The position numbers and the translations under genes were made by a program. From the NCBI GenBank assembly GCA_963666735.1, contig OY762926.1, forward strand, positions 2,464,001 to 2,528,000: a stretch of DNA of 64,000 nucleotides, given 5' to 3'. Below are positions 1-64,000 of this stretch, one piece after another. The stretch comes from Gemmatimonadota bacterium (GTDB taxonomy: Bacteria > Gemmatimonadota > Gemmatimonadetes > Palauibacterales > Palauibacteraceae). Within the stretch, counting starts at the first letter, position 1, and every line of letters starts with the position of its first letter. Under the pieces are notes generated by a model. The model ran no database searches, was not told the origin of the DNA, and saw only the letters and a program-made list of their open reading frames with translations.

Positions 1-2
1 TC

Positions 3-1076
3 GGCATTTACACCGCCATCTTTCTCTCCGTCATCACCGCCTTCGTGAGCGCGGCCGCGATCATGTGGCTGGTCCGGGTCCTGTACGGATTCGATCTGAA
101 GAAGAGCTTCCCGCGCTGGGGCTGGCTCTGGACGGGTGTCTCGTTCTCGGCGATGTCCTACTTCGTGCTGTTCAAGGGTCTCCAGGGCGCCGCGATCCTC
201 GGTGAAGGGACGATGGCGATGCTCCGCGATCAGATCGTCCTGATCCTCGTGGGCGTGTTCGCGCTGTCGAGCGTGTTTGCGCTCGCGCTCCGGCATCGAC
301 CCAAGACGGTGGTCGGCGTCATCGTCCTCACGGGCACGGGGGCACTGTCCATGGCGTTCGCCGGGAACGATCTCGTCAACTTCATCGGACCCTCGGTGGC
401 GGCCTTCCAGGCGGTGCTCGTCGAGGGCGTCGACCTCTCGGGCCGGGTGCCGACGCCGCCCTGGGCGCTGCTGCTGGCGGGCATCATCATGGCTGTGGCG
501 CTCATCAGGTCCCGGAAGGCGCGGCGCGTGACGGACACGGAGATCCGGCTCGCCGCGCAAAGCCATACGCCGCAGCGCTTCCGCGACAGCAAGCTGGGCA
601 CGTCGATCGCGACGTGGGGGTACTCCGGCTTCCTCACGGCGCGGCGCCTCACGCCGCGCAGGATCCGGGCGCATATCGAAGAGCAGACCGCGCCGCCCCC
701 GCCGGACCCCCAGGATCCTCCGTACGACCTGCTTCGCGCCAGCGTGAATCTCACAGTCGCCGCGCTGCTCATTTCCATCGGGACCGCGAACAGGCTGCCC
801 CTGTCGACGACATACATCACGTTCATGGCCGCGATGGGCGCTTCGTTCGGAGACCGGACGTGGACCATGACGGACGGCGGCCAGCGCGTAACGGGCATCA
901 TGGTCGTACTCGGCGGCTGGCTCCTCACGGGACTCATCGCCGCGGCAGTCGCCTTCGTGATGGCTTCCCTGATCGTCCTCACGGGGACGGCCGGCCTGCC
1001 CATCGTCGCGGTGCTCGTCGCGGTCGGCATGTGGCGGCTCGGACGGGTCCGCCAGCCCGAGCCGGAGCACGGCTGA
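3..1076 (+). CDS. PiT/PHO4-family inorganic phosphate transporter (5' end outside window)
   Basis: Frame is open from the window edge. Many TM segments; motifs AFAGNDLVNFIG and LPLSTTYITFM are typical of PHO4-family transporters. Confidence 0.75.
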   Translation, partial: GIYTAIFLSVITAFVSAAAIMWLVRVLYGFDLKKSFPRWGWLWTGVSFSAMSYFVLFKGLQGAAILGEGTMAMLRDQIVLILVGVFALSSVFALALRHRPKTVVGVIVLTGTGALSMAFAGNDLVNFIGPSVAAFQAVLVEGVDLSGRVPTPPWALLLAGIIMAVALIRSRKARRVTDTEIRLAAQSHTPQRFRDSKLGTSIATWGYSGFLTARRLTPRRIRAHIEEQTAPPPPDPQDPPYDLLRASVNLTVAALLISIGTANRLPLSTTYITFMAAMGASFGDRTWTMTDGGQRVTGIMVVLGGWLLTGLIAAAVAFVMASLIVLTGTAGLPIVAVLVAVGMWRLGRVRQPEPEHG

Positions 1077-1180
1077 TCCCCTGCCCCGGCCGGCGCGGCG
1101 TCCGACCGCGTCGGCCGGGGGCCAGGACCGGCCGGCGCAGTCAGCCGCATCCGCCCGGCGTCAGTCCATCTCAGCCCATT

Positions 1181-1588
1181 TCAGCCCAGCAGGGCGTCGA
1201 CCGTCATCTCGTCCTCATCCATCGTGCCCCAGAGGACCATGGCGCCGGCGAAGATGATGATCGAGGGATAGAAGAGGACCTGCGATCCGTCGAGGACCCA
1301 GCCCCACGGATCGAGGATCGACTTCCACACGGCGAGCGCCGTGATGAGGAGGACGACGAACGTCACCGGGTAGGCCCGCTTCCTCCACAGGCCCGCCACC
1401 ACGAGCAGGCCGAGGAGGATCTCCAGACCGCCGAACACGTTTTGGACCACCGCCTGCGCACCGATCCCGAGATAGAAGCTCTCGGCGACGCGCTGTCCGT
1501 GCTCCACGTTCACGAACTTGTCGAGACCCCACATCACCAGCAGCCACCCCGTACTCACTCTCAGCAGCAACAGACCCCAGCGTTTCAT
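1181..1588 (-). CDS. DoxX-family membrane protein
   Basis: 135 aa with about 4 TM helices; LLLRVSTGWLLVMWGLDK and GGLEILLGLLVVAG patterns. Confidence 0.75.
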   Translation of the reverse strand: MKRWGLLLLRVSTGWLLVMWGLDKFVNVEHGQRVAESFYLGIGAQAVVQNVFGGLEILLGLLVVAGLWRKRAYPVTFVVLLITALAVWKSILDPWGWVLDGSQVLFYPSIIIFAGAMVLWGTMDEDEMTVDALLG

Positions 1589-1766
1589 GTCGGCCTCCGG
1601 ATTCCGGTGTCGCGGGACGTTCCTCGTGGCTTTCAGAGTGGTCCTCCGCCTCTGCGCGCGTCAATCGCGAGGGGGCGGCGGGTGTTTTGACGCAGGCGGC
1701 GGACGACTAATTTCCCTCCGCGTTGCCGGAGGCTCGAGTTCAAGGGGTCGGAAGGGGTCGGGACGA

Positions 1767-3617
1767 ATGGTGGTCGGTTCGAGAAGCAGGACAATCGGAG
1801 GCGTGGCGTGGCTGGCGCGCGCGGCGCTGGCGGTCGCGGTCGCGGGGTCTCTCCTCCCGGGCCGCGGCGTGGCGCAGCTTCCTCGACAGGGGGCGCCGGA
1901 TCTCGAGAAGGGGGACATCGCCATCGCCCTCGACCGCACCGCATACCTCGCCGGCGAGGCCGCGCAACTCGCGGTGCGCCTCACCATCGAGGCCGGCTGG
2001 CACACGAACAGCTACGAACCGACCTACGACTACCTGATCGCGACGGAGATCGACATCGAGGCGCCGCCCGACTGGCCGGCTCCGGAGTCGCCTCGCTATC
2101 CCCCCGGCGAGATGAGGCGCTTCGATTTCGCACCCACCGCCATCTCCGTGTACGAGGGCGAGATCTTCATCCGGACCGCGCTGACGACGCCGGCGGGAGC
2201 GGCGGCCGGCACGTACCCCATTCGCGCGAACGTCACCTACCAGGCGTGCGACGACAAGATGTGCCTCGCGCCGGTGACGACGCCGGCCACGGTGGGACTG
2301 ACGATCGCCGCCGGGGGTGAGGTCGCGAACCCCGAGTTCTTCGCGGCGGCGGAAACCCCGACGGGCGGGCGGGGATCGCAGCTCGGCGGCGCCGGACGCG
2401 GGCTTCTGTGGTTCGTGCTCCTCGGCTTCCTGGGCGGGCTGATCCTGAACGCGATGCCGTGCGTCCTTCCCGTGCTGTCGCTGAAGGTGTTCGGACTGAT
2501 GAAGAGCGCGGAGGGGGGCAGGCGCGCCCTCACGACGGGTAGCCTTGCCACGGCAGCCGGCATCATCCTCTCCTTCCTGCTGCTGGCGGGGGCGGCGATC
2601 GGGGCGCGCGCGGCCGGCGTCGCGGTGGGCTGGGGGATCCAGTTCCAGGAGCCGTTGTTCGTCGGAGCGCTCGCGGTCGTGATCCTGCTCTTCACGCTCA
2701 ACATGTGGGGACTGTTCGAGATCCACCTGCCGGGGTCGCTGGCGAAGGTGGGCTCGGCGGGTCCATCCGAGGGGCTCGCGGGCCACTTGGTGACCGGCTT
2801 TTTCGCCACGCTGATGGCGACCCCCTGCTCCGCTCCCTTCCTGGGGACGGCGCTGGGCTTCGCGCTCACGCAGGATTCGGGCACGACGGCCGCCATGTTC
2901 GGCGCGATCGGGACGGGCATGGCCTCCCCGTATCTGCTCCTGGCGGCGTTCCCGGCGGCGGGGCGCGTGCTGCCGCGGCCGGGGCCGTGGATGGCGACCT
3001 TCCGCGTCGTGATGGGGTTCCTGCTCGCGGCGACGCTCGTGTGGCTCCTGTTCGTGATGTCGGGCCTCGTGTCGGCGCCGCGCGTGGCCTTCTTCGAGAT
3101 CGGCCTGCTCGCCGTGGCCCTCGCGATCTGGCTCGCGAGCCGGTCGCGGCGCGGCCAGGCGGCGCGCCGCCTCGCCGGCGTCGCCGCGGCGGCGCTGATG
3201 GTCGTGTCCGTCTCCACGGTGGCCGCGGGGCGATCCGAAGCGGGGCCCTCGACGATCGGTGTCGCGCCGGAGAATCGCCTCATCGCTTGGCAGCCCTTCG
3301 ACCGCGAGCGGGCCGAGGGACTCGCCGCCGAGGGCAGCTACGTGTTCGTCGACGTGACGGCGGACTGGTGTTTCACCTGCAAGGTCAACGAGACGCTCTT
3401 CCTGGAGACCGAGGAGGTGGCCGGGGCGTTCGAGCAGCACGGCGTCATCGCCATGCGGGCCGACTGGACCCGCCGCGACGAGTCGATCGGCCGCTACCTG
3501 GCCGACTTCGGCCGCTACGGCATCCCCTTCTACGTGCTCTACCGGCCGGGCGGGGAACCCCACGTCTTCTCGGAGTTGATCTCGAAGTCCGCGATCCTCG
3601 ACCTGCTCGGGGACTAG
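1767..3617 (+). CDS. dsbD: DsbD-like protein-disulfide reductase
   Basis: N-terminal QACDDKMC domain, TM domain with MPCVLP and TPCSAP, C-terminal thioredoxin WCFTC. ATG at 1767 chosen ahead of the signal peptide. Confidence 0.85.
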   Translation: MVVGSRSRTIGGVAWLARAALAVAVAGSLLPGRGVAQLPRQGAPDLEKGDIAIALDRTAYLAGEAAQLAVRLTIEAGWHTNSYEPTYDYLIATEIDIEAPPDWPAPESPRYPPGEMRRFDFAPTAISVYEGEIFIRTALTTPAGAAAGTYPIRANVTYQACDDKMCLAPVTTPATVGLTIAAGGEVANPEFFAAAETPTGGRGSQLGGAGRGLLWFVLLGFLGGLILNAMPCVLPVLSLKVFGLMKSAEGGRRALTTGSLATAAGIILSFLLLAGAAIGARAAGVAVGWGIQFQEPLFVGALAVVILLFTLNMWGLFEIHLPGSLAKVGSAGPSEGLAGHLVTGFFATLMATPCSAPFLGTALGFALTQDSGTTAAMFGAIGTGMASPYLLLAAFPAAGRVLPRPGPWMATFRVVMGFLLAATLVWLLFVMSGLVSAPRVAFFEIGLLAVALAIWLASRSRRGQAARRLAGVAAAALMVVSVSTVAAGRSEAGPSTIGVAPENRLIAWQPFDRERAEGLAAEGSYVFVDVTADWCFTCKVNETLFLETEEVAGAFEQHGVIAMRADWTRRDESIGRYLADFGRYGIPFYVLYRPGGEPHVFSELISKSAILDLLGD

Positions 3618-5410
3618 CGGGCGGCGGCGATCCGGTCGAGGAACCCCGCCACGTCGAGAAGCACGATGTCGTCGCGCTGCCGGAGTTCGCGGAGGAACGG
3701 CCCCTTGTGTCCCGCTCCGTAGGTGAGGAGGAAGCGGACGCCCTCCCCCCGGTGACGGTCCAGCCCGTCCTCGATGTACGCCCAGTGCGAGGCATTGATC
3801 GCCTCCCAGCCTCCGGGACCCAGATCCGCGTCGAACAGGCGGGCGTACGTCCGCATCCGGATGTCGTAGGCCTCATCGTAGGCATCGGTGTGGATCCAGC
3901 GCGGGTCGTCCGCCGCGCCCGCGGCGAGCGCGTCGGCTGAAGCCTCCGCGGCGGCGCGGTACTCCGCCCATCCTTCGGCCCGGGCCAGGTCCCGCGAGTA
4001 GGCGTCGAGATAGGCGGCGCGGAAGTCCGACATCGGCTCCGTCCACCCCGCGGTGGGGATGACCTCGAAGTCGAGTTCGCGAGAGAGGGGGAAGAGTCCC
4101 TCCATGTACTCGGGGAAGCGGCGGACCCGCGGCTCCTCGACCGTCCCGGTGGCTTCGAACTCGGCCCACGCCCGGTCCCAGCGGTTGGGCGGGATCTCCG
4201 TCATCCAGTAGTCCGGATCGATCTGGCGCACCAGGTCGCGGACGACCTCGAGGCTGAACATCTCGCTGGTTTCGTGGCCCGAGTGGATCATCCCCACCAC
4301 GACAACTTCGTTTAACACCCCTGCTCCCTCGCGGGAAGCCGGCGACTCGGCGGGGGCCGCGGGCGGCATGGCGGCCGGCAGCAGCTCGACCAGCGTGCCG
4401 GAAACTTCGTTGGCCACGAACACGCGCTCGCCGTCCGGGTGCGCGCGCAGGACGATCGGCTGATCCCCAACCTCCAGCCGCTGGACGACGGCGCGGGACT
4501 CGAGGTCGACGACGGAAACGGTGCTGCCGCCCGCATTGTTGACGAGCGCGTAGCGACCATCGCCGGGTACGACGACCGAGAACGGGCGGGGTCCGAGACC
4601 CTCCGACACGCGGCCCGTGATCGCGAAGGACGCGGTGTTGATGAAGGCCACTTCGTCCGATCCGCCGCAGGCGACGACGTACGTGACCTGGTCGGGCGTG
4701 AGCGCCCCCCCCGGCGGGCCCGGACACGCCTCGACGGTGGCGTCCGTTTCCCCGTTCAGGAGGTCGATGACGGAGACCGTCCCGGCATCGAGGTTGGGCA
4801 CGAAGGCGTAGGACCCGTCCCACATCACGTCCGCCGGATAGGGGCGATCGCCCGTGGCATGGAACGCCCGCGGCGCCCCCTCGCGCGTGTCCACCGTCCA
4901 CAGCCGGTCCGAGAACTCGGTCGTGATCCAGGTCTCTCCGCGCACGGTCCCGGGCGTGAATAGCGACGGACCCGCCCCGACGCCCCACACGGCGCCGGGG
5001 ACGATCCGGCCCTCGTCGTCGAGCCGGATGAGCGTCGAATCCCGGAACTGGCTCACGAGCCAGCCGCCGTCGACGCGGACGAGGTCGAGCGGCGTGTCCC
5101 CGGCTTCCCAGCGCGCCACGACGGCGGCCTCGGAGAGGTCCACGACCGCGATCCGCCCTTCGCCGCTCAGGGCCACCCAGGCGGTGTCCCCATCCGGACT
5201 GAACCGGATGCCGTGCGGGGCTTCCCCCACCTCGATCGTCGCGCCGATGCGGTAGGGAGCGTCGGCCGCGCCGGCTTCGCCCGGCGACTCGCTGCAGGCG
5301 GCCACCCCCATCGCCAGCGCGGCCACTGCCGGCGCCCGCGCGAGGACCGCGACCCGTGGGCCGGCGTTCGCGGTCCGGGGGCGGCGACGGCGCGGGCGGG
5401 GCGTCTCCAT
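3614..5410 (-). CDS. YVTN/YncE-type beta-propeller lipoprotein with extra C-terminal domain
   Basis: Lipobox-like VAAC; repeated GTVSVIDL / GxxP blades; Pro/Ala linker followed by a distinct ~230 aa domain. Confidence 0.7.
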   Translation of the reverse strand: METPRPRRRRPRTANAGPRVAVLARAPAVAALAMGVAACSESPGEAGAADAPYRIGATIEVGEAPHGIRFSPDGDTAWVALSGEGRIAVVDLSEAAVVARWEAGDTPLDLVRVDGGWLVSQFRDSTLIRLDDEGRIVPGAVWGVGAGPSLFTPGTVRGETWITTEFSDRLWTVDTREGAPRAFHATGDRPYPADVMWDGSYAFVPNLDAGTVSVIDLLNGETDATVEACPGPPGGALTPDQVTYVVACGGSDEVAFINTASFAITGRVSEGLGPRPFSVVVPGDGRYALVNNAGGSTVSVVDLESRAVVQRLEVGDQPIVLRAHPDGERVFVANEVSGTLVELLPAAMPPAAPAESPASREGAGVLNEVVVVGMIHSGHETSEMFSLEVVRDLVRQIDPDYWMTEIPPNRWDRAWAEFEATGTVEEPRVRRFPEYMEGLFPLSRELDFEVIPTAGWTEPMSDFRAAYLDAYSRDLARAEGWAEYRAAAEASADALAAGAADDPRWIHTDAYDEAYDIRMRTYARLFDADLGPGGWEAINASHWAYIEDGLDRHRGEGVRFLLTYGAGHKGPFLRELRQRDDIVLLDVAGFLDRIAAAR

Positions 5411-5418
5411 CCGGCGGA

Positions 5419-6723
5419 TCAGCCCTCTTCCTGCTGCATTGTCCCGGCGACCTCCTCGGCGGCGCGCCAGATGCGGAGCGTATTCCCGCCCCAGAGCTGC
5501 CGGATCTCATCCTCGGAATAGCCCCGTCGCACGAGTTCGATCGTGATGTTGAGCGTCTCCGAGGCATCGCTCCACCCGTCGATCCCGCCGCCACCGTCGA
5601 AGTCCGAGCTGATCCCGACGTAGTCCAGGCCGACCAGGTTGACCGCGTAGTCGATGTGGTCGACGAAATCCGCCACGTTGACCGCCGGGTAGCGCGACCG
5701 GATCTCGGCCATCCCGTCGCGGAAGGCGACGCGCTGCTCGTCCGTCATCTGTGAGAAACTTGTGAAGCCGATCGACTCGCGGAGCGCGGTCACTTCCGCC
5801 TGCTGTTCCCCGGAAGGCGACTTCACGAACGCACCCAGCGCCACGGTCTGGATCACGCCTCCGTTCTCGCGCAGGGCGTAGAGCTGCTCGTCGTCCATGT
5901 TGCGGGGATGGGGGTTCACCGCGTGGGCGCCGGAGTGCGACGCGATGACCGGAGTCTCGGAGAGTTGCATGGCCTCGAGGCTGGCCGCCTTCGAGATATG
6001 GGAGACATCGACCATGATCCCGAGCCGGTTCATCTCGGCGATCACTTCTTCGCCGAAGTCGCTGATCCCCCCGTTTTCTTCGGGCGTGTCGCCGTAGGCG
6101 AAGTTGGGCTGCGCAGAGTCTGCGATGTCGTTGTTCCCGTTGTGGGCCAGTGTGATGTAACGCGCCCCGAGTTCGTGGTACGTCTCGAGGAGCGAGAGAT
6201 CCTTCCCGATCACGTAGCCGTTCTCGATCCCGATCGCCGCCACCAGCCGACCCTCCGCATGTATGCGCTCCACGTCGTCGGCCGTGTACGCGAGGCCAAT
6301 CCGGTCCGGATACATCTCGTTCGCCATGCGGTGGATCGCCTCGAACTTCGTCATCGCACCCTGCTTCGCAGCCTCGTAGTTCTCCGGCGTGCGATCGGTC
6401 TGGCCCACGTAGACGATGAAGAAGCCGACATCGAGTCCGCCGGCCCGCATCTTCTCGAGGTTCACCTGCCGGTCCGCATTCAGCGGATCGACCTCTGGCG
6501 TTGCGAAGTTGTAGGGGATGTCGTCGTGCGTGTCGATCGTCAGTACGCTCTCGTGGATCTCCCGCGCGCGGCGCTCGATTTCCGCCTCGTCCATGGGGCT
6601 TTCATCTCCCGCGGCGGCCTCCCCGTCGTCCGGCAACTCCCCGCAGCCGGTGGCGAGGAACGGGACAAGGGAAAGGAACAGAGCGGGCAGGAGGACTTGG
6701 TGCGGGCGGGCGGGCTGTCTCAT
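5419..6723 (-). CDS. Membrane dipeptidase (peptidase M19)
   Basis: DTHDD, GIENG, VDVSH, IASHS and SDFDGGG motifs. Real start at ATG 6723 (MRQPA..., lipoprotein signal), not the extended ORF start. Confidence 0.9.
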   Translation of the reverse strand: MRQPARPHQVLLPALFLSLVPFLATGCGELPDDGEAAAGDESPMDEAEIERRAREIHESVLTIDTHDDIPYNFATPEVDPLNADRQVNLEKMRAGGLDVGFFIVYVGQTDRTPENYEAAKQGAMTKFEAIHRMANEMYPDRIGLAYTADDVERIHAEGRLVAAIGIENGYVIGKDLSLLETYHELGARYITLAHNGNNDIADSAQPNFAYGDTPEENGGISDFGEEVIAEMNRLGIMVDVSHISKAASLEAMQLSETPVIASHSGAHAVNPHPRNMDDEQLYALRENGGVIQTVALGAFVKSPSGEQQAEVTALRESIGFTSFSQMTDEQRVAFRDGMAEIRSRYPAVNVADFVDHIDYAVNLVGLDYVGISSDFDGGGGIDGWSDASETLNITIELVRRGYSEDEIRQLWGGNTLRIWRAAEEVAGTMQQEEG

Positions 6724-6840
6724 CTTCAACTCCTCGTCGGATCCGGGCGGACGTGGCGCAAGCTCGTCCGCGTCCCGGCGAGGCGCAACGCGGGGTCGAG
6801 CCCCGCGAACTTCTCGAGCCCCGGAGGACGGACGAACGTG

Positions 6841-7740
6841 ATGGACGCTTGGAAGGTGCCCGGCCGGCTGCCTCGCCCGGCGCTCGTCGCGCTGGTGGCG
6901 CTCGGGTGCGGGGACGCCACGGGTCCCGAGCCGCCCGCAGCGGGTGAGATCGTCTTCACGGCGATCCGCGAGCAATACATGCGCATCTGGGTGGCGAACG
7001 TCGACGGGACGGGACAGAGGCCCCTGACGGAGGAGGGCGAAACGAACCTCGAGCCCAGCTGGACGCCGGACGGGTCGGGGATCGTGTTCACGAGCTGGCT
7101 CGACGGAAACCCCGACATCTTCCTGATGGACGCGGACGGCTCGAACTGGAGGCCCGTGACCCGCGACACGGCGTACGATCGGTCCGGGCGCCTGTCTCCG
7201 GATGGGACTCGCGTGGTCTTCGTCTCCGAGCGGACGGGCGATCCGGACATCTGGGTCATCGACGTGGACGGATCGAATCCGGTCAACCTCACGCGGAACC
7301 CATCGTCGTTCGACGTGGACCCGGACTGGTCGCCGGACGGCACGCGGATCGTCTTCGCGTCGGACCGCGACGGGGGCCGGCGGTTCTCGCTTTGGACGAT
7401 CGGGGCCGATGGGACGGGGCTCTCGCGGCTTCCCGTCGAGGGCGGGGCGCGTTCGCCCACCTGGTCGCCGGATGGATCGCGGATCGCCTTCACCTCCTAC
7501 CGGGACATCGACGACGCGGAGATCTACGTGATGCGGGCGGATGGCAGCGGCCAGACGAATCTCTCCGGACGCGCCGGAGTGGACGAACTGCCGCGCTGGT
7601 CGCCCGACGGGGAGTACATCGTGTTCTCGACGAAACGGGACGGGAACTCCGAGATCTACGCGATGCGGGCGGACGGATCGGGGCCGGTCAACATCACGCG
7701 CAACCCGCGCTGGGATGCCATGGCCGCTTGGAGGCCGTAG
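6841..7740 (+). CDS. TolB-like PD40/WD40 beta-propeller lipoprotein
   Basis: Repeated PxWSPDG..I.F.S.R.G blades; lipobox ALGC; ATG at 6841. Confidence 0.85.
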   Translation: MDAWKVPGRLPRPALVALVALGCGDATGPEPPAAGEIVFTAIREQYMRIWVANVDGTGQRPLTEEGETNLEPSWTPDGSGIVFTSWLDGNPDIFLMDADGSNWRPVTRDTAYDRSGRLSPDGTRVVFVSERTGDPDIWVIDVDGSNPVNLTRNPSSFDVDPDWSPDGTRIVFASDRDGGRRFSLWTIGADGTGLSRLPVEGGARSPTWSPDGSRIAFTSYRDIDDAEIYVMRADGSGQTNLSGRAGVDELPRWSPDGEYIVFSTKRDGNSEIYAMRADGSGPVNITRNPRWDAMAAWRP

Positions 7741-7859
7741 TGTCGCCGCCTCGTGCGACGCGAACATCCTTGAGCCGTGAAACCCCGCAGGCTACGTTGT
7801 TGTTGCGTTATGTGGCGACGAGCCATCACCTAACGATACTACGCGGGAGCTGCCCCACG

Positions 7860-8084
7860 ATGGATCGCATCGCGCGAGCGTTGAAGAACTACGCAGCGAG
7901 ACGATTCCCTTCGTACAACTCACCCCCGCCGCCTCTTCGGCGACGAGCGGCTGCCGTTTCGGATTCCGCCGCGGTCATGCGTGACCTCTACGTGGTTATG
8001 AACGATCTCAAGATCGCGACGCGACGCGCGATGAAGCGCCACGACTACGAACCAGAGCAGGTGGAGCTTTTCTCGGAACCGTGA
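7860..8084 (+). CDS. Small hypothetical protein (74 aa)
   Basis: ATG 7860 preceded by GGGAG; stop overlaps a GTG at 8081. Confidence 0.4.
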   Translation: MDRIARALKNYAARRFPSYNSPPPPLRRRAAAVSDSAAVMRDLYVVMNDLKIATRRAMKRHDYEPEQVELFSEP

Positions 8085-8351
8085 GCCGGGAAGACGAAGT
8101 CGGCCAAGACCTGCCTGACAGCCTGAGCGATACCGCTCTCCCCGAAACACTCCCGCCGGTCTCGCGGCCTGGGGGATCGAGGGCGCACTGATGCTTGTAT
8201 CTCGGATCCTCGCCCACTTGCAGCAACGACAACCGCGAGAATCGACACAACAGGTGGGCACCGTGAACGTCGGAGATGTGCAGATAAACCAACAAGTCGA
8301 TCGGTGAGGGATCGAAAGGTCCTACCGCACCAGCCAAACAGGAAGCCGCAA

Positions 8352-10061
8352 ATGCCCATGCGCGACGTAGCCACGACTCTTGTCCTCGGCGTACTTCCCG
8401 TGACCGCCGCCGGCTGCGGCACCGCGGACGCGGAGAGCCTGGGGAACTCGTCAAGTCAGGAGGCCGCGATGAATGCTCCGGGGTCCATGGCGGGGCGGTC
8501 GACCGTCTACGCTCCGAACGGGATGGTCGCGACGAGCCAGCCCATGGCGTCGAGCGTCGCGCTCGGCGTGCTGCGCGACGGCGGCAACGCCTTCGATGCG
8601 GCAATCGCGGCCTCGTCCGTGCTCTCGCTCGTCGAGCCGCACATGACCGGGCTGGGCGGTGACCTGTGGGCGCTCTTCTGGTCCGCGGAGGAGGGCCGGC
8701 TCGTGGGCCTGGACGCGACGGGCCGGGCCGGCACGAACATGACGCCGGAGCGGATCCGGGCCGACGGATTCGACCGCGTGCCGGGCTCGGGACCGGGGGC
8801 GGTGACCGTGCCGGGCGCGATCGCGGGCTGGGGCGCCCTCAACGAGAAGTACGGCAGCCGTCCGCTCGCCGAACTCGTGGCGCCGGCCATCGCGCTGGCC
8901 GAGGAGGGCTTCCCCGTCACGCCGATCATCGCGGGCCAGTGGCGGGGGCAGTTGAACAAGCTGCAGGCCGACCCCGGGGCCGCCGCGACCTACCTGATCG
9001 ACGGTGAGCGGGCACCCGAAGCGGGTGAGTGGCTCCGGAACCCCGACTTCGCTCGCTCGCTCCGCACGATCGCGGCGGAAGGCCCGTCCGCCATGTACGG
9101 CGGAGCGCTGGGCACGCGCGTGGCCGAGGGACTGGCCGAGCTCGGCGGATACCTGACCCCGGCCGACATGGCGGCGATGGAGGTGCGCTGGATCGAGCCG
9201 TTGTCGATGGACTACAAGGGCTGGACGATCTGGGAGCTGCCACCGGCGGGCCAGGGAGTCGCCGCCCTCCAGATGTTCGGGATGCTCGAGCCGTTCGACC
9301 TCGCGAGCATGGGGCACAACTCGCCCGAATACCTGCACCACCTCATCGAGGCCAAGAAGGTCGCCTTCGCGGACCTGGCCCGGCACGTCGCGGACGCCGA
9401 CCACATGGAGATCGACCCGAAGCAACTCCTCGAGCCCGACTACCTCGCGGCGCGCCGGGCGCTCATCAACCCGGCCGGGGCCGCCGAGCGGATCGAGCCG
9501 GGCGAGTTCGCGACCGCCACCGAGACGATCTACCTCTCCGTCGCGGACCAGTACGGGAACATGGTCTCCTTCATCCACTCCATCTACGGCGCGTTCGGTT
9601 CAGGCGTGGTCGTGCCGGGGACGGGCTTCGTGCTACAGAACCGCGGCGCCGGCTTCACGCTCGAGGACGGGCACCCGAACCAGGTCGCGCCGGGCAAGCG
9701 GCCCTTCCACACGCTCATCCCGGGGTTCGTGACCCGCGACGGAGAGCCGTTGATGGCGTTCGGCGTGATGGGCGGGTCGATGCAGCCGCAGGGGCACACG
9801 CAGGTCGTGCTCAACATGGTCGAGTTCGGGATGGACCCTCAGCAGGCGATCGACGCGGCCCGCTTCCGCCACATGGGCGGGCTGCGCGTCGCGGTCGAGC
9901 GGCTGACCGGCGGACTCGCAAACGACATGAGCGCGCTCGGCCACGAACTCGTGGACTGGGAGAGCGCCTCCTTCGGCGGCGGCCAGCTCGTCATGAAGCT
10001 CGAGCGCGGCTGGGCCGGCGCGTCGGACCCGAGGAAGGACGGCCTCGCCATCGGCCACTGA
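8352..10061 (+). CDS. ggt: Gamma-glutamyltransferase
   Basis: GGNAFDAAIA, catalytic Thr in ETIYLSVAD, and PGKRPFHTL, GVMGG and GASDPRKDG motifs. Confidence 0.93.
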   Translation: MPMRDVATTLVLGVLPVTAAGCGTADAESLGNSSSQEAAMNAPGSMAGRSTVYAPNGMVATSQPMASSVALGVLRDGGNAFDAAIAASSVLSLVEPHMTGLGGDLWALFWSAEEGRLVGLDATGRAGTNMTPERIRADGFDRVPGSGPGAVTVPGAIAGWGALNEKYGSRPLAELVAPAIALAEEGFPVTPIIAGQWRGQLNKLQADPGAAATYLIDGERAPEAGEWLRNPDFARSLRTIAAEGPSAMYGGALGTRVAEGLAELGGYLTPADMAAMEVRWIEPLSMDYKGWTIWELPPAGQGVAALQMFGMLEPFDLASMGHNSPEYLHHLIEAKKVAFADLARHVADADHMEIDPKQLLEPDYLAARRALINPAGAAERIEPGEFATATETIYLSVADQYGNMVSFIHSIYGAFGSGVVVPGTGFVLQNRGAGFTLEDGHPNQVAPGKRPFHTLIPGFVTRDGEPLMAFGVMGGSMQPQGHTQVVLNMVEFGMDPQQAIDAARFRHMGGLRVAVERLTGGLANDMSALGHELVDWESASFGGGQLVMKLERGWAGASDPRKDGLAIGH

Positions 10062-10089
10062 CGGGGCGGCCCTGGGCTCGCGCCCTGGG

Positions 10090-10379
10090 CTATCCGGCCG
10101 CGCGGGGCATTTCGGCAGGTAGCGGACGTTCTCTCGCTACATCCAGATCGTAACCCGCTGGAGATTGAGCCAGAACCGCGCCGACGGGCCGAAGTAGTGC
10201 GACAACCGCAAGGCGGTGTTGGCGGTGATCGCGCGCCTGCCATGGACGATCTGGTTGATGCGGCCGGGAAGCACGCCTATGTCGGTGGCCAAACGATATT
10301 GGCTGATTTCCATTGGATCGAGGAATTCTTCCAGCAGCACTTCGCCGGGGTGCGCGGGCGGCATCCTTGCCGGCGTCAC
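10090..10379 (-). pseudogene. higA: HigA-family antitoxin, frameshifted near the 3' end; no higB upstream
   Basis: HPGEVLLEEFL...ITANTALRLSHYFG..FWLNLQ. The conserved YDL tail (GYDLDVARE...) continues in another frame after a 1-nt loss at ~10157 and ends at TAG 10090. Confidence 0.75.
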
Positions 10380-12370
10380 GTTGATGCTTCGACCAGTGGC
10401 TGATTACCGTCTTCTTTCAACTTCGCCCCTCCGGTTTCCTCGCCCTGTCCCTCCGTTGCCACGGCCGGTGCCAAGAAGGGCGACGCGAGTAGCTTTCGCT
10501 TGAAATCACCCTGCCAATCGCTCCCCAGGTTGCCAACGCTTAGGAACTGTTCTCCGATGACGCTCAAGAAGGCTCCCTCGTTTCCGCCACTCACGTGACG
10601 ATTCCGATCCGCACACGCCCTCCCTTGCCCTGCTTGACGCCTTGGAGATGCTTCCAAGAGTAGGTCTGAATCGCACGACACCATACCCGCCTTCCACGGC
10701 CCTGTCTCGTTCTCTGCATGGACAACTTGGTATTCGACCGCATGAAACCCGGCATCCTCCAACGCCTGGAACAACGCGATCCAAGCCGTTGGCTCCTTGT
10801 TCGCGTAGCTGAATACGAACCGTCCATCTGATTCGAGGACACGATGAATCTCTCGAAATAGGTTGCTAAGCAGTCCCCGATAGGACTCCACGTCACCTGC
10901 GTTCCCGTTCACACGGTTGACGGCCGCATCGCCTCTTCCGTCGTGTACGCCGAGTTTCGCCCACGCGCGAAGCGGCATAGATAGTTCTCCATACTGGACA
11001 TCGTCATGATACGGAGGGTCCGTCAGGACGAGATTGACGACAGCGTCTGGCAAGGCCATACGCTCTGAACTGCCGAGCACGACACGTGCTGCCACGTCCT
11101 CCGTCAAGGCGCTTCTAGGACTCGACGAATCCCACGGTCCTTCTACCAAGACCGAATTACCCACTTCACTCCTTAGCCAGTCCGACGCTTTTGCCATTGC
11201 CCGCACCCTCTGCGAGAACGTTCCTCGACCATATCGGTAGGCGCCCCAGACGTTGGGCTCCGCCGACAGAGTCGTAAAGTTAAAGCGATGCAACGCCATG
11301 GTCTCGTAGTTCTTGAGGTACCAACGATCCCATCGTGAAGCATACCCGGCTGTCTCGGCGACGCCGACCGCTGCCAGCTCCAACGCCATCAAGACGGGTT
11401 CAGTCACGTCGAGTGCTGCCACCGCCTGCAGCAGTGACTCCAGCACCGCTCTTTGTCTAGCTGGATATAGAGACTCCCAGTTCTGAAATCCATGTCGCAG
11501 CAACACGCGCGTTTCCACGCCAAGGGGTATGGGTCCGAGATTCGTCGTTGGATTCCACGGCCTATCCTTGCTTCGCTCGATCTCGCCCTCAGACGGGTGC
11601 GACAGCTCCCGCTGTTCCCGGCCTGCTCTCTGCACTAGGATCGGCAGCCACGTTACGCCCCGTCGCATTAGGTCCGCCAACGAGGACTCCAAGCCGCAGC
11701 TTGGGCATGTAGTTCTTCGCCCAACCAAGTATCGTTCGTCGGGGTCAACCCATTCCGTACACTCCACACATTTGCGGGCGCGAATGTTTGACCGAAACAA
11801 ATGACCCCTGCGGCACGCGAGAAACGCTTCTCCGGCCTTGGTCTCCTTACGCTTTACCAACGAGGTCATCGCATATGGATAGAGTCGTCGTTCAATTCCA
11901 CACCTCGGACATGTCGCGGCAGCTACCCGCACGGTGTGGGTAACGATACCGTCATGACCCGAAGCCATCTCCGTCTTGTACGCCTCATCGAGCAGGGGTT
12001 GAAGCTTAGCTTCGAGTTGACGTTTTGCTTCCAGCAATTCGTCTGACGGCGGTAGACGGAGCGTCGTCGCAAGCCCGTGAGCCACCCACGAATTGATGTC
12101 CTGTGCGTAGATTTGATATCCGCGTGCCAACGCCGCGAAGGCTACGATGCCACCACCGACGAACGGGTCCGCGACTAGCCCCCCTTCGCCGCGAAGTCGC
12201 TTGTACGCTGCAAGGATCGAATCCGTGACTGCCATCGTCCTACGCGCCCACCATCGATACGACGACACTGGCGGGACTATTTTCTCCCGCTGCCTCGTTT
12301 CTGACCGCGCGCGTGCACCTACTCTTTCGGGGCGCAACTGCGCTAGGATGCTCGAACGCCGATCGCTCAT
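10376..12370 (-). CDS. DUF1156-like amino (N6A/N4C) DNA methyltransferase with Zn-ribbon insert
   Basis: RWWARR N-terminal motif, motif I DPFVGGG, catalytic TDPPY, CxxC clusters (CPRC, CVEC, CPSC); GGAGG-type RBS upstream. Confidence 0.85.
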   Translation of the reverse strand: MSDRRSSILAQLRPERVGARARSETRQREKIVPPVSSYRWWARRTMAVTDSILAAYKRLRGEGGLVADPFVGGGIVAFAALARGYQIYAQDINSWVAHGLATTLRLPPSDELLEAKRQLEAKLQPLLDEAYKTEMASGHDGIVTHTVRVAAATCPRCGIERRLYPYAMTSLVKRKETKAGEAFLACRRGHLFRSNIRARKCVECTEWVDPDERYLVGRRTTCPSCGLESSLADLMRRGVTWLPILVQRAGREQRELSHPSEGEIERSKDRPWNPTTNLGPIPLGVETRVLLRHGFQNWESLYPARQRAVLESLLQAVAALDVTEPVLMALELAAVGVAETAGYASRWDRWYLKNYETMALHRFNFTTLSAEPNVWGAYRYGRGTFSQRVRAMAKASDWLRSEVGNSVLVEGPWDSSSPRSALTEDVAARVVLGSSERMALPDAVVNLVLTDPPYHDDVQYGELSMPLRAWAKLGVHDGRGDAAVNRVNGNAGDVESYRGLLSNLFREIHRVLESDGRFVFSYANKEPTAWIALFQALEDAGFHAVEYQVVHAENETGPWKAGMVSCDSDLLLEASPRRQAGQGRACADRNRHVSGGNEGAFLSVIGEQFLSVGNLGSDWQGDFKRKLLASPFLAPAVATEGQGEETGGAKLKEDGNQPLVEAST

Positions 12371-12719
12371 ACTAACCGACCATCCCTCCTCAAGTGTCCA
12401 CGTGATCCAACTCTAGAGGCAGTCCCTGCATGAGCAAGGCGCGATCCAATAGCAGCTCCACCGACGTCCATCTGCCGACCGGCATACCATTTCTGTCGCG
12501 TGGTAGAGCGCCCGCTATCGCTTCATACTGACACCATCCACGAGCCTTCACGATACCGCTGGCGAACCGATCGCACACCATGAGAACCCAACGTTCATCT
12601 CTGGAGCTGTCCCGCTTTCACGGACGGTTAGTTTCTGTGGTTGATCGCCTCCGGTTCTTCTCCTTTCAGCCTCCCTCAGGCGCTCGGGAGAGGATGTCGG
12701 TGCGCGCCGCGGGTGCGCC

Positions 12720-13568
12720 TCAGGCCGCATGGTTGCTCTCGTAGTCGGCCGGCGACTCGTAGCCGAGTGCCGAGTGCAGCCGCCGGGTGTTGTAGAAGCC
12801 CTCGATGAAGCCGAAGACCTCCCGTCGCGCCTCATCCGCCGTGCGGAACGAGCGCTTCCAGATCAGCTCGCACTCGAGGGTGGCGAAGAAGCTCTCGCAC
12901 ATGGCGTTGTCGTACGCATCGCCCGCCGAGCCCATGGACTGGGCGATGCCCGACTCGCGGCAGCGCTCCCCGAAGGCGAGCGAGGTGTACTGCGAGCCCC
13001 TGTCGGAATGATGCACGACACGACCCTCGGGACGACGCCTTGCGAGAGCCATCGCCAGCGCGGTCTCGACGAGCTCGGTCCGCATGTGCGTCGCCATGGC
13101 CCAGCCGACGACGCGGCGGCTCCAGACGTCGAGCACGACGGCCAGATACAGCCAGCCAGCCCACGTGGGGACGTAGGTGATGTCGGCCACCCACAGCTCG
13201 TCGGGCCCCGAGGCCGAGAAGTCACGGTCCACCAGGTCCGGCGCGGGGCGGGCCTCGGTATCCCTCTTCGTCGTCGCCGTCTTGAAGCGCCGCCTGGTCG
13301 CGCCCTCGATCTCCAGCCCCCTCATCAGCCGCCCCACGCGCTTCTGCCCCACCCGCTCGCCCTCGGCCCTGAGCGCCGCGTGGATCCGCGGACGGCCGTA
13401 CGTCTCGCCGCTGCCGGTCCATATCTTCGCGATCCGGGCCTCCAGTTCCGCGTCCCGACGCGCGCGGTCCGAGGGAGGACGCCTCAACCAGTCGTAGTAG
13501 CCGCTGGGGGAGAGACCCAGCACCCGGCACATGGCCCGAAGCGGGAACTCGGCCCGGTGCGCCCTCAT
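12720..13568 (-). CDS. IS3-family transposase OrfB (DDE)
   Basis: WVADITY, HHSDRGSQY, DNAMCESFF, FYNTRRLHSALGY. Confidence 0.95.
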   Translation of the reverse strand: MRAHRAEFPLRAMCRVLGLSPSGYYDWLRRPPSDRARRDAELEARIAKIWTGSGETYGRPRIHAALRAEGERVGQKRVGRLMRGLEIEGATRRRFKTATTKRDTEARPAPDLVDRDFSASGPDELWVADITYVPTWAGWLYLAVVLDVWSRRVVGWAMATHMRTELVETALAMALARRRPEGRVVHHSDRGSQYTSLAFGERCRESGIAQSMGSAGDAYDNAMCESFFATLECELIWKRSFRTADEARREVFGFIEGFYNTRRLHSALGYESPADYESNHAA

Positions 13569-13879
13569 GAACGCATACCCCCGCCGGGGATCGATCCGCT
13601 CTCCCTCGCGAACCAGGCCGCGGCTTTTTTTAGGATGTCGCGCTCCATCCTGAGCCGCTTGTTCTCCCGCTCCAGGCGCCGCAACTCGCTGCGCGCCTCC
13701 GTTGTCAGCCCGTCGCTACGGAACCCCTCGTCCACATCCGCCTGCCGGACCCAGTTCCGGATCGTCTGCTCCGACGGCTCGAACTTCCGGGCGAGTGACG
13801 CGGCACTACGCCCGCCCCTCACCAGTTCCACCAGCCGCTCCCTGTACTCGGATGGATACCGCCCCTTCCGGCCCGCCAT
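13565..13879 (-). CDS. IS3-family transposase OrfA
   Basis: HTH plus LRMERDILKKAAAWF; A7G slippery run at 13624-13631; AGGAGG RBS. Confidence 0.93.
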   Translation of the reverse strand: MAGRKGRYPSEYRERLVELVRGGRSAASLARKFEPSEQTIRNWVRQADVDEGFRSDGLTTEARSELRRLERENKRLRMERDILKKAAAWFARESGSIPGGGMRS

Positions 13880-14627
13880 GGAACACCTCCTTGCTTGACC
13901 CCAATGGATAGGTGTCCGTCAAAGCGGGGCAACTCCACTCTCTCGCCTCGCTCTGCCTCGTTGCGGCTCAAGAACACCCTCGCTGGCTCTCGGCCTCTAG
14001 ATTGAGTCTTCACCTCGATTCGCACCGTAGTACCTGACAGATTTGGTGTAACCACATCGTACCCGAGTTGATCCGACACCTCACTTACGACGGCGACCCG
14101 CCGAGCCAAGTCCGGCCGTCCGCGTCGCGTAAGATAGTCTCTGCAGGCCTCCGCTACATATCGTTCTCCTTCACGTCCGACTTTCCGTAGCGCCTCGGCA
14201 TCGACCTTCTTCGCGACTGCCATCAAGATTTCGTCACGTCGACGCTGATCAGGACAGATGCTCCTGAGCCGTGTGTCAACACCTTCCGGAACGTATTCCC
14301 AACGCGCTTCTTCCCACCCTGCAGCGACAACCCATCCCGGACGCTCCCGCAATAGCAGCGTCTCAACGATCACCAGGATCGCATCCTCCTCAGGCAGTCG
14401 TGCGATCCTCCTTGCCGCGTCGGACACCAATAGCTGTCCGTCTTGTTTCCTCAATAGGCCTGCTCGCTCCAATATGGCCCTACCCTTGTCCAGCTCCATC
14501 GCTCCGTACACCCCGTCGCTCGGATCGTTGATGTACGCCGAGTGCAGCGTCTCCATAGTCTCACCGGCGTCGTCCACTAGGCTGATCACGCGTACCGCCG
14601 CTCGGCAGATGTGAGACGTGGGAAAAC

Positions 14628-16517
14628 TCACGGCTCGTCCCGCTCCGCTCCTCGAAGATGGGCCAGCACTGCCGATATGTCTCTCGCGTCCTCCACTGGT
14701 GCTCCATATTCCTCTTCATCGGGAAGCGCCATCGTAGCAATGTCCCCGTCCTCCAGCATCGTTCCAAGACGCTCAGCTTTTGCACGAACGCGTTCGTCGA
14801 TTACTTCGTCGATCGTATTCTCCGTCACCAAAAGAGTGATCCGCGTCTCCACATCAGGTCCTAGGCCCAATCGATGAATGCGATCCACACTCTGAAGATA
14901 TTGTCCCGCGTTGAACGTTCGTTCCAAGTAGATTGCGTCGTGACAAACCTGATGAAGGCTAATACCCTCGCCTGCGGCGGCCGGGTTGGCGATCATTACC
15001 AAGCACGCATCGTCGTTCCGGAACTTCCGCAGTTCGCCAATGCGATCCCGGTCGCCCTCCTTTTGTGCCTCCACAGGGATGCCTCCGTGAATCACGGCAG
15101 GATTAAGTTGTCTTAGCAACCTTTCGAGCGTCGCAATGTTTCGGACGAAATTGGTCCAAATCAATGTCTTGCGACCCTTTGTGGCATTAGCGTGGACCAG
15201 GTTCGCCAAGATCTCGAACTTCTGAGGGGTCTCGTAGGAACCGAACGACGTCAACAGGTCCACCAAATGACCTTGCTCTGGGAGTGGAAGAGGTGGATGT
15301 CGGAATACAATCGGGTCGAGTGGAGACGATCCCGCAACCAGAAGAGCGGGGTTTGTCGCCGCTTCTATCAGGTACATGACAATCCTGCCCATTCTTGCTA
15401 GAGATGCTTGGTCCGCCCTGCCCATCTCAAACGCACCAGCGTACTGGTTTCGAATGGCTTGGTACACATCTCGTTGTAGCCCGATCAGCGGCACCCTGAG
15501 GGCCTTGAATTCCGGCGGTCGCAAACCCAACTCCGCCTTGCGGGTTCTGACGAATATGGGGCGTATCGCCTCCGACACTCCCGCTACGACCTCAGGCGCC
15601 GCACTCCGCAAGTCACGCCGCGACGGAACGAGACGACGCCCAACGGTAGGCCAAAGGAAATCCAGAAGTGCGAGAAGATCCTCGGGACTGTGTGGTGCAG
15701 GTGTGCCGGTAAGGACATCTCGTCGCTCGGCCACAAACGCCAAATTCAAGCAAGCCCGTCCCCACTTCCCGTCCCAGCCCCTCTTTACTCGATGCGCTTC
15801 GTCAAGAACGACATGGGTCGCCTGCCCTCCAACCCAGCGTGACACGGCTTCATAGGCCCGATCTGTCGCCAGTCGCTGATAATTGATCAGGACAACCTCG
15901 GCTCGAAGACTAATCTCGTCGTCGAAGACTTCAATCGTCGGTGGTTGCTGAAAGCACTCATTCGCCTCTGACATCCACGCGTCGAATGACGAGATCGGTC
16001 CGACCACCAAGAGGGACTGGACCCGGCCCGCAAGGCGTTCCGCTTCGTAGACTCCGAAGGTTACCGTCGTCTTGCCTGCCCCAGGCACCGAGAAGTTCGC
16101 GCCGTGCGACAAGGCCAACAGCTTAGCCACGTCGCGTACTTGGAAGTCTCTTAATTCTCGGACGAAGCGGCCCCCCGCCAACCTGGCCGCTACTTCAAGT
16201 GTTGATACTGGCGAGGTTGGGCCGTACGCTTCGTCCAGTTGGTCGCCTAGTGCCGCCAGGCCCGTGAGAACGGCTCGTACTTGATCATCGGGACAGATTC
16301 GAAGTTTGTAACGCAAGCAAATCGTGCGAAGCGCTCCCGTGAAGGCGAGAAACGTGTCCAGCGGTACGGTCAGACGACCCTCTGTCGTAGATGCCTGAGC
16401 GCCATATAGCCCGCGTAAGCGTAGCCAGACTACATGGCGATCCTGAGCCTGTAGAGAGAGCGTTACCGACGACGCTGCGCGATCCAAGCGCAACGTGAGT
16501 TGGCCCGCGGACGCCAC
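14628..16517 (-). CDS. SNF2-family (SF2) helicase/ATPase
   Basis: PGAGKTT, LDEAH, LTGTP, AAGEGISL, QSVDRIHRLG. Start abuts the upstream stop; stop overlaps the downstream GTG. Confidence 0.9.
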   Translation of the reverse strand: MASAGQLTLRLDRAASSVTLSLQAQDRHVVWLRLRGLYGAQASTTEGRLTVPLDTFLAFTGALRTICLRYKLRICPDDQVRAVLTGLAALGDQLDEAYGPTSPVSTLEVAARLAGGRFVRELRDFQVRDVAKLLALSHGANFSVPGAGKTTVTFGVYEAERLAGRVQSLLVVGPISSFDAWMSEANECFQQPPTIEVFDDEISLRAEVVLINYQRLATDRAYEAVSRWVGGQATHVVLDEAHRVKRGWDGKWGRACLNLAFVAERRDVLTGTPAPHSPEDLLALLDFLWPTVGRRLVPSRRDLRSAAPEVVAGVSEAIRPIFVRTRKAELGLRPPEFKALRVPLIGLQRDVYQAIRNQYAGAFEMGRADQASLARMGRIVMYLIEAATNPALLVAGSSPLDPIVFRHPPLPLPEQGHLVDLLTSFGSYETPQKFEILANLVHANATKGRKTLIWTNFVRNIATLERLLRQLNPAVIHGGIPVEAQKEGDRDRIGELRKFRNDDACLVMIANPAAAGEGISLHQVCHDAIYLERTFNAGQYLQSVDRIHRLGLGPDVETRITLLVTENTIDEVIDERVRAKAERLGTMLEDGDIATMALPDEEEYGAPVEDARDISAVLAHLRGAERDEP

Positions 16518-17330
16518 CTAGATCGCGCCGATCTTGTCATACTGCGCGCGCAGGTCTCGGACCGCTTTTTCAAGCTTGCGTACTCTGTAGGTGAAGTCGT
16601 TTCGATCGAACGCCGAATCCTCCATCGCGGTTCTTAGCTGCGACCGGGCTCGTCGGATCTTGCCTGTGGCTTCCTTCAGCCTATTGCCCGGTGCTTCCGC
16701 CGCCTGCTCCCGTGCGTGATCTTGCTTCGCCAGTTCGGCGGCTCCATCCAACACTTGGCGAACCTGTTCGCGAATTCGATCACGATGTACTGTGACACGG
16801 GCGTCTCCCGTTCTTGCGTGGGGCGTATACTCCTCCAGGCCCGCCAGCCAAGTAAGGAAGGGCTCCGGATCTGAGCCCTCGCTCTCGGTTTCCGCCGAAG
16901 CACCGAGCAGGCCTAGGTTAAGATCATCCTCCGCCGTCTCTTCGGCGCTGCCAAATACCGCTTCGGTGGGCAGGAAGGTGCTTAGGTCCTGATCTTCGGA
17001 GAGGGCCGGCGCAAGATACGATTCGAAGAAATGCTCATTCATTTGTCGCAAGACCATGTAGCCGGATTCCAGGATGATACCGATAAAGCGCGTTGACCGC
17101 AGGCGGTCGGCCGCGTCGGGATCGTCCTTCTTCAGCTTCTCGTACGACGTGTCCAGTTCCTCCAGCGAGACCCGTTGATCATCAAAGACTTCATAGCTGA
17201 TTCTGTCCTGCGAGATCCCTTGAATCTCTCGAATCATGGAGAGGATTCGAATGGCCTGTTCAACCCTCGCGACGCCCTTTCGCATATGTGTCAGATCTGA
17301 AGACTGAGCATACCGAAGCATGAGAGCGAT

Positions 17331-18660
17331 TGAAGTGACCCCAAGAAGTTGGACACCCGACCTCCGGGTTTATTGTGCTGCTCAGCCCTCTCGGTAGAGG
17401 TCCTCGATGATGGTCATGGGTGGCCGGTCTCCGAGGGAGGAGTGACGGCGTACCCGATTGTAGTAGTTGATCCGGTCGCGGACGACGGCCGCGAGTTCCT
17501 CGACCGAGCCGGCGTCGAGGATCAGAGACCTGTTCTCCACCTTGAAGCGGCCGAAGAAGCTCTCCATCTCCGGGTTGTCCCTCGGTCCGCGCAGCGCGTA
17601 GGAGAGCCGCGCGCCCGCCGACAGCAGCCGGCGGGTCCATGCATAGCCGGTGAACACCGGGTCCCGGTCCTGGTGGACGATGATCCCGTCCAGCGAGTGC
17701 CGGAGGCGGGCCAGGGTCCGCTCCGCCGCCGTCCAGGCCGAGAGCGCCAAGCCGGAGTCGGCCGACGCTCCAACGGCGAAGCCCGCGACGTACTTCGTCG
17801 CGTGATCGAGGATGGGGATCAGCCACGCCTTGCTCGTCCCGCCGGCGTGGACGAGTTCGGTGAAGTCGGTGTAGAAGACCTCCAGCGGCCCCATCTCCGC
17901 CTTCGGCCGTCCCGACAACAGGTTCGCGCGCGGCCCCGCCGCGTCTATGGCCCGCCGGACCGCGCTCGGCTTCGGCCGCGTAACCGTACGCCTCAAGGGC
18001 AGATCCCACAGCCGGTGCAGCCGCGCCACGACCTTCCGGTTCACCCGGTGGCCGTACGTCTCCCGGAGTTCCGCGGCGGTTCGCCGGTACCCGTACTCCG
18101 GGTGCGCCTCGGCGATCGCCTTGAGCGGCGCCTCCAGGTGCGCGTATTTCTCCGCGTACGGCACTCTCGTCCGCGTGTGGTGGTACCACGTCGAGCGCGC
18201 CAGCTCCACCGCCCGCAGCGACGGCCCCAGGCCGTACGCCCCATGCGTTCCGGAGACGAGCGCCGCCTTCTCAGCCACGCTCAGCCGCTCCGGCCCAAGA
18301 AGTTTTTTAAAAGGGCGATCTCCACCTCCTTCTTGCCCAGAAGCTGCTCCAGGTCCCGGATCCGGCGCTCGTACTCCTTCACCGTCGTCTCCCGGGCGAA
18401 GACCTCCGGCGCCCGGTCCACGAACCGCCGCCTCCAGAGCTGTACCGAGTTCGGGTGCACCCCGTACGCCTTGGCCACCTGCCCGGGCGTCTTCTCGCCA
18501 CCCAGGACCTCCAGCACCACCTGTGCCTTCAGCTTGGGCGTGTACCGCCGCCGTGCCATGTCGACCTCCTTCCGGTCTGCCGGGTTCTACCCTGCGCAGC
18601 ACCGCGCCCGGAGGTCAAACGTCACAATGGTGGGGTGTCCAGGATCTGGGGGTCATATCC
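17331..18660 (-). mobile_element. IS3-family insertion sequence (IS-2, distinct from IS-1)
   Basis: Imperfect IRs TGAAGTGACCCCAAGAAGTTGGACACCC and (reverse complement) GGATATGACCCCCAGATCCTGGACACCC; TSD GAT at 17328-17330 and 18661-18663. Confidence 0.92.
17382..18559 (-). CDS. IS3-family transposase OrfA (18281-18559) and OrfB (to 17382), joined by -1 frameshift
   Basis: OrfA RRYTPKLKAQVV HTH; slippery TTTTAAAAAAC at 18302-18312; OrfB has YTDFT, HQDRD, DNPEMESFF, YYNRVRRHSSL. Confidence 0.9.
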
Positions 18661-19311
18661 GATTCCATCCAGCGGATGTTCGTAGGTCGTGTGGAGCTCT
18701 TCCACGAACAACAGTTGATTCGTGAACGTGTAGTTTTGCTTGAACTCTCGCGTCATTTGGAGTTTGAGCTCCAATTCAGCGATTTCACGCTCGGTCGCAG
18801 CAGGTGGAAGAACAGCAACACGGATGTAGTCGTTATTCAGGTCACCAAGCGCAACAGCGCGCCGGTTGCCGTTCACCAAGAGGCCGGTTCTAGTGACGAC
18901 GCCGGGTTGTCGCTGTCCTTCCTCGGCAAGATTTGCCTTGAGGTCCTCGTAAGTGTCGTCTTTACGTATCAAGTCGGCGAGGATTTCTTGAGCGGCGGCT
19001 TCCGTCGGGGCGGTCTGCACCGCATCCCTACCGGGATGGGATGCCAATTGGGCCTGGAGGCGGTGGCTACGGTGATTCAACACAACGGCGTCCATCCGGA
19101 GACGTACAACGTCGCAGAGCTGCTGAGTACCTTTCCAAGGGATCCGGTGACGTTCGCGTTCTCCGGATGAGTCATTGAGTTCGTCAATTATCTGCTGTTG
19201 GCGGTTGTGTCGAGAAAGCGGTGCCATCCGGACGCCTCCGTAAGGTTGCGATGAGCAGGTGAAGAAGAAGGTGAAACTACGGAAGTCTCAAAGTATGTCC
19301 CGAGCCCCAAG

Positions 19312-22300
19312 TCAGGTTGACAAGCGGCGGCCGGGGGTCCAGGGGGCCCCGGCCGCTTCGAGCGCACTCTCGGCGCCGGCGAAGGCGCCGTCCATGAAGT
19401 TCGCGAACTCCGACATCCACGCGCCGAAGTCCGTTTCGGCGATCTCCAGGTTGCGGCGGTGGGTGTCGGTCGGCGTCTGCCGCGTGTCCCAGTGGCCGCC
19501 GATCACCCGGCCCACGCGGTTCGAGATCGAGGGTACGGTGGACTCGTTGAGGCGCTGCCGGGCCGGGTCCCCGAAGAGACGGATCGAGAAATCCTGGAGG
19601 CTGGCGCCGAGCGCATCCAGTTCGCCGAAGAGTTCGAGCGAGGCGTTCGGCGCCTCGAGGAGCGCGGCCCGCATGTGACGCAGCCGGTCCCGGGCGCGGC
19701 CCACCTCCTCGCCCGCCGAGGCGATGCGGCGCCTCAACTCCGACGCCTCGTTCTGGAAGGCGACGACGGCCCCGAAGTCGGTGCCGGCCTCGGTCGTGGG
19801 CACGGCCACCACATCGAAGGTCTGCGCCAGGCCGACCTCCCGCGCGCCTTCGGCCGTGACGACGACGAGTTGCGCGGAGTATTCGCCGGGGGCGACGAGG
19901 GGCCCCTGCGGCGGTCCCACCCACGGCGGCGTGAAGCCGGGCACCGTGAGGTCGATCGGGTCGGGTGCCGGGGCGCGCAGGTCCCAACTCACGCGGTGCA
20001 GGCCCTGCCTGGCGGGAGCGGCGAGCCAGCGCACGGTGCCACCATCGGAGTCGGCGATCGCGATCAGCGCCCTCGGGCCGCTCTCGGTCGCCTCCTCGTG
20101 CAGCGCGTCGTAGCCGGGGAACGCCACGTCCCCGCCCTGGTCCCGCACCATCCGCTCGGCCGCGCGGCGCGCTTCGGTCGCCGTCGTCACCGTCTCGGGC
20201 AGGTAGTAGGTGAGGGTGGCCCCGAAGTCCGGGTTCGGCGCCGTGTAGTCGTCCGACCCCAGCGTCGGCTTGCCGCGGGCCTGCATGGGGACCGATGGGA
20301 TGTACCACCAGGCGTCGCGGATCGGGAACACAGCCCCTCCCTCCGCCGCGGCCATGGCCGTGTTCGTGCCCCCGGCGAGTTCGCGCAGCGGAGTGTAGTC
20401 GTCGAGCACGTAGAAGCCACGGCCGAAGGTCGCGCCGACCACGTCGTTGTCGCGGCGCTGGACTTCCAGATCGCGGTGCGGGATGGTGGGACCGGGCAGC
20501 AGGTGCCAGTTCGCGCCGCCGTTCACGCTCGCGTACATGCCGAACTCGGCCCCGAGAAAGAGCAGGTTCGGGTTCAGGTGATCCTGCTCGATCGCCCACG
20601 CGATCGTCCCGTCGGGCAGATCTCCCGCGATCGAACGCCACGTCCGGCCCGCGTCGTTGCTCTCGAACACGAGCGGCCGGAAGTCGCCCTCCTTGTGGTT
20701 GTCCGCCACGGCGAAGACCGTCGCCGCGTCGAACTGCGACGCCTCCACGTCGTTGATGAACGCCCGTTCGGGCACGCCGGGAAGGGCGTTCGCGAGCCGC
20801 CAGTTCGCCCCGTCGTCCTCCGTCACGTGGATGAGTCCGTCGTCGCTCCCCGTGTAGATCACGCCCGCCGTCACCGGTGATTCGGAGATCCCCGTGAGCG
20901 TCGCGTACTTGGACATGGCGCCGTTGTCGATGAGGTCGTCGACGCTCCATACGCGGCCCATGAACTCCAGTTCGTAGCGGTTCACGTTCGTCGTCAGATC
21001 GCCGCTGATCGCCGTCCACGAGTTGCCCCGGTCGTCGGAGCGCCACACGCGCTGCGAGCCGTGGTAGATGCGGTCGGCGTCGTGCGGGCTGATGAGGACC
21101 GGCGCGTCCCAGTTCCAGCGCTCGGGCGGGTCGCCGGGCGCGGGCTGCGCCTGGATGTCCAGCGCCTCTTCGCTCTCCCGGTCGTAGCGGTAGAGGTTTC
21201 CCTGCTGCGTCTGCAGGTAGAGGATGTCCGGATCCCTCGGGTCGATCTGGACCGCGTACCCGTCGGCCCCCATGGGCGCGTACCAGTCCCGGTTCCGCAC
21301 GCCCTCGACGTTGGTGGTGCGGGCGGGCCCCCACAGGGTGCCGAGGTCCTGCGCGCCGCCGAGCACGTGGTAGAACGGCTCCGCGTTGTCGAGGGCGAGC
21401 TTGTAGAACTGCGAGATCGGCAGGTTCGGGAAGTGCCGGAACGTGCGGCCGTCATCGAAGCTCTCGTACAGGCCGGCGTCCGTCCCGACGAGCAGGTGCA
21501 GGGCGTCCTCCGGGTCGATCCAGAGGGCGTGGTTGTCGCTGTGTTTGTCGCGCGCCGTCTCGAGGTTCCCGAACGTCGCGCCTCCGTCCCGCGTGACCTG
21601 GATGAAGACGTCCATCTGGTACACGACGTCCGCATCGTGCGGGGAGGCTTCGATCTCCTGGTAGTAGTGGGGACCGGTGCCGCCGGAGATGTACGAGTTC
21701 CGCCGCTCCCAGCTCTCTCCCTTGTCGAGCGAACGGTAGAAGCCGCGCTCGTCGTCGTTCGCCTCCATGGTGGCGTACACGACCTCGGGGTTCGCGGGGG
21801 TGACCGCGAGTCCGATCTTTCCCACGTCGCCCGTCGGGAGTCCCGCCGAGATCCGGCGCCAGCTCTCCCCGCCATCGGTGGACTTGTAGATGCCCGAGTT
21901 GGGGCCGCCGGCGAGGTGCCCCCAGATCTTCCGGCGACGCTCGTACGCCGCCGCATAGACCATGTCCGGATTGCCGGGCGCGAATTCGATGTCGGTGACG
22001 CCCGTGTTCTCGTCGATCTCCAGCACGAGCCGCCAGGAGTCGCCGCCGTCGGTGGACTTGTACACGCCGCGGTCGCCGCCCGGAGCCCAGAGCGACCCCT
22101 CCGCAGCCACCAGGATGACATCGCTGTCGCGCGGGTCGACGAGGATCTTCCCGATGTGCTGCGAGTCGGCGAGACCGACGTTCTCCCACGTCTCCCCGCC
22201 GTTGCGGCTGCGGTAGACGCCGTCCCCCCAGCCGACGTGGCGCCCGCTGACGTTCTCTCCCGTCCCCACCCAGACCACATCCGGGTTGTTGGGATCGATC

Positions 22301-22641
22301 GCCACGTCGCCGATCGAGTACACGGACTGGTCCTCGAAGATCGCGTCCCACGTCACGCCCGCGTTCGTCGTCTTCCACACCCCGCCCGAGCCGGCCGCGA
22401 TGTACCAGGTGCTGCTCCGGTGCGGGTGTACGGCGATGTCCGCGATCCGGCCGCCCATCACCGCGGGACCGATCTCGCGCAGGGGGAGGCCGGCGACGAC
22501 CTCCGCCGCCAGCGCCTGGTCGGTCTCCTGTGCCCGAGCTTCCGCCATCAACGGAGGAAGGATCCCGGGAACTCCCATGAAGACGCCCCAAACGAACACC
22601 AACCGCGCGCGCGCCGCGCGCCGCCTCGACGAATCCCTCAT
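19312..22641 (-). CDS. Secreted VPS10/sortilin-like BNR (Asp-box) repeat protein, putative glycosyl hydrolase
   Basis: Many SxDGGxSW Asp-boxes; REIGPAVMGGRIAD N-terminus; signal peptide. Confidence 0.85.
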   Translation of the reverse strand: MRDSSRRRAARARLVFVWGVFMGVPGILPPLMAEARAQETDQALAAEVVAGLPLREIGPAVMGGRIADIAVHPHRSSTWYIAAGSGGVWKTTNAGVTWDAIFEDQSVYSIGDVAIDPNNPDVVWVGTGENVSGRHVGWGDGVYRSRNGGETWENVGLADSQHIGKILVDPRDSDVILVAAEGSLWAPGGDRGVYKSTDGGDSWRLVLEIDENTGVTDIEFAPGNPDMVYAAAYERRRKIWGHLAGGPNSGIYKSTDGGESWRRISAGLPTGDVGKIGLAVTPANPEVVYATMEANDDERGFYRSLDKGESWERRNSYISGGTGPHYYQEIEASPHDADVVYQMDVFIQVTRDGGATFGNLETARDKHSDNHALWIDPEDALHLLVGTDAGLYESFDDGRTFRHFPNLPISQFYKLALDNAEPFYHVLGGAQDLGTLWGPARTTNVEGVRNRDWYAPMGADGYAVQIDPRDPDILYLQTQQGNLYRYDRESEEALDIQAQPAPGDPPERWNWDAPVLISPHDADRIYHGSQRVWRSDDRGNSWTAISGDLTTNVNRYELEFMGRVWSVDDLIDNGAMSKYATLTGISESPVTAGVIYTGSDDGLIHVTEDDGANWRLANALPGVPERAFINDVEASQFDAATVFAVADNHKEGDFRPLVFESNDAGRTWRSIAGDLPDGTIAWAIEQDHLNPNLLFLGAEFGMYASVNGGANWHLLPGPTIPHRDLEVQRRDNDVVGATFGRGFYVLDDYTPLRELAGGTNTAMAAAEGGAVFPIRDAWWYIPSVPMQARGKPTLGSDDYTAPNPDFGATLTYYLPETVTTATEARRAAERMVRDQGGDVAFPGYDALHEEATESGPRALIAIADSDGGTVRWLAAPARQGLHRVSWDLRAPAPDPIDLTVPGFTPPWVGPPQGPLVAPGEYSAQLVVVTAEGAREVGLAQTFDVVAVPTTEAGTDFGAVVAFQNEASELRRRIASAGEEVGRARDRLRHMRAALLEAPNASLELFGELDALGASLQDFSIRLFGDPARQRLNESTVPSISNRVGRVIGGHWDTRQTPTDTHRRNLEIAETDFGAWMSEFANFMDGAFAGAESALEAAGAPWTPGRRLST

Positions 22642-22811
22642 CTCGCTGCTCTCCTTGTACCTCGCCCTCGGGTCTGTGTGTGGCTTCGCCGAATACGCTA
22701 TCTCCGAAGACCCCGGCCAGACAGGGCTCACGGAAGGGCCGCGAAGCGACGCGACGGACGAGGGAGATGGAGGGCAGCCGGGTCGCGCGGGGCGGCCTGC
22801 CGAGCCTCGCG

Positions 22812-23213
22812 TCAGCTCCTGCGGGGCGACCGGGAACGCCAGGCGGCGGCCAGCGCCCGGTCGAACGTCATGAGGTCCTCGGGCTCCCGCCGGATACAGC
22901 AGGCAAGATGAACAAGATCGCGCGCCTGGAGTTCAGGGTGCGGGGTCGACAGATGTCGTGCCCGTTCCACATCTTCTCTTTCGACGGGCCAGACTTCCGC
23001 CACTGTCGCGTCCACGAGATCGAAGGCGACGTTCAAGGTGCGCCGTTCGCCTCTTCGGACGTATGTGTGGAGTAGTTCCTGAAGTATTTCCGCCGACGTC
23101 ACGAGGCGTCGGTCGCGCCGCTTCGAGCGAAAGAAGAACGCCCGGGCCTCCGCCTTGAAAGCCTGATCGGCGCCGACGAAATACATGAAGACGTTCGCGT
23201 CGACGAAGATCAC
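22812..23213 (-). CDS. vapC: VapC-type PIN-domain toxin
   Basis: GTG start IFVDANVFMY; TSAEILQE, ARDLVH, TFDRAL. Confidence 0.85.
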   Translation of the reverse strand: MIFVDANVFMYFVGADQAFKAEARAFFFRSKRRDRRLVTSAEILQELLHTYVRRGERRTLNVAFDLVDATVAEVWPVEREDVERARHLSTPHPELQARDLVHLACCIRREPEDLMTFDRALAAAWRSRSPRRS

Positions 23214-23371
23214 GTCGTCTCGATCCCGGAGAGCCTGGACTCCGAGATCACTCGCCTCACGTCGGGCCAGTCGGGTTTTGGAGCGTCGGACCGCCGCGCA
23301 TCGCACGCGGCGTTGAACTCGCGAAGTTTTTCCAAGGTGACCTTACGCGGACGCGTGGCGGCCAGCCTCAT
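23210..23371 (-). pseudogene. Antitoxin C-terminal fragment (53 aa), paralogous to the upstream antitoxin
   Basis: RPRKVTLEKLREFNAACDA..PKPDWPDVRRVI aligns to RPRLFTVEELEAFAAECDA..REPNWEETKRML; stop overlaps the vapC GTG. Confidence 0.65.
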
Positions 23372-23376
23372 GAAAA

Positions 23377-23646
23377 TCATGCGCCAGGATCCGGAAACCG
23401 AGTCTCGACGAGCATGCGCTTGGTCTCCTCCCAGTTCGGCTCCCTGGCGCCGGGTGGATGCATCGCGTCGCACTCGGCGGCGAACGCCTCGAGTTCCTCT
23501 ACGGTAAACAGGCGTGGACGCGCCGCCTCCAGCTTCTCATCGGCCGCTTCCCGCAGCCATTGCCCGAGCGACTTCTCCTCGCGCTCCGCCTGGGCCTGGT
23601 AGCGGATCTTGGCGCTTTCCCTGACGACGAAGTGAATCCTCGACAT
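23377..23646 (-). CDS. Antitoxin (RHH-like N-terminus)
   Basis: MSRIHFVV..YQAQAEREEKSLGQWLREAA, upstream of a PIN toxin. Palindromes GTGCATG/CATGCAC (23661-23683) and TGATGCATCA (23691-23700) lie upstream. Confidence 0.75.
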   Translation of the reverse strand: MSRIHFVVRESAKIRYQAQAEREEKSLGQWLREAADEKLEAARPRLFTVEELEAFAAECDAMHPPGAREPNWEETKRMLVETRFPDPGA

Positions 23647-23751
23647 GACCCCTCTTGTATGTGCATGATTGTGACACATGCACCACGTTGTGATGCATCA
23701 GTCCATCCGTCAACCACTGACCATCAAGTACCGTCCGTCATCATCCGTGCA

Positions 23752-25332
23752 TCAACGATCGAGCGGCGGCGCGGTCGCGGGCGGGCGGCGGTGGTGCGTC
23801 GCCTGCTCGTAGGCGTAGCCGAAACCGAGGAGCATCGCCTCCGTGAACGGGCGTCCCAGGAACTCGAGACCCACGGGGAGGCCGTCGTCCGTGAACCCGG
23901 CGGGGACCGTGAGCGCCGGGAACCCCGTCAGCGGGCTCAGCGAACGGTTGTCGCCGAGGGCGTAGCGGTCGTTCGGGGCGGGGTTCGTCTCCACATCGTC
24001 GGCGATCGGAGCCGGCGGGTGGTCGAAGGTGGCGTAGACGAAGGCGTCGAGGTCGTGCTCCGCCATCGTCGCCATGACGTCCTCCCTCACCCGGTCGCGC
24101 GCCAGGAGGTATTCCAAGTAGCCGGGGTCGCGGGTCGTCTTGCCCAGAAGACCGGCCATGCCGGCGGCCCGCCACGGATTGACGCGGCCCGAGAGGAGGA
24201 TCGAAGCGAGGGTGCGGTACGGCGGGTCGCGGAGCTCGGCGAGGTAGGCGTCGGTCACCTCCTCGGTCTCGTAGGAGTTGGCGCCGAAGATGGCGCTCAC
24301 CCGTTCGATCCCGGGGACAGCGACATCGAACACTTCGGCCCCCAGGTCGCGGAGCGCGCCGGTCGCCGCCTCCATCCGCGCGCGCACCTGCCGGAATCCC
24401 GCCGATGTCGTGTCCACGGAGCGGTCCATCGGCTCGCGGATGACGCCGATCCGGGCGCCCGCCAGCGCTCCCGTATCGAGTCCGGCCGCGTAGGAATCGG
24501 GAACCTGTCCCACCGAGTACGCCGTCACGGGATCGTTGGGATCGTAGCCGGCGATGACATCGAGGAGGATGGCCGCGTCCGTCACGGTGCGGGTCATCGG
24601 GCCCATGGTGTCGGTGGTGGGGTTGGCGGGCATCATCCCGAACCGGCTCACGAGGGGGAGCGTGGGACGGAGACCGACGAGCGAGACCACGGCCGCCGGA
24701 CCCCGGATGGAACCTCCCGTGTCCTCGCCGATGCCGATCATGCCGAGGTTCGCCGCCACGCCGGAGCCCGTGCCGCCGGAGGAACCGCTCGGATTTCGCC
24801 GCGGGTCGTACGCGTTGCGGATGATCCCGAACCCCGAGCCCACATAGCGCGAGGCGAACTCGCCCATGTTCGTCTTCGCGATGATGAGCGCGCCCGCCTC
24901 CTTCATCCGCGTGACGATGGTCGCGTCGCGCTCCGACATGTAGCCCTCGAAGAGCGCCGACCCGTAGGTCGTCGGCATGTCGCCGGTCTCCACCTGGTCC
25001 TTGAGGAGGACGGGGATGCAGTGCAGCGGTCCGGTGAGGCCGCCGGACGCGAAGGCGGCGTCGAGGCTTCGCGCTTCCTCGAGGGCTCGCGGGTTCACGA
25101 CCGCGATCGAGTTGAGAAGCGGTCCCTGTTTGTCGTACGCTTCGATGCGCGCCAGGTAGCTCTCCACCAGGCCCTCGCACGTGAGGTCGCCCGACCGGAA
25201 AGCGGCGTGGACTTCCGCGATCGTCGCCTCTTCGACCGCGAATGCCTGCGCCTGGAGCGAGACGGGAGCCGCCGTGAGCGCCAGGGCGAACGAGAGGGCC
25301 AACCTGATTGCGATCGACGTTCGAGCAGACAT
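23752..25332 (-). CDS. Amidase signature family protein (secreted)
   Basis: LKDQ, SGSSGGTG, GEDTGGSIRGPA. Confidence 0.92.
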   Translation of the reverse strand: MSARTSIAIRLALSFALALTAAPVSLQAQAFAVEEATIAEVHAAFRSGDLTCEGLVESYLARIEAYDKQGPLLNSIAVVNPRALEEARSLDAAFASGGLTGPLHCIPVLLKDQVETGDMPTTYGSALFEGYMSERDATIVTRMKEAGALIIAKTNMGEFASRYVGSGFGIIRNAYDPRRNPSGSSGGTGSGVAANLGMIGIGEDTGGSIRGPAAVVSLVGLRPTLPLVSRFGMMPANPTTDTMGPMTRTVTDAAILLDVIAGYDPNDPVTAYSVGQVPDSYAAGLDTGALAGARIGVIREPMDRSVDTTSAGFRQVRARMEAATGALRDLGAEVFDVAVPGIERVSAIFGANSYETEEVTDAYLAELRDPPYRTLASILLSGRVNPWRAAGMAGLLGKTTRDPGYLEYLLARDRVREDVMATMAEHDLDAFVYATFDHPPAPIADDVETNPAPNDRYALGDNRSLSPLTGFPALTVPAGFTDDGLPVGLEFLGRPFTEAMLLGFGYAYEQATHHRRPPATAPPLDR

Positions 25333-25445
25333 GGCAGCACCTGTCCTCGGGGGAACTCGATTGACCGGCCGTTGATGAGGGTCCGTAACCTAAACTTTAG
25401 CGGGACGTGATCCGCCCGGAAGGCTTGGCCCAATGGGAGGACGCA

Positions 25446-26795
25446 TCAGCCCGCCCCGGTGCCGCAATAGCGGATTGCGGTGACGGCGAGGATGCGGGCC
25501 AGTTCGACGAGGTCCTCGGCGAGGATGCTCTCGTCGGGGCGGTGGGCCTCGCGGACATCGCCGGGGCCGAAGAGCACCGTGGGCACGTGGCCGTGGTTGA
25601 CGAGGAGCCGCATGTCCGCGCCGTAACGCACGCCCCCGACGCGAGGTTCCGTGCCGCCGAGTGACCGCGCGGCGCCGGCCAGGGCGCCGACCACGGGGTC
25701 GTGCGCGTCCGTGCGGGCGGCCGCGAACTGCGCCCCGACCCACTCGACGATGGGCGGGTGGTCGCGCAGCCAGGCATCACCGGAAGCGGCTTCGGCCACG
25801 GCGTCCTCCAGCGCGCGGCGCGCCCTGGCGAGGTCCTCTCCGGGCGCGACGCCGTAGCGACCCTCCACGACGAGGGTCTCCGCCACCGTCGAGGGCCAGA
25901 TCCCGGCACGGAGCCGTCCCATGGTCAGGGCGTACGGCGGCGCTTCCCCGCGGAACAGCGGGTCGGCCACGTCGCGGTTCCGGTCCGCCTCGAGCGCCCG
26001 AAGCCGCCGGAAGATGGGGATGAACTTCTCGACCGGGTCCACACCTTCCTCCCGCAGCGCCCCGTGCGCGGCGAGGCCCGGGACGGTGAGCCGGAAGCTG
26101 AGGGCGCCGGCGTGCGCGGGCGCGATGACGAACTCCGTCGGCTCGACGACGATGGCGCCGTCACCGGTGTGCCCGCGCTCGATCGTGGCCAGCATCCCCG
26201 CGCCGCCGTCCTCCTCGCCGATCACGCTCTGGATCTGGAGCGCGCCGTCCAATTCGATCCCGGCGTCGCGCAGCGCCCGCGCCGCCGCCAGCGCGGCGCA
26301 GAGCTGCCCCTTCATGTCCACGACCCCGCGCCCGACCAGACGACCGCCGCGACGCGTGAGTTCGAAGGGCGGGTGCGTCCAGCGCTCGACCTCGCCCGCG
26401 GGGACCACATCGATGTGGCCGTTCAGGATCAGCCTGCGGCCCTCTCCCCGCCCCATGGTTCCGGCGACTCCCAAACCCTCGTGGCGTTCCACGTCGGCGG
26501 TGTAGGCGGGGTGGCGGCGCAGTTGCTCGAAATCGATCTCCCACACGTCCGTCTCGAGACCGATCGCGCGCATCTCCGCGGCCACGCGCTGCTGGGCCGG
26601 CGTCTCGCGGTTTGCGACGCTCTCGATCGCGATGAGGTCGGCCAGGAGCGCGAACAGGCGTTCCGCGTTCACGGCCTCCGCAGCCCGGCGCTCTTCGGAC
26701 GACAGCGCGCCGCCGTCGCCCGCAACGTTCCCGCGGCAACGTCCTGCGTCGGTCTCCTTCCCGTCCCCCGGCATGGCCTCCTCCCCTGCGTCCAT
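25446..26795 (-). CDS. ArgE/DapE-family M20 deacylase
   Basis: LNGHIDVVP, GRGVVDMKG, IGEEDGG, AHRPDE. Confidence 0.9.
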   Translation of the reverse strand: MDAGEEAMPGDGKETDAGRCRGNVAGDGGALSSEERRAAEAVNAERLFALLADLIAIESVANRETPAQQRVAAEMRAIGLETDVWEIDFEQLRRHPAYTADVERHEGLGVAGTMGRGEGRRLILNGHIDVVPAGEVERWTHPPFELTRRGGRLVGRGVVDMKGQLCAALAAARALRDAGIELDGALQIQSVIGEEDGGAGMLATIERGHTGDGAIVVEPTEFVIAPAHAGALSFRLTVPGLAAHGALREEGVDPVEKFIPIFRRLRALEADRNRDVADPLFRGEAPPYALTMGRLRAGIWPSTVAETLVVEGRYGVAPGEDLARARRALEDAVAEAASGDAWLRDHPPIVEWVGAQFAAARTDAHDPVVGALAGAARSLGGTEPRVGGVRYGADMRLLVNHGHVPTVLFGPGDVREAHRPDESILAEDLVELARILAVTAIRYCGTGAG

Positions 26796-26936
26796 GCGCG
26801 GAGTATGTCACGGATCGGCCTCTCGGGGCGACCCGCCATGGCGGTCTCGTCCGCGCGTTGCGCAATGGCTACCGTACCGGCACGAAGCAGGACTCAGGCG
26901 GGATTAACAAGGCGGGATGAACAAGGAGCACAATCC

Positions 26937-28394
26937 ATGCGCCTCCGGACACGACCTTCATTTACGAGGTTTACGAGGCTGGCCGCCGCGACGCTCGCCG
27001 TCGCGCTGCTGCCCGCCCTCCCCCTCGCGGCCCAGTCCGTCTCGCCGGCGGACGACCCGGGCCTCGGCCGCCTCCTCGCGGAAATCGAACGGCTGGCGCC
27101 CGGCAGCGGCGGCACGGTGGGGGTGGGCGCCGTCCACATCGAGACGGGCCGCGCCGTGTGGTTCAACGAGGACGAACGCTTCCCGATGGCCTCGACCTAC
27201 AAGGTGCCGATCGCGGTCCAACTCCTGTCGCGGGTCGACCGGGGCGAGATCACGCTCGCGGACATGGTCGAACTCGAGCCCGGCGACATCCATCCGGGCA
27301 GCGGGACGATCTCGAACCTGTTCGACGACCCCGGCGTGGCGCTCTCCCTCCGGAACCTGCTCGAGTTGATGCTGCTCATCTCCGACAACAGCGCGACGGA
27401 TCTCACCCTGGCCGCCGCCGGCGGACCCGCCGCCGTGAACGCCCGCATGGCCGAACTCCGGGTCGACGGCCTGAGCGTGGACCGTCCGACATCCGTCCTC
27501 ATCGGAGACTACTCCGGCGTGGAGACGCCGGGCGACGGCAGGATCTCGCTGTCCGAGTTCCGTGGCCTCGCGGGCGATGTCACGGCGGCGGACCGGGCGG
27601 CCGCGCGCGAGACCTTCGCTACCGACCCCCGGGACACGTCGACGCCCCGCGCCATGGCTCACCTGCTGGCGATGACCTGGGCGGGGAAGGCGCTGGGCTC
27701 GAAGAACACGGAGGTCTTCAAGGACATCATGCTGCGCGTGCAGACCGGCGCCGGCCGCATCAAGGGCGTGCTGCCTCCCGGGACGCCGGTCGGACACAAG
27801 ACGGGCACGATCGGCGGGACGACGAACGACGTCGGGTACATCTACCTTCCGGACGGGGCCGGGCACGTGATCACCGTCGTGTTCGTGAAGGATTCCGAGC
27901 GTTCCGTCCCGGCGCGCGAGGCGGCGATCGCCCAGATCTCGCGCGCGATCTACGACTACTTCCTGTTCAATCCGGGGACGCCGGCAGACGCGGCCGCCGG
28001 GCGCGACAACCCGCGCTTCGGGGTGTGGAAGCTGCGCTCCGGCGCGCCGCCCCCGTCGCTCAACGTCATGACGTACGAGCCCTGGGAGGACGGCGGGATG
28101 AAGATTACCGTCGAGTCCACGAACGCCCGCGGCGGCGAGTCGAAGTGGAGCTACGAGACGATGTTCGACGGCGCATTCCACCCCGTGACCGGACGGGACG
28201 GGGTCGAGACTGCGGTGGAAGTCGTGGACGAGTTCACGAACCGGATCACGAGCCGCCGGGATGGCCGCGTCACGCAGGTCATCATCAACGTCCTCTCGGA
28301 GGATGGAAACCGGATCGACAACGAGTACCGCAGCACGGACGCGGAGGGGAACGAGCGCGTGTCGTACGCGGTGTACGAACGCATCGGCGGGTGA
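26937..28394 (+). CDS. Class A beta-lactamase-like serine hydrolase fused to a C-terminal beta-barrel-like domain
   Basis: FPMASTYK (SxxK), ISDN, HKTGT; signal peptide; extra ~125 aa starting FGVWKL; AAGGAG RBS. Confidence 0.85.
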   Translation: MRLRTRPSFTRFTRLAAATLAVALLPALPLAAQSVSPADDPGLGRLLAEIERLAPGSGGTVGVGAVHIETGRAVWFNEDERFPMASTYKVPIAVQLLSRVDRGEITLADMVELEPGDIHPGSGTISNLFDDPGVALSLRNLLELMLLISDNSATDLTLAAAGGPAAVNARMAELRVDGLSVDRPTSVLIGDYSGVETPGDGRISLSEFRGLAGDVTAADRAAARETFATDPRDTSTPRAMAHLLAMTWAGKALGSKNTEVFKDIMLRVQTGAGRIKGVLPPGTPVGHKTGTIGGTTNDVGYIYLPDGAGHVITVVFVKDSERSVPAREAAIAQISRAIYDYFLFNPGTPADAAAGRDNPRFGVWKLRSGAPPPSLNVMTYEPWEDGGMKITVESTNARGGESKWSYETMFDGAFHPVTGRDGVETAVEVVDEFTNRITSRRDGRVTQVIINVLSEDGNRIDNEYRSTDAEGNERVSYAVYERIGG

Positions 28395-28402
28395 GGCGGG
28401 CG

Positions 28403-29710
28403 ATGTCCAGGGACTACGACGCGATCATCATCGGGGCCGGCGTCATCGGCGTCTGCACCGGGTTCGAGCTGGCCAAGCGGGGCTTCCGCACGCTCAACGT
28501 CGACAAGCTCCCCGCGGCCGGGTACGGCTCCACCTCGAACACGTGCGCCATCATCCGGCTCCACTACTCGACGCCGGACGGCGTGGCCATGGCGCGTGAG
28601 TCCTACTTCTACTGGCTCGACTGGGGGAAGTACGTCGGCGTGCCCGATCCCTCCGGGCTGGCCCGTTATGTGAACACCGGCTGTCTCGTAACGAAGACGG
28701 AGAAGAACCACTACTTGGAGCGGGTGAAGGCGAGTCTCGACGAACTCCACGTCGTGTATGAGGACCTCGACGCAACGGGGATGAAGGAGAAGCTCTCCTT
28801 TCTCGACACGCGACAGTTCGGACCTCCCGTAACGGAGGAGGAGCCGGGCTTCGGACGGCCCACGGGTGGAAACGTGGAGGGGGCCCTCTACATCCCGGAA
28901 TCCGGCTACATCAACGATCCGCAGCTCTGCTGCCACAACGTGCAGCTCGGCTGCGAGGCGCACGGGGGCGAGTTCCGCTTCAACACCGAGGTCACGGAGA
29001 TCCTCCGGGAGAACGGCCGGGTCGCCGGAGTGCGGGTGAAGGATGGGTCCGAGGTGCGCGCGCCCGTGGTGGTCAACGTGGGCGGTCCCCACTCCTTCGT
29101 CATCAACCGGATGGCGGGCGTCGAGGAGGGAATGAACATCCGGACGCGCGCGTTGAAGCAGGAGGTCTGTCACGTCCCCGCGCCGGAGGGCGTGGACTAT
29201 AACGTGGTCGGCATGCTGATCTCGGACAGCGATATCGGGTGTTATTCCAGACCCGAAGTCGGCAACCACATCCTCATCGGGTCGGAAGATCCGCCCTGCG
29301 ACGATCTCGAATGGGTGGAGGATCCGGACGACTATGACAAGACGTTCAGTGATCAGTGGAGGACGCAGGCCCTGCGCGAGGCCCAGCGGGTGCGGGGACT
29401 CCCCGTGCCGGAGGCGCGACAGGGGCTCGTCGATCTCTACGATGTGTCCGACGACTGGATCCCGATCTACGACAAGTCCGATCTGCCCGGCTTCTATATG
29501 GCGGTAGGAACATCCGGGAACCAGTTCAAGAACGCGCCCGTCGCCGGCCAGCTCATGGCGGAGCTGATAGAGGCGGTCGAGGACGGGCGCGATCACGACG
29601 CGGACCCCGTACAGTTCCACATGAAATATACGAGGCGGGACTGTAACCTCGGGTTCTTCAGCCGACTCCGGACAATGAATCCGGACTCGTCCTACTCGGT
29701 CATCGGCTGA
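28403..29710 (+). CDS. FAD-dependent oxidoreductase (DAO / sarcosine oxidase beta-like)
   Basis: IIGAGVIG, GSTSNT, GTSGNQFKNAP. Confidence 0.88.
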   Translation: MSRDYDAIIIGAGVIGVCTGFELAKRGFRTLNVDKLPAAGYGSTSNTCAIIRLHYSTPDGVAMARESYFYWLDWGKYVGVPDPSGLARYVNTGCLVTKTEKNHYLERVKASLDELHVVYEDLDATGMKEKLSFLDTRQFGPPVTEEEPGFGRPTGGNVEGALYIPESGYINDPQLCCHNVQLGCEAHGGEFRFNTEVTEILRENGRVAGVRVKDGSEVRAPVVVNVGGPHSFVINRMAGVEEGMNIRTRALKQEVCHVPAPEGVDYNVVGMLISDSDIGCYSRPEVGNHILIGSEDPPCDDLEWVEDPDDYDKTFSDQWRTQALREAQRVRGLPVPEARQGLVDLYDVSDDWIPIYDKSDLPGFYMAVGTSGNQFKNAPVAGQLMAELIEAVEDGRDHDADPVQFHMKYTRRDCNLGFFSRLRTMNPDSSYSVIG

Positions 29711-29735
29711 GCCGCCGCCACTCGACTCGCATTCG

Positions 29736-30998
29736 ATGAGCCCTGGACCGCTGGGGAGGCTGAAGTCCGCGCTCGGAGCGGGGGTCTTCCGCCCGGGCCG
29801 CCTGTGGGAGGAGAAGCCGCTCCGCCGCCACTACGACGTGGTGATCATCGGGGGCGGCATCCACGGGCTCGCCACGGCCTACTACCTGGCGAAGGACCAC
29901 GGCGTGCGGGACATCGCCGTGCTCGAGAGCCAGTACATCGGGTTCGGAGGGTCCGGGCGGAACACCGCGATCGTACGGGCGAACCAGCGCACCCAGGAGA
30001 ACGTTCCGCTCTATGACGAGGGCCTGAGGCTGTGGCCCATCCTCACGGACGAACTCGACTTCAACCTCATGTTCCATAACTGCGGCAACCTCAACCTCGC
30101 GCACAGCGAGGCCGCGGTGGCCGCGCTCCGCCTTTCCATCAACACCGCGAACTTCTGCGGGGTGCGCTCGGAACTGCTGGACCCGAAACAGTGCGGGGAA
30201 CTGGTCCCGGCGCTGGACGTCTCGGACCGGCCCGCGCATCCGATCCAGGCGGGCATGTACCACCCGCCGGGGGGCGTTGTGCGGCACGACGCGGTGGTGT
30301 GGGGTCTCGCGCGGGGCGCCAGCCTGCACGGGGCGTCGATCCACCAGGGCGTCGGGGTACAGGGGATCGACACGGAGAGCGGGCGGGTGACGGGGGTGCG
30401 GACGAACGCGGGGCCGGTCGGGTGCCGGAAGCTGGGGATCATGGCGGGCGGGTACGGGCCGGCGGTCGCGGCGATGCTCGACATCGAACTGCCGGTGAAC
30501 CCGCTCACGATCCAGGCCATGGTGACGCAGCCGTTGAAACCGTTCCTGCACCACGTCGTGAGTTCCGGGGCGTATCACGTCTACGCGAACCAGACGCTGA
30601 AGGGGGAGATCGCGACGGGCGCGCACATGGATCCGCAGGTGAACTACACGACGGATGTCACCGCGGGCTACTTCAAGCACCAGGCGGAGGCGCTCACGGA
30701 TCTCATGCCGTGCCTGAAGGGCGTGCGGTTTCTGAGAGTGTGGGCGGGGCTGGCGGACATGACGCCGGACATGGCGCCCATCCTCGACGGCAACTTCGTG
30801 TATGACGGCCTTTACCTGGACGTGGGATGGGGGTATTTCGGCTTCAAGTCCGGGCCGGTGGCCGGGAAGTACATGGCGGAATTCATGGCGCGCGAGAAGG
30901 CGCCGGAGATCCTGAAGCCCTTCGCGCTCCGCCGTTTCCTCGAGAACCGGTACATGGGGGAGACCGCCGCCACGATGAAGTACGGACAGTGGGACTGA
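29736..30998 (+). CDS. soxB: Heterotetrameric sarcosine oxidase-like beta subunit
   Basis: IIGGGIHGLATAYYLAK, GGSGRNTAIVRAN, GWGYFGFK. Confidence 0.88.
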   Translation: MSPGPLGRLKSALGAGVFRPGRLWEEKPLRRHYDVVIIGGGIHGLATAYYLAKDHGVRDIAVLESQYIGFGGSGRNTAIVRANQRTQENVPLYDEGLRLWPILTDELDFNLMFHNCGNLNLAHSEAAVAALRLSINTANFCGVRSELLDPKQCGELVPALDVSDRPAHPIQAGMYHPPGGVVRHDAVVWGLARGASLHGASIHQGVGVQGIDTESGRVTGVRTNAGPVGCRKLGIMAGGYGPAVAAMLDIELPVNPLTIQAMVTQPLKPFLHHVVSSGAYHVYANQTLKGEIATGAHMDPQVNYTTDVTAGYFKHQAEALTDLMPCLKGVRFLRVWAGLADMTPDMAPILDGNFVYDGLYLDVGWGYFGFKSGPVAGKYMAEFMAREKAPEILKPFALRRFLENRYMGETAATMKYGQWD

Positions 30999-31038
30999 CG
31001 GTGGCACTGACCGTGGGATGGACCCTGGAGGGCCGGTC

Positions 31039-31323
31039 GTGACGTTCCGGTTGACGTGCCCGGTGTGCGGGAAGCGGGACGTGTACGAGTTCACGTACGG
31101 CGGGCCGGAGAGGGGGGCCCGGCCGACCGGGATGGATCTCGACGGCGGGGCGGAGCCGCACTTCCGCTGGTCCCAGTTCCGCATGAACCGCCCGGAGCCG
31201 CGCGAGGAGTGGTGGCACCACGGTGCGGGCTGCGGCGTCTGGTTTTCGACGTGGCGCGACCCGGCCACGAACCGGGAGACACGGCCCGGCGGCGCGGGGG
31301 CGAGCGGGGGAGATTCGTCGTGA
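31039..31323 (+). CDS. soxD: Sarcosine oxidase-like delta subunit
   Basis: CPVCGKR..EFTYGG and EWWHHGAGCGVWF...RD Zn-binding pattern. Confidence 0.85.
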   Translation: MTFRLTCPVCGKRDVYEFTYGGPERGARPTGMDLDGGAEPHFRWSQFRMNRPEPREEWWHHGAGCGVWFSTWRDPATNRETRPGGAGASGGDSS

Positions 31324-34300
31324 GCCGGCTGCCCCTTTCATCGACGGAACGGATCGACCGCTCCCGGCCGCTCGGTTTCCGCTGGTGCGGACGCGCGCTG
31401 GAGGGGTTCGAGGGAGATACCGTCGCATCGGCGCTCTGGGGGGCGGGGGTCCGCACCTTCGGCCGAAGCCTCGAGTATCACAGGCCCCGGGGGCTCTACG
31501 ACCTGGAGGGAGAGGGGTCGAGCCAACTCGTCTCGATCAACGGCGTTCCGAACCAGTCCGCCGGGACGACGCCGCTGCGCGAGGGGATGGAGGTCGGAGC
31601 CCAGAACGTGCGCGGCGATCCGCGGTTCGACGCCTTCGGTTTCCTGGACCGGCTGGACCGGTTCATGCCCGCGGGCTTCTACTACCGGCTCTTCCACCGG
31701 CCCGCCTGGGCCGCCCGGTTCTTCCAGGAGCGGATGCGCGGGCTGGCCGGCCTGGGCGTGTTGCGGCTCGACGCACCGGACGGGGCGCGGGCCGGGGAGC
31801 GGGCCGGGGAGCGGGCCGAGCGCTACCTGAACGCGGACGTGGCCGTGGTCGGCGGCGGCCCGGCCGGGATGTCTGCGGCGCTGGAGGCCGGGCGCCTCGG
31901 CCTCCGCGTATGCCTGTTCGAGCGCCGGCCGTGGCTGGGGGGGCATCTCGACTGGCGCGTGCGGGACGGTCGTCCGCTCGCCGCGGAGGTATCCGCGCTG
32001 GCCGAAGAACTCGGACGCATGCCGTCCGTGCGCGTGTTCCGGCACGCACCGGTCACAGGGGTGTGGGGCGAGAACCTGCTGACGGGCTTCCAGCGCGGAG
32101 GGACAACCCACTGGGAGTGTCGGGCACGAGCCATCGTGGTCGCGACGGGTTCCATCGAGCGGCCGCTCGTGTTCGAGCACAACGATCGTCCGGGCGTGAT
32201 GCAGGTGGACACGGCGATCCGGCTCGCGCGGACGTACGGCGTCCGGCCGGGCGCGGCCGCCGCCTTCAGCGTAGGCGACGACCTCGGGCTCGAGGCGGCG
32301 GCGGACCTGGCCGCGGTCGGCGTGGATGTGCGCGTCGTCGCCGACGCCCGGCGCGACGGGCACGACCCGGACCTGATGGCCGCCCTGTCGTCCGCGAGGA
32401 TCGACTTCCGGCCGGGGTGGGCGGCGAGTCGCGTGCGGGGGCGGAGCCGGGTGAGGGGCGTTGAACTGGCGGCCCGGGCGGGGAGCGGCACGGCGGGCGA
32501 TTCGCTGCGCGTGGCGTGCGATCTGCTGGTGGCGACCGCGGGACGCCAACCGGACATCGGGGTCCTCTCGTGCGCCGGCGCGCGGTTCCGCCACGGCGAG
32601 CGCACCCGGACGTTCGAGCTCGAGCGCCTCCCGCCCGACGTGTTCGCCGCGGGCGGCGTCCTTCGACTCACCGATCTCGAGGCGCTCACATGTTCCGGGC
32701 GGATCGCGGGGCTCAAAGCCGCTGCGGCCTGCGGAGCGAGCGTCGGGGGGCCGCTGACCCGGGAGCGCGCGCGTCTGGACGACCTGCCGGGACCCGCGGA
32801 GGGCTCCTCGATCGTGCGCGGACCGGCCGCCGGCCGGGGCCTCGCCCCCGGCCGCAAGGCGTTCCTCGATCTCGACGAAGACGGCACGTGGAAGAACGCG
32901 GCCCAGAGCGCGGCGTACGGCTTCGACGTGCCCGAACTCGCGAAGCGCTTCGGGAACTTCGGTCTCGGCCCGGGCCAGTACCGCGTGCCGGGCCAGAACC
33001 TCGCCATGGCGATGGCCGAGATCGCGGGGCGGCCGGTCGGCAGTTTCGCCGCCACCACGGTGCGCCCGCCGGTCATCCCCCCTTCCCTCGCGACGCTCGC
33101 GGGCCCGAACCACGACGTCCACAAACAGACCCCGCTGCACGAGGACCAGGCCTCGCGGGGCGCCGTGTTCCGCCGGGCGGGGCACTGGCTGAGGGCGCGC
33201 TACTTCAGTGCGGACCGGCAGTGTCTGGAGGAGATTCGCAACGTGCGCGAGAACGTCGGCCTCCTCGACAGTTCGCCGCTCGGGAAGTTCCGGATCTGGG
33301 GGCCCGACGCCCTGCGCGCGCTCCAGCGCGTCTATGTCTCCGACATGACGCGGGCCCGGCCCGGCCGGTGCACGTACTCGGCGATGTGCAACGACACGGG
33401 CAACATCATCGACGACGGCGTCGTCGTGCGGACGGGCGAGGACGAGTTCTACTTCACGACGAGTTCGAGCCGGGCGGGCGTCACCGTCGAGTGGCTCCGT
33501 TTCCACACGCGGTACGACGGCTGGGACTACAACCTCGTGAACCTCACCGACGCCCTCGCCTCCATCAACGTGGCGGGGCCGAACGCGCGGCGGGTGCTGG
33601 GCAGGATCACGGACGCGGATCTGTCGGACGAGGCGTTCCCCTACCTGGGGTGCCGCGAGATCGAGGTGGGAGACGGGGTCGCGGCGCGGTGTCTGCGCCT
33701 CGGGTTCGTGGGCGAGTTGTCCTATGAACTGCACGTCGGTGCGAGCTACGCCCGGTACGTGTGGGACCTCGTGTGGGAGGGCGGGGCGGAGTACGGCATC
33801 CGCCCGTTCGGGCTCGAAGCGCAGAACTGCCTGCGGTCCGAGAAGGGACACGTGATCATCGGGACGGAATCCGAGCAGCGCGTCACCCTCATCGACATCG
33901 GCATGGGCTGGCTCTGGGACCGCGGGGATACGGCTTCCGGCAAGGTGGGGGCCGCGGCGCTGCGCCACTGCGAGGAACAGCCGGGGAGGTTGAAGCTCGT
34001 CGGACTGCGGGTCGACGACCCCGCGGACCGCGACGCGGGGGCCACGGGCAATCGTGACGTGGCTCACCGGCCCGGGGACGGGGCGCTTGTCGTGGACGGG
34101 GACCGGATCGCCGGCTTCGTCTGCACGACGCGGCACAGCGAGACGCTGGGCTGGCAGTACGGACTCGCCCTCGTCGAGGACCGGCTCGCGGAGCGGGGCC
34201 GTTCGCTAGACCTGTACGAGTCGCTGGGCCGGCGGGCCGCGCGTTCGACCGCGACCGTGGTGCCTCCCCACTTCTACGATCCGAAAGGAACGCGCCTGCG

Positions 34301-35000
34301 GATCGCCCCCGGAGGGCGCCCGAATCGGTCGGGTGAGGCGCCATGGTCGGCGGCGCCCGCGGCCCATCGCCGGTCTCCGGTCCGCTTCGACGCCGCGCCC
34401 GCCCGCACCGAGCGCCGGGCCGGCTGGAACGTCGTGCTCGAATACAAACCGGACCGCGCCCCCGCCGACGCCCTGCGCCGGGCCTGCCTCATCGACCTCA
34501 GCCACCGCGCGCGCTGGGACGTCCAGCATCGGGACATCGGGACCCTGCGGCCGTTCGGCCTCGACGTCCCGCCCAGGGCCGGAGACGTCGCGGTGCGGGA
34601 CGGACTGATGATCAACCGGATGAACGGGACCCAGGCCTCGATCTGGCACGTCGGACCCGGCGCGGCCCCGGCCACGCCCGACGGGCCGCACTACACGGAC
34701 ACGACCGACGCGCACTGCTGGCTCGCCCTGCTCGGAGACTCCGTTCCGGAAGTGCTGGAGAGCGTCACCGATCTCGACCTCTTCGAACCGGGGCGCCCCC
34801 GGCCGGTCCTGACCCAGGGGCCGATCCTCCACGTCCCCTGCCAGATCGTCACCTGGCGTGAGCATCTCGTCCTCATCGCCTGCAGCCGGGGGTACGGACA
34901 GACCTTCGTCGAAGCGCTCCTCGAATCCGGGCGCCACGCGGGGCTGCGCCCGGCCGGCGAGCGCGTCTTCACCGATTGGATTCACGCGCTGGAGAGCTGA
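31320..35000 (+). CDS. soxA: Sarcosine oxidase-like alpha subunit fused to a gamma-like subunit
   Basis: GDTVASAL..RSLEYHRPRG, GGGPAG, GcvT-type GFVGELSYE and HFYDPKG, then a ~230 aa SoxG-like tail (LIDLSHRARW...SRGYG...GLRPAG). GTGA overlap with soxD. Confidence 0.85.
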   Translation: MSRLPLSSTERIDRSRPLGFRWCGRALEGFEGDTVASALWGAGVRTFGRSLEYHRPRGLYDLEGEGSSQLVSINGVPNQSAGTTPLREGMEVGAQNVRGDPRFDAFGFLDRLDRFMPAGFYYRLFHRPAWAARFFQERMRGLAGLGVLRLDAPDGARAGERAGERAERYLNADVAVVGGGPAGMSAALEAGRLGLRVCLFERRPWLGGHLDWRVRDGRPLAAEVSALAEELGRMPSVRVFRHAPVTGVWGENLLTGFQRGGTTHWECRARAIVVATGSIERPLVFEHNDRPGVMQVDTAIRLARTYGVRPGAAAAFSVGDDLGLEAAADLAAVGVDVRVVADARRDGHDPDLMAALSSARIDFRPGWAASRVRGRSRVRGVELAARAGSGTAGDSLRVACDLLVATAGRQPDIGVLSCAGARFRHGERTRTFELERLPPDVFAAGGVLRLTDLEALTCSGRIAGLKAAAACGASVGGPLTRERARLDDLPGPAEGSSIVRGPAAGRGLAPGRKAFLDLDEDGTWKNAAQSAAYGFDVPELAKRFGNFGLGPGQYRVPGQNLAMAMAEIAGRPVGSFAATTVRPPVIPPSLATLAGPNHDVHKQTPLHEDQASRGAVFRRAGHWLRARYFSADRQCLEEIRNVRENVGLLDSSPLGKFRIWGPDALRALQRVYVSDMTRARPGRCTYSAMCNDTGNIIDDGVVVRTGEDEFYFTTSSSRAGVTVEWLRFHTRYDGWDYNLVNLTDALASINVAGPNARRVLGRITDADLSDEAFPYLGCREIEVGDGVAARCLRLGFVGELSYELHVGASYARYVWDLVWEGGAEYGIRPFGLEAQNCLRSEKGHVIIGTESEQRVTLIDIGMGWLWDRGDTASGKVGAAALRHCEEQPGRLKLVGLRVDDPADRDAGATGNRDVAHRPGDGALVVDGDRIAGFVCTTRHSETLGWQYGLALVEDRLAERGRSLDLYESLGRRAARSTATVVPPHFYDPKGTRLRIAPGGRPNRSGEAPWSAAPAAHRRSPVRFDAAPARTERRAGWNVVLEYKPDRAPADALRRACLIDLSHRARWDVQHRDIGTLRPFGLDVPPRAGDVAVRDGLMINRMNGTQASIWHVGPGAAPATPDGPHYTDTTDAHCWLALLGDSVPEVLESVTDLDLFEPGRPRPVLTQGPILHVPCQIVTWREHLVLIACSRGYGQTFVEALLESGRHAGLRPAGERVFTDWIHALES
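31788..31820 (+). repeat. In-frame 12-bp tandem repeat (CGGGCCGGGGAG x2 plus partial) inside soxA
   Basis: Encodes RAGERAGERAE in an inter-domain linker. Confidence 0.8.
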
Positions 35001-35024
35001 GACGTTCCCGGACGACGGTTGTTT

Positions 35025-36296
35025 TCACTCGAATGACGCGCAACCAGACGTGAGAACCGGAGCGCCGCTGTCCGTTTCGGCGCGCAATCTCACGACGATC
35101 TCCACATCGAAAGCGTCCCTCGTGACGGCCAGCAGCCGACCTCCGCGATACGGAAGCCACGGGACGGCGTCCAAGGGTAGATCAGGCGTTGCCACCCCGA
35201 GGTGCCGCCCGCAGGGATCGAAGATGTCCCATGCATCATCGTTCGGGTTGGAACTCCAGAGCCTCACCCACAACCACCCGTCGGGACCAGCCTTGATGTC
35301 TCGGATGAGTGGCTTGTGCGCCGGGAGCCCTGCGGCCGAGAAGGGTGACGATTCCGCGAGATCAGCACGTTCGCGTCCGGTCAGTGGGACTGGGACGCGG
35401 GGCAGCTTCACGGTCCGAACGGTGTCGCCGCCGAGAGTGACGCGATGGAGAGCGTAGTCCGGGGCCCCCACTCGCCAAATCTCTCCGCCCGGATCGACGG
35501 TCCACGGCGTCTCTACGTGCATGGGCCGCGTCTGCATCACGTTGCCGCGTGCGCCGCCTCGGCTGACGGTTTGCCCGACCCGATACTCGACCCGGCCGAG
35601 GAGTAGCCTCCCCGCCGCCGAGACGGTGCCATCTTCCGACACCGCCAGCCTCTCGACCCAGGACTCGTGCACGAGCCGGGAAAACTCCCTCTCGACCAAG
35701 TCGAGACGGCGGCCATAGATCCCCCCGAGGGTATCGGCGTGTGGAGTCCATGCAGCGTTGCCGGGCAACCGGTGCGCGACATCGCCTCCATTGCCCAGGG
35801 AGTCCACGAAGAACAGTGTGGGCGTGGCGCCAATCCAGAGCCGGTGCGGTTCCTGCCAGAGAAGGTTGAAGGGGAAAACGGATGCCGGGATTTGCCCTGG
35901 GCCGGGGCCGCGACGAGTGACGACGCGAAGGAAAGTCCCATCCGCGCCGAAGGAGCGAACCTCGCCCGCCGCGTAGTCGCCCACGTAGACGGATCCGGCT
36001 TGGTCAATGGCGAGCGATCCCACGTTACCGAACACGTCGGGCCCAGTAGACACTATCGACCCGATCCTCAACTCCTCGACCAAGCGGAGGGGCAGCGCGC
36101 CACCCGGATCGGGGTTGCTCACGATGACGCGACCCGTCGGGAGCGTGTCCGGGAGCACGCCCCCCCGTCCCCCGTCCCCCGCGCACGCGACGAAGCCCGC
36201 AACTACAAGGAGGAAGAAGAGGGCTGGCCGCGCTAACGCGACCAGCCCCGGTGTTGAACGCTCAGCTACGTCCGTAAGGGTGGGTCGCGCTTGCAT
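35025..36296 (-). CDS. 6-bladed beta-propeller (NHL-like) lipoprotein
   Basis: Lipobox VAC; LVEELRIG..FG.V..LAID..G.VYV, GPGPGQ, WDIFDP.G..LG. Confidence 0.7.
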   Translation of the reverse strand: MQARPTLTDVAERSTPGLVALARPALFFLLVVAGFVACAGDGGRGGVLPDTLPTGRVIVSNPDPGGALPLRLVEELRIGSIVSTGPDVFGNVGSLAIDQAGSVYVGDYAAGEVRSFGADGTFLRVVTRRGPGPGQIPASVFPFNLLWQEPHRLWIGATPTLFFVDSLGNGGDVAHRLPGNAAWTPHADTLGGIYGRRLDLVEREFSRLVHESWVERLAVSEDGTVSAAGRLLLGRVEYRVGQTVSRGGARGNVMQTRPMHVETPWTVDPGGEIWRVGAPDYALHRVTLGGDTVRTVKLPRVPVPLTGRERADLAESSPFSAAGLPAHKPLIRDIKAGPDGWLWVRLWSSNPNDDAWDIFDPCGRHLGVATPDLPLDAVPWLPYRGGRLLAVTRDAFDVEIVVRLRAETDSGAPVLTSGCASFE

Positions 36297-36724
36297 TCCT
36301 CATCCCATTCTCCGAACGCAATCTCCGTGAGCGATGTTTCGATCACTTCCTCGCCCCGACGCACTGTGATCTCCTGCGCCGCGCCGACCCGCGATTCCCG
36401 CCACGGCTTGGGCATCTCCCGAGCATCGCGCCCGTTGATCTCCAGCATCACATCTCCGTCCCGGAGACCCGCTTCATCCCCGGGCGAGCACGGACGAACC
36501 AAGACAATCACGGGATAGGGCCGCTCGGAAACAGGCGGGAAACTGATTTTTCCGTCCCGACCGATGAGGTCTTGGAGTCCGCCAGGGTAAGGATCGTAGG
36601 CTACACCTCGGAAAGGCTCCCAAGCCTCCGGGCGCGCGGGCTCCGGTCCCGCCACCTGGCCGCATACGACGACCGGCCGCGACAGCAGGACCGAAACCAC
36701 TAATACGCACACGTACCGAGACAT
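36266..36724 (-). CDS. Secreted PDZ-domain protein
   Basis: Signal peptide; SPGDEAGLRDGDVMLEING..ITVRRG. Confidence 0.75.
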   Translation of the reverse strand: MSRYVCVLVVSVLLSRPVVVCGQVAGPEPARPEAWEPFRGVAYDPYPGGLQDLIGRDGKISFPPVSERPYPVIVLVRPCSPGDEAGLRDGDVMLEINGRDAREMPKPWRESRVGAAQEITVRRGEEVIETSLTEIAFGEWDEECKRDPPLRT

Positions 36725-36765
36725 CGTCACGCCCTCGGTAACCCTCGGGAATCGCATCGGACTTC

Positions 36766-37098
36766 TTACCAGATATCGCATTCGATATCGATTGACGCTA
36801 CATCGCCGTCTGAATTGCACGTGAGGTAGAAGTTGCTCCGGTGCGGCCTCTCGCAGGCGGCGTTCAAGGCATCAAACCCCGCTTGGATGGCGTCGTCGCT
36901 GCATTGGTTAGCCGCCCCGTGCGCCGATTCCATGGGGAGACACACCCCCGAAACAGGCAAGGGGTTGGCAATCGATGTTAGGTTGGCCGCCCTTGCGGTA
37001 CCGACACACATCGCCAACAAGAATCGGAGACAGCGGGGAGAACAAATCGCGCCGTACACAACATGATACCATCTCGTAAGTTGAAGAAACAACAGCAC
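36766..37098 (-). CDS. Small Cys-rich hypothetical protein (start uncertain)
   Basis: Co-oriented ORF upstream of the PDZ gene with several Cys and a C-terminal IECDIW; no recognisable family. Confidence 0.3.
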   Translation of the reverse strand: MLLFLQLTRWYHVVYGAICSPRCLRFLLAMCVGTARAANLTSIANPLPVSGVCLPMESAHGAANQCSDDAIQAGFDALNAACERPHRSNFYLTCNSDGDVASIDIECDIW

Positions 37099-37215
37099 CT
37101 TACGAAGGCGATACCGTACCCCCTCGGGGTTCTTTAGCGCAAGCGGCCGAGTAGAAGACGGAGTAGAAGACCCTGGGGTCGCGAGCGAAGTTATTTCCGA
37201 GCTCGGCCCGAGGAC

Positions 37216-38343
37216 TCAGCCCGCGGCGGCGAGGGCCCGGTCCAGATCTTCCTTCAGGTCCTCGGCGTGCTCGAGGCCGACGGACATCCGGAGCAGGTTC
37301 TCCGGCGCACGGGTCGCCGCCCCCTCGATCGAGGCCCGGTGCTCGATGAGGGAGTGGGTGCCCCCGAGACTCGTCGCGCGGGCGATGATCTTCACCGCGG
37401 CGGCGACCGCGAAGGCCTCCTCCCGACCACCCGTCACATCGAACGACAGCATGCCGCCGAAGCCGGACATCTGACGCGCCGCGAGGCCGTGTCCCGGATC
37501 GTCCTCCAGACCCGGGTAGTGGACCCGCTCGACGCGCGGGTGGGCGTCGAGGAAGCGGGCAAGTTCCATGGCGTTGGCGCAGTGCATGGCCATGCGCGCG
37601 GCGAGGGATTCGAGTCCCCGTCTCGTGAGCCAGGCGTCGAAGGGCGACGGTACCAGGCCGCCATCCTTCTGGATCCCCCGCAGCGCTTCAAGCGTCTCGC
37701 CCCGCTCGCGCGCGATCACCGCACCCCCGGTCACGTCGCTGTGGCCGCCGAAGTACTTGGTCGTGGAGTGCATGACGAGGTCCACCCCGAGCTCCAGCGG
37801 CCGCTGCAGAAGCGGCGTCGCCCACGTGTTGTCGCAGCACGAGATCGCCCGGCCCTCACGCGCGATGCCGGCGATCGCCTCGACGTCGGAGATGCGGATG
37901 AGCGGGTTCGACGGCGTCTCCATCCATACGAGGCGGGTGTTCGGCCTCATGGCGACCCGTACGGCGTCGAGGTCGGTCATATCGACGAAGCTCGCCTCGA
38001 TCCCGCGCCGCGCGAACTGCTCCCGCAGGAGTACGCCGGTCCCGAAGTACGCGTCGTCCGCGGCGACGACGTGGTCCCCCGGCGCAAGGGAGAAGATGAC
38101 GGAAAACGTCGCCGCCATCCCGGAGGGGAAAGCGATGGCTTCCGGCCCGCCCTCCAGCGCGGCCAGCGCCGCCTCCAGCGCGGCCCGGTTCGGGTTCCCG
38201 CTGCGGGAGTAGTCGAACCCCCCGGGGTACGACCCGTCCGCGCCGCGCTCGAAGGTGGTCGAGAGCGTGATCGGGGGCGCGATCGCCCGGCTCGTCCCGT
38301 CCGGATCCAAGCCCGTCTTCACCGCCAGCGTTTCAATTCGCAT
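37216..38343 (-). CDS. Cystathionine gamma-synthase/lyase (PLP trans-sulfuration enzyme)
   Basis: YSRSGNPNR, METPSNP, DNTW, HSTTKYFGGHSD, TSLGG. Confidence 0.92.
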   Translation of the reverse strand: MRIETLAVKTGLDPDGTSRAIAPPITLSTTFERGADGSYPGGFDYSRSGNPNRAALEAALAALEGGPEAIAFPSGMAATFSVIFSLAPGDHVVAADDAYFGTGVLLREQFARRGIEASFVDMTDLDAVRVAMRPNTRLVWMETPSNPLIRISDVEAIAGIAREGRAISCCDNTWATPLLQRPLELGVDLVMHSTTKYFGGHSDVTGGAVIARERGETLEALRGIQKDGGLVPSPFDAWLTRRGLESLAARMAMHCANAMELARFLDAHPRVERVHYPGLEDDPGHGLAARQMSGFGGMLSFDVTGGREEAFAVAAAVKIIARATSLGGTHSLIEHRASIEGAATRAPENLLRMSVGLEHAEDLKEDLDRALAAAG

Positions 38344-38460
38344 GCCGTATACCTTTGGAGCCCTGGTATCGAATCAAGGGAACCCTCTTTCGAGATTCTG
38401 CTGAGGGAGTATAATTGGTCGTGTATCATTCGAGTGGAAATCTGAGGATCCCAGGAATCT

Positions 38461-39360
38461 TCAATATGTGAGGAGCAATCTATCTTTGACCACTTCCCCT
38501 TCAAGCGATTGGCCTTCCAACTGAAAGCGTCGCAGCATCGATCTACCGCAATTCACAGTTGCTTCACGCTCGAACAAACCTGAAGGAATCGGTACATCGC
38601 AGATCACATCCCCTGATCGTTTCGAGCCATCGATGCTAAGAGCAACCAGGACACCCCTTTCCTTGCAGCGATCGATTTCGACGAACAAACGCTTGAGATT
38701 GAACGTCTGCGCTCCATATAGAATGGCTTGAGTACATGTGTACGGAGGGTCACAATATACAACGTCGCCCCTCTTAGCATCAGCCATCGTATCGGCGAAG
38801 TCACATACAGCAAAGGAAGCTCCCTGGAGCCTGGCTCGCCACTCATCCACACGCCGCGCAAAGGACTCCGGGGCAATAGGCTTATGCACACCGCATGGCG
38901 TACTCAAGTATCCGTCTTGGCGGAACCGGACGATTCCCCCGTAGCAAGCTCGCGAAATCATGAGGAGATCGGCTCCGTTGGGCCGGCGGTTATACGAGTC
39001 GCGTATCGCCGCATAGCCCATCTGCGGGGTTTGGGTGTGACGCATCATGCTGTTCCAGCGTCCGCTGTACCAAGTCTTGAGAAGCTCAGGGTCGCGAAGG
39101 AGGGTGTCCCAGATCTCAACCAGAGGTTCTAAAACGTCAGATCCAACCGCGCGCCGTGGCGCCAGCGTTCCCATGACCGCTCCGCTACCGAGAAACGGCT
39201 CATAGTACGTCCCGTAGCCCCGAGGGAAATACCGCGCGATCTCATGGGCAAATCGTTGTTTGTTGCCAACCCATTTCAGGAGTTGCATCCGGAACGGCGG
39301 GACGCCGAACCCCAGCGCCGCATCCGACGTTGTATCCTCAAAATCCAGCTGTACCGGCAA
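38461..39360 (-). CDS. Dam/D12-class DNA adenine methyltransferase
   Basis: LKWVGNK, YEPFLGSGAV, YCDPPY. Start uncertain: TTG 39360 after GGAGG, or ATG 39288. Confidence 0.9.
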   Translation of the reverse strand: MPVQLDFEDTTSDAALGFGVPPFRMQLLKWVGNKQRFAHEIARYFPRGYGTYYEPFLGSGAVMGTLAPRRAVGSDVLEPLVEIWDTLLRDPELLKTWYSGRWNSMMRHTQTPQMGYAAIRDSYNRRPNGADLLMISRACYGGIVRFRQDGYLSTPCGVHKPIAPESFARRVDEWRARLQGASFAVCDFADTMADAKRGDVVYCDPPYTCTQAILYGAQTFNLKRLFVEIDRCKERGVLVALSIDGSKRSGDVICDVPIPSGLFEREATVNCGRSMLRRFQLEGQSLEGEVVKDRLLLTY

Positions 39361-39419
39361 CCCTGCCCTCCCCTGTTGCTTTCGACCCGGTTTCCCTGCC
39401 TGAACGAACGGACGAAACT

Positions 39420-39451
39420 TATCCGCTTTTGGGATATCCGCAACCCGGAGC
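39420..39451. promoter_or_regulatory. Putative tandem controller-protein operator
   Basis: TATCC-N7-GGATA overlapping TATCC-N7-GGAGC, between the divergent M and C genes. Confidence 0.6.
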
Positions 39452-39501
39452 ATAGCATTCTTCCTACCCTCGGCAAGCCACCCACGGAACCCTTGAACAA
39501 C

Positions 39502-39756
39502 ATGCTAATCGGAGATCAGCCAGAAATCATCGTCAGATCCCTCCTGCGGACGATCCGCCTCGAGGCGGGTCTGACGCAAGCTGACGTGGCTCGGCAAATC
39601 GGGCGGCCCCAGAGCTTCGTCAGCAAGTATGAATCGGGCGAGCGACGTCTCACGCTGCATGAAGTTCGGTCCATCTGCATCGCGTGCCAAGTCGAGCTCG
39701 CCACGTTCGTTCAACGCTTCGAACGTCACCTCCACGGACCTTCTCATGCAACCTGA
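39502..39756 (+). CDS. XRE-family HTH controller (C) protein
   Basis: LRTIRLEAGLTQADVA..GRPQSFVSKYESGERRL; overlaps the next gene. Confidence 0.85.
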   Translation: MLIGDQPEIIVRSLLRTIRLEAGLTQADVARQIGRPQSFVSKYESGERRLTLHEVRSICIACQVELATFVQRFERHLHGPSHAT

Positions 39757-40597
39757 CCCGACGTTCCTTCGACAGCCTGGATCTTTCTGGGCAAATGTAA
39801 GAGCCATCAGCCAAGTGGCTGGCTATTCCGTGCGCGGAACCGGCTACGTATCCGCCCACGGACTGAGCGCCATGGTCCGTGCGGTGGAGCGTAAGGGCCT
39901 CCAAAGCACTCACCTACAAAGCGCCGACGGCCAGCCCACCGCCCTGGGGGCGAAGCTCACCAGCTATTTCCGGTTCCGAGCAAGAATGTTGAACGACTAT
40001 GTTGAGCCTCGCCTAATGGATCTGGAGCGAGCACAGAACGTGTTCGGTGAATTACACGCTCGCTTGGCGCCCCGCTGCCCGATTCCGGCAAATAAGCAGA
40101 GGGGCGAAAAGGCCGGACCAGCCTATTTCACGGGTATCATCAACATGCTCATTGAGCAGCATAGCCAAGGGTGTCCAGTAGATTACGACCCGCGCCAACT
40201 CACGACGGTTACACGAGATGAGAAACCACTGCGAACACTGGCGCGACGTGTGGATGGAGCGTTTCCGGCGCCTTTGAACCCGATCGCCATTTGGGAAATC
40301 AAAGAATATTACTACACGACGACGTTCGGAAGCCGTATTGCAGATGGCGTCTACGAGACCTTGTTGGACGGCATGGAGCTGTCAGAGTTGTTCACGAACG
40401 AGGACGTTCGGGTCGATCACCTGCTAATGATCGATAGCCATCGTACATGGTGGAAATCGGGGCGGTCCTACCTCTGCCGTATCATCGACATGTTGCACAT
40501 GGGTTTCGTCGATGAGGTGCTCTTCGGATATGAAGTCGTCGAGCGGCTCCCCGACGTTGTGGCAAACTGGGTCACCCGATATCGACAGCCCCACTAG
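39746..40597 (+). CDS. Putative type II restriction endonuclease
   Basis: PD-(D/E)xK-like RVDGAFP...WEIKEY; located in the canonical M / C-R layout. Confidence 0.75.
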   Translation: MQPDPTFLRQPGSFWANVRAISQVAGYSVRGTGYVSAHGLSAMVRAVERKGLQSTHLQSADGQPTALGAKLTSYFRFRARMLNDYVEPRLMDLERAQNVFGELHARLAPRCPIPANKQRGEKAGPAYFTGIINMLIEQHSQGCPVDYDPRQLTTVTRDEKPLRTLARRVDGAFPAPLNPIAIWEIKEYYYTTTFGSRIADGVYETLLDGMELSELFTNEDVRVDHLLMIDSHRTWWKSGRSYLCRIIDMLHMGFVDEVLFGYEVVERLPDVVANWVTRYRQPH

Positions 40598-40624
40598 CGA
40601 GACAGTAGTAGCGATTCCGACGGA

Positions 40625-41119
40625 TCAGCTTCGCCGAGCCCGAAGAGACCCGCCGATGAGGACGCCGACGGGGCCGATGACGAGCATCGCGATGGGGTAC
40701 CATGCCGGTCCGTAGGGATCGCCGGAGGCGGAGAGGCCGGCGAGCGAGGCGAGGCTGAAGAAGACGAGAATCGCCGCCAGGACGCCGGCGTGGAGCCGTG
40801 GTGCGCGCGGCGCCGCCCAGGCCGCGAGGAAGCCGGCCAGGATGGTGACCGCGAGACGCACGCCCAGACTCGTGAAGATGAACGCGACGCCCGGCTCCGT
40901 GCCCGGTTCGACGCCGAAGAGCGACAGCAGGAGCCGGCCGGTGAGCACCGAGCCCAGCGTCAGCACGACGAAGCCCAGGATGACGGCCGCGACGCTGCGC
41001 AGGAGCGAGGCATCGTTCATGCGCGACCACGTCTCGACCGCTTCGTCGAGGTCGGGACGGTGGCCAGGCGGAGGTCCCGCCGTAGAGGGTCCGGAAATCG
41101 AGGGTCCGGAAGGGGTCAT
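40625..41119 (-). CDS. Hypothetical 4-TM membrane protein
   Basis: Four hydrophobic segments ending PAWY; ATGA overlap with the CocE gene. Confidence 0.65.
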   Translation of the reverse strand: MTPSGPSISGPSTAGPPPGHRPDLDEAVETWSRMNDASLLRSVAAVILGFVVLTLGSVLTGRLLLSLFGVEPGTEPGVAFIFTSLGVRLAVTILAGFLAAWAAPRAPRLHAGVLAAILVFFSLASLAGLSASGDPYGPAWYPIAMLVIGPVGVLIGGSLRARRS

Positions 41120-43035
41120 CGTGTCCCCTCCACAACGGGCAGGACGATGTGCGATGCCCGGTCGCCGGCGTGGTGGATCATGTTCTCCGCGACCTCCCAT
41201 TCCGTCTCGTCATAGTTGTTGCCGCCCGTGTTCAGGTTGCGGTCGAAGCGGGGGAAGTTGGAACTCGAGACCTCGACCCGCACGCGGTGGCCGGGTGCGA
41301 ACCAGTGCGCCACCGAATGGAGGTCCACCCGGACCGGATAGACTTCGCCTTCCTCCATCATCGCGGGCGCCTCGTATCCGTCGCGGTAGCGCGCCCTCAT
41401 GATGCCCTCGACGATGTTGATCGCCCGTCCATCGGGATGGACGTCGAGGAGCTTCACGGTGAAGTCGGTGTCTGCGGCGCTCGAACTCACGTAGAGCCGG
41501 GCCTCGAGCGGGCCCGCGATCTCGAGGCCGTCGCCGGCGACCGGATCGCCGGTGTAGACGAGGACGTCCTCGCGTTCCTCGATGTCCGACTGGTCGAACG
41601 CCCCCGGCTGGTCGTCGGGGTTCCCGGTGCAGCAGACGGATCCGCCGCGGGAGGGGACGGGATCCCCCGGATCATAGACGAACCGGTCGGGAGGTTCGTC
41701 CGCGGGCGCTTCGGCGGAGAGGGCGCCGTCGCCGAGTCTCGTGTTCGCGTTCCCTCCGCTGCGAAGGTAGAGCCGGGTGGTCTCGACCCCGGGGGGCGGC
41801 CACGTTTCGGCGGCCGCCCACTCGTTCCGGCCCATCACGTAGTAGTGAACCTTCGGGATGTCGGTGATGCCGTTGTCCACGCCCTTCAGCCAGTAGTCGA
41901 ACCAGGCGAGATAGAGCGAACGGTACGGCAGGCGGGCGTCGCCGAAGTCGACGTCCCCGACCACCGTGTGTTCCGTGGCGCGCTCGGACATGCAGTGGCT
42001 GGTGGGAGAGAGGATGACGTACTGGTGCGCGCCGCCCCGGTCGCTCACCGCGTTGTCCCGCATCATCCGCCACTGCTGAAGCGTCTCGTTGGCGCCGAGG
42101 TCGTACCACGAGTTCACGTGGAGCGCCGGCGTGTCGAAGCGGTCGGCGTCGCTCAGGTATCCGAGTCCGTCCCACCATTCGTCGGCGAGCGGCGTGCTCA
42201 GGACCTCTTCCCAGTCCGTGTCGCGGTCGGGGGGGCCGTATTTTCGCATGAGGTCGATGGTGGGAAGCTCGCGGAGCGCGGCGAACATCTCGACCGGGGG
42301 CGGAGGCTCGCCTCCCGGGCGCTTCCGTCCGTTGCCGCGGAACCAGCCGAAGCTCGCGGAGAGCCCGAACGCGCCCCCCTCGAAGATGCCGAAGTAGCCG
42401 TACCGTCCGCCGGCCGATCCGACCGACCCGCCGGCGGCCAGGGGGATGGCGGCGGCGTGCGCCGGGTGGCGCTGCGTCATGAGTTGCGTCTGGTTTTCTC
42501 CCAGGTAGGAACAGCCGAGGGTCCCCACCTTCCCGTTCGACCAGGGCCGGGTCGAAGCCCACTCGACGGCGTCGTAGCCGTCCTCCCGGTCCGCCGCGGA
42601 GAGGAGATAGTCCCCTTCCGACGCATGCTTGCCGCGCACGTCCTGGACGACGACGGCGTACCCCTGCCCCGCGAAGAACCGCGCCGGGGAGATCGCGCCG
42701 GCCCGATAGGTCGCCTTGTCGTACGGCAGCCGGATCATGACGACGGGAAGGCGGTCACCGCGGCCGGCGGGGTCGGCCGGCAGGTAGAGGTCCGTCGCGA
42801 GGCGAACCCCGTCCCGCATGGGGACCATGAGGTCCGTTTCGACCCGCACCTCGAACTGCGCTTCCGGCATCGCATGGGGATCGGCCGGATCCGGCGCGAA
42901 TCGATCAAGGGCGGAGGCGGCGTCCGGTCCGCTTCCGCCATCGGCGAGCCGGGCCGGGGGCGCGTCTCCAGCGCCGGCACAGGCGGTGAGCGCGGCCGCC
43001 AGGGCGATGACGATTCCCGGCCGAGATTTGTCCAT
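41116..43035 (-). CDS. CocE/NonD-family hydrolase (lipoprotein)
   Basis: VPMRDGVRLATD, GCSYLG nucleophile, SSSNFPRFDRNLNTG. Confidence 0.92.
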   Translation of the reverse strand: MDKSRPGIVIALAAALTACAGAGDAPPARLADGGSGPDAASALDRFAPDPADPHAMPEAQFEVRVETDLMVPMRDGVRLATDLYLPADPAGRGDRLPVVMIRLPYDKATYRAGAISPARFFAGQGYAVVVQDVRGKHASEGDYLLSAADREDGYDAVEWASTRPWSNGKVGTLGCSYLGENQTQLMTQRHPAHAAAIPLAAGGSVGSAGGRYGYFGIFEGGAFGLSASFGWFRGNGRKRPGGEPPPPVEMFAALRELPTIDLMRKYGPPDRDTDWEEVLSTPLADEWWDGLGYLSDADRFDTPALHVNSWYDLGANETLQQWRMMRDNAVSDRGGAHQYVILSPTSHCMSERATEHTVVGDVDFGDARLPYRSLYLAWFDYWLKGVDNGITDIPKVHYYVMGRNEWAAAETWPPPGVETTRLYLRSGGNANTRLGDGALSAEAPADEPPDRFVYDPGDPVPSRGGSVCCTGNPDDQPGAFDQSDIEEREDVLVYTGDPVAGDGLEIAGPLEARLYVSSSAADTDFTVKLLDVHPDGRAINIVEGIMRARYRDGYEAPAMMEEGEVYPVRVDLHSVAHWFAPGHRVRVEVSSSNFPRFDRNLNTGGNNYDETEWEVAENMIHHAGDRASHIVLPVVEGTR

Positions 43036-43113
43036 CGGTTCCCACTCCCCAAGATTCACGCGTTCGAGATGTTCTCGAAGATGACACCACGCCCAGCCAC
43101 CGAGCGAGTGACG

Positions 43114-43443
43114 ATGACTTCCGCCGCGGTCGAGACGCTGGACCTGCAGACCATTCCCGGCGTCGGCCCCAGCATCGCGCGCGATCTGACGGAACTCGGC
43201 ATCCGCCGGGTCCGGGATCTCGAAGGCCGCGATCCGCACCGGCTCTACGAACAACTCTCCTCGCGGCGGGGCCAGCGCATGGACCCGTGTGTTCTATACG
43301 TCTTCCGCTGTGCCGTCTACTACGCGGAGACCCATGCCGCGGAGGCCCACGCGGAGACGGGAGCGGCGGACCGCGAGCTGCTCAAGTGGTGGAATTGGAA
43401 GGGCCGGGTCCACGCCAACGAGCGCTCGCGCGCACCCGCCTGA
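43114..43443 (+). CDS. Helix-hairpin-helix protein (Cdd1 / mitomycin-resistance family)
   Basis: IPGVGPSIARDL..LGI, DP..LY, DPCVLYVFRCAV, KWWNW. Confidence 0.8.
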   Translation: MTSAAVETLDLQTIPGVGPSIARDLTELGIRRVRDLEGRDPHRLYEQLSSRRGQRMDPCVLYVFRCAVYYAETHAAEAHAETGAADRELLKWWNWKGRVHANERSRAPA

Positions 43444-43459
43444 CGGACGACCGACTGCC

Positions 43460-43801
43460 ATGGCTTCGGACCTCCACGAGCGCATCTGCAACGTCGTCGC
43501 CCGGATCCCGGCCGGTCGCGTCGCCACCTACGGACAGGTCGCCCAACTCGCCGGACTCGGCGGACAGGCCCGTCTTGTAGGTTACGCGCTCTACGCCTCG
43601 GACCGGCCGCTTCCGTGGCACCGCGTGATCAACGCGCGCGGCGAGATCAGCCCCCGCGGCGACTCCTACTCCGAGATGATCCAGTACCAGTTGCTGGCGA
43701 ACGAAGGGGTGGAGTTCGACAAGTGGGGACGCATCTCGCTCAAGCGCTTCCGCTGGAACGGGGAGATGCCGCCTCCCGCCAGCCCCTCGCCTCCCTCCTG
43801 A
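43460..43801 (+). CDS. Alkyltransferase-like (ATL/MGMT-family) protein
   Basis: IPAGRVATYGQVA, ARLVG, PWHRV (Trp in place of the catalytic Cys). Confidence 0.88.
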   Translation: MASDLHERICNVVARIPAGRVATYGQVAQLAGLGGQARLVGYALYASDRPLPWHRVINARGEISPRGDSYSEMIQYQLLANEGVEFDKWGRISLKRFRWNGEMPPPASPSPPS

Positions 43802-43815
43802 CTCCGGAGCGTCGC

Positions 43816-45426
43816 ATGCGTCGTGACTTCCGCACCCGTACAGCAGCCCGTACAGGCCGTCCGCTGGCCGGCCTCCTCCTCGTCGCGCTGGCCGGCGGCG
43901 GCTTCGAAGCGCCGCTGGGCGCGCAGGACACCCGCGTCGAGACCGCCGCGGGGAACGTCGAGGGCGTCATGGTCGACGGCATCCGCTCCTACCGGGGGAT
44001 TCCGTTCGCGGCGCCTCCCGTGGGGGACAGGCGCTGGAGGCCGCCGCAGCCGGTCGAAGCGTGGGGGCAGCGAACCCTGCGCGCGCACAGCTTCGGCCCG
44101 GAGTGCATGCAGGCCCCCTACGGCGCGGGCTCCTTCTTCGGAGGTCCCCCCGCCCCGACGGCGGAGGACTGCCTGTACCTGAACGTGTGGACCGGCGCCG
44201 CCGACGCCGCCGAGCGACGGCCGGTCATGGTCTGGATCCACGGAGGCGCGCTCACGCGGGGGTCGGGCTCCACCGGCATCTACGACGGAACGGCACTGGC
44301 GGCGAAGGGCGCCGTCGCGGTCACGATCAACTACCGGCTCGGACCGTTCGGATACCTCGCGCATCCGCTCCTCTCGGCCGAGTCAGAACACGGATCTTCC
44401 GGCAACTACGGCGTTCTCGACCAGGTCGCCGCGCTGGAGTGGGTGCGCGACAACATCGCGGCCTTCGGCGGGGACCCGGACCGCGTGACGATTTTCGGCG
44501 AGTCGGCCGGGTCGTGGAGCGTGAACACGCTGATGGCGACGCCGCTGGCGGCGGGACTCTTCCACCGCGCCATCGGACAGAGCGGGGGGCGGTTCGGCCC
44601 CATGATGCGTCTCTCGGAGGCGCCGGAGGGCGGACGCTCGGCCGAAGAGACCGGGGCCGCGTTTCTCGGGGCGCTCGGGGCGGAGACCCCGGAGGATATG
44701 CGGAAGCTCTCGGCCGCAACCGTGATGGCGGGGCTCGCCACGCCGGCCGGGCGCGGCTTCAGGACGGCGGAGAACGTGGACGGCTGGGTGTTGCCGACGG
44801 ACGTGACGACGGCGTTCGCCGAGGGAACGCACAACAACGTTCCGGTGCTCGTCGGGTTCAACGCGGATGAGATGACCTCGCTCTCGTCGCCGAGAGCCGT
44901 GCCGGAGACGCTCGACGCGTGGCGCGAGTGGGTCGCCGGGCGCGTGGGCGACGATGCGGCGAGCTTCGACGCCGCCTACCCGGTGGGGGAGGAGGGCGAA
45001 ATCTTCGACGCCTTCATGCGAAGCCGCGGCGACGCGCTGTTCGGCATCCAGATGCGGACATGGGCGCGGGCGTCGGAAGCCGCCGGCGCGGATGCCTGGC
45101 TCTACTACTTCACGCACGAGCCGCCCGGACCCGCGAAGAACTATCTCAAGTCGTACCACGCGGCCGAGATCGTGTACGCGTTCGGCAACGTCGATCCCGG
45201 CGAACGGGAGGCCGCGGACCGTCGGTTGGCGCGTACGATGGCCTCCTACTGGGTCAACTTCGCCGCGAACGGCGACCCGAACGGTCCCGGACTGCCGCCG
45301 TGGCCGGCCTACACGCGCGACTCCGAGGCGCATCTCGTACTCGGGCCGACGGTCGAGGCGGGAAGCAGCCTGCGCGCGGTCCAACTGGACTTCTGGGATC
45401 GCCGACTCCGGGCCGGCACGCCGTGA
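43816..45426 (+). CDS. Type B carboxylesterase
   Basis: EDCLYLNVW, WIHGG, FGESAG. Confidence 0.92.
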   Translation: MRRDFRTRTAARTGRPLAGLLLVALAGGGFEAPLGAQDTRVETAAGNVEGVMVDGIRSYRGIPFAAPPVGDRRWRPPQPVEAWGQRTLRAHSFGPECMQAPYGAGSFFGGPPAPTAEDCLYLNVWTGAADAAERRPVMVWIHGGALTRGSGSTGIYDGTALAAKGAVAVTINYRLGPFGYLAHPLLSAESEHGSSGNYGVLDQVAALEWVRDNIAAFGGDPDRVTIFGESAGSWSVNTLMATPLAAGLFHRAIGQSGGRFGPMMRLSEAPEGGRSAEETGAAFLGALGAETPEDMRKLSAATVMAGLATPAGRGFRTAENVDGWVLPTDVTTAFAEGTHNNVPVLVGFNADEMTSLSSPRAVPETLDAWREWVAGRVGDDAASFDAAYPVGEEGEIFDAFMRSRGDALFGIQMRTWARASEAAGADAWLYYFTHEPPGPAKNYLKSYHAAEIVYAFGNVDPGEREAADRRLARTMASYWVNFAANGDPNGPGLPPWPAYTRDSEAHLVLGPTVEAGSSLRAVQLDFWDRRLRAGTP

Positions 45427-45454
45427 AGGCGCCTCAGGCCGACGGGTCGTACCG

Positions 45455-46114
45455 ATGACCGGACCGCTCTGCCGGCGGCTCGCCGCGATCCGCGCGGAGA
45501 AGGAAGGCGCGCGCCCGGCAGCCCTGACCGCGGTCATGAGCGACGGCACGGAGGCACTGCGGAGTTCCGGCATCCTCGACGGGATTCCCGGGGTGGGCGA
45601 CCGGGCGCCCTTGTTCGCACGGCCGAGCGTGGCCGGCCCCACGGTCCGGTTGAAGACGCTCCTCAAGCGCGGATCCGTCGTGCTGAGCTTCTTCCGCGGC
45701 CGCTGGTGACCGTACTGCCGCGAAGGGCAGGTTGCTCTTCAGTCGGTTCTTCCAGAGATCGAGGCGAAAGGCGCCCGCCTCGTTACGCTCTCTCCGCAAC
45801 TCGCGGAGTTCGCGCGCGGCTGGATCGAGGAGGACGGCATCGGGTTCGACGTCCTGCTCGACCTCGGATTGGGCGTGGCTCGTGACTACGGCCTGACGTT
45901 CAGGGTCGAGGGCGAACTGCGCGCGCTCTACCACGACAAGCTCGGCATCGACCTCGCCCGCTTCAACGGCGACGAGTCGTGGGAACTTCCGCTCACGTCC
46001 ACCTTCGTCATCGACCGGGACGGAACGATCGCGTACGCCTCCGCCGACCCCGACTACACGGTGCGCGCCGAACCGGACGAGGTCGTCGCCGCGATCCCAA
46101 CGTTCGACTCGTAG
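45455..46114 (+). CDS. AhpC/TSA peroxiredoxin-like selenoprotein (UxxC), 219 aa
   Basis: In-frame TGA at 45707-45709 in FFRGRW-U-PYC. The frame stays open to TAG 46114 with family features (LSPQ, VARDYGL, WELP..TFVIDRDG.I). Confidence 0.85.
45710..45746 (+). promoter_or_regulatory. Putative bacterial SECIS element
   Basis: Hairpin GAAGGGC-AGGTT-GCTCTTC (45722-45740), 12 nt after UGA, with a G-containing apical loop. Confidence 0.7.
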
Positions 46115-46241
46115 CGGCCTACGAGACCGGCCCCCCGTCGCCATCAGGCGGCCCCACGTCCTGTATGACATCATTGATTGCAACGACATCAGTCTGTACA
46201 CTCAGACTGCGAGCGAACTCCAGACCGGCGGTAGCAGAGAC

Positions 46242-46487
46242 GTGGCAAGCATCACAATTCGGAACCTGGGCGACGGAGTGAAGCGTCGGCTTCGGGTTAG
46301 AGCGGCGAAGAACGACCGTTCCATGGAGGAGGAAGCACGGGTGATTCTCCGGAAGGCGGTCGACCGGGAGGAGATGCCCGCGAAGGGCTTGGGAACGGCG
46401 ATCCACGAGCTGTTCGCCCCTCTGGGTGGCGTGGAGCTTGAGATTCCTCCCCGCGAGCCGATGCGTGAACCGCCACGGTTCGACTGA
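46242..46487 (+). CDS. FitA/Arc-like RHH antitoxin
   Basis: ASITIRNL..VKRRLRVRAA..RSMEEEAR.IL. Confidence 0.88.
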   Translation: MASITIRNLGDGVKRRLRVRAAKNDRSMEEEARVILRKAVDREEMPAKGLGTAIHELFAPLGGVELEIPPREPMREPPRFD

Positions 46488-46496
46488 GTCACGCCG

Positions 46497-46919
46497 ATGT
46501 TCGTCCTCGACACGAATGTCGTCTCGGAGTTGATGCGCGGAGTCCCGCAGCCTGAAGTGCTTGCGTGGGTCGACGACCGTGCGAGGCGCGATTTGTTCGT
46601 CACCGCGATTACGGAAGCGGAAGTTCGAACCGGGATCGCCATTCTGCCGGCCGGCAGGCGCCGGCGGGACCTGGCGCATGTGGCGGATCGGTTCTTCGCG
46701 GACTTCTTCACAAACCGAGTGCTGCCGTTCGATGCTTCGGCGGCGAGAGCGTACGCGGTGATCACCGCCGGGCGACGGGCCGCGGGACGCCCGATCGGTC
46801 AACTCGACTGTCAGATCGCGGCCGTCACTCGTTGCCGAGGCGCAGCCCTGGCGACGCGAAACGTGAGGGATTTCGAGGGTACCGGGATCGATGTCCTGGA
46901 TCCCTGGGCCGCAGTCTGA
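46497..46919 (+). CDS. vapC: VapC/FitB PIN-domain toxin
   Basis: LDTNVVSELM, ITEAE, DCQIAA, LATRNVRDF, DPW. Confidence 0.92.
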   Translation: MFVLDTNVVSELMRGVPQPEVLAWVDDRARRDLFVTAITEAEVRTGIAILPAGRRRRDLAHVADRFFADFFTNRVLPFDASAARAYAVITAGRRAAGRPIGQLDCQIAAVTRCRGAALATRNVRDFEGTGIDVLDPWAAV

Positions 46920-46926
46920 CAGCAAC

Positions 46927-48648
46927 TTGCCCGGCATCCTGCGGGAGGTGCGGCTTCTCCATGGGCTCCGGGGGCGCATGCGTGACGGGGTGCGGCTCTC
47001 GGCGGATGTCTATCTGCCCGCTTCCGGAGGCCCTTTCCCCGCCATCCTGACGCGGACGCCTTACGAGAGCGGCCGGGACGTATTCGTCGAGAACGGCGTG
47101 TGGTGGGCGGAGCGCGGGTACGCGTTCGTGGTGCAGGACTGTCGCGGGCGGTCCGAGTCCGAGGGCGTATTCCACGCGTATCTCCCCGAGATCGAGGACG
47201 GGTACGACACCCTGGAGTGGCTGGCCGGGCAGGCGTGGTGCGACGGGAAGATCGGAATGTGGGGGCGCAGCTACGGCGGCCTCACGCAGTGGCTGAGCGC
47301 GCCGCTCGGGAGCCCGCACCTCACCTGCATGGCGCCGCATGTGATCTGCGACGACCACTTCGGGGACTGTCACTACCTCGGCGGCGCCTTCCAACTGCTT
47401 CTGTCGCTCGGCGCGGCCGTGATCTGGGAGACGAACCTCGCGACCGTGACAGGCCCGCAGGCCGCGCGCCTGTTTCAGAACCCGAAGTTCTGGGCCCACC
47501 TGCCCATCATCGAGATGGACGAGCGCGCGATCGGGCGGAAGATCCCGTACTGGAGGGAATGGCTGGAACACCCGACGCGGGACGAGTACTGGCGTCGGCT
47601 CCGGGTCACGGATCGCTACGACCGCGTCACGGCGCCGGTGTTTCAGCAGGGCGGCTGGTACGACGCGTATTCGGGTTCGCTGCTTCGAATGCACGAGGGG
47701 ATGTCGGGCGCCGCGACCCCGCGCGCCCGCACGCAGAGCCGGAGCCTGCTCGGACCCTGGTCGCACGAGATCCCGGAGACGAGGACGGTCGGGGACCTCG
47801 ACTTCGGACCCGGCGCCTGGGTGGACGTGCGGAAGGAGGAGCGGCGCTGGTTCGACTGGCAGCTTCGCGGCATGGACGACGGGATCGGTGAAGACCCGCC
47901 GTTGCGCTGGTTCACGACGGGTGCCAACCGGTGGCGGGGCGGCGCGGGGTGGCCGCCGCCGGGGACGGAGGAAGTGCCTTGGTATCTGCACAGCGACGGG
48001 CGCGCGAACCGGGACGACGACGCGCGCCTCGATCCGGAGCCGCCGGGGGACGAACCCCCCGACCGCTTCGAGTACGATCCGCGCGATCCGGCGCCCTCGC
48101 TCGGGGGCAATCTCTCTTCCCGGCTGATCACGACCCACGCCGAGACGCCGATGCGGGGCGGTCCCGTCGAGCAGGCGCCGATCGAGCGGCGGCCCGACGT
48201 GCTTGTCTATACGTCGCCGGCTCTGGAGGACGATCTCGAGGTCACGGGGCCGGTCGAGGTGGTGCTTTACGCCGAGTCGTCGGGGCCGGACACGGACTTC
48301 GTGGCGCGGGTGACGGATGTCGATCCGGCGGGGGGATCATTCGTGCTGACGGAGGGGATCCTGCGCGCACGGTATCGCGGCGGGTTGAGCCGGACCGAAC
48401 TGCTCGAGCCCGGCGAGGCGGCGGAGCTCCGGATCCGGCTCTACCCGATGAGCCATGTGTTCCGGGCCGGCCACCGGATCCGGCTTCAGGTCACGAGCAG
48501 TTGCTTCCCCCGCTTCAGTCGCAATCTCAACACCGGCGAAGACGTGGGGACCGGCACCCGCATGCGGACGGCCCGCAACACGGTGCTGCACTCGACGGCC
48601 TGTCCCTCGCACGTCCTGCTGCCGGTCCGCGCGGGCTCATCCGGCTGA
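46927..48648 (+). CDS. CocE/NonD-family hydrolase
   Basis: MRDGVRLSAD, GRSYGG, FPRFSRNLNTG. Start uncertain (TTG 46927). Confidence 0.9.
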   Translation: MPGILREVRLLHGLRGRMRDGVRLSADVYLPASGGPFPAILTRTPYESGRDVFVENGVWWAERGYAFVVQDCRGRSESEGVFHAYLPEIEDGYDTLEWLAGQAWCDGKIGMWGRSYGGLTQWLSAPLGSPHLTCMAPHVICDDHFGDCHYLGGAFQLLLSLGAAVIWETNLATVTGPQAARLFQNPKFWAHLPIIEMDERAIGRKIPYWREWLEHPTRDEYWRRLRVTDRYDRVTAPVFQQGGWYDAYSGSLLRMHEGMSGAATPRARTQSRSLLGPWSHEIPETRTVGDLDFGPGAWVDVRKEERRWFDWQLRGMDDGIGEDPPLRWFTTGANRWRGGAGWPPPGTEEVPWYLHSDGRANRDDDARLDPEPPGDEPPDRFEYDPRDPAPSLGGNLSSRLITTHAETPMRGGPVEQAPIERRPDVLVYTSPALEDDLEVTGPVEVVLYAESSGPDTDFVARVTDVDPAGGSFVLTEGILRARYRGGLSRTELLEPGEAAELRIRLYPMSHVFRAGHRIRLQVTSSCFPRFSRNLNTGEDVGTGTRMRTARNTVLHSTACPSHVLLPVRAGSSG

Positions 48649-49665
48649 ACTCGCCAGGTGCCGCGGTTCGGTCGCCGGGAGCGTCTCCCTCAGAGCGACC
48701 TCGTAGGCGGGCGAGTGGAGCAGAAACGCATCGTGTCCGGCCTCCGAGCGCAGGAGGCGAAGTCCCGCCGGCGCCCCGGCCCGGCGCGCCGTCTCCGTTA
48801 TCAGCCAGGACGGGACGAGGGTGTCCTCCTCCCACCCGATGAACCACGCGGGCACCGCAAGATCTTCCGGCCTCAACTCGCACAGGTCGATGGACGCGGA
48901 CAGGGTCAGATAGGTCTCGGCATCGAACCGTTCCGCGAACTCATCGCCGCGTTTCCGCAGAAAACGGTCGATGGCGTGGACCGGCGTCCCGTCCTCCCAC
49001 TCCCAGTCGAACGGGAAGCGGGCATCGAGTCCCTCGGTCGACTTGTAGGTGGTGAACGCCAACGCCCGCGCCAGCGCCACACCCTCGCGACTCCGCCCCT
49101 GCCGGATCGCGAACTCCACGACTCGTCGCTGCACGGAGCGCACGCCGGTCGCCTGCGCGTGGCCGCGGTGCGCGGCGCCGATCAGGACGACGCCGTCCGC
49201 GCGGGCGGGTCGGCGGCAACCGAGAGCCAGCGCGACCATGCCGCCGTACGACGCGCCCAGGACACGGTGCACCCGCCGCGCGCCAAGGTGATCTAGCAGG
49301 GCGACGACGGCATTCGCCTGGTCGCCGGGAGTCACGTGCAACCGTCCCGGGGGTTCGACGGTGCCCGGCGACCCGAGGAAGTCGAACCCCAGCACCTGCC
49401 ACCGGCCGGTGTCGATGGCCAGGCCCGGGCCCACGAGTTTTCGCCACCAGCCCGGCGAAGGGTCCAGTGCGTTGGCGCAGACGTGGCGGTTGGCGGAGAT
49501 CCCGCCCGCGACGACGAGGAGAGGGGCATCCTCGGCGCCGGCGATCTCGTATCGCACCCGGAAACGCGCGTCGACGGCAGTGTCCAGTTCCGGTCTCCAC
49601 GTAGCCGGCATCGGGACGCTGCCCCGTCGCCCCACCGGCAGCCCTTCTGGTAGCACGGCGTTCAA
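48637..49665 (-). CDS. metX: Homoserine O-acyltransferase (short MetX type)
   Basis: GGISA, GWW..LVG, GASYGG, GHDAFL; downstream of a SAM riboswitch. Confidence 0.85.
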   Translation of the reverse strand: MNAVLPEGLPVGRRGSVPMPATWRPELDTAVDARFRVRYEIAGAEDAPLLVVAGGISANRHVCANALDPSPGWWRKLVGPGLAIDTGRWQVLGFDFLGSPGTVEPPGRLHVTPGDQANAVVALLDHLGARRVHRVLGASYGGMVALALGCRRPARADGVVLIGAAHRGHAQATGVRSVQRRVVEFAIRQGRSREGVALARALAFTTYKSTEGLDARFPFDWEWEDGTPVHAIDRFLRKRGDEFAERFDAETYLTLSASIDLCELRPEDLAVPAWFIGWEEDTLVPSWLITETARRAGAPAGLRLLRSEAGHDAFLLHSPAYEVALRETLPATEPRHLASSAG

Positions 49666-49745
49666 CCTGTCTCTCCGTCGCGGGTCGCGTCTGTGGTTCG
49701 CGACGCCAACTCCGGAGCAGTCGACCGACCCGTGCGGGTGCGACG

Positions 49746-49867
49746 CTCATCTCTCGGATCCCCGTTCGAGGGTCCGCAGGAGTTGGCACCGCTGGGCGTG
49801 CATGTGGGCATGCATGCCCCGGTTGCCCCGGCTTCAAAGGGCCCGTCCCTCAGCCGGTCTCGATGAG
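49746..49867 (-). ncRNA. SAM-I (S-box) riboswitch upstream of metX
   Basis: Reverse complement reads CTCATCGAGA..GAGGGACGGGCCC..GAAGCC..GGCAACC...GGTGCCAACTCC...AGATGAG. Confidence 0.93.
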
Positions 49868-49960
49868 TAGCTGCCGAAGCTCGCGGCTCCGGCAACGGGC
49901 GTCAAGAAATGCTCGGCGCGCGCCGCCCCGGCCCCCGGCACGCGCCTCTCCGGCGAATAG

Positions 49961-49989
49961 TTGACGGGGGGCCCACGACCCGGTACCCT
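49961..49989 (+). promoter_or_regulatory. Sigma70-like promoter for the riboswitch-kinase-metY unit
   Basis: TTGACG-17 nt-TACCCT, 13 nt upstream of the riboswitch. A second TTGACG on the minus strand (49900-49905) faces the metX riboswitch. Confidence 0.65.
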
Positions 49990-50002
49990 CTGCCCGCTAA
50001 CG

Positions 50003-50115
50003 CTCATCGAGACCGGTCGAGGGACAGGCCCGAAGACACCGGGGCAACCTGTGGAAGGTGGCTCTTCCACTGATGTGCCAACTCCTGCGACGGATGCAAT
50101 CCGTTGGTAGATGAG
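50003..50115 (+). ncRNA. SAM-I (S-box) riboswitch
   Basis: CTCATCGAGA..GAGGGACAGGCCCGAAGA..GGCAACC...GTGCCAACTCC...AGATGAG. Confidence 0.93.
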
Positions 50116-50215
50116 TCGCCCGCTGCGCTTCGTTGCGCGGCCGCTGTTTGTTCCCAGGGCGTCGCTTCTCCGGAGTCCGCTGAGTGTGCACCGAGACTCG
50201 GGGGGAGGCGTTTCA

Positions 50216-50989
50216 TTGCGCGAAGTTCACCGCGTTCACGTACTCAAGTTCGGTTCATCCGTGCTGGCGCGTCCGGCCGCATACCGGTCGGTGGCCGAGG
50301 AGATCCGGACCGAAGTCGCCGGGGGCGCGAAAGTCGTCGCGGTCGTGTCGGCGATGGGTGACACCACCGACGACCTGCTCGCCGCGGCGCGCGAACTCGC
50401 TCCGTCACTCCCCGACCATCTCATGGGATCTCTCCTGGCGACGGGCGAAGAGGCGTCCGTCGCGCTTCTCCGTCTCGCGCTCGCGACGGCGCGCGTCCGT
50501 GCCCTCGACATGTCGTTCTGGCGCCTGCCGCTCCGCACCCGGGGCCCGCTCGGCGCCGCCGATCCCGTCGACGTGGACGTCCACCGGATCGAAACGGCCC
50601 TCGCGGCCCACGATGCGGTCGTTCTTCCCGGGTTCGTGGGCGTCGACGCGACGGGCGTCACGTCGCTGCTCGGCAGGGGGGGATCGGACCTCACGGCGAT
50701 CTTCCTCGGGCATGCCCTGGGCGCCGCCGCGATCCGTCTCGTGAAGGATGTGGACGGCATCTTTCCGGCCGACCCGAAACGGTTCCCGGACATCGCGCCG
50801 CTGCGCAGGGCGACATGGAGCGAGGCGCGGCGGACGGCCGGCGGCGTCGTTCAGGATCGGGCCCTGCGTTTCGCCCAGCGCCACCGCATCCCGTTTCGCG
50901 TGGCGGCGCCCGGCGGCACGGGCACGTGGGTCGGCCGGCACGATTCGACGAACACCGAATTCCGTCTCGCGGGCTGCGCGCGCGGCTGA
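50216..50989 (+). CDS. Aspartokinase-like protein (kinase domain only)
   Basis: VLKFGSSV, VVSAMGDTTD, LGRGGSDLTA, KDVDGI..DP. TTG start after GGAGG; the ATG at 50111 lies inside the riboswitch. Confidence 0.82.
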   Translation: MREVHRVHVLKFGSSVLARPAAYRSVAEEIRTEVAGGAKVVAVVSAMGDTTDDLLAAARELAPSLPDHLMGSLLATGEEASVALLRLALATARVRALDMSFWRLPLRTRGPLGAADPVDVDVHRIETALAAHDAVVLPGFVGVDATGVTSLLGRGGSDLTAIFLGHALGAAAIRLVKDVDGIFPADPKRFPDIAPLRRATWSEARRTAGGVVQDRALRFAQRHRIPFRVAAPGGTGTWVGRHDSTNTEFRLAGCARG

Positions 50990-51106
50990 TGAACACGAGT
51001 ACCGGTCCGCGTTCCACGGCCGTTCCGCAGCGATGAGACGGTCGGCCGGAGGCGCGGACATTCACCGCCCGAGAGATCGGGCACCACCGGAGAGAAGACG
51101 GAGATC

Positions 51107-52402
51107 ATGAGAGACGAAACTGTAGCGATCCACCTCGGATACGATTCCGAGCCCACGACGCACGCCGTCGCGGTGCCGCTGTACCAGACCGTGGCGTACG
51201 AGTTCGACGACGCGCAGCACGGCGCGGACCTCTTCAACCTCGAGGTCGAGGGCAACATCTACTCCCGCATCATGAACCCCACGCAGGCCGTGCTGGAGGA
51301 GCGGCTTGCCCAGCTCGAACGCGGCCTGGCGACGCTTGCGCTCTCCTCGGGCAGCGCGGCCGTCAACTATTCGATCCTCAACCTCGCCGCCTCCGGGGAC
51401 AACATCGTCTCGGTGCCCCAGTTGTACGGCGGCACGTACACGCTCTTCGCCCACATGCTGCCGCAGCTGGGCATCGAAGTGCGCTTCGCCGACGGCGACG
51501 GCGCGGACGATCTGGCTAAGCTGATCGATGACCGGACGAAGGCCGTGTTCGTCGAAAGCATCGGGAACCCGGCGGGTAATATCGTGGACCTCGCGGCGGT
51601 GGCCGACGCGGCGCACGCCCACGGCGTCGCCACCATCGTGGACAACACGGTCGCCAGCCCGGCGCTCCTCAAGCCGATCGAACACGGGTTCGACATCGTG
51701 GTGCACTCGCTGACGAAGTACATCGGCGGGCACGGCAACTCGCTCGGCGGCGCGATCGTCGATTCCGGGAAATTCCCGTGGACGGAGCACGCGAGCCGCT
51801 ACCCGCAGTTCACGACGCCGGAACCCAGCTACCACGGAGTCGTCTACACGGAGGCGCTGGGGCCGGCCGCGTACATCGGGCGGGCGCGCACGGTGCCGCT
51901 GCGCAACACGGGGTCGGCGATCTCGCCCTTCAACGCGTTCCAGATCATCCAGGGGATCCAGACGCTGAACCTCCGCGTCGAGCGCCACTCCGAGAACGCG
52001 CTCGCGGTGGCGAAGCACCTGAAGGACCACCCGGCCGTGGAGTGGGTGAGCTACGCCGGACTGCCGGGCGATCCGTACCACGACCTGGCCCTCAAGTACC
52101 TGGGCGGCCGGGCCTCGGGGATCCTGACGTTCGGGGTGAAGGGCGGCTTCGAGGCGGGCGTGAAGTTCTACGACGCGCTCGAGCTGTTCAAGCGGCTCGT
52201 GAACATCGGGGATGCCAAGTCGCTGGCGTGCCATCCGGCGTCCACGACGCACCGGCAGCTCACCGAGGAAGAGCAGCTCAGCGTCGGCGTGCGTCCGGAG
52301 ACCATCCGGCTCTCCGTAGGCATCGAGCACATCGATGACATCATCGAGGACCTCGACCGCGCGCTGGACGGGGCGTCGTCCGCCCGGCCGGCCGCGGCGT
52401 AA
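51107..52402 (+). CDS. metY: O-acetylhomoserine aminocarboxypropyltransferase
   Basis: IYSRIMNPT, HSLTKYIGGHG, NIGDAKSLACHPASTTH. Confidence 0.93.
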   Translation: MRDETVAIHLGYDSEPTTHAVAVPLYQTVAYEFDDAQHGADLFNLEVEGNIYSRIMNPTQAVLEERLAQLERGLATLALSSGSAAVNYSILNLAASGDNIVSVPQLYGGTYTLFAHMLPQLGIEVRFADGDGADDLAKLIDDRTKAVFVESIGNPAGNIVDLAAVADAAHAHGVATIVDNTVASPALLKPIEHGFDIVVHSLTKYIGGHGNSLGGAIVDSGKFPWTEHASRYPQFTTPEPSYHGVVYTEALGPAAYIGRARTVPLRNTGSAISPFNAFQIIQGIQTLNLRVERHSENALAVAKHLKDHPAVEWVSYAGLPGDPYHDLALKYLGGRASGILTFGVKGGFEAGVKFYDALELFKRLVNIGDAKSLACHPASTTHRQLTEEEQLSVGVRPETIRLSVGIEHIDDIIEDLDRALDGASSARPAAA

Positions 52403-52428
52403 CCGGCCCGCCCGGACGCCCGCCACCG

Positions 52429-52460
52429 GCCCTCCGCGGATCCACCTTTCCGCGGAGGGC
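52429..52460 (+). terminator. Perfect 12-bp stem hairpin after metY
   Basis: GCCCTCCGCGGA-8 nt-TCCGCGGAGGGC; no U-tract. Confidence 0.45.
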
Positions 52461-52613
52461 TGAGCGGCAGGTCAATCCGGACGGCTGGCCGGCGGGTCAA
52501 TCCGGCGGCAGCCGCCGTTGACGGTCGGCCGGGACGCCGGCTACGGTGGCGCTCGCCCGGCTCGGTTGCGGCCACCTCATACGGCGACCTCATCGCGGGA
52601 GCGTCTCCAGACC

Positions 52614-54317
52614 TTGAGCGCCCTGGATTGGCTGATCGTCCTCGGACTGAACGGTGCGATCATCGCCTACGGGCTGCGCCGCGCACGCGGCACCTCCACG
52701 AGCGGCGAGTGGTTCCTGAGTTCGCGCGCGCTGCCGTGGTGGGCCGTCGGCCTGTCCCTCTTCGCGACCAACATGGACAACTCGGAGTTCGTGTCGGCCA
52801 CGGGGACGATCGCGAGCGAGGGCCTGCATTTCCTCTCCGCGCACACGTTCGGCGGACTCATCGGGGTCACGATCGCGACCTTCGTGATCGTCCCCGCCAT
52901 GTATCGCGCGGGGCTGTACACCAACTCCGAGTACCTCGAGCACCGCTTCGGTCCCGGGACCCGCGTGCTCGGCGCACTGATCCAGATCCAGTACCGGACC
53001 TCCGTGCTGGGACTCATGATCTGGGCCGTCCACCTGACCCTGGTCGGGGTCGGCGGGCTGAGACCGGGACTGTCCTGGGCGCTGATCGTGTCGCTCGTCG
53101 TCCTGTCGGGCGTCTACACGGCCGTTGGCGGGTTGCGGGCGGTCGTGGCGACGGACGTGCTGCAGAGCGTGCTCGTGATGGCGGGAGGTCTCGCGGTGTG
53201 CGTCGCCGTCTGGCAGGCCGCGGGCGGGTGGGACGCGATGGTCGCCCAACTGGAGGGCCTGGGGACGACGGCCGAGGGACTGGCGCCGGGACTCGCCGCC
53301 GCGGACCTGGCCCATGTGGGCGCCTTCCGGGGACGGGACGGGACCACGTCGCCGGCCGTGATCTTCATCGCGTGGATTCTCATCTCCTCCGGCTGGTGGA
53401 CCGTGAGCCACACGTCCACTCAGCGGATGATGGGGGCCCGCTCGCTGTGGGACATGAAGATGGCCGGGGTGCTCGGCGCGGGCGCGAGCCTCGTCATCCT
53501 GCTCTTCACGGACATGCTCGGACTCTTCGGGCGCGCACAGTTCCCGGATTTCGCCCGGCCCGACGAAATGTACCCGCACCTGATCTCCACCTATCTCGGG
53601 ACCGGCGCCAAGGGGCTGGTCGTGGCCGGGGTCGTGAGCGCTGCGGTGAGCACCTTCGACTCGATGGGGTCGTCGATGTCGGCCGTCTTCACGCGCGACA
53701 TCTACGCGCGCTTCATCTCGCGGGACCGCGACGACGCCCACTACCTCCGCGCGGGACGCATCGCGACCATCGCGATCCTGGTGCTGGGGTTCGCCTACCT
53801 GCCGCTGATCCTGCGGGCGCCGACGATGCTCGCCGCCTTCCGCTCGGTCACATCGGTGTTCGTCACGCCGCTCCTCATCGTCTACCTGGTCGGCGCCGTG
53901 ACGCGTACGAACCGGCGAGTGGGAATCGCCGGCCTGGCGACGGGCGGACTGTACGGGGTCGTCGGTTTCGTGGACCGCGAGGTGGTCGACGTCTCCTGGC
54001 TGCCCTCCTGGCTGACCGGACAGTGGGAGGCGTTCGTGTGGGCGGTCGCGTTCACGGCAGCGGGCTGCGCCTTTGCGGCGCTACACCCGCGCTGGCGCAG
54101 GTCGGCCGGCGTGCTGGCGAGCGGCGGCGAAGCGGCGCCCCCCGGTGATGCGCCGCCTCCCGGCGCCGGCGACTGGCTGGCGAAGAGTTCCGGCGAACTC
54201 GGCCCGATCCGGCTCCACCCCTTCAGAGAGCGCGTGCCGTTGCTGGCCAGCCCCGCGCTCTACACGGGAATCCTCCTGGCGATTTCAGCGTGGCTCGTCT
54301 TCGGCGTCTTCTGGTGA
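52614..54317 (+). CDS. Sodium:solute symporter (SSS)
   Basis: LPWWAVGLSLFATN, EYLEHRFG, GGLRAVVATD, AAVSTFDS. Confidence 0.9.
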   Translation: MSALDWLIVLGLNGAIIAYGLRRARGTSTSGEWFLSSRALPWWAVGLSLFATNMDNSEFVSATGTIASEGLHFLSAHTFGGLIGVTIATFVIVPAMYRAGLYTNSEYLEHRFGPGTRVLGALIQIQYRTSVLGLMIWAVHLTLVGVGGLRPGLSWALIVSLVVLSGVYTAVGGLRAVVATDVLQSVLVMAGGLAVCVAVWQAAGGWDAMVAQLEGLGTTAEGLAPGLAAADLAHVGAFRGRDGTTSPAVIFIAWILISSGWWTVSHTSTQRMMGARSLWDMKMAGVLGAGASLVILLFTDMLGLFGRAQFPDFARPDEMYPHLISTYLGTGAKGLVVAGVVSAAVSTFDSMGSSMSAVFTRDIYARFISRDRDDAHYLRAGRIATIAILVLGFAYLPLILRAPTMLAAFRSVTSVFVTPLLIVYLVGAVTRTNRRVGIAGLATGGLYGVVGFVDREVVDVSWLPSWLTGQWEAFVWAVAFTAAGCAFAALHPRWRRSAGVLASGGEAAPPGDAPPPGAGDWLAKSSGELGPIRLHPFRERVPLLASPALYTGILLAISAWLVFGVFW

Positions 54318-54449
54318 CCGCAGTCGTGGCGCGAGGGGTGACACTGGCGCGCCGCCCACCCGGACCACAGCCTTGGGCGACGCCGAAGTGAAGTCGGCGG
54401 CAGTCCGTGGCAGATCCGGCGCAATTCGGACCCGCACGCTGGGAGACCC

Positions 54450-54743
54450 ATGAATCAACGCGCAGCAGACCGCGACCACCTGGCGTACTGGCGCCGCAAC
54501 CTCCGTTACCTGGGGGGCCTCCTCGCGATCTGGGCTCTGGTGTCCTTCGGCGCGGGCATCCTGTTCGCCGGCGCGCTCGACACGGTCAGGATCCCGGGCA
54601 CGGGCTTCCCCCTCGGGTTCTGGTTCGCGCAGCAGGGCTCCATCTACGTCTTCGTCGTCCTCATCTTCGTCTACGTCTTCCTCATGAACCGGCTCGACCG
54701 GGAGTTCGACGTGGACGAGCGTGACGAGGAGGGCACGGCATGA
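54450..54743 (+). CDS. DUF4212 small membrane partner of the solute symporter
   Basis: YWRRNL, GFPLGFWFAQQGSI, MNRLD; ATGA overlap with the symporter. Confidence 0.88.
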   Translation: MNQRAADRDHLAYWRRNLRYLGGLLAIWALVSFGAGILFAGALDTVRIPGTGFPLGFWFAQQGSIYVFVVLIFVYVFLMNRLDREFDVDERDEEGTA

Positions 54744-56461
54744 CGGTTCTCCAGTGGACGGCGACGCTCGTCGGGATTTCGTTCGCGCTCTACATCGGGA
54801 TCGCGATCTGGTCGCGGGCCCATTCCACGAGCGAGTTCTACGTGGCCGGCAAGGGGGTCCATCCCCTGGCCAACGGGATGGCGACGGCGGCGGACTGGAT
54901 GTCGGCCGCCTCCTTCATCTCCATGGCCGGGATCATCTCCTTCCTGGGATACGACGGGTCGGTCTACCTGATGGGCTGGACCGGCGGATACGTGCTCCTG
55001 GCGCTGCTGCTCGCCCCGTATCTGCGGAAGTTCGGAGCCTTCACCGTCCCGGACTTCGTCGGCGACCGCTACTACTCGCAGACGGCCCGGGTCGTGGCCG
55101 TCATCTGCGCGATCTTCGTCTCCTTCACCTACGTGGCGGGCCAGATGCGCGGCGTGGGGATCGTGTTCAGCCGCTTCCTCGAGATCGATGTGATGTGGGG
55201 CGTGATCATCGGGATGGGGATCGTGTTCTTCTACGCGGTGCTCGGGGGGATGAAGGGGATCACCTACACGCAGGTCGCGCAGTACTGCGTGCTGATTTTC
55301 GCCTACACGGTGCCGGCGATCTTCCTGTCGATGATGATCACGGGGATTCCGATTCCCCAGATCGGGTTCGGGGCGGCGGAGCAGGAGACCGGGACGTTCC
55401 TGCTCGACCGCCTGAACGGCCTGCACGAGGAACTGGGCTTCGCCGCCTACACGGCCGGGACGAAATCGACGCTCGACGTGCTGGCGATCACGGCCGCGCT
55501 CATGGTGGGGACGGCGGGGCTCCCGCACGTGATCATCCGCTTCTACACGGTGCCGCGGGTGCGCGACGCGCGGATCAGCGTGGGCTGGGCGCTCGTGTTC
55601 ATCGCGCTCCTGTACACGGCGGCGCCGGCGGTGGCGGTGTTCGCGAGGACGAACCTGCTCAATACGGTGACGGACCAGCCGTACGCGGAGATGCCGGAGT
55701 GGTTCACGAAGTGGGAGGCGACGGGGTTGATCTCGTACGAGGACCACAACGCGGATGGGTTGATCCAGTACGTGGGGGCGGACGCGGTGGACGCCGCGGG
55801 CGCGCCCGTGCAGAACGAACTCACGATTAACCGGGACATCATGGTGCTGGCGAACCCGGAGATCGCGCGCCTGCCGAACTGGGTGGTGGGACTGGTGGCG
55901 GCGGGCGGGCTGGCGGCGGCGCTCTCGACGGCGGCCGGACTCCTGCTCGTGCTCTCGGCGGCGATCAGCCACGACCTGCTCAAGCGCAACTGGCGACCGG
56001 ACATCAGCGAGCGGGGCGAACTCATCGCAGCGCGGTTCAGCGCCGTGTTTGCCGTCCTCGCGGCGGGCTACCTGGGGATCAACCCGCCCGGCTTCGTGGC
56101 GGAGGTGGTCGCGTTCGCGTTCGGGCTCGCGGCGGCTTCGTTCTTCCCCGTCATCATCCTCGGCATCTTCTCGAAACGGCTCAACCGGGAGGGGGCGATC
56201 GCCGGCATGCTGTGCGGGATCACGTTCACCGCCGCCTACATCGTCTACTTCAAGTTCGTGAACCCGGGCGCCAACGTGGCGGAGAACTGGTGGTTCGGGA
56301 TCTCGCCGGAGGGGATCGGCGCGGTCGGCATGACGGTGAACTTCGTCGTCGCGACCGTCGTGTCGCGCTTCACGCCGCCGCCGCCGCCGGAGGCGCAGAG
56401 GCTGGTCGAGCGGATCCGGCTGCCGCGGGGGGCGGGCGAGGCGCACGAGATCAGCGGCTGA
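54740..56461 (+). CDS. ActP-like cation/acetate symporter (SSS)
   Basis: NGMATAADWMSAASF, GTAGLPHVIIRFYT, AAALSTAAGLL. Confidence 0.9.
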   Translation: MTVLQWTATLVGISFALYIGIAIWSRAHSTSEFYVAGKGVHPLANGMATAADWMSAASFISMAGIISFLGYDGSVYLMGWTGGYVLLALLLAPYLRKFGAFTVPDFVGDRYYSQTARVVAVICAIFVSFTYVAGQMRGVGIVFSRFLEIDVMWGVIIGMGIVFFYAVLGGMKGITYTQVAQYCVLIFAYTVPAIFLSMMITGIPIPQIGFGAAEQETGTFLLDRLNGLHEELGFAAYTAGTKSTLDVLAITAALMVGTAGLPHVIIRFYTVPRVRDARISVGWALVFIALLYTAAPAVAVFARTNLLNTVTDQPYAEMPEWFTKWEATGLISYEDHNADGLIQYVGADAVDAAGAPVQNELTINRDIMVLANPEIARLPNWVVGLVAAGGLAAALSTAAGLLLVLSAAISHDLLKRNWRPDISERGELIAARFSAVFAVLAAGYLGINPPGFVAEVVAFAFGLAAASFFPVIILGIFSKRLNREGAIAGMLCGITFTAAYIVYFKFVNPGANVAENWWFGISPEGIGAVGMTVNFVVATVVSRFTPPPPPEAQRLVERIRLPRGAGEAHEISG

Positions 56462-56465
56462 CGCG

Positions 56466-57326
56466 ATGCCGGGACGGGACGAGAGTCCGGGATTCGGGGG
56501 CCGCCTGCGGTCGCTGCCGACCCGGCACCGGACGTTCATCGAGCGCGCGTTGGCTGCGGTCCCCGGGGTCGACGGCGTCGTCGGTCTGGCGGCGGGCGGT
56601 TCGTTCATCGCGGCCGAGATCGACGAGTTCTCGGACCTCGACCTCGTGCTGGCGGTGGAGCCGGAGGCCTGGCCCGAAATCCTCGACCGTCGGCAGGCGA
56701 TCGCCGCCGAACTCGGTCCCTCGTTTCTCGCCGGCTTCACGGGGGAGCACGTCGGAGAGCCGCGCCTGCTCGTGTGCCTCTACGGCCCTCCGCTCCTGCA
56801 CGTGGACCTCAAGTTCGTGTCGCTCGACGACGTGCACGAACGAGTCGAGGATCCGGTCATTCTGTGGGAACGCGACGGCCGGCTGAGCGCCGCTTTCGCC
56901 CGCGCGGAAGCCCGCTACCCGGCCGCCGACCCGGCCTGGATCGAGGCGCGCTTCTGGATCTGGGCCCACTACATCGCGGACAAGATCGAGCGGGGAGAGA
57001 TCTTCGAGGCGCTGGACGGACTGACGTTGCTGCGGGCGGCGGCGCTGGCGCCGCTGGCGTTCCTGCGGGCGGGCGCACACGCCACCGGGGTGCGGCGGGT
57101 CGAGGATCGGCTCCCCGCCTTCGCGACCGATCTACAGCGAACGGTTGGAGGTGTCGGCGCCGCCGCGTGTGCGGGCGCGCTCGAGGCCGCAGTCGAACTC
57201 TACACCGAGTTGCGGGCGGCCGACGACCAGGGGAGCGACGGCGCAATGAGCGACGTGGAGCGCGAGGTCCGCAACTATGTAGCGGGCCTGCGCGACCGGC
57301 TGCAGTTACGCGATCGAGATGCGTAA
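56466..57326 (+). CDS. Pol-beta-like nucleotidyltransferase domain protein
   Basis: GGSF...DEFSDLDL, HVDLKF. Confidence 0.7.
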   Translation: MPGRDESPGFGGRLRSLPTRHRTFIERALAAVPGVDGVVGLAAGGSFIAAEIDEFSDLDLVLAVEPEAWPEILDRRQAIAAELGPSFLAGFTGEHVGEPRLLVCLYGPPLLHVDLKFVSLDDVHERVEDPVILWERDGRLSAAFARAEARYPAADPAWIEARFWIWAHYIADKIERGEIFEALDGLTLLRAAALAPLAFLRAGAHATGVRRVEDRLPAFATDLQRTVGGVGAAACAGALEAAVELYTELRAADDQGSDGAMSDVEREVRNYVAGLRDRLQLRDRDA

Positions 57327-57352
57327 GGCGTCCGGTTCGTCTGGATCGAGCA

Positions 57353-57643
57353 TCAAGTGGGGGTCGGTATCCGCTCGACGTGGATACCGCCGGCCCTCCT
57401 CATCGCCTGGGCAAGGTCATACGCCGACTGAAGGCGATACCAGGTCTCGGCTCCGCCTCCAAACGCCTTGTCCAAGCGGATCGCCATTTCGGGAGAGATG
57501 CCGGAACGGCCGTTGACGAGTGCGGAAAGCTGCTTTCGGCTGACACCCAGCCTCCGCGCCGCCTCCGTCACGGTGAGCCCCAGCGGCTCCAGACAATCGT
57601 GGCGCACGGAAAGGCCCGGATGCGGCGGGTCCTTCATCGACAT
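57353..57643 (-). CDS. higA: HigA antitoxin
   Basis: [41 protein letters not shown]. Confidence 0.9.
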
Positions 57644-57655
57644 GTCGCGAGCCTC

Positions 57656-57734
57656 CTAATTCCGGGGGGATCCGCCTCCGGTCTCCCCTCTCGAACGAAC
57701 GTTTGAGGCCTCGGTGGCGAAAGCCATGAATCAT
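57656..57734 (-). pseudogene. higB: HigB toxin remnant (internal deletion)
   Basis: MIHGFRHRGLKRSFERGD N-terminus runs directly into the TAGGAGG RBS of higA after ~25 codons; GTAAC-GT-GTTAC palindrome at 57747-57758. Confidence 0.75.
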
Positions 57735-57888
57735 CGCATGAGAACTGTAACGTGTTACGGGACAGGTTTCACGTGCTTCATGGCCACCTGGCTCATCTCG
57801 TTGAGCGGCGACCGGCCCACGTGGTATGATCGAAGGGAACCATCAACCTGCGATCAACAGGAGGCGGTCGGTGCGGAGCAGATGTGCG

Positions 57889-58998
57889 ATGCGGAGCAGG
57901 CTTTCCGGGAGAGGTTACGACAGGAGCGCCGTTCAGGCCGGGATCCTCGTGGCGGCGGGGATCTGTGCCGGGTGCGCTCCGGCGGACCCGGGGAGCGGCG
58001 GCGGGGCGGGCTCCGAGATGGGCGGCCCGCCGCCGTCCGAAGCCGTCCACTTCGAGTTCACGGAGGTGGTGCCCGGCGTCTACCACGCGCGCGGCGCGAG
58101 CGATCTTGTCGTGGGGTCGAACGCCGGTGTGATCGTGAACGAAGCGGACGTGCTGCTCGTCGATTCCCACATCTCCCCCGCGGCGGCGAACGCGCTCGTC
58201 GAGAACCTGCGCTCGATCACCGACAGGCCCGTGCGCTACGCCGCGAACACGCACTGGCACTTCGACCACGCGCACGGCAACCAGGTGTATCCGCCCGAGG
58301 TGGAGATCATCAGCCACGAGGCGACGCGGGCGGCGATCGCGGAGGGACGGTCGAACTCGGGCCGGTCGTACGAACTCTTCGTGGGGTCGATTCCCGGCCG
58401 GATCGCGCAGATGGAGGCGACGCTGGACACGCTGACCGACGAGGCCGCGCGCGCGGAACTCGAGGCCACGCTCGAAGGGCAGCGGACCTACTACGCGCAA
58501 CTTCAGGAGGTCGTCCCGACACCCCCCAACACGACGCTCTCGGAGCGGCTCACGCTCTACCGGGGCGGACGCGAGATCCAGTTCCACTTCTTCGGCCGCG
58601 CGCACACGGAAGGCGACGTCATCGTCTACCTGCCGAATGACCGCGTGATCATCACCGGGGACATGCTCACCGGCGGCCTTCCCTACATGGGCGACGGCTA
58701 CGTGAACGAATGGATCGAGACGCTGGACCGGGTGAAGGCGCTCGACTTCGACTGGATCATCCCGGGCCACGGTGCGCCGTACCGCGAGCGCGAGCGGATC
58801 GACCACCTGCAGGCCTACCTGCGGGACCTGTGGGACCAGTCCGTCGGGCTCCACGGCGAGGGCGTGAGCCCCGAGGACGCCGCGGGCCGCATCGATCTCA
58901 CCGCGCACGCCGACAATTTCGACGGCATCAGCGGCCCCGGCGCCAATCCCGTCGCCGTGCTGCGGATCTTCGAGTTGCTCGACGGCACCACGAACTGA
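57889..58998 (+). CDS. MBL-fold metallo-hydrolase (lipoprotein)
   Basis: THWHFDH, AHTEGD, TGD, PGHG. Confidence 0.88.
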   Translation: MRSRLSGRGYDRSAVQAGILVAAGICAGCAPADPGSGGGAGSEMGGPPPSEAVHFEFTEVVPGVYHARGASDLVVGSNAGVIVNEADVLLVDSHISPAAANALVENLRSITDRPVRYAANTHWHFDHAHGNQVYPPEVEIISHEATRAAIAEGRSNSGRSYELFVGSIPGRIAQMEATLDTLTDEAARAELEATLEGQRTYYAQLQEVVPTPPNTTLSERLTLYRGGREIQFHFFGRAHTEGDVIVYLPNDRVIITGDMLTGGLPYMGDGYVNEWIETLDRVKALDFDWIIPGHGAPYRERERIDHLQAYLRDLWDQSVGLHGEGVSPEDAAGRIDLTAHADNFDGISGPGANPVAVLRIFELLDGTTN

Positions 58999-59009
58999 GA
59001 GGAGTCACG

Positions 59010-60149
59010 ATGTCCACCGATTCGAACCGGCGCGATTTTCTGAAGGTTACGGCTGCGGCGGGCGCCGCCCTCGGGTTCGGCGTCCCCGTCGGGGCGTGCT
59101 CGGGCCCCGCCGCCACGCCCCAGGCCTCGGGCAGCGGCGGCAGGCTGCTCATCCTGGGCGGGACCGGGTTCATCGGCCCCTACCAGGTGCGGTCGGCGGT
59201 CGCGCAGGGCCTGGAGGTGACGATCTTCAACCGCGGCAACCGCCCCGGGATGTTCGAGGGGGTGGAGGAACTCGTCGGGGACCGGAACGGGGACTTCGAG
59301 TCGCTGCGCGGCCGGACGTGGGACGTCGTCATCGACAACTCCACGGCCCGCCCCGACTGGGTGACGAGCATCGGGGAGTTTCTGCGCGACTCCGTCGAGT
59401 ACTTCTACTACGTCTCGTCGCGCTCGGCGTACGCGAGCCACTCCACGGTGCCGATGACGGCCGAGGTCCCGTCGTACACCTACGAGACGGCCGGCGTGGA
59501 TCGCGCGACCGCGGACATCACGGATCTGCCCTACGGCCTCGCCAAGGCGGAGTCCGAGCGCGAGGCGATGCGGATCTTCCCCGACCGCTACGGGATCTTC
59601 CGCCCGGGCCTCATTATCGGACCCGACGACCCCACGGACCGGTTCACCTACTGGCCGGTGCGGATCCACCGAGGCGGCGAAGTACTCTCGCCCGGCGACG
59701 GGACCGACCCCGTGCAGATCATCGACGTGCGCGACCTGGGCGACTTCATGGCGCTGTCCTCCGACATGGGACACACGGGCATCTTCAACCTCGTGGGCCC
59801 CGCGACGCCGCGGCCGATGGCGGAACTCCTGTACGGGATCCGCGCCGTGACCGCCGCGGAGACGACGTTCACGTGGGTGCCGCGCGAGTTCCTGGCCGAG
59901 CGCGGCGTGCGCCCCTACGCCGAGATGCCGGTGTGGCGGCCTCCGACGCCGGGATCGGAGGGGTTCGCGCGCTTCGACCTCTCCAACGAAGTGGCGCACG
60001 GGCTCACGTTCCGCTCGCTGGCCGACACGACGCAGGCGACGCTGGACTTCCACTTCTCCCGTACGCCCGAGCGGCAAGCGGAGATGCGGCCGGGACTCTC
60101 CGCGGAGCGGGAGGCGGAGATCCTGGGGGAGTGGCACGCAGCGCGGTGA
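59010..60149 (+). CDS. Tat-exported NAD-dependent epimerase/dehydratase
   Basis: NRRDFLK Tat signal, LGGTGFIG, YGLAK. Confidence 0.85.
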   Translation: MSTDSNRRDFLKVTAAAGAALGFGVPVGACSGPAATPQASGSGGRLLILGGTGFIGPYQVRSAVAQGLEVTIFNRGNRPGMFEGVEELVGDRNGDFESLRGRTWDVVIDNSTARPDWVTSIGEFLRDSVEYFYYVSSRSAYASHSTVPMTAEVPSYTYETAGVDRATADITDLPYGLAKAESEREAMRIFPDRYGIFRPGLIIGPDDPTDRFTYWPVRIHRGGEVLSPGDGTDPVQIIDVRDLGDFMALSSDMGHTGIFNLVGPATPRPMAELLYGIRAVTAAETTFTWVPREFLAERGVRPYAEMPVWRPPTPGSEGFARFDLSNEVAHGLTFRSLADTTQATLDFHFSRTPERQAEMRPGLSAEREAEILGEWHAAR

Positions 60150-60279
60150 CGGCCGGGTCGGCCGGGGCCGCCCTTGCTGGCCGTCGTGAAGGCGGCAACT
60201 GTGGTCAGCGAACCCATGCGGGATGGCGCGGGGGACGGGGACGGAAGGCGAGTACGATACCGACGGAAACGGAGGCGAG

Positions 60280-61512
60280 GTGAACGACCGCGAAGAAGGT
60301 TCGGGACTCACGCGGCGAGCCCTGATCGCTGGAGCCGCCGCGGCGGCCGGGGGCGCAATCACGGCCGGCGCAACGCGCGGACTGGTGCAGGATGCGGCGG
60401 ACCCGACGAAGGTTCCGGGCGCTCGACCCGTCGTGGTCGGATCCCGCTCTCCTCACGAGACGCCTGAGAAGCTCCTGTCCGGTTCCATGGGCGGTTCCTC
60501 GCGCACGCCACTCCAGGACCTGCACGGGATCATGACGCCGGCGGACCTCCACTTCGAGCGGCATCATCACGGGATTCCCGAGATCGACCCAGCTCGTTAT
60601 CGGCTGCTGATCCACGGGATGGTGGACCGGCCCACGCTGTTCACGCTCGACGACCTGAAGCGGTTCCCGCAGGTCTCGAAGCTGCTCTTCATCGAGTGCT
60701 CGGGGAACGGCGGGGGCGCCTACTCCCCGGCGCCCAGCCCGGAGCACACGCCGCAGTCGGTCGACGGACTTCTGAGCACGAGCGAGTGGTCCGGGGTCGC
60801 GCTTTCCACCCTGTTCGAGGAGGTGGGGGCGCACGCGGACGCGACCTGGTTCCTGGCCGAGGGCTCCGACGCGGCGGTCATGGGCCGCAGCATCCCGATG
60901 GAGAAGGCGTGGGACGACGCGATGATCGCCTACGCCCAGAACGGCGAGGCGATACGGCCCGAGCAGGGCTACCCCGCGCGGGTGTTCCTGCCCGGGTGGG
61001 AGGGCAACGCGAGCGTGAAATGGGTCCGGCGGATCGAGCTCTCCGACCGCCCTTCCATGTTCCGGGACGAGACCTCCAAGTACACCGATCCGCTGCCGGA
61101 CGGGACGGCGCGGCAGTTCTCGTTCGTGATGGACGCGAAGTCGATCATCACCTACCCGACCTACCCGCAGCGGCTGTCGGAACCCGGGTTCGTGGAGATC
61201 TCCGGTTACGCCTGGACCGGCCGCGGCCTCATCGAGCGCGTCGAGGTAAGCACGGACGGCGGCGGCTCGTGGCACGACGCGGCGCTCCAGGAACCCGTGC
61301 TGCCCAAGTGTACGACGCGGTTCCGCCACGGCTGGGAGTGGGACGGCGGCCCGGCGCACCTGCTGAGCCGCGCAACCGACGAGACGGGCTACACGCAACC
61401 GGTCCGGCAGCAGGTCCTCGACGCGCGCGGGCCCGGCACGCGGTATCACTCCAACGCGATCCGCGGGTGGCGCGTGGCGAGCGACGGCTCCATCACCTTC
61501 GCGCCGGTATGA
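60280..61512 (+). CDS. soxC: SoxC sulfite/sulfane dehydrogenase molybdoprotein
   Basis: TRRAL Tat signal, TPLQDLHG, HFERHH, IECSGN, GYPAR..PGWEG..VKW. Confidence 0.9.
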   Translation: MNDREEGSGLTRRALIAGAAAAAGGAITAGATRGLVQDAADPTKVPGARPVVVGSRSPHETPEKLLSGSMGGSSRTPLQDLHGIMTPADLHFERHHHGIPEIDPARYRLLIHGMVDRPTLFTLDDLKRFPQVSKLLFIECSGNGGGAYSPAPSPEHTPQSVDGLLSTSEWSGVALSTLFEEVGAHADATWFLAEGSDAAVMGRSIPMEKAWDDAMIAYAQNGEAIRPEQGYPARVFLPGWEGNASVKWVRRIELSDRPSMFRDETSKYTDPLPDGTARQFSFVMDAKSIITYPTYPQRLSEPGFVEISGYAWTGRGLIERVEVSTDGGGSWHDAALQEPVLPKCTTRFRHGWEWDGGPAHLLSRATDETGYTQPVRQQVLDARGPGTRYHSNAIRGWRVASDGSITFAPV

Positions 61513-62186
61513 GCCGCGCCAGGGTGGTCTCGCGGCTGCTGGCGCTGGCGGCCCTTATGCCCGTGCTGGCGGCCTGCGGCTCGGATGAGGGCAGTCGGAC
61601 GACCGAGTCCGGCGCCAGCGCCATGGCCGTAACCATCGCCTCCGGCGACGATCCGCAGGCCTCGCAGGCTTCGGGACGGGCCGGCGCGGCCCAGCCCGTG
61701 TACGGCTTCGGGACTCCCGCGACGGAATCGCAGATCGCGGCGTGGGACATCGACATCGGTCCCGACGGCGCGGGTCTGCCGCCCGGACGGGGCACGGTCG
61801 CGGAGGGCCTCGAAGTCTGGGAGCGGCACCGCTGCGTTCTCTGCCACGGACCCAGCGGGCGCGAAGGGCCGAACGACATCATCGCGGGCCGCATCCCGGG
61901 CGACGAGTTCCCGTTCGCGAACGACCGCACGCTGCGCTCGACGGTCGGCAACTACTGGCCCTACGCGACGACGCTGTTCGACTACACGCGCCGCGCCATG
62001 CCCTTCGACCTGCCGGGAACGATGACGGACGAAGAGGTCTACGCGGTGGTCGGGGCCATGCTCTACTTCAACGACCTGCTGCCGGCGGATGCCGTCGTAG
62101 ATTCGGCCACCGTCGTCGACACCCACATGCCGGCCCGCAACCGCTTCGTCCCCGACAACCGAACCGGCGGCCCCGAGGTCCGCTGA
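61509..62186 (+). CDS. SoxD-like monoheme cytochrome c
   Basis: WDIDI.PDG.GLPPG.G, CVLCH, GNYWPYATTLFDY.RRAMP; ATGA overlap with soxC. Confidence 0.88.
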   Translation: MSRARVVSRLLALAALMPVLAACGSDEGSRTTESGASAMAVTIASGDDPQASQASGRAGAAQPVYGFGTPATESQIAAWDIDIGPDGAGLPPGRGTVAEGLEVWERHRCVLCHGPSGREGPNDIIAGRIPGDEFPFANDRTLRSTVGNYWPYATTLFDYTRRAMPFDLPGTMTDEEVYAVVGAMLYFNDLLPADAVVDSATVVDTHMPARNRFVPDNRTGGPEVR

Positions 62187-62195
62187 GAAGCGCGG

Positions 62196-62483
62196 CTACA
62201 CGAGCTCGATTCTGAGCCGTCGGCCGAGCGCTTCGGCGGCCCCTATCAGCGTGGCGAGTTGTATCCGATCGTTGCCCGGATCCAGGATCCGGTCCAGCTG
62301 GCTGCGGCTCGTGTTCATCTTCCTCGCCATCGCGTTTTTGCTCAAACGTTCCGTAGCCATGGCTTCCTTCAATTGCCACGCGATGACGCGCTTGACGGCC
62401 GCGGCCGTCGTCTCCTCCAGCGTTCCGTGTTCCCGGAGATAGTCCTCGAACGACGAACCGACGCGTCCTCTTTCTTCAACCAT
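62196..62483 (-). CDS. XRE-type antitoxin
   Basis: GSSFEDYL..AVKRVIAWQL..MA.KM.TSRSQLDR.LDP. Confidence 0.85.
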   Translation of the reverse strand: MVEERGRVGSSFEDYLREHGTLEETTAAAVKRVIAWQLKEAMATERLSKNAMARKMNTSRSQLDRILDPGNDRIQLATLIGAAEALGRRLRIELV

Positions 62484-62826
62484 GAGCGATCCCCCTTGCC
62501 CGCTTTCGTGCGATGTCCATATCGGACTTCGGCGTCTCCTTTGTCTTCTTCACGAATCCGTGCAGCAACACCAACCGATTGTCGTGGATCAGGAAGATCA
62601 CGCGAGCGATCCGCCCGCCGCTGATCCGCGATCGAATCTCATGGAGACCCCGGCCAAGTGATCGGGTGAGCGGCATGCCAACCGGCCATCCGAATTCGAC
62701 CGTGGCGATGTCAGTTCCGATGGTACGGCGGCTCTCGCTGTCGAGATCCAGAAGCCACTCCCGCACGGGTTCGTTGCCGCCAGCGGTGGCATAGAACGCG
62801 GCGGGGAGTCGCTTAGGCGCCGGCAT
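62476..62826 (-). CDS. RelE/ParE (Gp49-like) toxin
   Basis: FY.T..GNEPVREWL..GWPVGMP..GL.EIR..LLHGFVKKT. Confidence 0.88.
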   Translation of the reverse strand: MPAPKRLPAAFYATAGGNEPVREWLLDLDSESRRTIGTDIATVEFGWPVGMPLTRSLGRGLHEIRSRISGGRIARVIFLIHDNRLVLLHGFVKKTKETPKSDMDIARKRARGIAHG

Positions 62827-62844
62827 GGTATCTTGCGGGATGCA

Positions 62845-62862
62845 TGTACCTTATGTGGTACA
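62845..62862. promoter_or_regulatory. Palindromic TA operator
   Basis: TGTACC-N6-GGTACA between a minus-strand TTGACG (62866-62871) and the toxin ATG. Confidence 0.6.
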
Positions 62863-62882
62863 GCGCGTCAAGTGGGTCTCAA

Positions 62883-63779
62883 CTACAGTTCTGTGGTGAG
62901 GTGGGCGCGGTATTCCTGGAGTTCCGCCTGTTCGTGGTCGGGCAGCGTGGGGTGCGTGAGATCGAGCGTGGCGAGTTGATCGCGCACCAGCTGGGCGACG
63001 AGTAGCCGCATCCAGGGCTTCGAGTCGGCGGGGATCGCGTACCACGGCGCCCACGGGCGGGCGGTCGCGTTGATCGCGTCCTCGTAGGCGGCCATGTACT
63101 CGTCCCAATGCCGCCGCTCCTCGATGTCCGCGCGGCTGAACTTCCAGTTCTTGTCGGGGCGATCGATGCGGCGCAGGAAGCGGCGCGCCTGCTCCTCCCT
63201 CGAGATGTTGAGCCAGAACTTCAGGATCACGGTCCCGTTGCGGGCCAGGTGCGCCTCGTGATCCCGGATCGACTGGTAGCGCTCCTCGCAGCGTTCCATG
63301 ATCGGGAGCCGGCGCGGCAGCTTCTGCCGCTCCAGGTAATCGGGGTGGACCCGCACGATGAGCACTTCCTCGTAGTAGCTGCGGTTGAAGATCCCGATCC
63401 GGCCCTTCTCCGGGAGCCGGCGCGTCGTGCGCCACAGGAAGTCGTGCCTCGCCTCTTCGTTGGACGGCGCCTCGAAGGCGTTGATCCGGAATCCCGCCGG
63501 GTTCACGCCCGTCATGACCGCCCGCAGCGTCGAGTCCTTGCCGGCCGCGTCCATCGCCTGGAAGACGAGCAGCACCGCGTAGTGCCGGTGCGCGTGGAGA
63601 CGCCGCTGGAGCCGCGAGATCTCGCGGACCGTGCGTTTCAGTTCCTTCTTGATCGCGGCGTCGGACGGCGCGTCGGGCGGCGGCGCGGCAATCGCCCGGG
63701 CGATTTCGAAGTCGCCGTCGTAGCTGATCCGGAACGGACTCTCGGGCGGCGAGAAGTCGATCATGAGAGGTGCCTCCAC
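62883..63779 (-). CDS. ppk2: Polyphosphate kinase 2 family
   Basis: QAMDAAGKD, FNRSYYEEVL, KNWKF. Confidence 0.92.
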   Translation of the reverse strand: MEAPLMIDFSPPESPFRISYDGDFEIARAIAAPPPDAPSDAAIKKELKRTVREISRLQRRLHAHRHYAVLLVFQAMDAAGKDSTLRAVMTGVNPAGFRINAFEAPSNEEARHDFLWRTTRRLPEKGRIGIFNRSYYEEVLIVRVHPDYLERQKLPRRLPIMERCEERYQSIRDHEAHLARNGTVILKFWLNISREEQARRFLRRIDRPDKNWKFSRADIEERRHWDEYMAAYEDAINATARPWAPWYAIPADSKPWMRLLVAQLVRDQLATLDLTHPTLPDHEQAELQEYRAHLTTEL

Positions 63780-63789
63780 CCGGCGGGGC

Positions 63790-63999
63790 TCAGAATCTGG
63801 AGCTGCGCAGCCAGGTGTCGGCGCGGACCCAGTAGCGATCGAATTCCCGGCGCGCCTCCTGCGCCTGGGCCGGCTTCTCCTGCGCCTCGAGCGCCCGCAT
63901 GAGGCCGAACCAGGCCCAGCCCTGATTGGGCAGATCTTCGAGCGCGTCGCGGTACACCCGCTCCGCCTCCGCTGGCCGGTCGTTTTCGAGCAGGATGGC
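63790..63999 (-). CDS. C-terminus of a TPR-containing protein (5' end outside window)
   Basis: AILLE..RPAEAERVYRDAL...PNQGWAWFGL..AL...WVRAD...SSRF*. Confidence 0.65.
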   Translation of the reverse strand, partial: AILLENDRPAEAERVYRDALEDLPNQGWAWFGLMRALEAQEKPAQAQEARREFDRYWVRADTWLRSSRF

Positions 64000-64000
64000 G

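Follow-up and report, generated by a model that had tools for sequence, protein, structure and literature searches.

Four co-oriented genes lie on the minus strand of the window, by which we mean the whole 64,000-nt stretch of DNA that was analysed, and two of them are split by IS3-family elements (Table 1). As the first-pass annotation had described, the genes are tightly coupled, with TAG directly followed by GTG at 16518/16517, a GTGA overlap at 14628-14631 and a 19-nt gap before 12370, and in silico removal of the two elements yielded proteins of 458, 629, 300 and 664 aa. The ribosome-binding site which it had placed in the 19-nt gap did not hold up, since GGAGG sits 14 nt from the methyltransferase ATG and thus makes a poor site. 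A promoter scan of 17100-19500 returned 0 sites, and no RNA holders of the locus were listed. The higA-like gene has lost 1 nt in the alignment with two congeners, which shortens the antitoxin; it belongs to the insertion flank and lies outside the cassette.

Table 1. Features of the interrupted cassette and its higA-like flank (positions in the window)
Feature	Coordinates	Strand	Details
ParB-like gene, 5' part (codons 1-189)	18661..19227	-	ParB/Srx N-terminal domain, N119-x-N121-x-R123 (GNRR)
IS3-family element A (IS-A)	17331..18660	-	orfA 18281-18559, orfB 17382-18299; 3-bp target duplication GAT; inside ParB-like gene
ParB-like gene, 3' part	16518..17327	-	remaining HTH region, acidic linker, C-terminal helical hairpin
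SNF2-family SF2 ATPase/translocase, intact, 629 aa	14628..16517	-	Pfam SNF2-rel_dom 1e-14, Helicase_C 1.2e-8; motifs GAGKT 146, DEAH 239, RIHRLG 546
NOV_C/DUF3883 PD-(D/E)xK nuclease gene, 5' part (codons 1-231)	13938..14631	-	Pfam NOV_C 2e-7; E156, D192, E206-K208, E225; GYD 190, EVK 206
IS3-family element B (IS-B)	12602..13937	-	orfA 13565-13879, orfB 12720-13568; target duplication CTC
Nuclease gene, 3' part	12390..12598	-	conserved W235, G252-W253, P264, D266, W275, G290
Amino-DNA methyltransferase, intact, 664 aa	10376..12370	-	motif I DPFVGGG at 68, motif IV DPPY at 451
higA-like antitoxin	10137..10379	-	TIGR02607 99 bits vs cut-off 47.7

Both elements were assigned to the IS3 family with Pfam/NCBIfam, the NCBIfam cut-off being passed by IS-B alone; IS-A has one further identical copy elsewhere in the genome and IS-B has 11 at 99.2% identity or above. 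As IS-A interrupts the ParB-like gene and IS-B separates the nuclease domain from its conserved end, the window's copy of the cassette is most likely dead. An assembly artefact was ruled out, contigs from four runs (two studies) stopping 28-30 nt within the IS ends; the left junction of IS-A was spanned by one contig, from run X5. No joint skipping an IS was listed among the contigs of the sequencing runs, and since contigs drop rare variants an IS-free allele may still exist. The idea that selection had spared the methylase from insertion was dropped as evidence, the chance probability being 0.46 (0.14 for sparing both methylase and SNF2 gene).

The lower GC content reported for this DNA was borne out. 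Without the IS elements, GC was 0.579 against 0.685 for the genome, a value which none of 662 windows of 6 kb matched, and GC3 of the cassette was 0.60-0.63 as against 0.92 in two flanking host genes. The island leaves 85 bp upstream and is bounded downstream by higA. In four of 21 congeners the same chromosomal slot holds an Eco57I-type methylase, with a BsuBI/PstI restriction endonuclease (REase) confirmed in two; the restriction-modification (R-M) pair of these four congeners may reflect one event.

The GNRR motif noted earlier in the ParB-like protein is present at residue 120, but proved to be a minority spelling, found in 4/70 aligned rows where ANTR occupies 52/70; only N-x-N-x-R is fixed, with R123 in all 70. 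Pfam matched neither the N-terminal piece nor four intact homologues, and gave weak, unrelated helical matches only for the C-terminal piece. The proposed ParB fold was nonetheless recovered in a model of a homologue, L029, with 39% identity to the window protein (pLDDT 92.9; Foldseek 7bm8, E 4.9e-4), which showed an N-terminal NTP fold, an HTH, a flexible linker and a C-terminal helical domain. In VIA comparisons this model aligned with PadC (Z 9.8, rmsd 2.5, 94 aligned) and KorB (Z 9.2), and it matched PDB 5K5D with Z 9.7, rmsd 3.7 and 207 aligned. The domain anatomy of the homologue model and the invariant R123 are shared with the ParB CTPase clamps (ParB, KorB, Noc, PadC, pNOB8 ParB), whereas these carry a GxRR box II in place of the predominant ANTR, the cassette protein has no Pfam ParB match, and its linked partner is an SNF2 ATPase rather than ParA. 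The nucleotide used by ParB-type proteins is not predictable from sequence (bioRxiv 2025.10.10.680097). At E<=1e-30 the ParB-like protein fell into 399 clusters at 50% identity, and nothing useful came from searching PDB sequences with profiles of ParB, NOV_C and the REase-fold partner (X6, below) or with the methyltransferase.

Of 8000 candidates scored, 2788 were homologues of the SNF2 ATPase at E<=1e-20, and the ATPase reached 27.8 bits against the DrmD model (cut-off 610). The predicted ParB-SNF2 complex of L029 scored 0.43 against 0.00 for the best control, with at least 90% of contacts shared between runs and a partner pLDDT of at least 74. The mark used was reached by 116/157 solved pairs and 2/215 mismatched pairs, and the range up to 0.60 held 18/157 solved pairs and both passing mismatches; physical contact of the two proteins is thus weakly predicted by the modelling.

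In the nuclease, D192 was conserved in 67/67 alignment rows and E156, E206 and K208 in 66/67. An Atlas search for the fold of its N-terminal 145 residues returned NOV_C clusters only, and a role of this N-domain as sequence reader was set aside, as it showed no clear co-variation with methylase class (its identity at matched SNF2 identity was 0.30-0.32 among loci of one class and 0.27 across the two main classes). NOV_C and SNF2 are encoded separately in the window and in almost every other locus, the single apparent fusion (L076) coinciding with a frameshift, and in five loci (L004, L009, L023, L046, L150) ParB, SNF2 and methylase are kept and NOV_C was not found.

The methylase had been described as DUF1156-like. 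Pfam DUF1156 gave no match, but a distant relationship stands, with 45 bits to NF042963 (cut-off 1000); PF06634 occurs at five places in the genome, none of them within the window. Motif I precedes motif IV, an order which we take to mark the alpha-type class, and six cysteines of an insert (C154, C157, C186, C201, C204, C222), present in 43/43 rows, probably form a Zn-ribbon.

The first-pass annotation had treated the four genes as one unit, and their co-occurrence elsewhere was upheld, cassette genes being found together across at least seven named phyla. Among 80 GTDB loci found via SNF2, a ParB-like gene was present in 76, NOV_C in 71 and a methylase in 72, of which 44 were of the window family, 23 Eco57I/N6-type, three C5 only and two SPPY beta-type; eight loci had no methylase, five being truncated by contig ends, and in L008, L072 and L078 there was room yet none was found. 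The fixed part is ParB-SNF2(-NOV_C). The class of methylase differs between loci, and those with the window methylase most commonly have a fifth gene. The cassette was found in 64 plasmid records, while 50,697 phage records gave only two weak matches. Neither a ParA family nor a sigma70-like family recurred among the neighbours of the 80 loci. In a flank scan with heuristic ORF picking, 17/117 flanking ORFs matched PADLOC at E<=1e-25, and after dropping four methylases and one probable IS helper 12/112 remained, which is not separated from the 2/22 control window genes. The cassette is a widely transferred, unnamed and probably restriction-like immune type.

In FastTree trees, the only ones built, methylase class tracked the SNF2 tree, with the Eco57I-type loci forming one branch, which points to long joint inheritance. 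The window methylase family also adjoins DrmA/B/C homologues in nine metagenome loci, and in each of the two deep branches these methylases interleave with those of ParB-SNF2 loci. The fifth gene, present in most relatives with the window methylase family and lacking in the window genome, usually encodes a probable REase fold without cutting residues; among the 62 loci with that family that could be evaluated, 49 retained such a partner. The partner X6 lacked PD..ExK in 22/27 aligned proteins, which argues that it does no cutting of its own; its top VIA rows were BstEII (Z 9.5), BsoBI (9.3), BsaWI (9.2) and AgeI (9.2), at rmsd 3.1-4.2, a TIR domain came next at 8.6, and the best Foldseek E was 9e-3. 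Five apparently intact four-gene loci had no REase-fold partner at all, so that the partner is not always needed, and none of the three profiled REase partners occurred in the 23 loci with an Eco57I-type methylase. There is a hint, and only a hint, that partner-less loci decay, in that 1/49 loci with the partner and 7/13 without it were defective, a count in which five of the seven were NOV_C-less loci (at least four in one branch) and one was divergent but intact, L020 counted as intact despite an interrupted SNF2 gene, and 15 edge and three cut loci were left out. Other loci pair the core with apparently ordinary R-M, either C5 methylase, Vsr and REase or, on L106 and L110, Type III. Given the two insertions and the missing dead-REase gene, at most the methylase and the ATPase would be produced from the window, and since removing the IS elements may not make its operon complete, the rebuilt operon is a poor choice for experiments.

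The combination had been thought to match no known system. By gene content it is indeed not DISARM, BREX or Dnd, and Hma is likewise excluded; no Pfam/NCBIfam system model or full-length PADLOC model was reached, PADLOC and NCBIfam matches being partial and sub-threshold, and full-text searches of openly available main texts found no published account of ParB, SNF2, stand-alone NOV_C and methylase together. AbiR, however, is described as a system with a ParB-like protein (the 5K5D match), an SNF2 ATPase, a nuclease domain and a need for a methylase. As set out in a 2026 review, AbiR of L. lactis pKR223, known since 2000, consists of AbiRa/b/c with M.LlaKR2I and is toxic without the latter; AbiRb resembles PDB 5K5D and AbiRc is PLD+SNF2; it is classed as Abi and reduces phage DNA replication, and how its parts confer resistance is still unclear (PMC13064643). 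AbiR-type plasmid loci, built as dcm, ParB, PLD-SNF2 and a Sau3AI-family gene or as sigma70-like, ParB and SNF2, matched the cassette profiles (ParB E ~1e-17 to 1e-19, SNF2 1e-60 to 1e-72). No AbiR-named model appeared in the PADLOC results even for AbiR-type proteins; AbiRc is tracked by DefenseFinder.

The differences are several. The AbiR nuclease is an N-terminal PLD on AbiRc, whereas that of the cassette is a separate NOV_C PD-(D/E)xK protein; the 629-aa window SNF2 has no PLD match, while L112 and L114 carry PLDc_2 in proteins of 851-857 aa. AbiR has a sigma70-like AbiRa of about 800 aa, for which the window island has neither room nor ORF, and its methylase belongs to a separate Type II R-M pair, unlike the alpha-type amino-methylase here, which is usually accompanied by a putatively dead REase fold. 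In SNF2, AbiR-type loci are 26-31% identical to the window clade and form a separate branch. Hma, Gao RL and type-1 BREX-related loci share SNF2, NOV_C and a DUF1156-related methylase, but the DUF499 ATPase of Hma and type-1 BREX-related loci is absent from the window island and from recurrent neighbours, and Hma has SNF2 fused to NOV_C (HmaA models matched weakly, 3.5e-6 over 105 aa), a Pfam DUF1156 methylase and no counterpart to the cassette's ParB-like gene. DISARM shares the methylase family through the DrmA/DrmB/DrmC metagenome loci, though all three genes are absent from the window, and for BREX, PglZ and BrxC are absent from the island, with a weak PglXI match on the methylase only. 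The cassette is best regarded as an AbiR-related variant and is not without precedent.

The best explanation, to which we give a probability of roughly two in three, is an unnamed AbiR-like restriction cassette that was horizontally acquired and has been inactivated here; the methylation-based self/non-self role proposed earlier is kept as its best reading, the activity of clade members being predicted from their sequences. The methylase of intact relatives would mark host DNA at a sequence, and the ParB-like protein and SNF2 ATPase, given their linkage, would act as a fixed motor unit. On unmarked DNA this unit may load or translocate and recruit the NOV_C nuclease, and the resulting nick or cut would stop phage or plasmid replication or kill the cell, judging from AbiR and from HmaA, whose NOV_C nicks DNA and is required for defence (PMC11232893). 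Sequence reading would most likely fall to an exchangeable partner, the dead REase fold or the methylase, and not to the core. A more specific and rather doubtful form of this is that the dead REase or methylase reads unmethylated sites in a parS-like manner and loads an NTP-gated, ParB-type clamp, licensing the SNF2 translocase and NOV_C nuclease away from the site, so that a sequence-blind motor-nuclease core could be re-targeted by swapping methylase/reader pairs, including those shared with DISARM.

The toxicity of AbiR without its methylase, its Abi classification and its effect on phage DNA replication (PMC13064643) would also suit an abortive-infection or addiction module, in which ParB-SNF2-NOV_C is a sequence-blind toxin, restrained either through the methylase protein or through global methylation, that fires on phage-induced changes and kills the cell rather than selectively cutting unmethylated incoming DNA. 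The core's lack of clear co-variation with methylase class fits this too. Four unrelated methylase classes interchange, however, which a DNA mark explains better than a single protein-protein antidote, and the REase-fold partner is widely retained; we therefore regard such a module as unlikely. Less probable again is a back-up or modification-dependent module, where methylase and REase fold form a separate R-M pair and ParB-SNF2-NOV_C hitch-hikes, attacking DNA that is modified or foreign in some other way, with no dependence on the methylase beside it. HmaA acts without HmaB, which has no effect on T4 restriction (PMC11232893), so that linkage alone does not make a methylase the source of the self mark; some modification-dependent enzymes that adjoin unrelated methylases carry DUF3883 domains (PMC6765204), and some loci do carry an apparently ordinary R-M pair. 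Against this stand the Eco57I-type loci without a profiled REase partner, the missing catalytic residues of X6 and the joint inheritance of methylase class and SNF2. That the cassette instead serves a mobile element in partition, chromatin or maintenance, as the three-part ParB-like anatomy and the plasmid records might suggest, we consider very improbable, given the lack of recurrent ParA, the conserved nuclease, the nearly constant methylase and the scarcity of phage matches.

For the AbiR-like restriction cassette, the window's own copy, a broken and partial example, matters less than the clade to which it belongs. The ParB-SNF2 core reaches far beyond lactococci, where it combines with no fewer than four methylase classes and two nuclease types and is often joined by a putatively dead REase fold, and this wide clade allows the mechanism of AbiR to be tested in many hosts that can be cultured. 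It also raises the question of whether immunity makes use of ParB nucleotide chemistry.

The four co-oriented minus-strand genes reported in the first-pass annotation are present in the window, with all motifs and junctions as described. They encode a ParB-like protein (gene 1), an SNF2 ATPase of a large, conserved family (gene 2), a NOV_C (DUF3883) PD-(D/E)xK nuclease (gene 3) and a methylase (gene 4). Genes 2 (629 aa) and 4 (664 aa) are uninterrupted, and once the two insertion sequences are removed genes 1 and 3 read through for 458 and 300 aa, respectively, as had been proposed. The low GC content was also confirmed: with the IS excluded it is 0.579, versus 0.685 for the genome, in which none of 662 6-kb windows reaches so low a value; the cassette genes have a GC3 of ~0.62, those flanking them 0.92. 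Four public runs, which come from two studies, yielded contigs with an identical IS-containing arrangement, and no IS-skipping joint was listed for them. Because IS-B removes the conserved nuclease residues from W235 onward, the product of the split gene 3 is, judging from its sequence, probably inactive.

Insertion sequences and other features of the window
Feature	Position	Strand	Remarks
IS-A	17331-18660		IS3 family; splits gene 1; GAT target duplication; a second, identical copy elsewhere in the genome
IS-B	12602-13937		IS3 family; splits gene 3; CTC duplication; 11 further copies (≥99.2%)
higA antitoxin gene	10137-10379
PIN-domain (VapC-like) gene and small neighbouring genes	22812-23679		probably toxin-antitoxin remnants
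D12-class adenine methylase	38461-39453	-	divergent Type II R-M pair, second low-GC island (38461-40597)
DUF7687/DUF7690 endonuclease	39629-40597	+	same pair and island

Relative to two congeners, higA carries a 1-nt deletion close to its 3' end; in both, a short toxin-like gene lies upstream of higA, where the window has the 3' end of the methylase gene.

A GTDB scan with the SNF2 gene returned 316 relatives, and gene neighbourhoods were surveyed for the best 80 of these, comprising 60 Actinomycetota, 7 Pseudomonadota, 5 Chloroflexota, 3 Acidobacteriota, 2 Planctomycetota one each from Myxococcota and Bacillota, and one unnamed. The genes are linked, with a ParB-like gene directly upstream of SNF2 in 76/80, a NOV_C nuclease downstream in 71/80 and a methylase in 72/80 (window's family 44, Eco57I/N6-type 23, C5 alone 3, SPPY beta-type 2); five of the eight loci devoid of a methylase are truncated by contig ends. 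In a FastTree analysis, methylase class mostly tracks SNF2 phylogeny, apart from some swaps; methylases are exchanged between cassettes. The cassette is real, widespread and unnamed.

Gene 1 had no family match. Nevertheless, an intact homologue, L029 (39% identity to gene 1), has a ParB-like fold in its AlphaFold model (pLDDT 92.9): Foldseek matched it to ParB, KorB, Noc and PadC (best E 4.9e-4), and the VIA structure comparison to PadC (Z 9.8), pNOB8 ParB 5K5D (Z 9.7) and KorB (Z 9.2). Beyond the ParB-like domain come an HTH, an acidic linker modelled with low confidence, and a long helical hairpin. Box II of the domain reads N-[AG]-N-[TR]-R, with ANTR in 52/70 and an invariant final arginine. 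The catalytic motifs of the relatives are intact, the acidic and lysine residues of NOV_C being conserved in 66-67 of 67 aligned rows. In the methylase, motif I precedes a cysteine-rich insert, with six cysteines kept in 43/43 rows, and then DPPY; its kinship with the DUF1156 methylases is distant. Elsewhere in the genome, DUF1156 has three strong matches (C1:2852052, 3636466 and 208687), one adjoining an IS-B copy at 206696-208040, which suggests other, partly IS-damaged Hma/BR-type loci.

Thirty-one of the best 80 loci carry an additional gene, X6, whose model best matches BstEII, BsoBI, BsaWI and AgeI at middling Z scores of 9.2-9.5. The PD..ExK motif is missing in 22/27 aligned X6 proteins; the remaining five each share a locus with a degenerate form, as second copies (L005, L010, L011, L026 and L027). 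In L026 and L027 the active-looking paralogue adjoins an SPPY beta-type methylase, which replaces the usual one. Among loci with the window's methylase family, partner genes could be evaluated in 62 after 18 edge or cut loci had been dropped: 49 have X6 or a different REase-like gene, X32, and 13 have neither. Since profile searches of the window's genome found neither X6 nor X32, the window holds the rarer four-gene form; its copy is broken twice and is without the usual fifth gene. Five related, mostly alphaproteobacterial loci (L004, L009, L023, L046 and L150) have a three-gene ParB-SNF2-methylase form with neither NOV_C nor X6, and no nuclease was identified inside their operons.

The cassette had been put forward as an undescribed system. 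It is indeed unnamed, and full-text searching of openly accessible papers gave no account of the exact cassette and no match closer than AbiR or Hma; its core, however, is homologous to AbiR-type loci. According to PMC13064643, the lactococcal AbiR comprises a sigma70-like AbiRa, an AbiRb that is ParB-like by superposition on 5K5D, and AbiRc, an SNF2 ATPase fused to an endonuclease domain; it requires the LlaKR2I methylase, is toxic in its absence and acts by an unclear mechanism. Loci of this build occur on a Priestia plasmid (dcm, ParB-like, PLD-SNF2 and a Sau3AI-family nuclease) and on Enterococcus plasmids (sigma70-like, ParB-like and SNF2 genes). The homology rests on cassette profiles matching their ParB-like (E ~1e-17 to 1e-19) and SNF2 genes (1e-60 to 1e-72); their ParB-like proteins carry GNRR, and the loci form a separate long branch (FastTree). 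They differ from the cassette in nuclease, third subunit and methylase, and we class the cassette as an AbiR variant. SNF2, NOV_C and a related methylase also occur in Hma, where, however, the nuclease is fused and the ATPase is of the DUF499 type (PMC11232893, PMC12839542). At L106 and L110, on Lactococcus and Enterococcus plasmids, a Type III R-M mod-res pair immediately precedes the ParB-like and SNF2 genes, and neither a NOV_C nor a PLD domain was found. A Bradyrhizobium plasmid (L115) has two tandem ParB-like genes, then a distant SNF2 relative, adjoined by a DGQHR/radical SAM cluster.

We favour a restriction-like reading, with a probability of about 0.66. The methylase would mark self DNA, a reader (the dead REase fold or the methylase) would find unmarked sites, an SNF2 motor would be loaded or gated by the ParB-like protein, and NOV_C would nick or cut. 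A ParB-SNF2 contact was weakly predicted (0.43 versus 0.00 for the best control), a level at which passes are wrong more often than right unless likely beforehand. The core did not clearly co-vary with methylase class, which is consistent with its being sequence-blind. The boldest reading, a ParB clamp loaded at unmethylated sites, seems unlikely.

Counting against the restriction-like reading, NOV_C is missing in five loci, three loci have room for a methylase but none detectable, five intact loci are without a reader, a flank scan of cassette loci did no better than its control and, according to PMC11232893, HmaB has no effect on HmaA restriction. An Abi or addiction module is a rather improbable alternative, a hitch-hiker independent of the methylase is more doubtful still, and a non-defence function is very improbable.

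The methylase family itself reaches beyond the cassette. A metagenome scan with the window's methylase gave 67 loci, 36 with a visible SNF2 gene, and in nine others the family lies beside DrmA-, DrmB- or DrmC-like genes, assigned by direct scanning of the proteins of three loci and by BLAST clustering elsewhere. Each of the two deep branches in the methylase tree contains members linked to DISARM and members linked to ParB-SNF2. This sharing supports a self-marking role and shows one methylase family serving two different motor-nuclease units. The operons at L147, L160-L163, L169 and L173-L175 are DISARM-like, with a Zn-ribbon amino-methylase of this family replacing the usual DrmMI/DrmMII and either DrmA/B/C or an MTase, an 810-aa protein (weak DrmE_C match) and DrmA/B; they are possibly an undescribed DISARM subtype.

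The SNF2 gene had no match in 40 relatives; of 400 further genomes from the phylum, only two were found to carry it, with 35-36% identity. At the insertion site, the gamma-glutamyltransferase gene directly adjoins the BNR-repeat gene in 11/21 congeners, nine have inserts of 0.5-6.5 kb and one is cut by a contig end. Because four of the nine inserts, which may represent one event, hold an Eco57I-type methylase, confirmed in two to lie beside a BsuBI/PstI-type endonuclease, this chromosomal slot takes up R-M cargo. What is newly added is a methylase family common to the cassette and DISARM-like operons, an R-M slot in the congeners, and the standing of the four-gene form as a minority.
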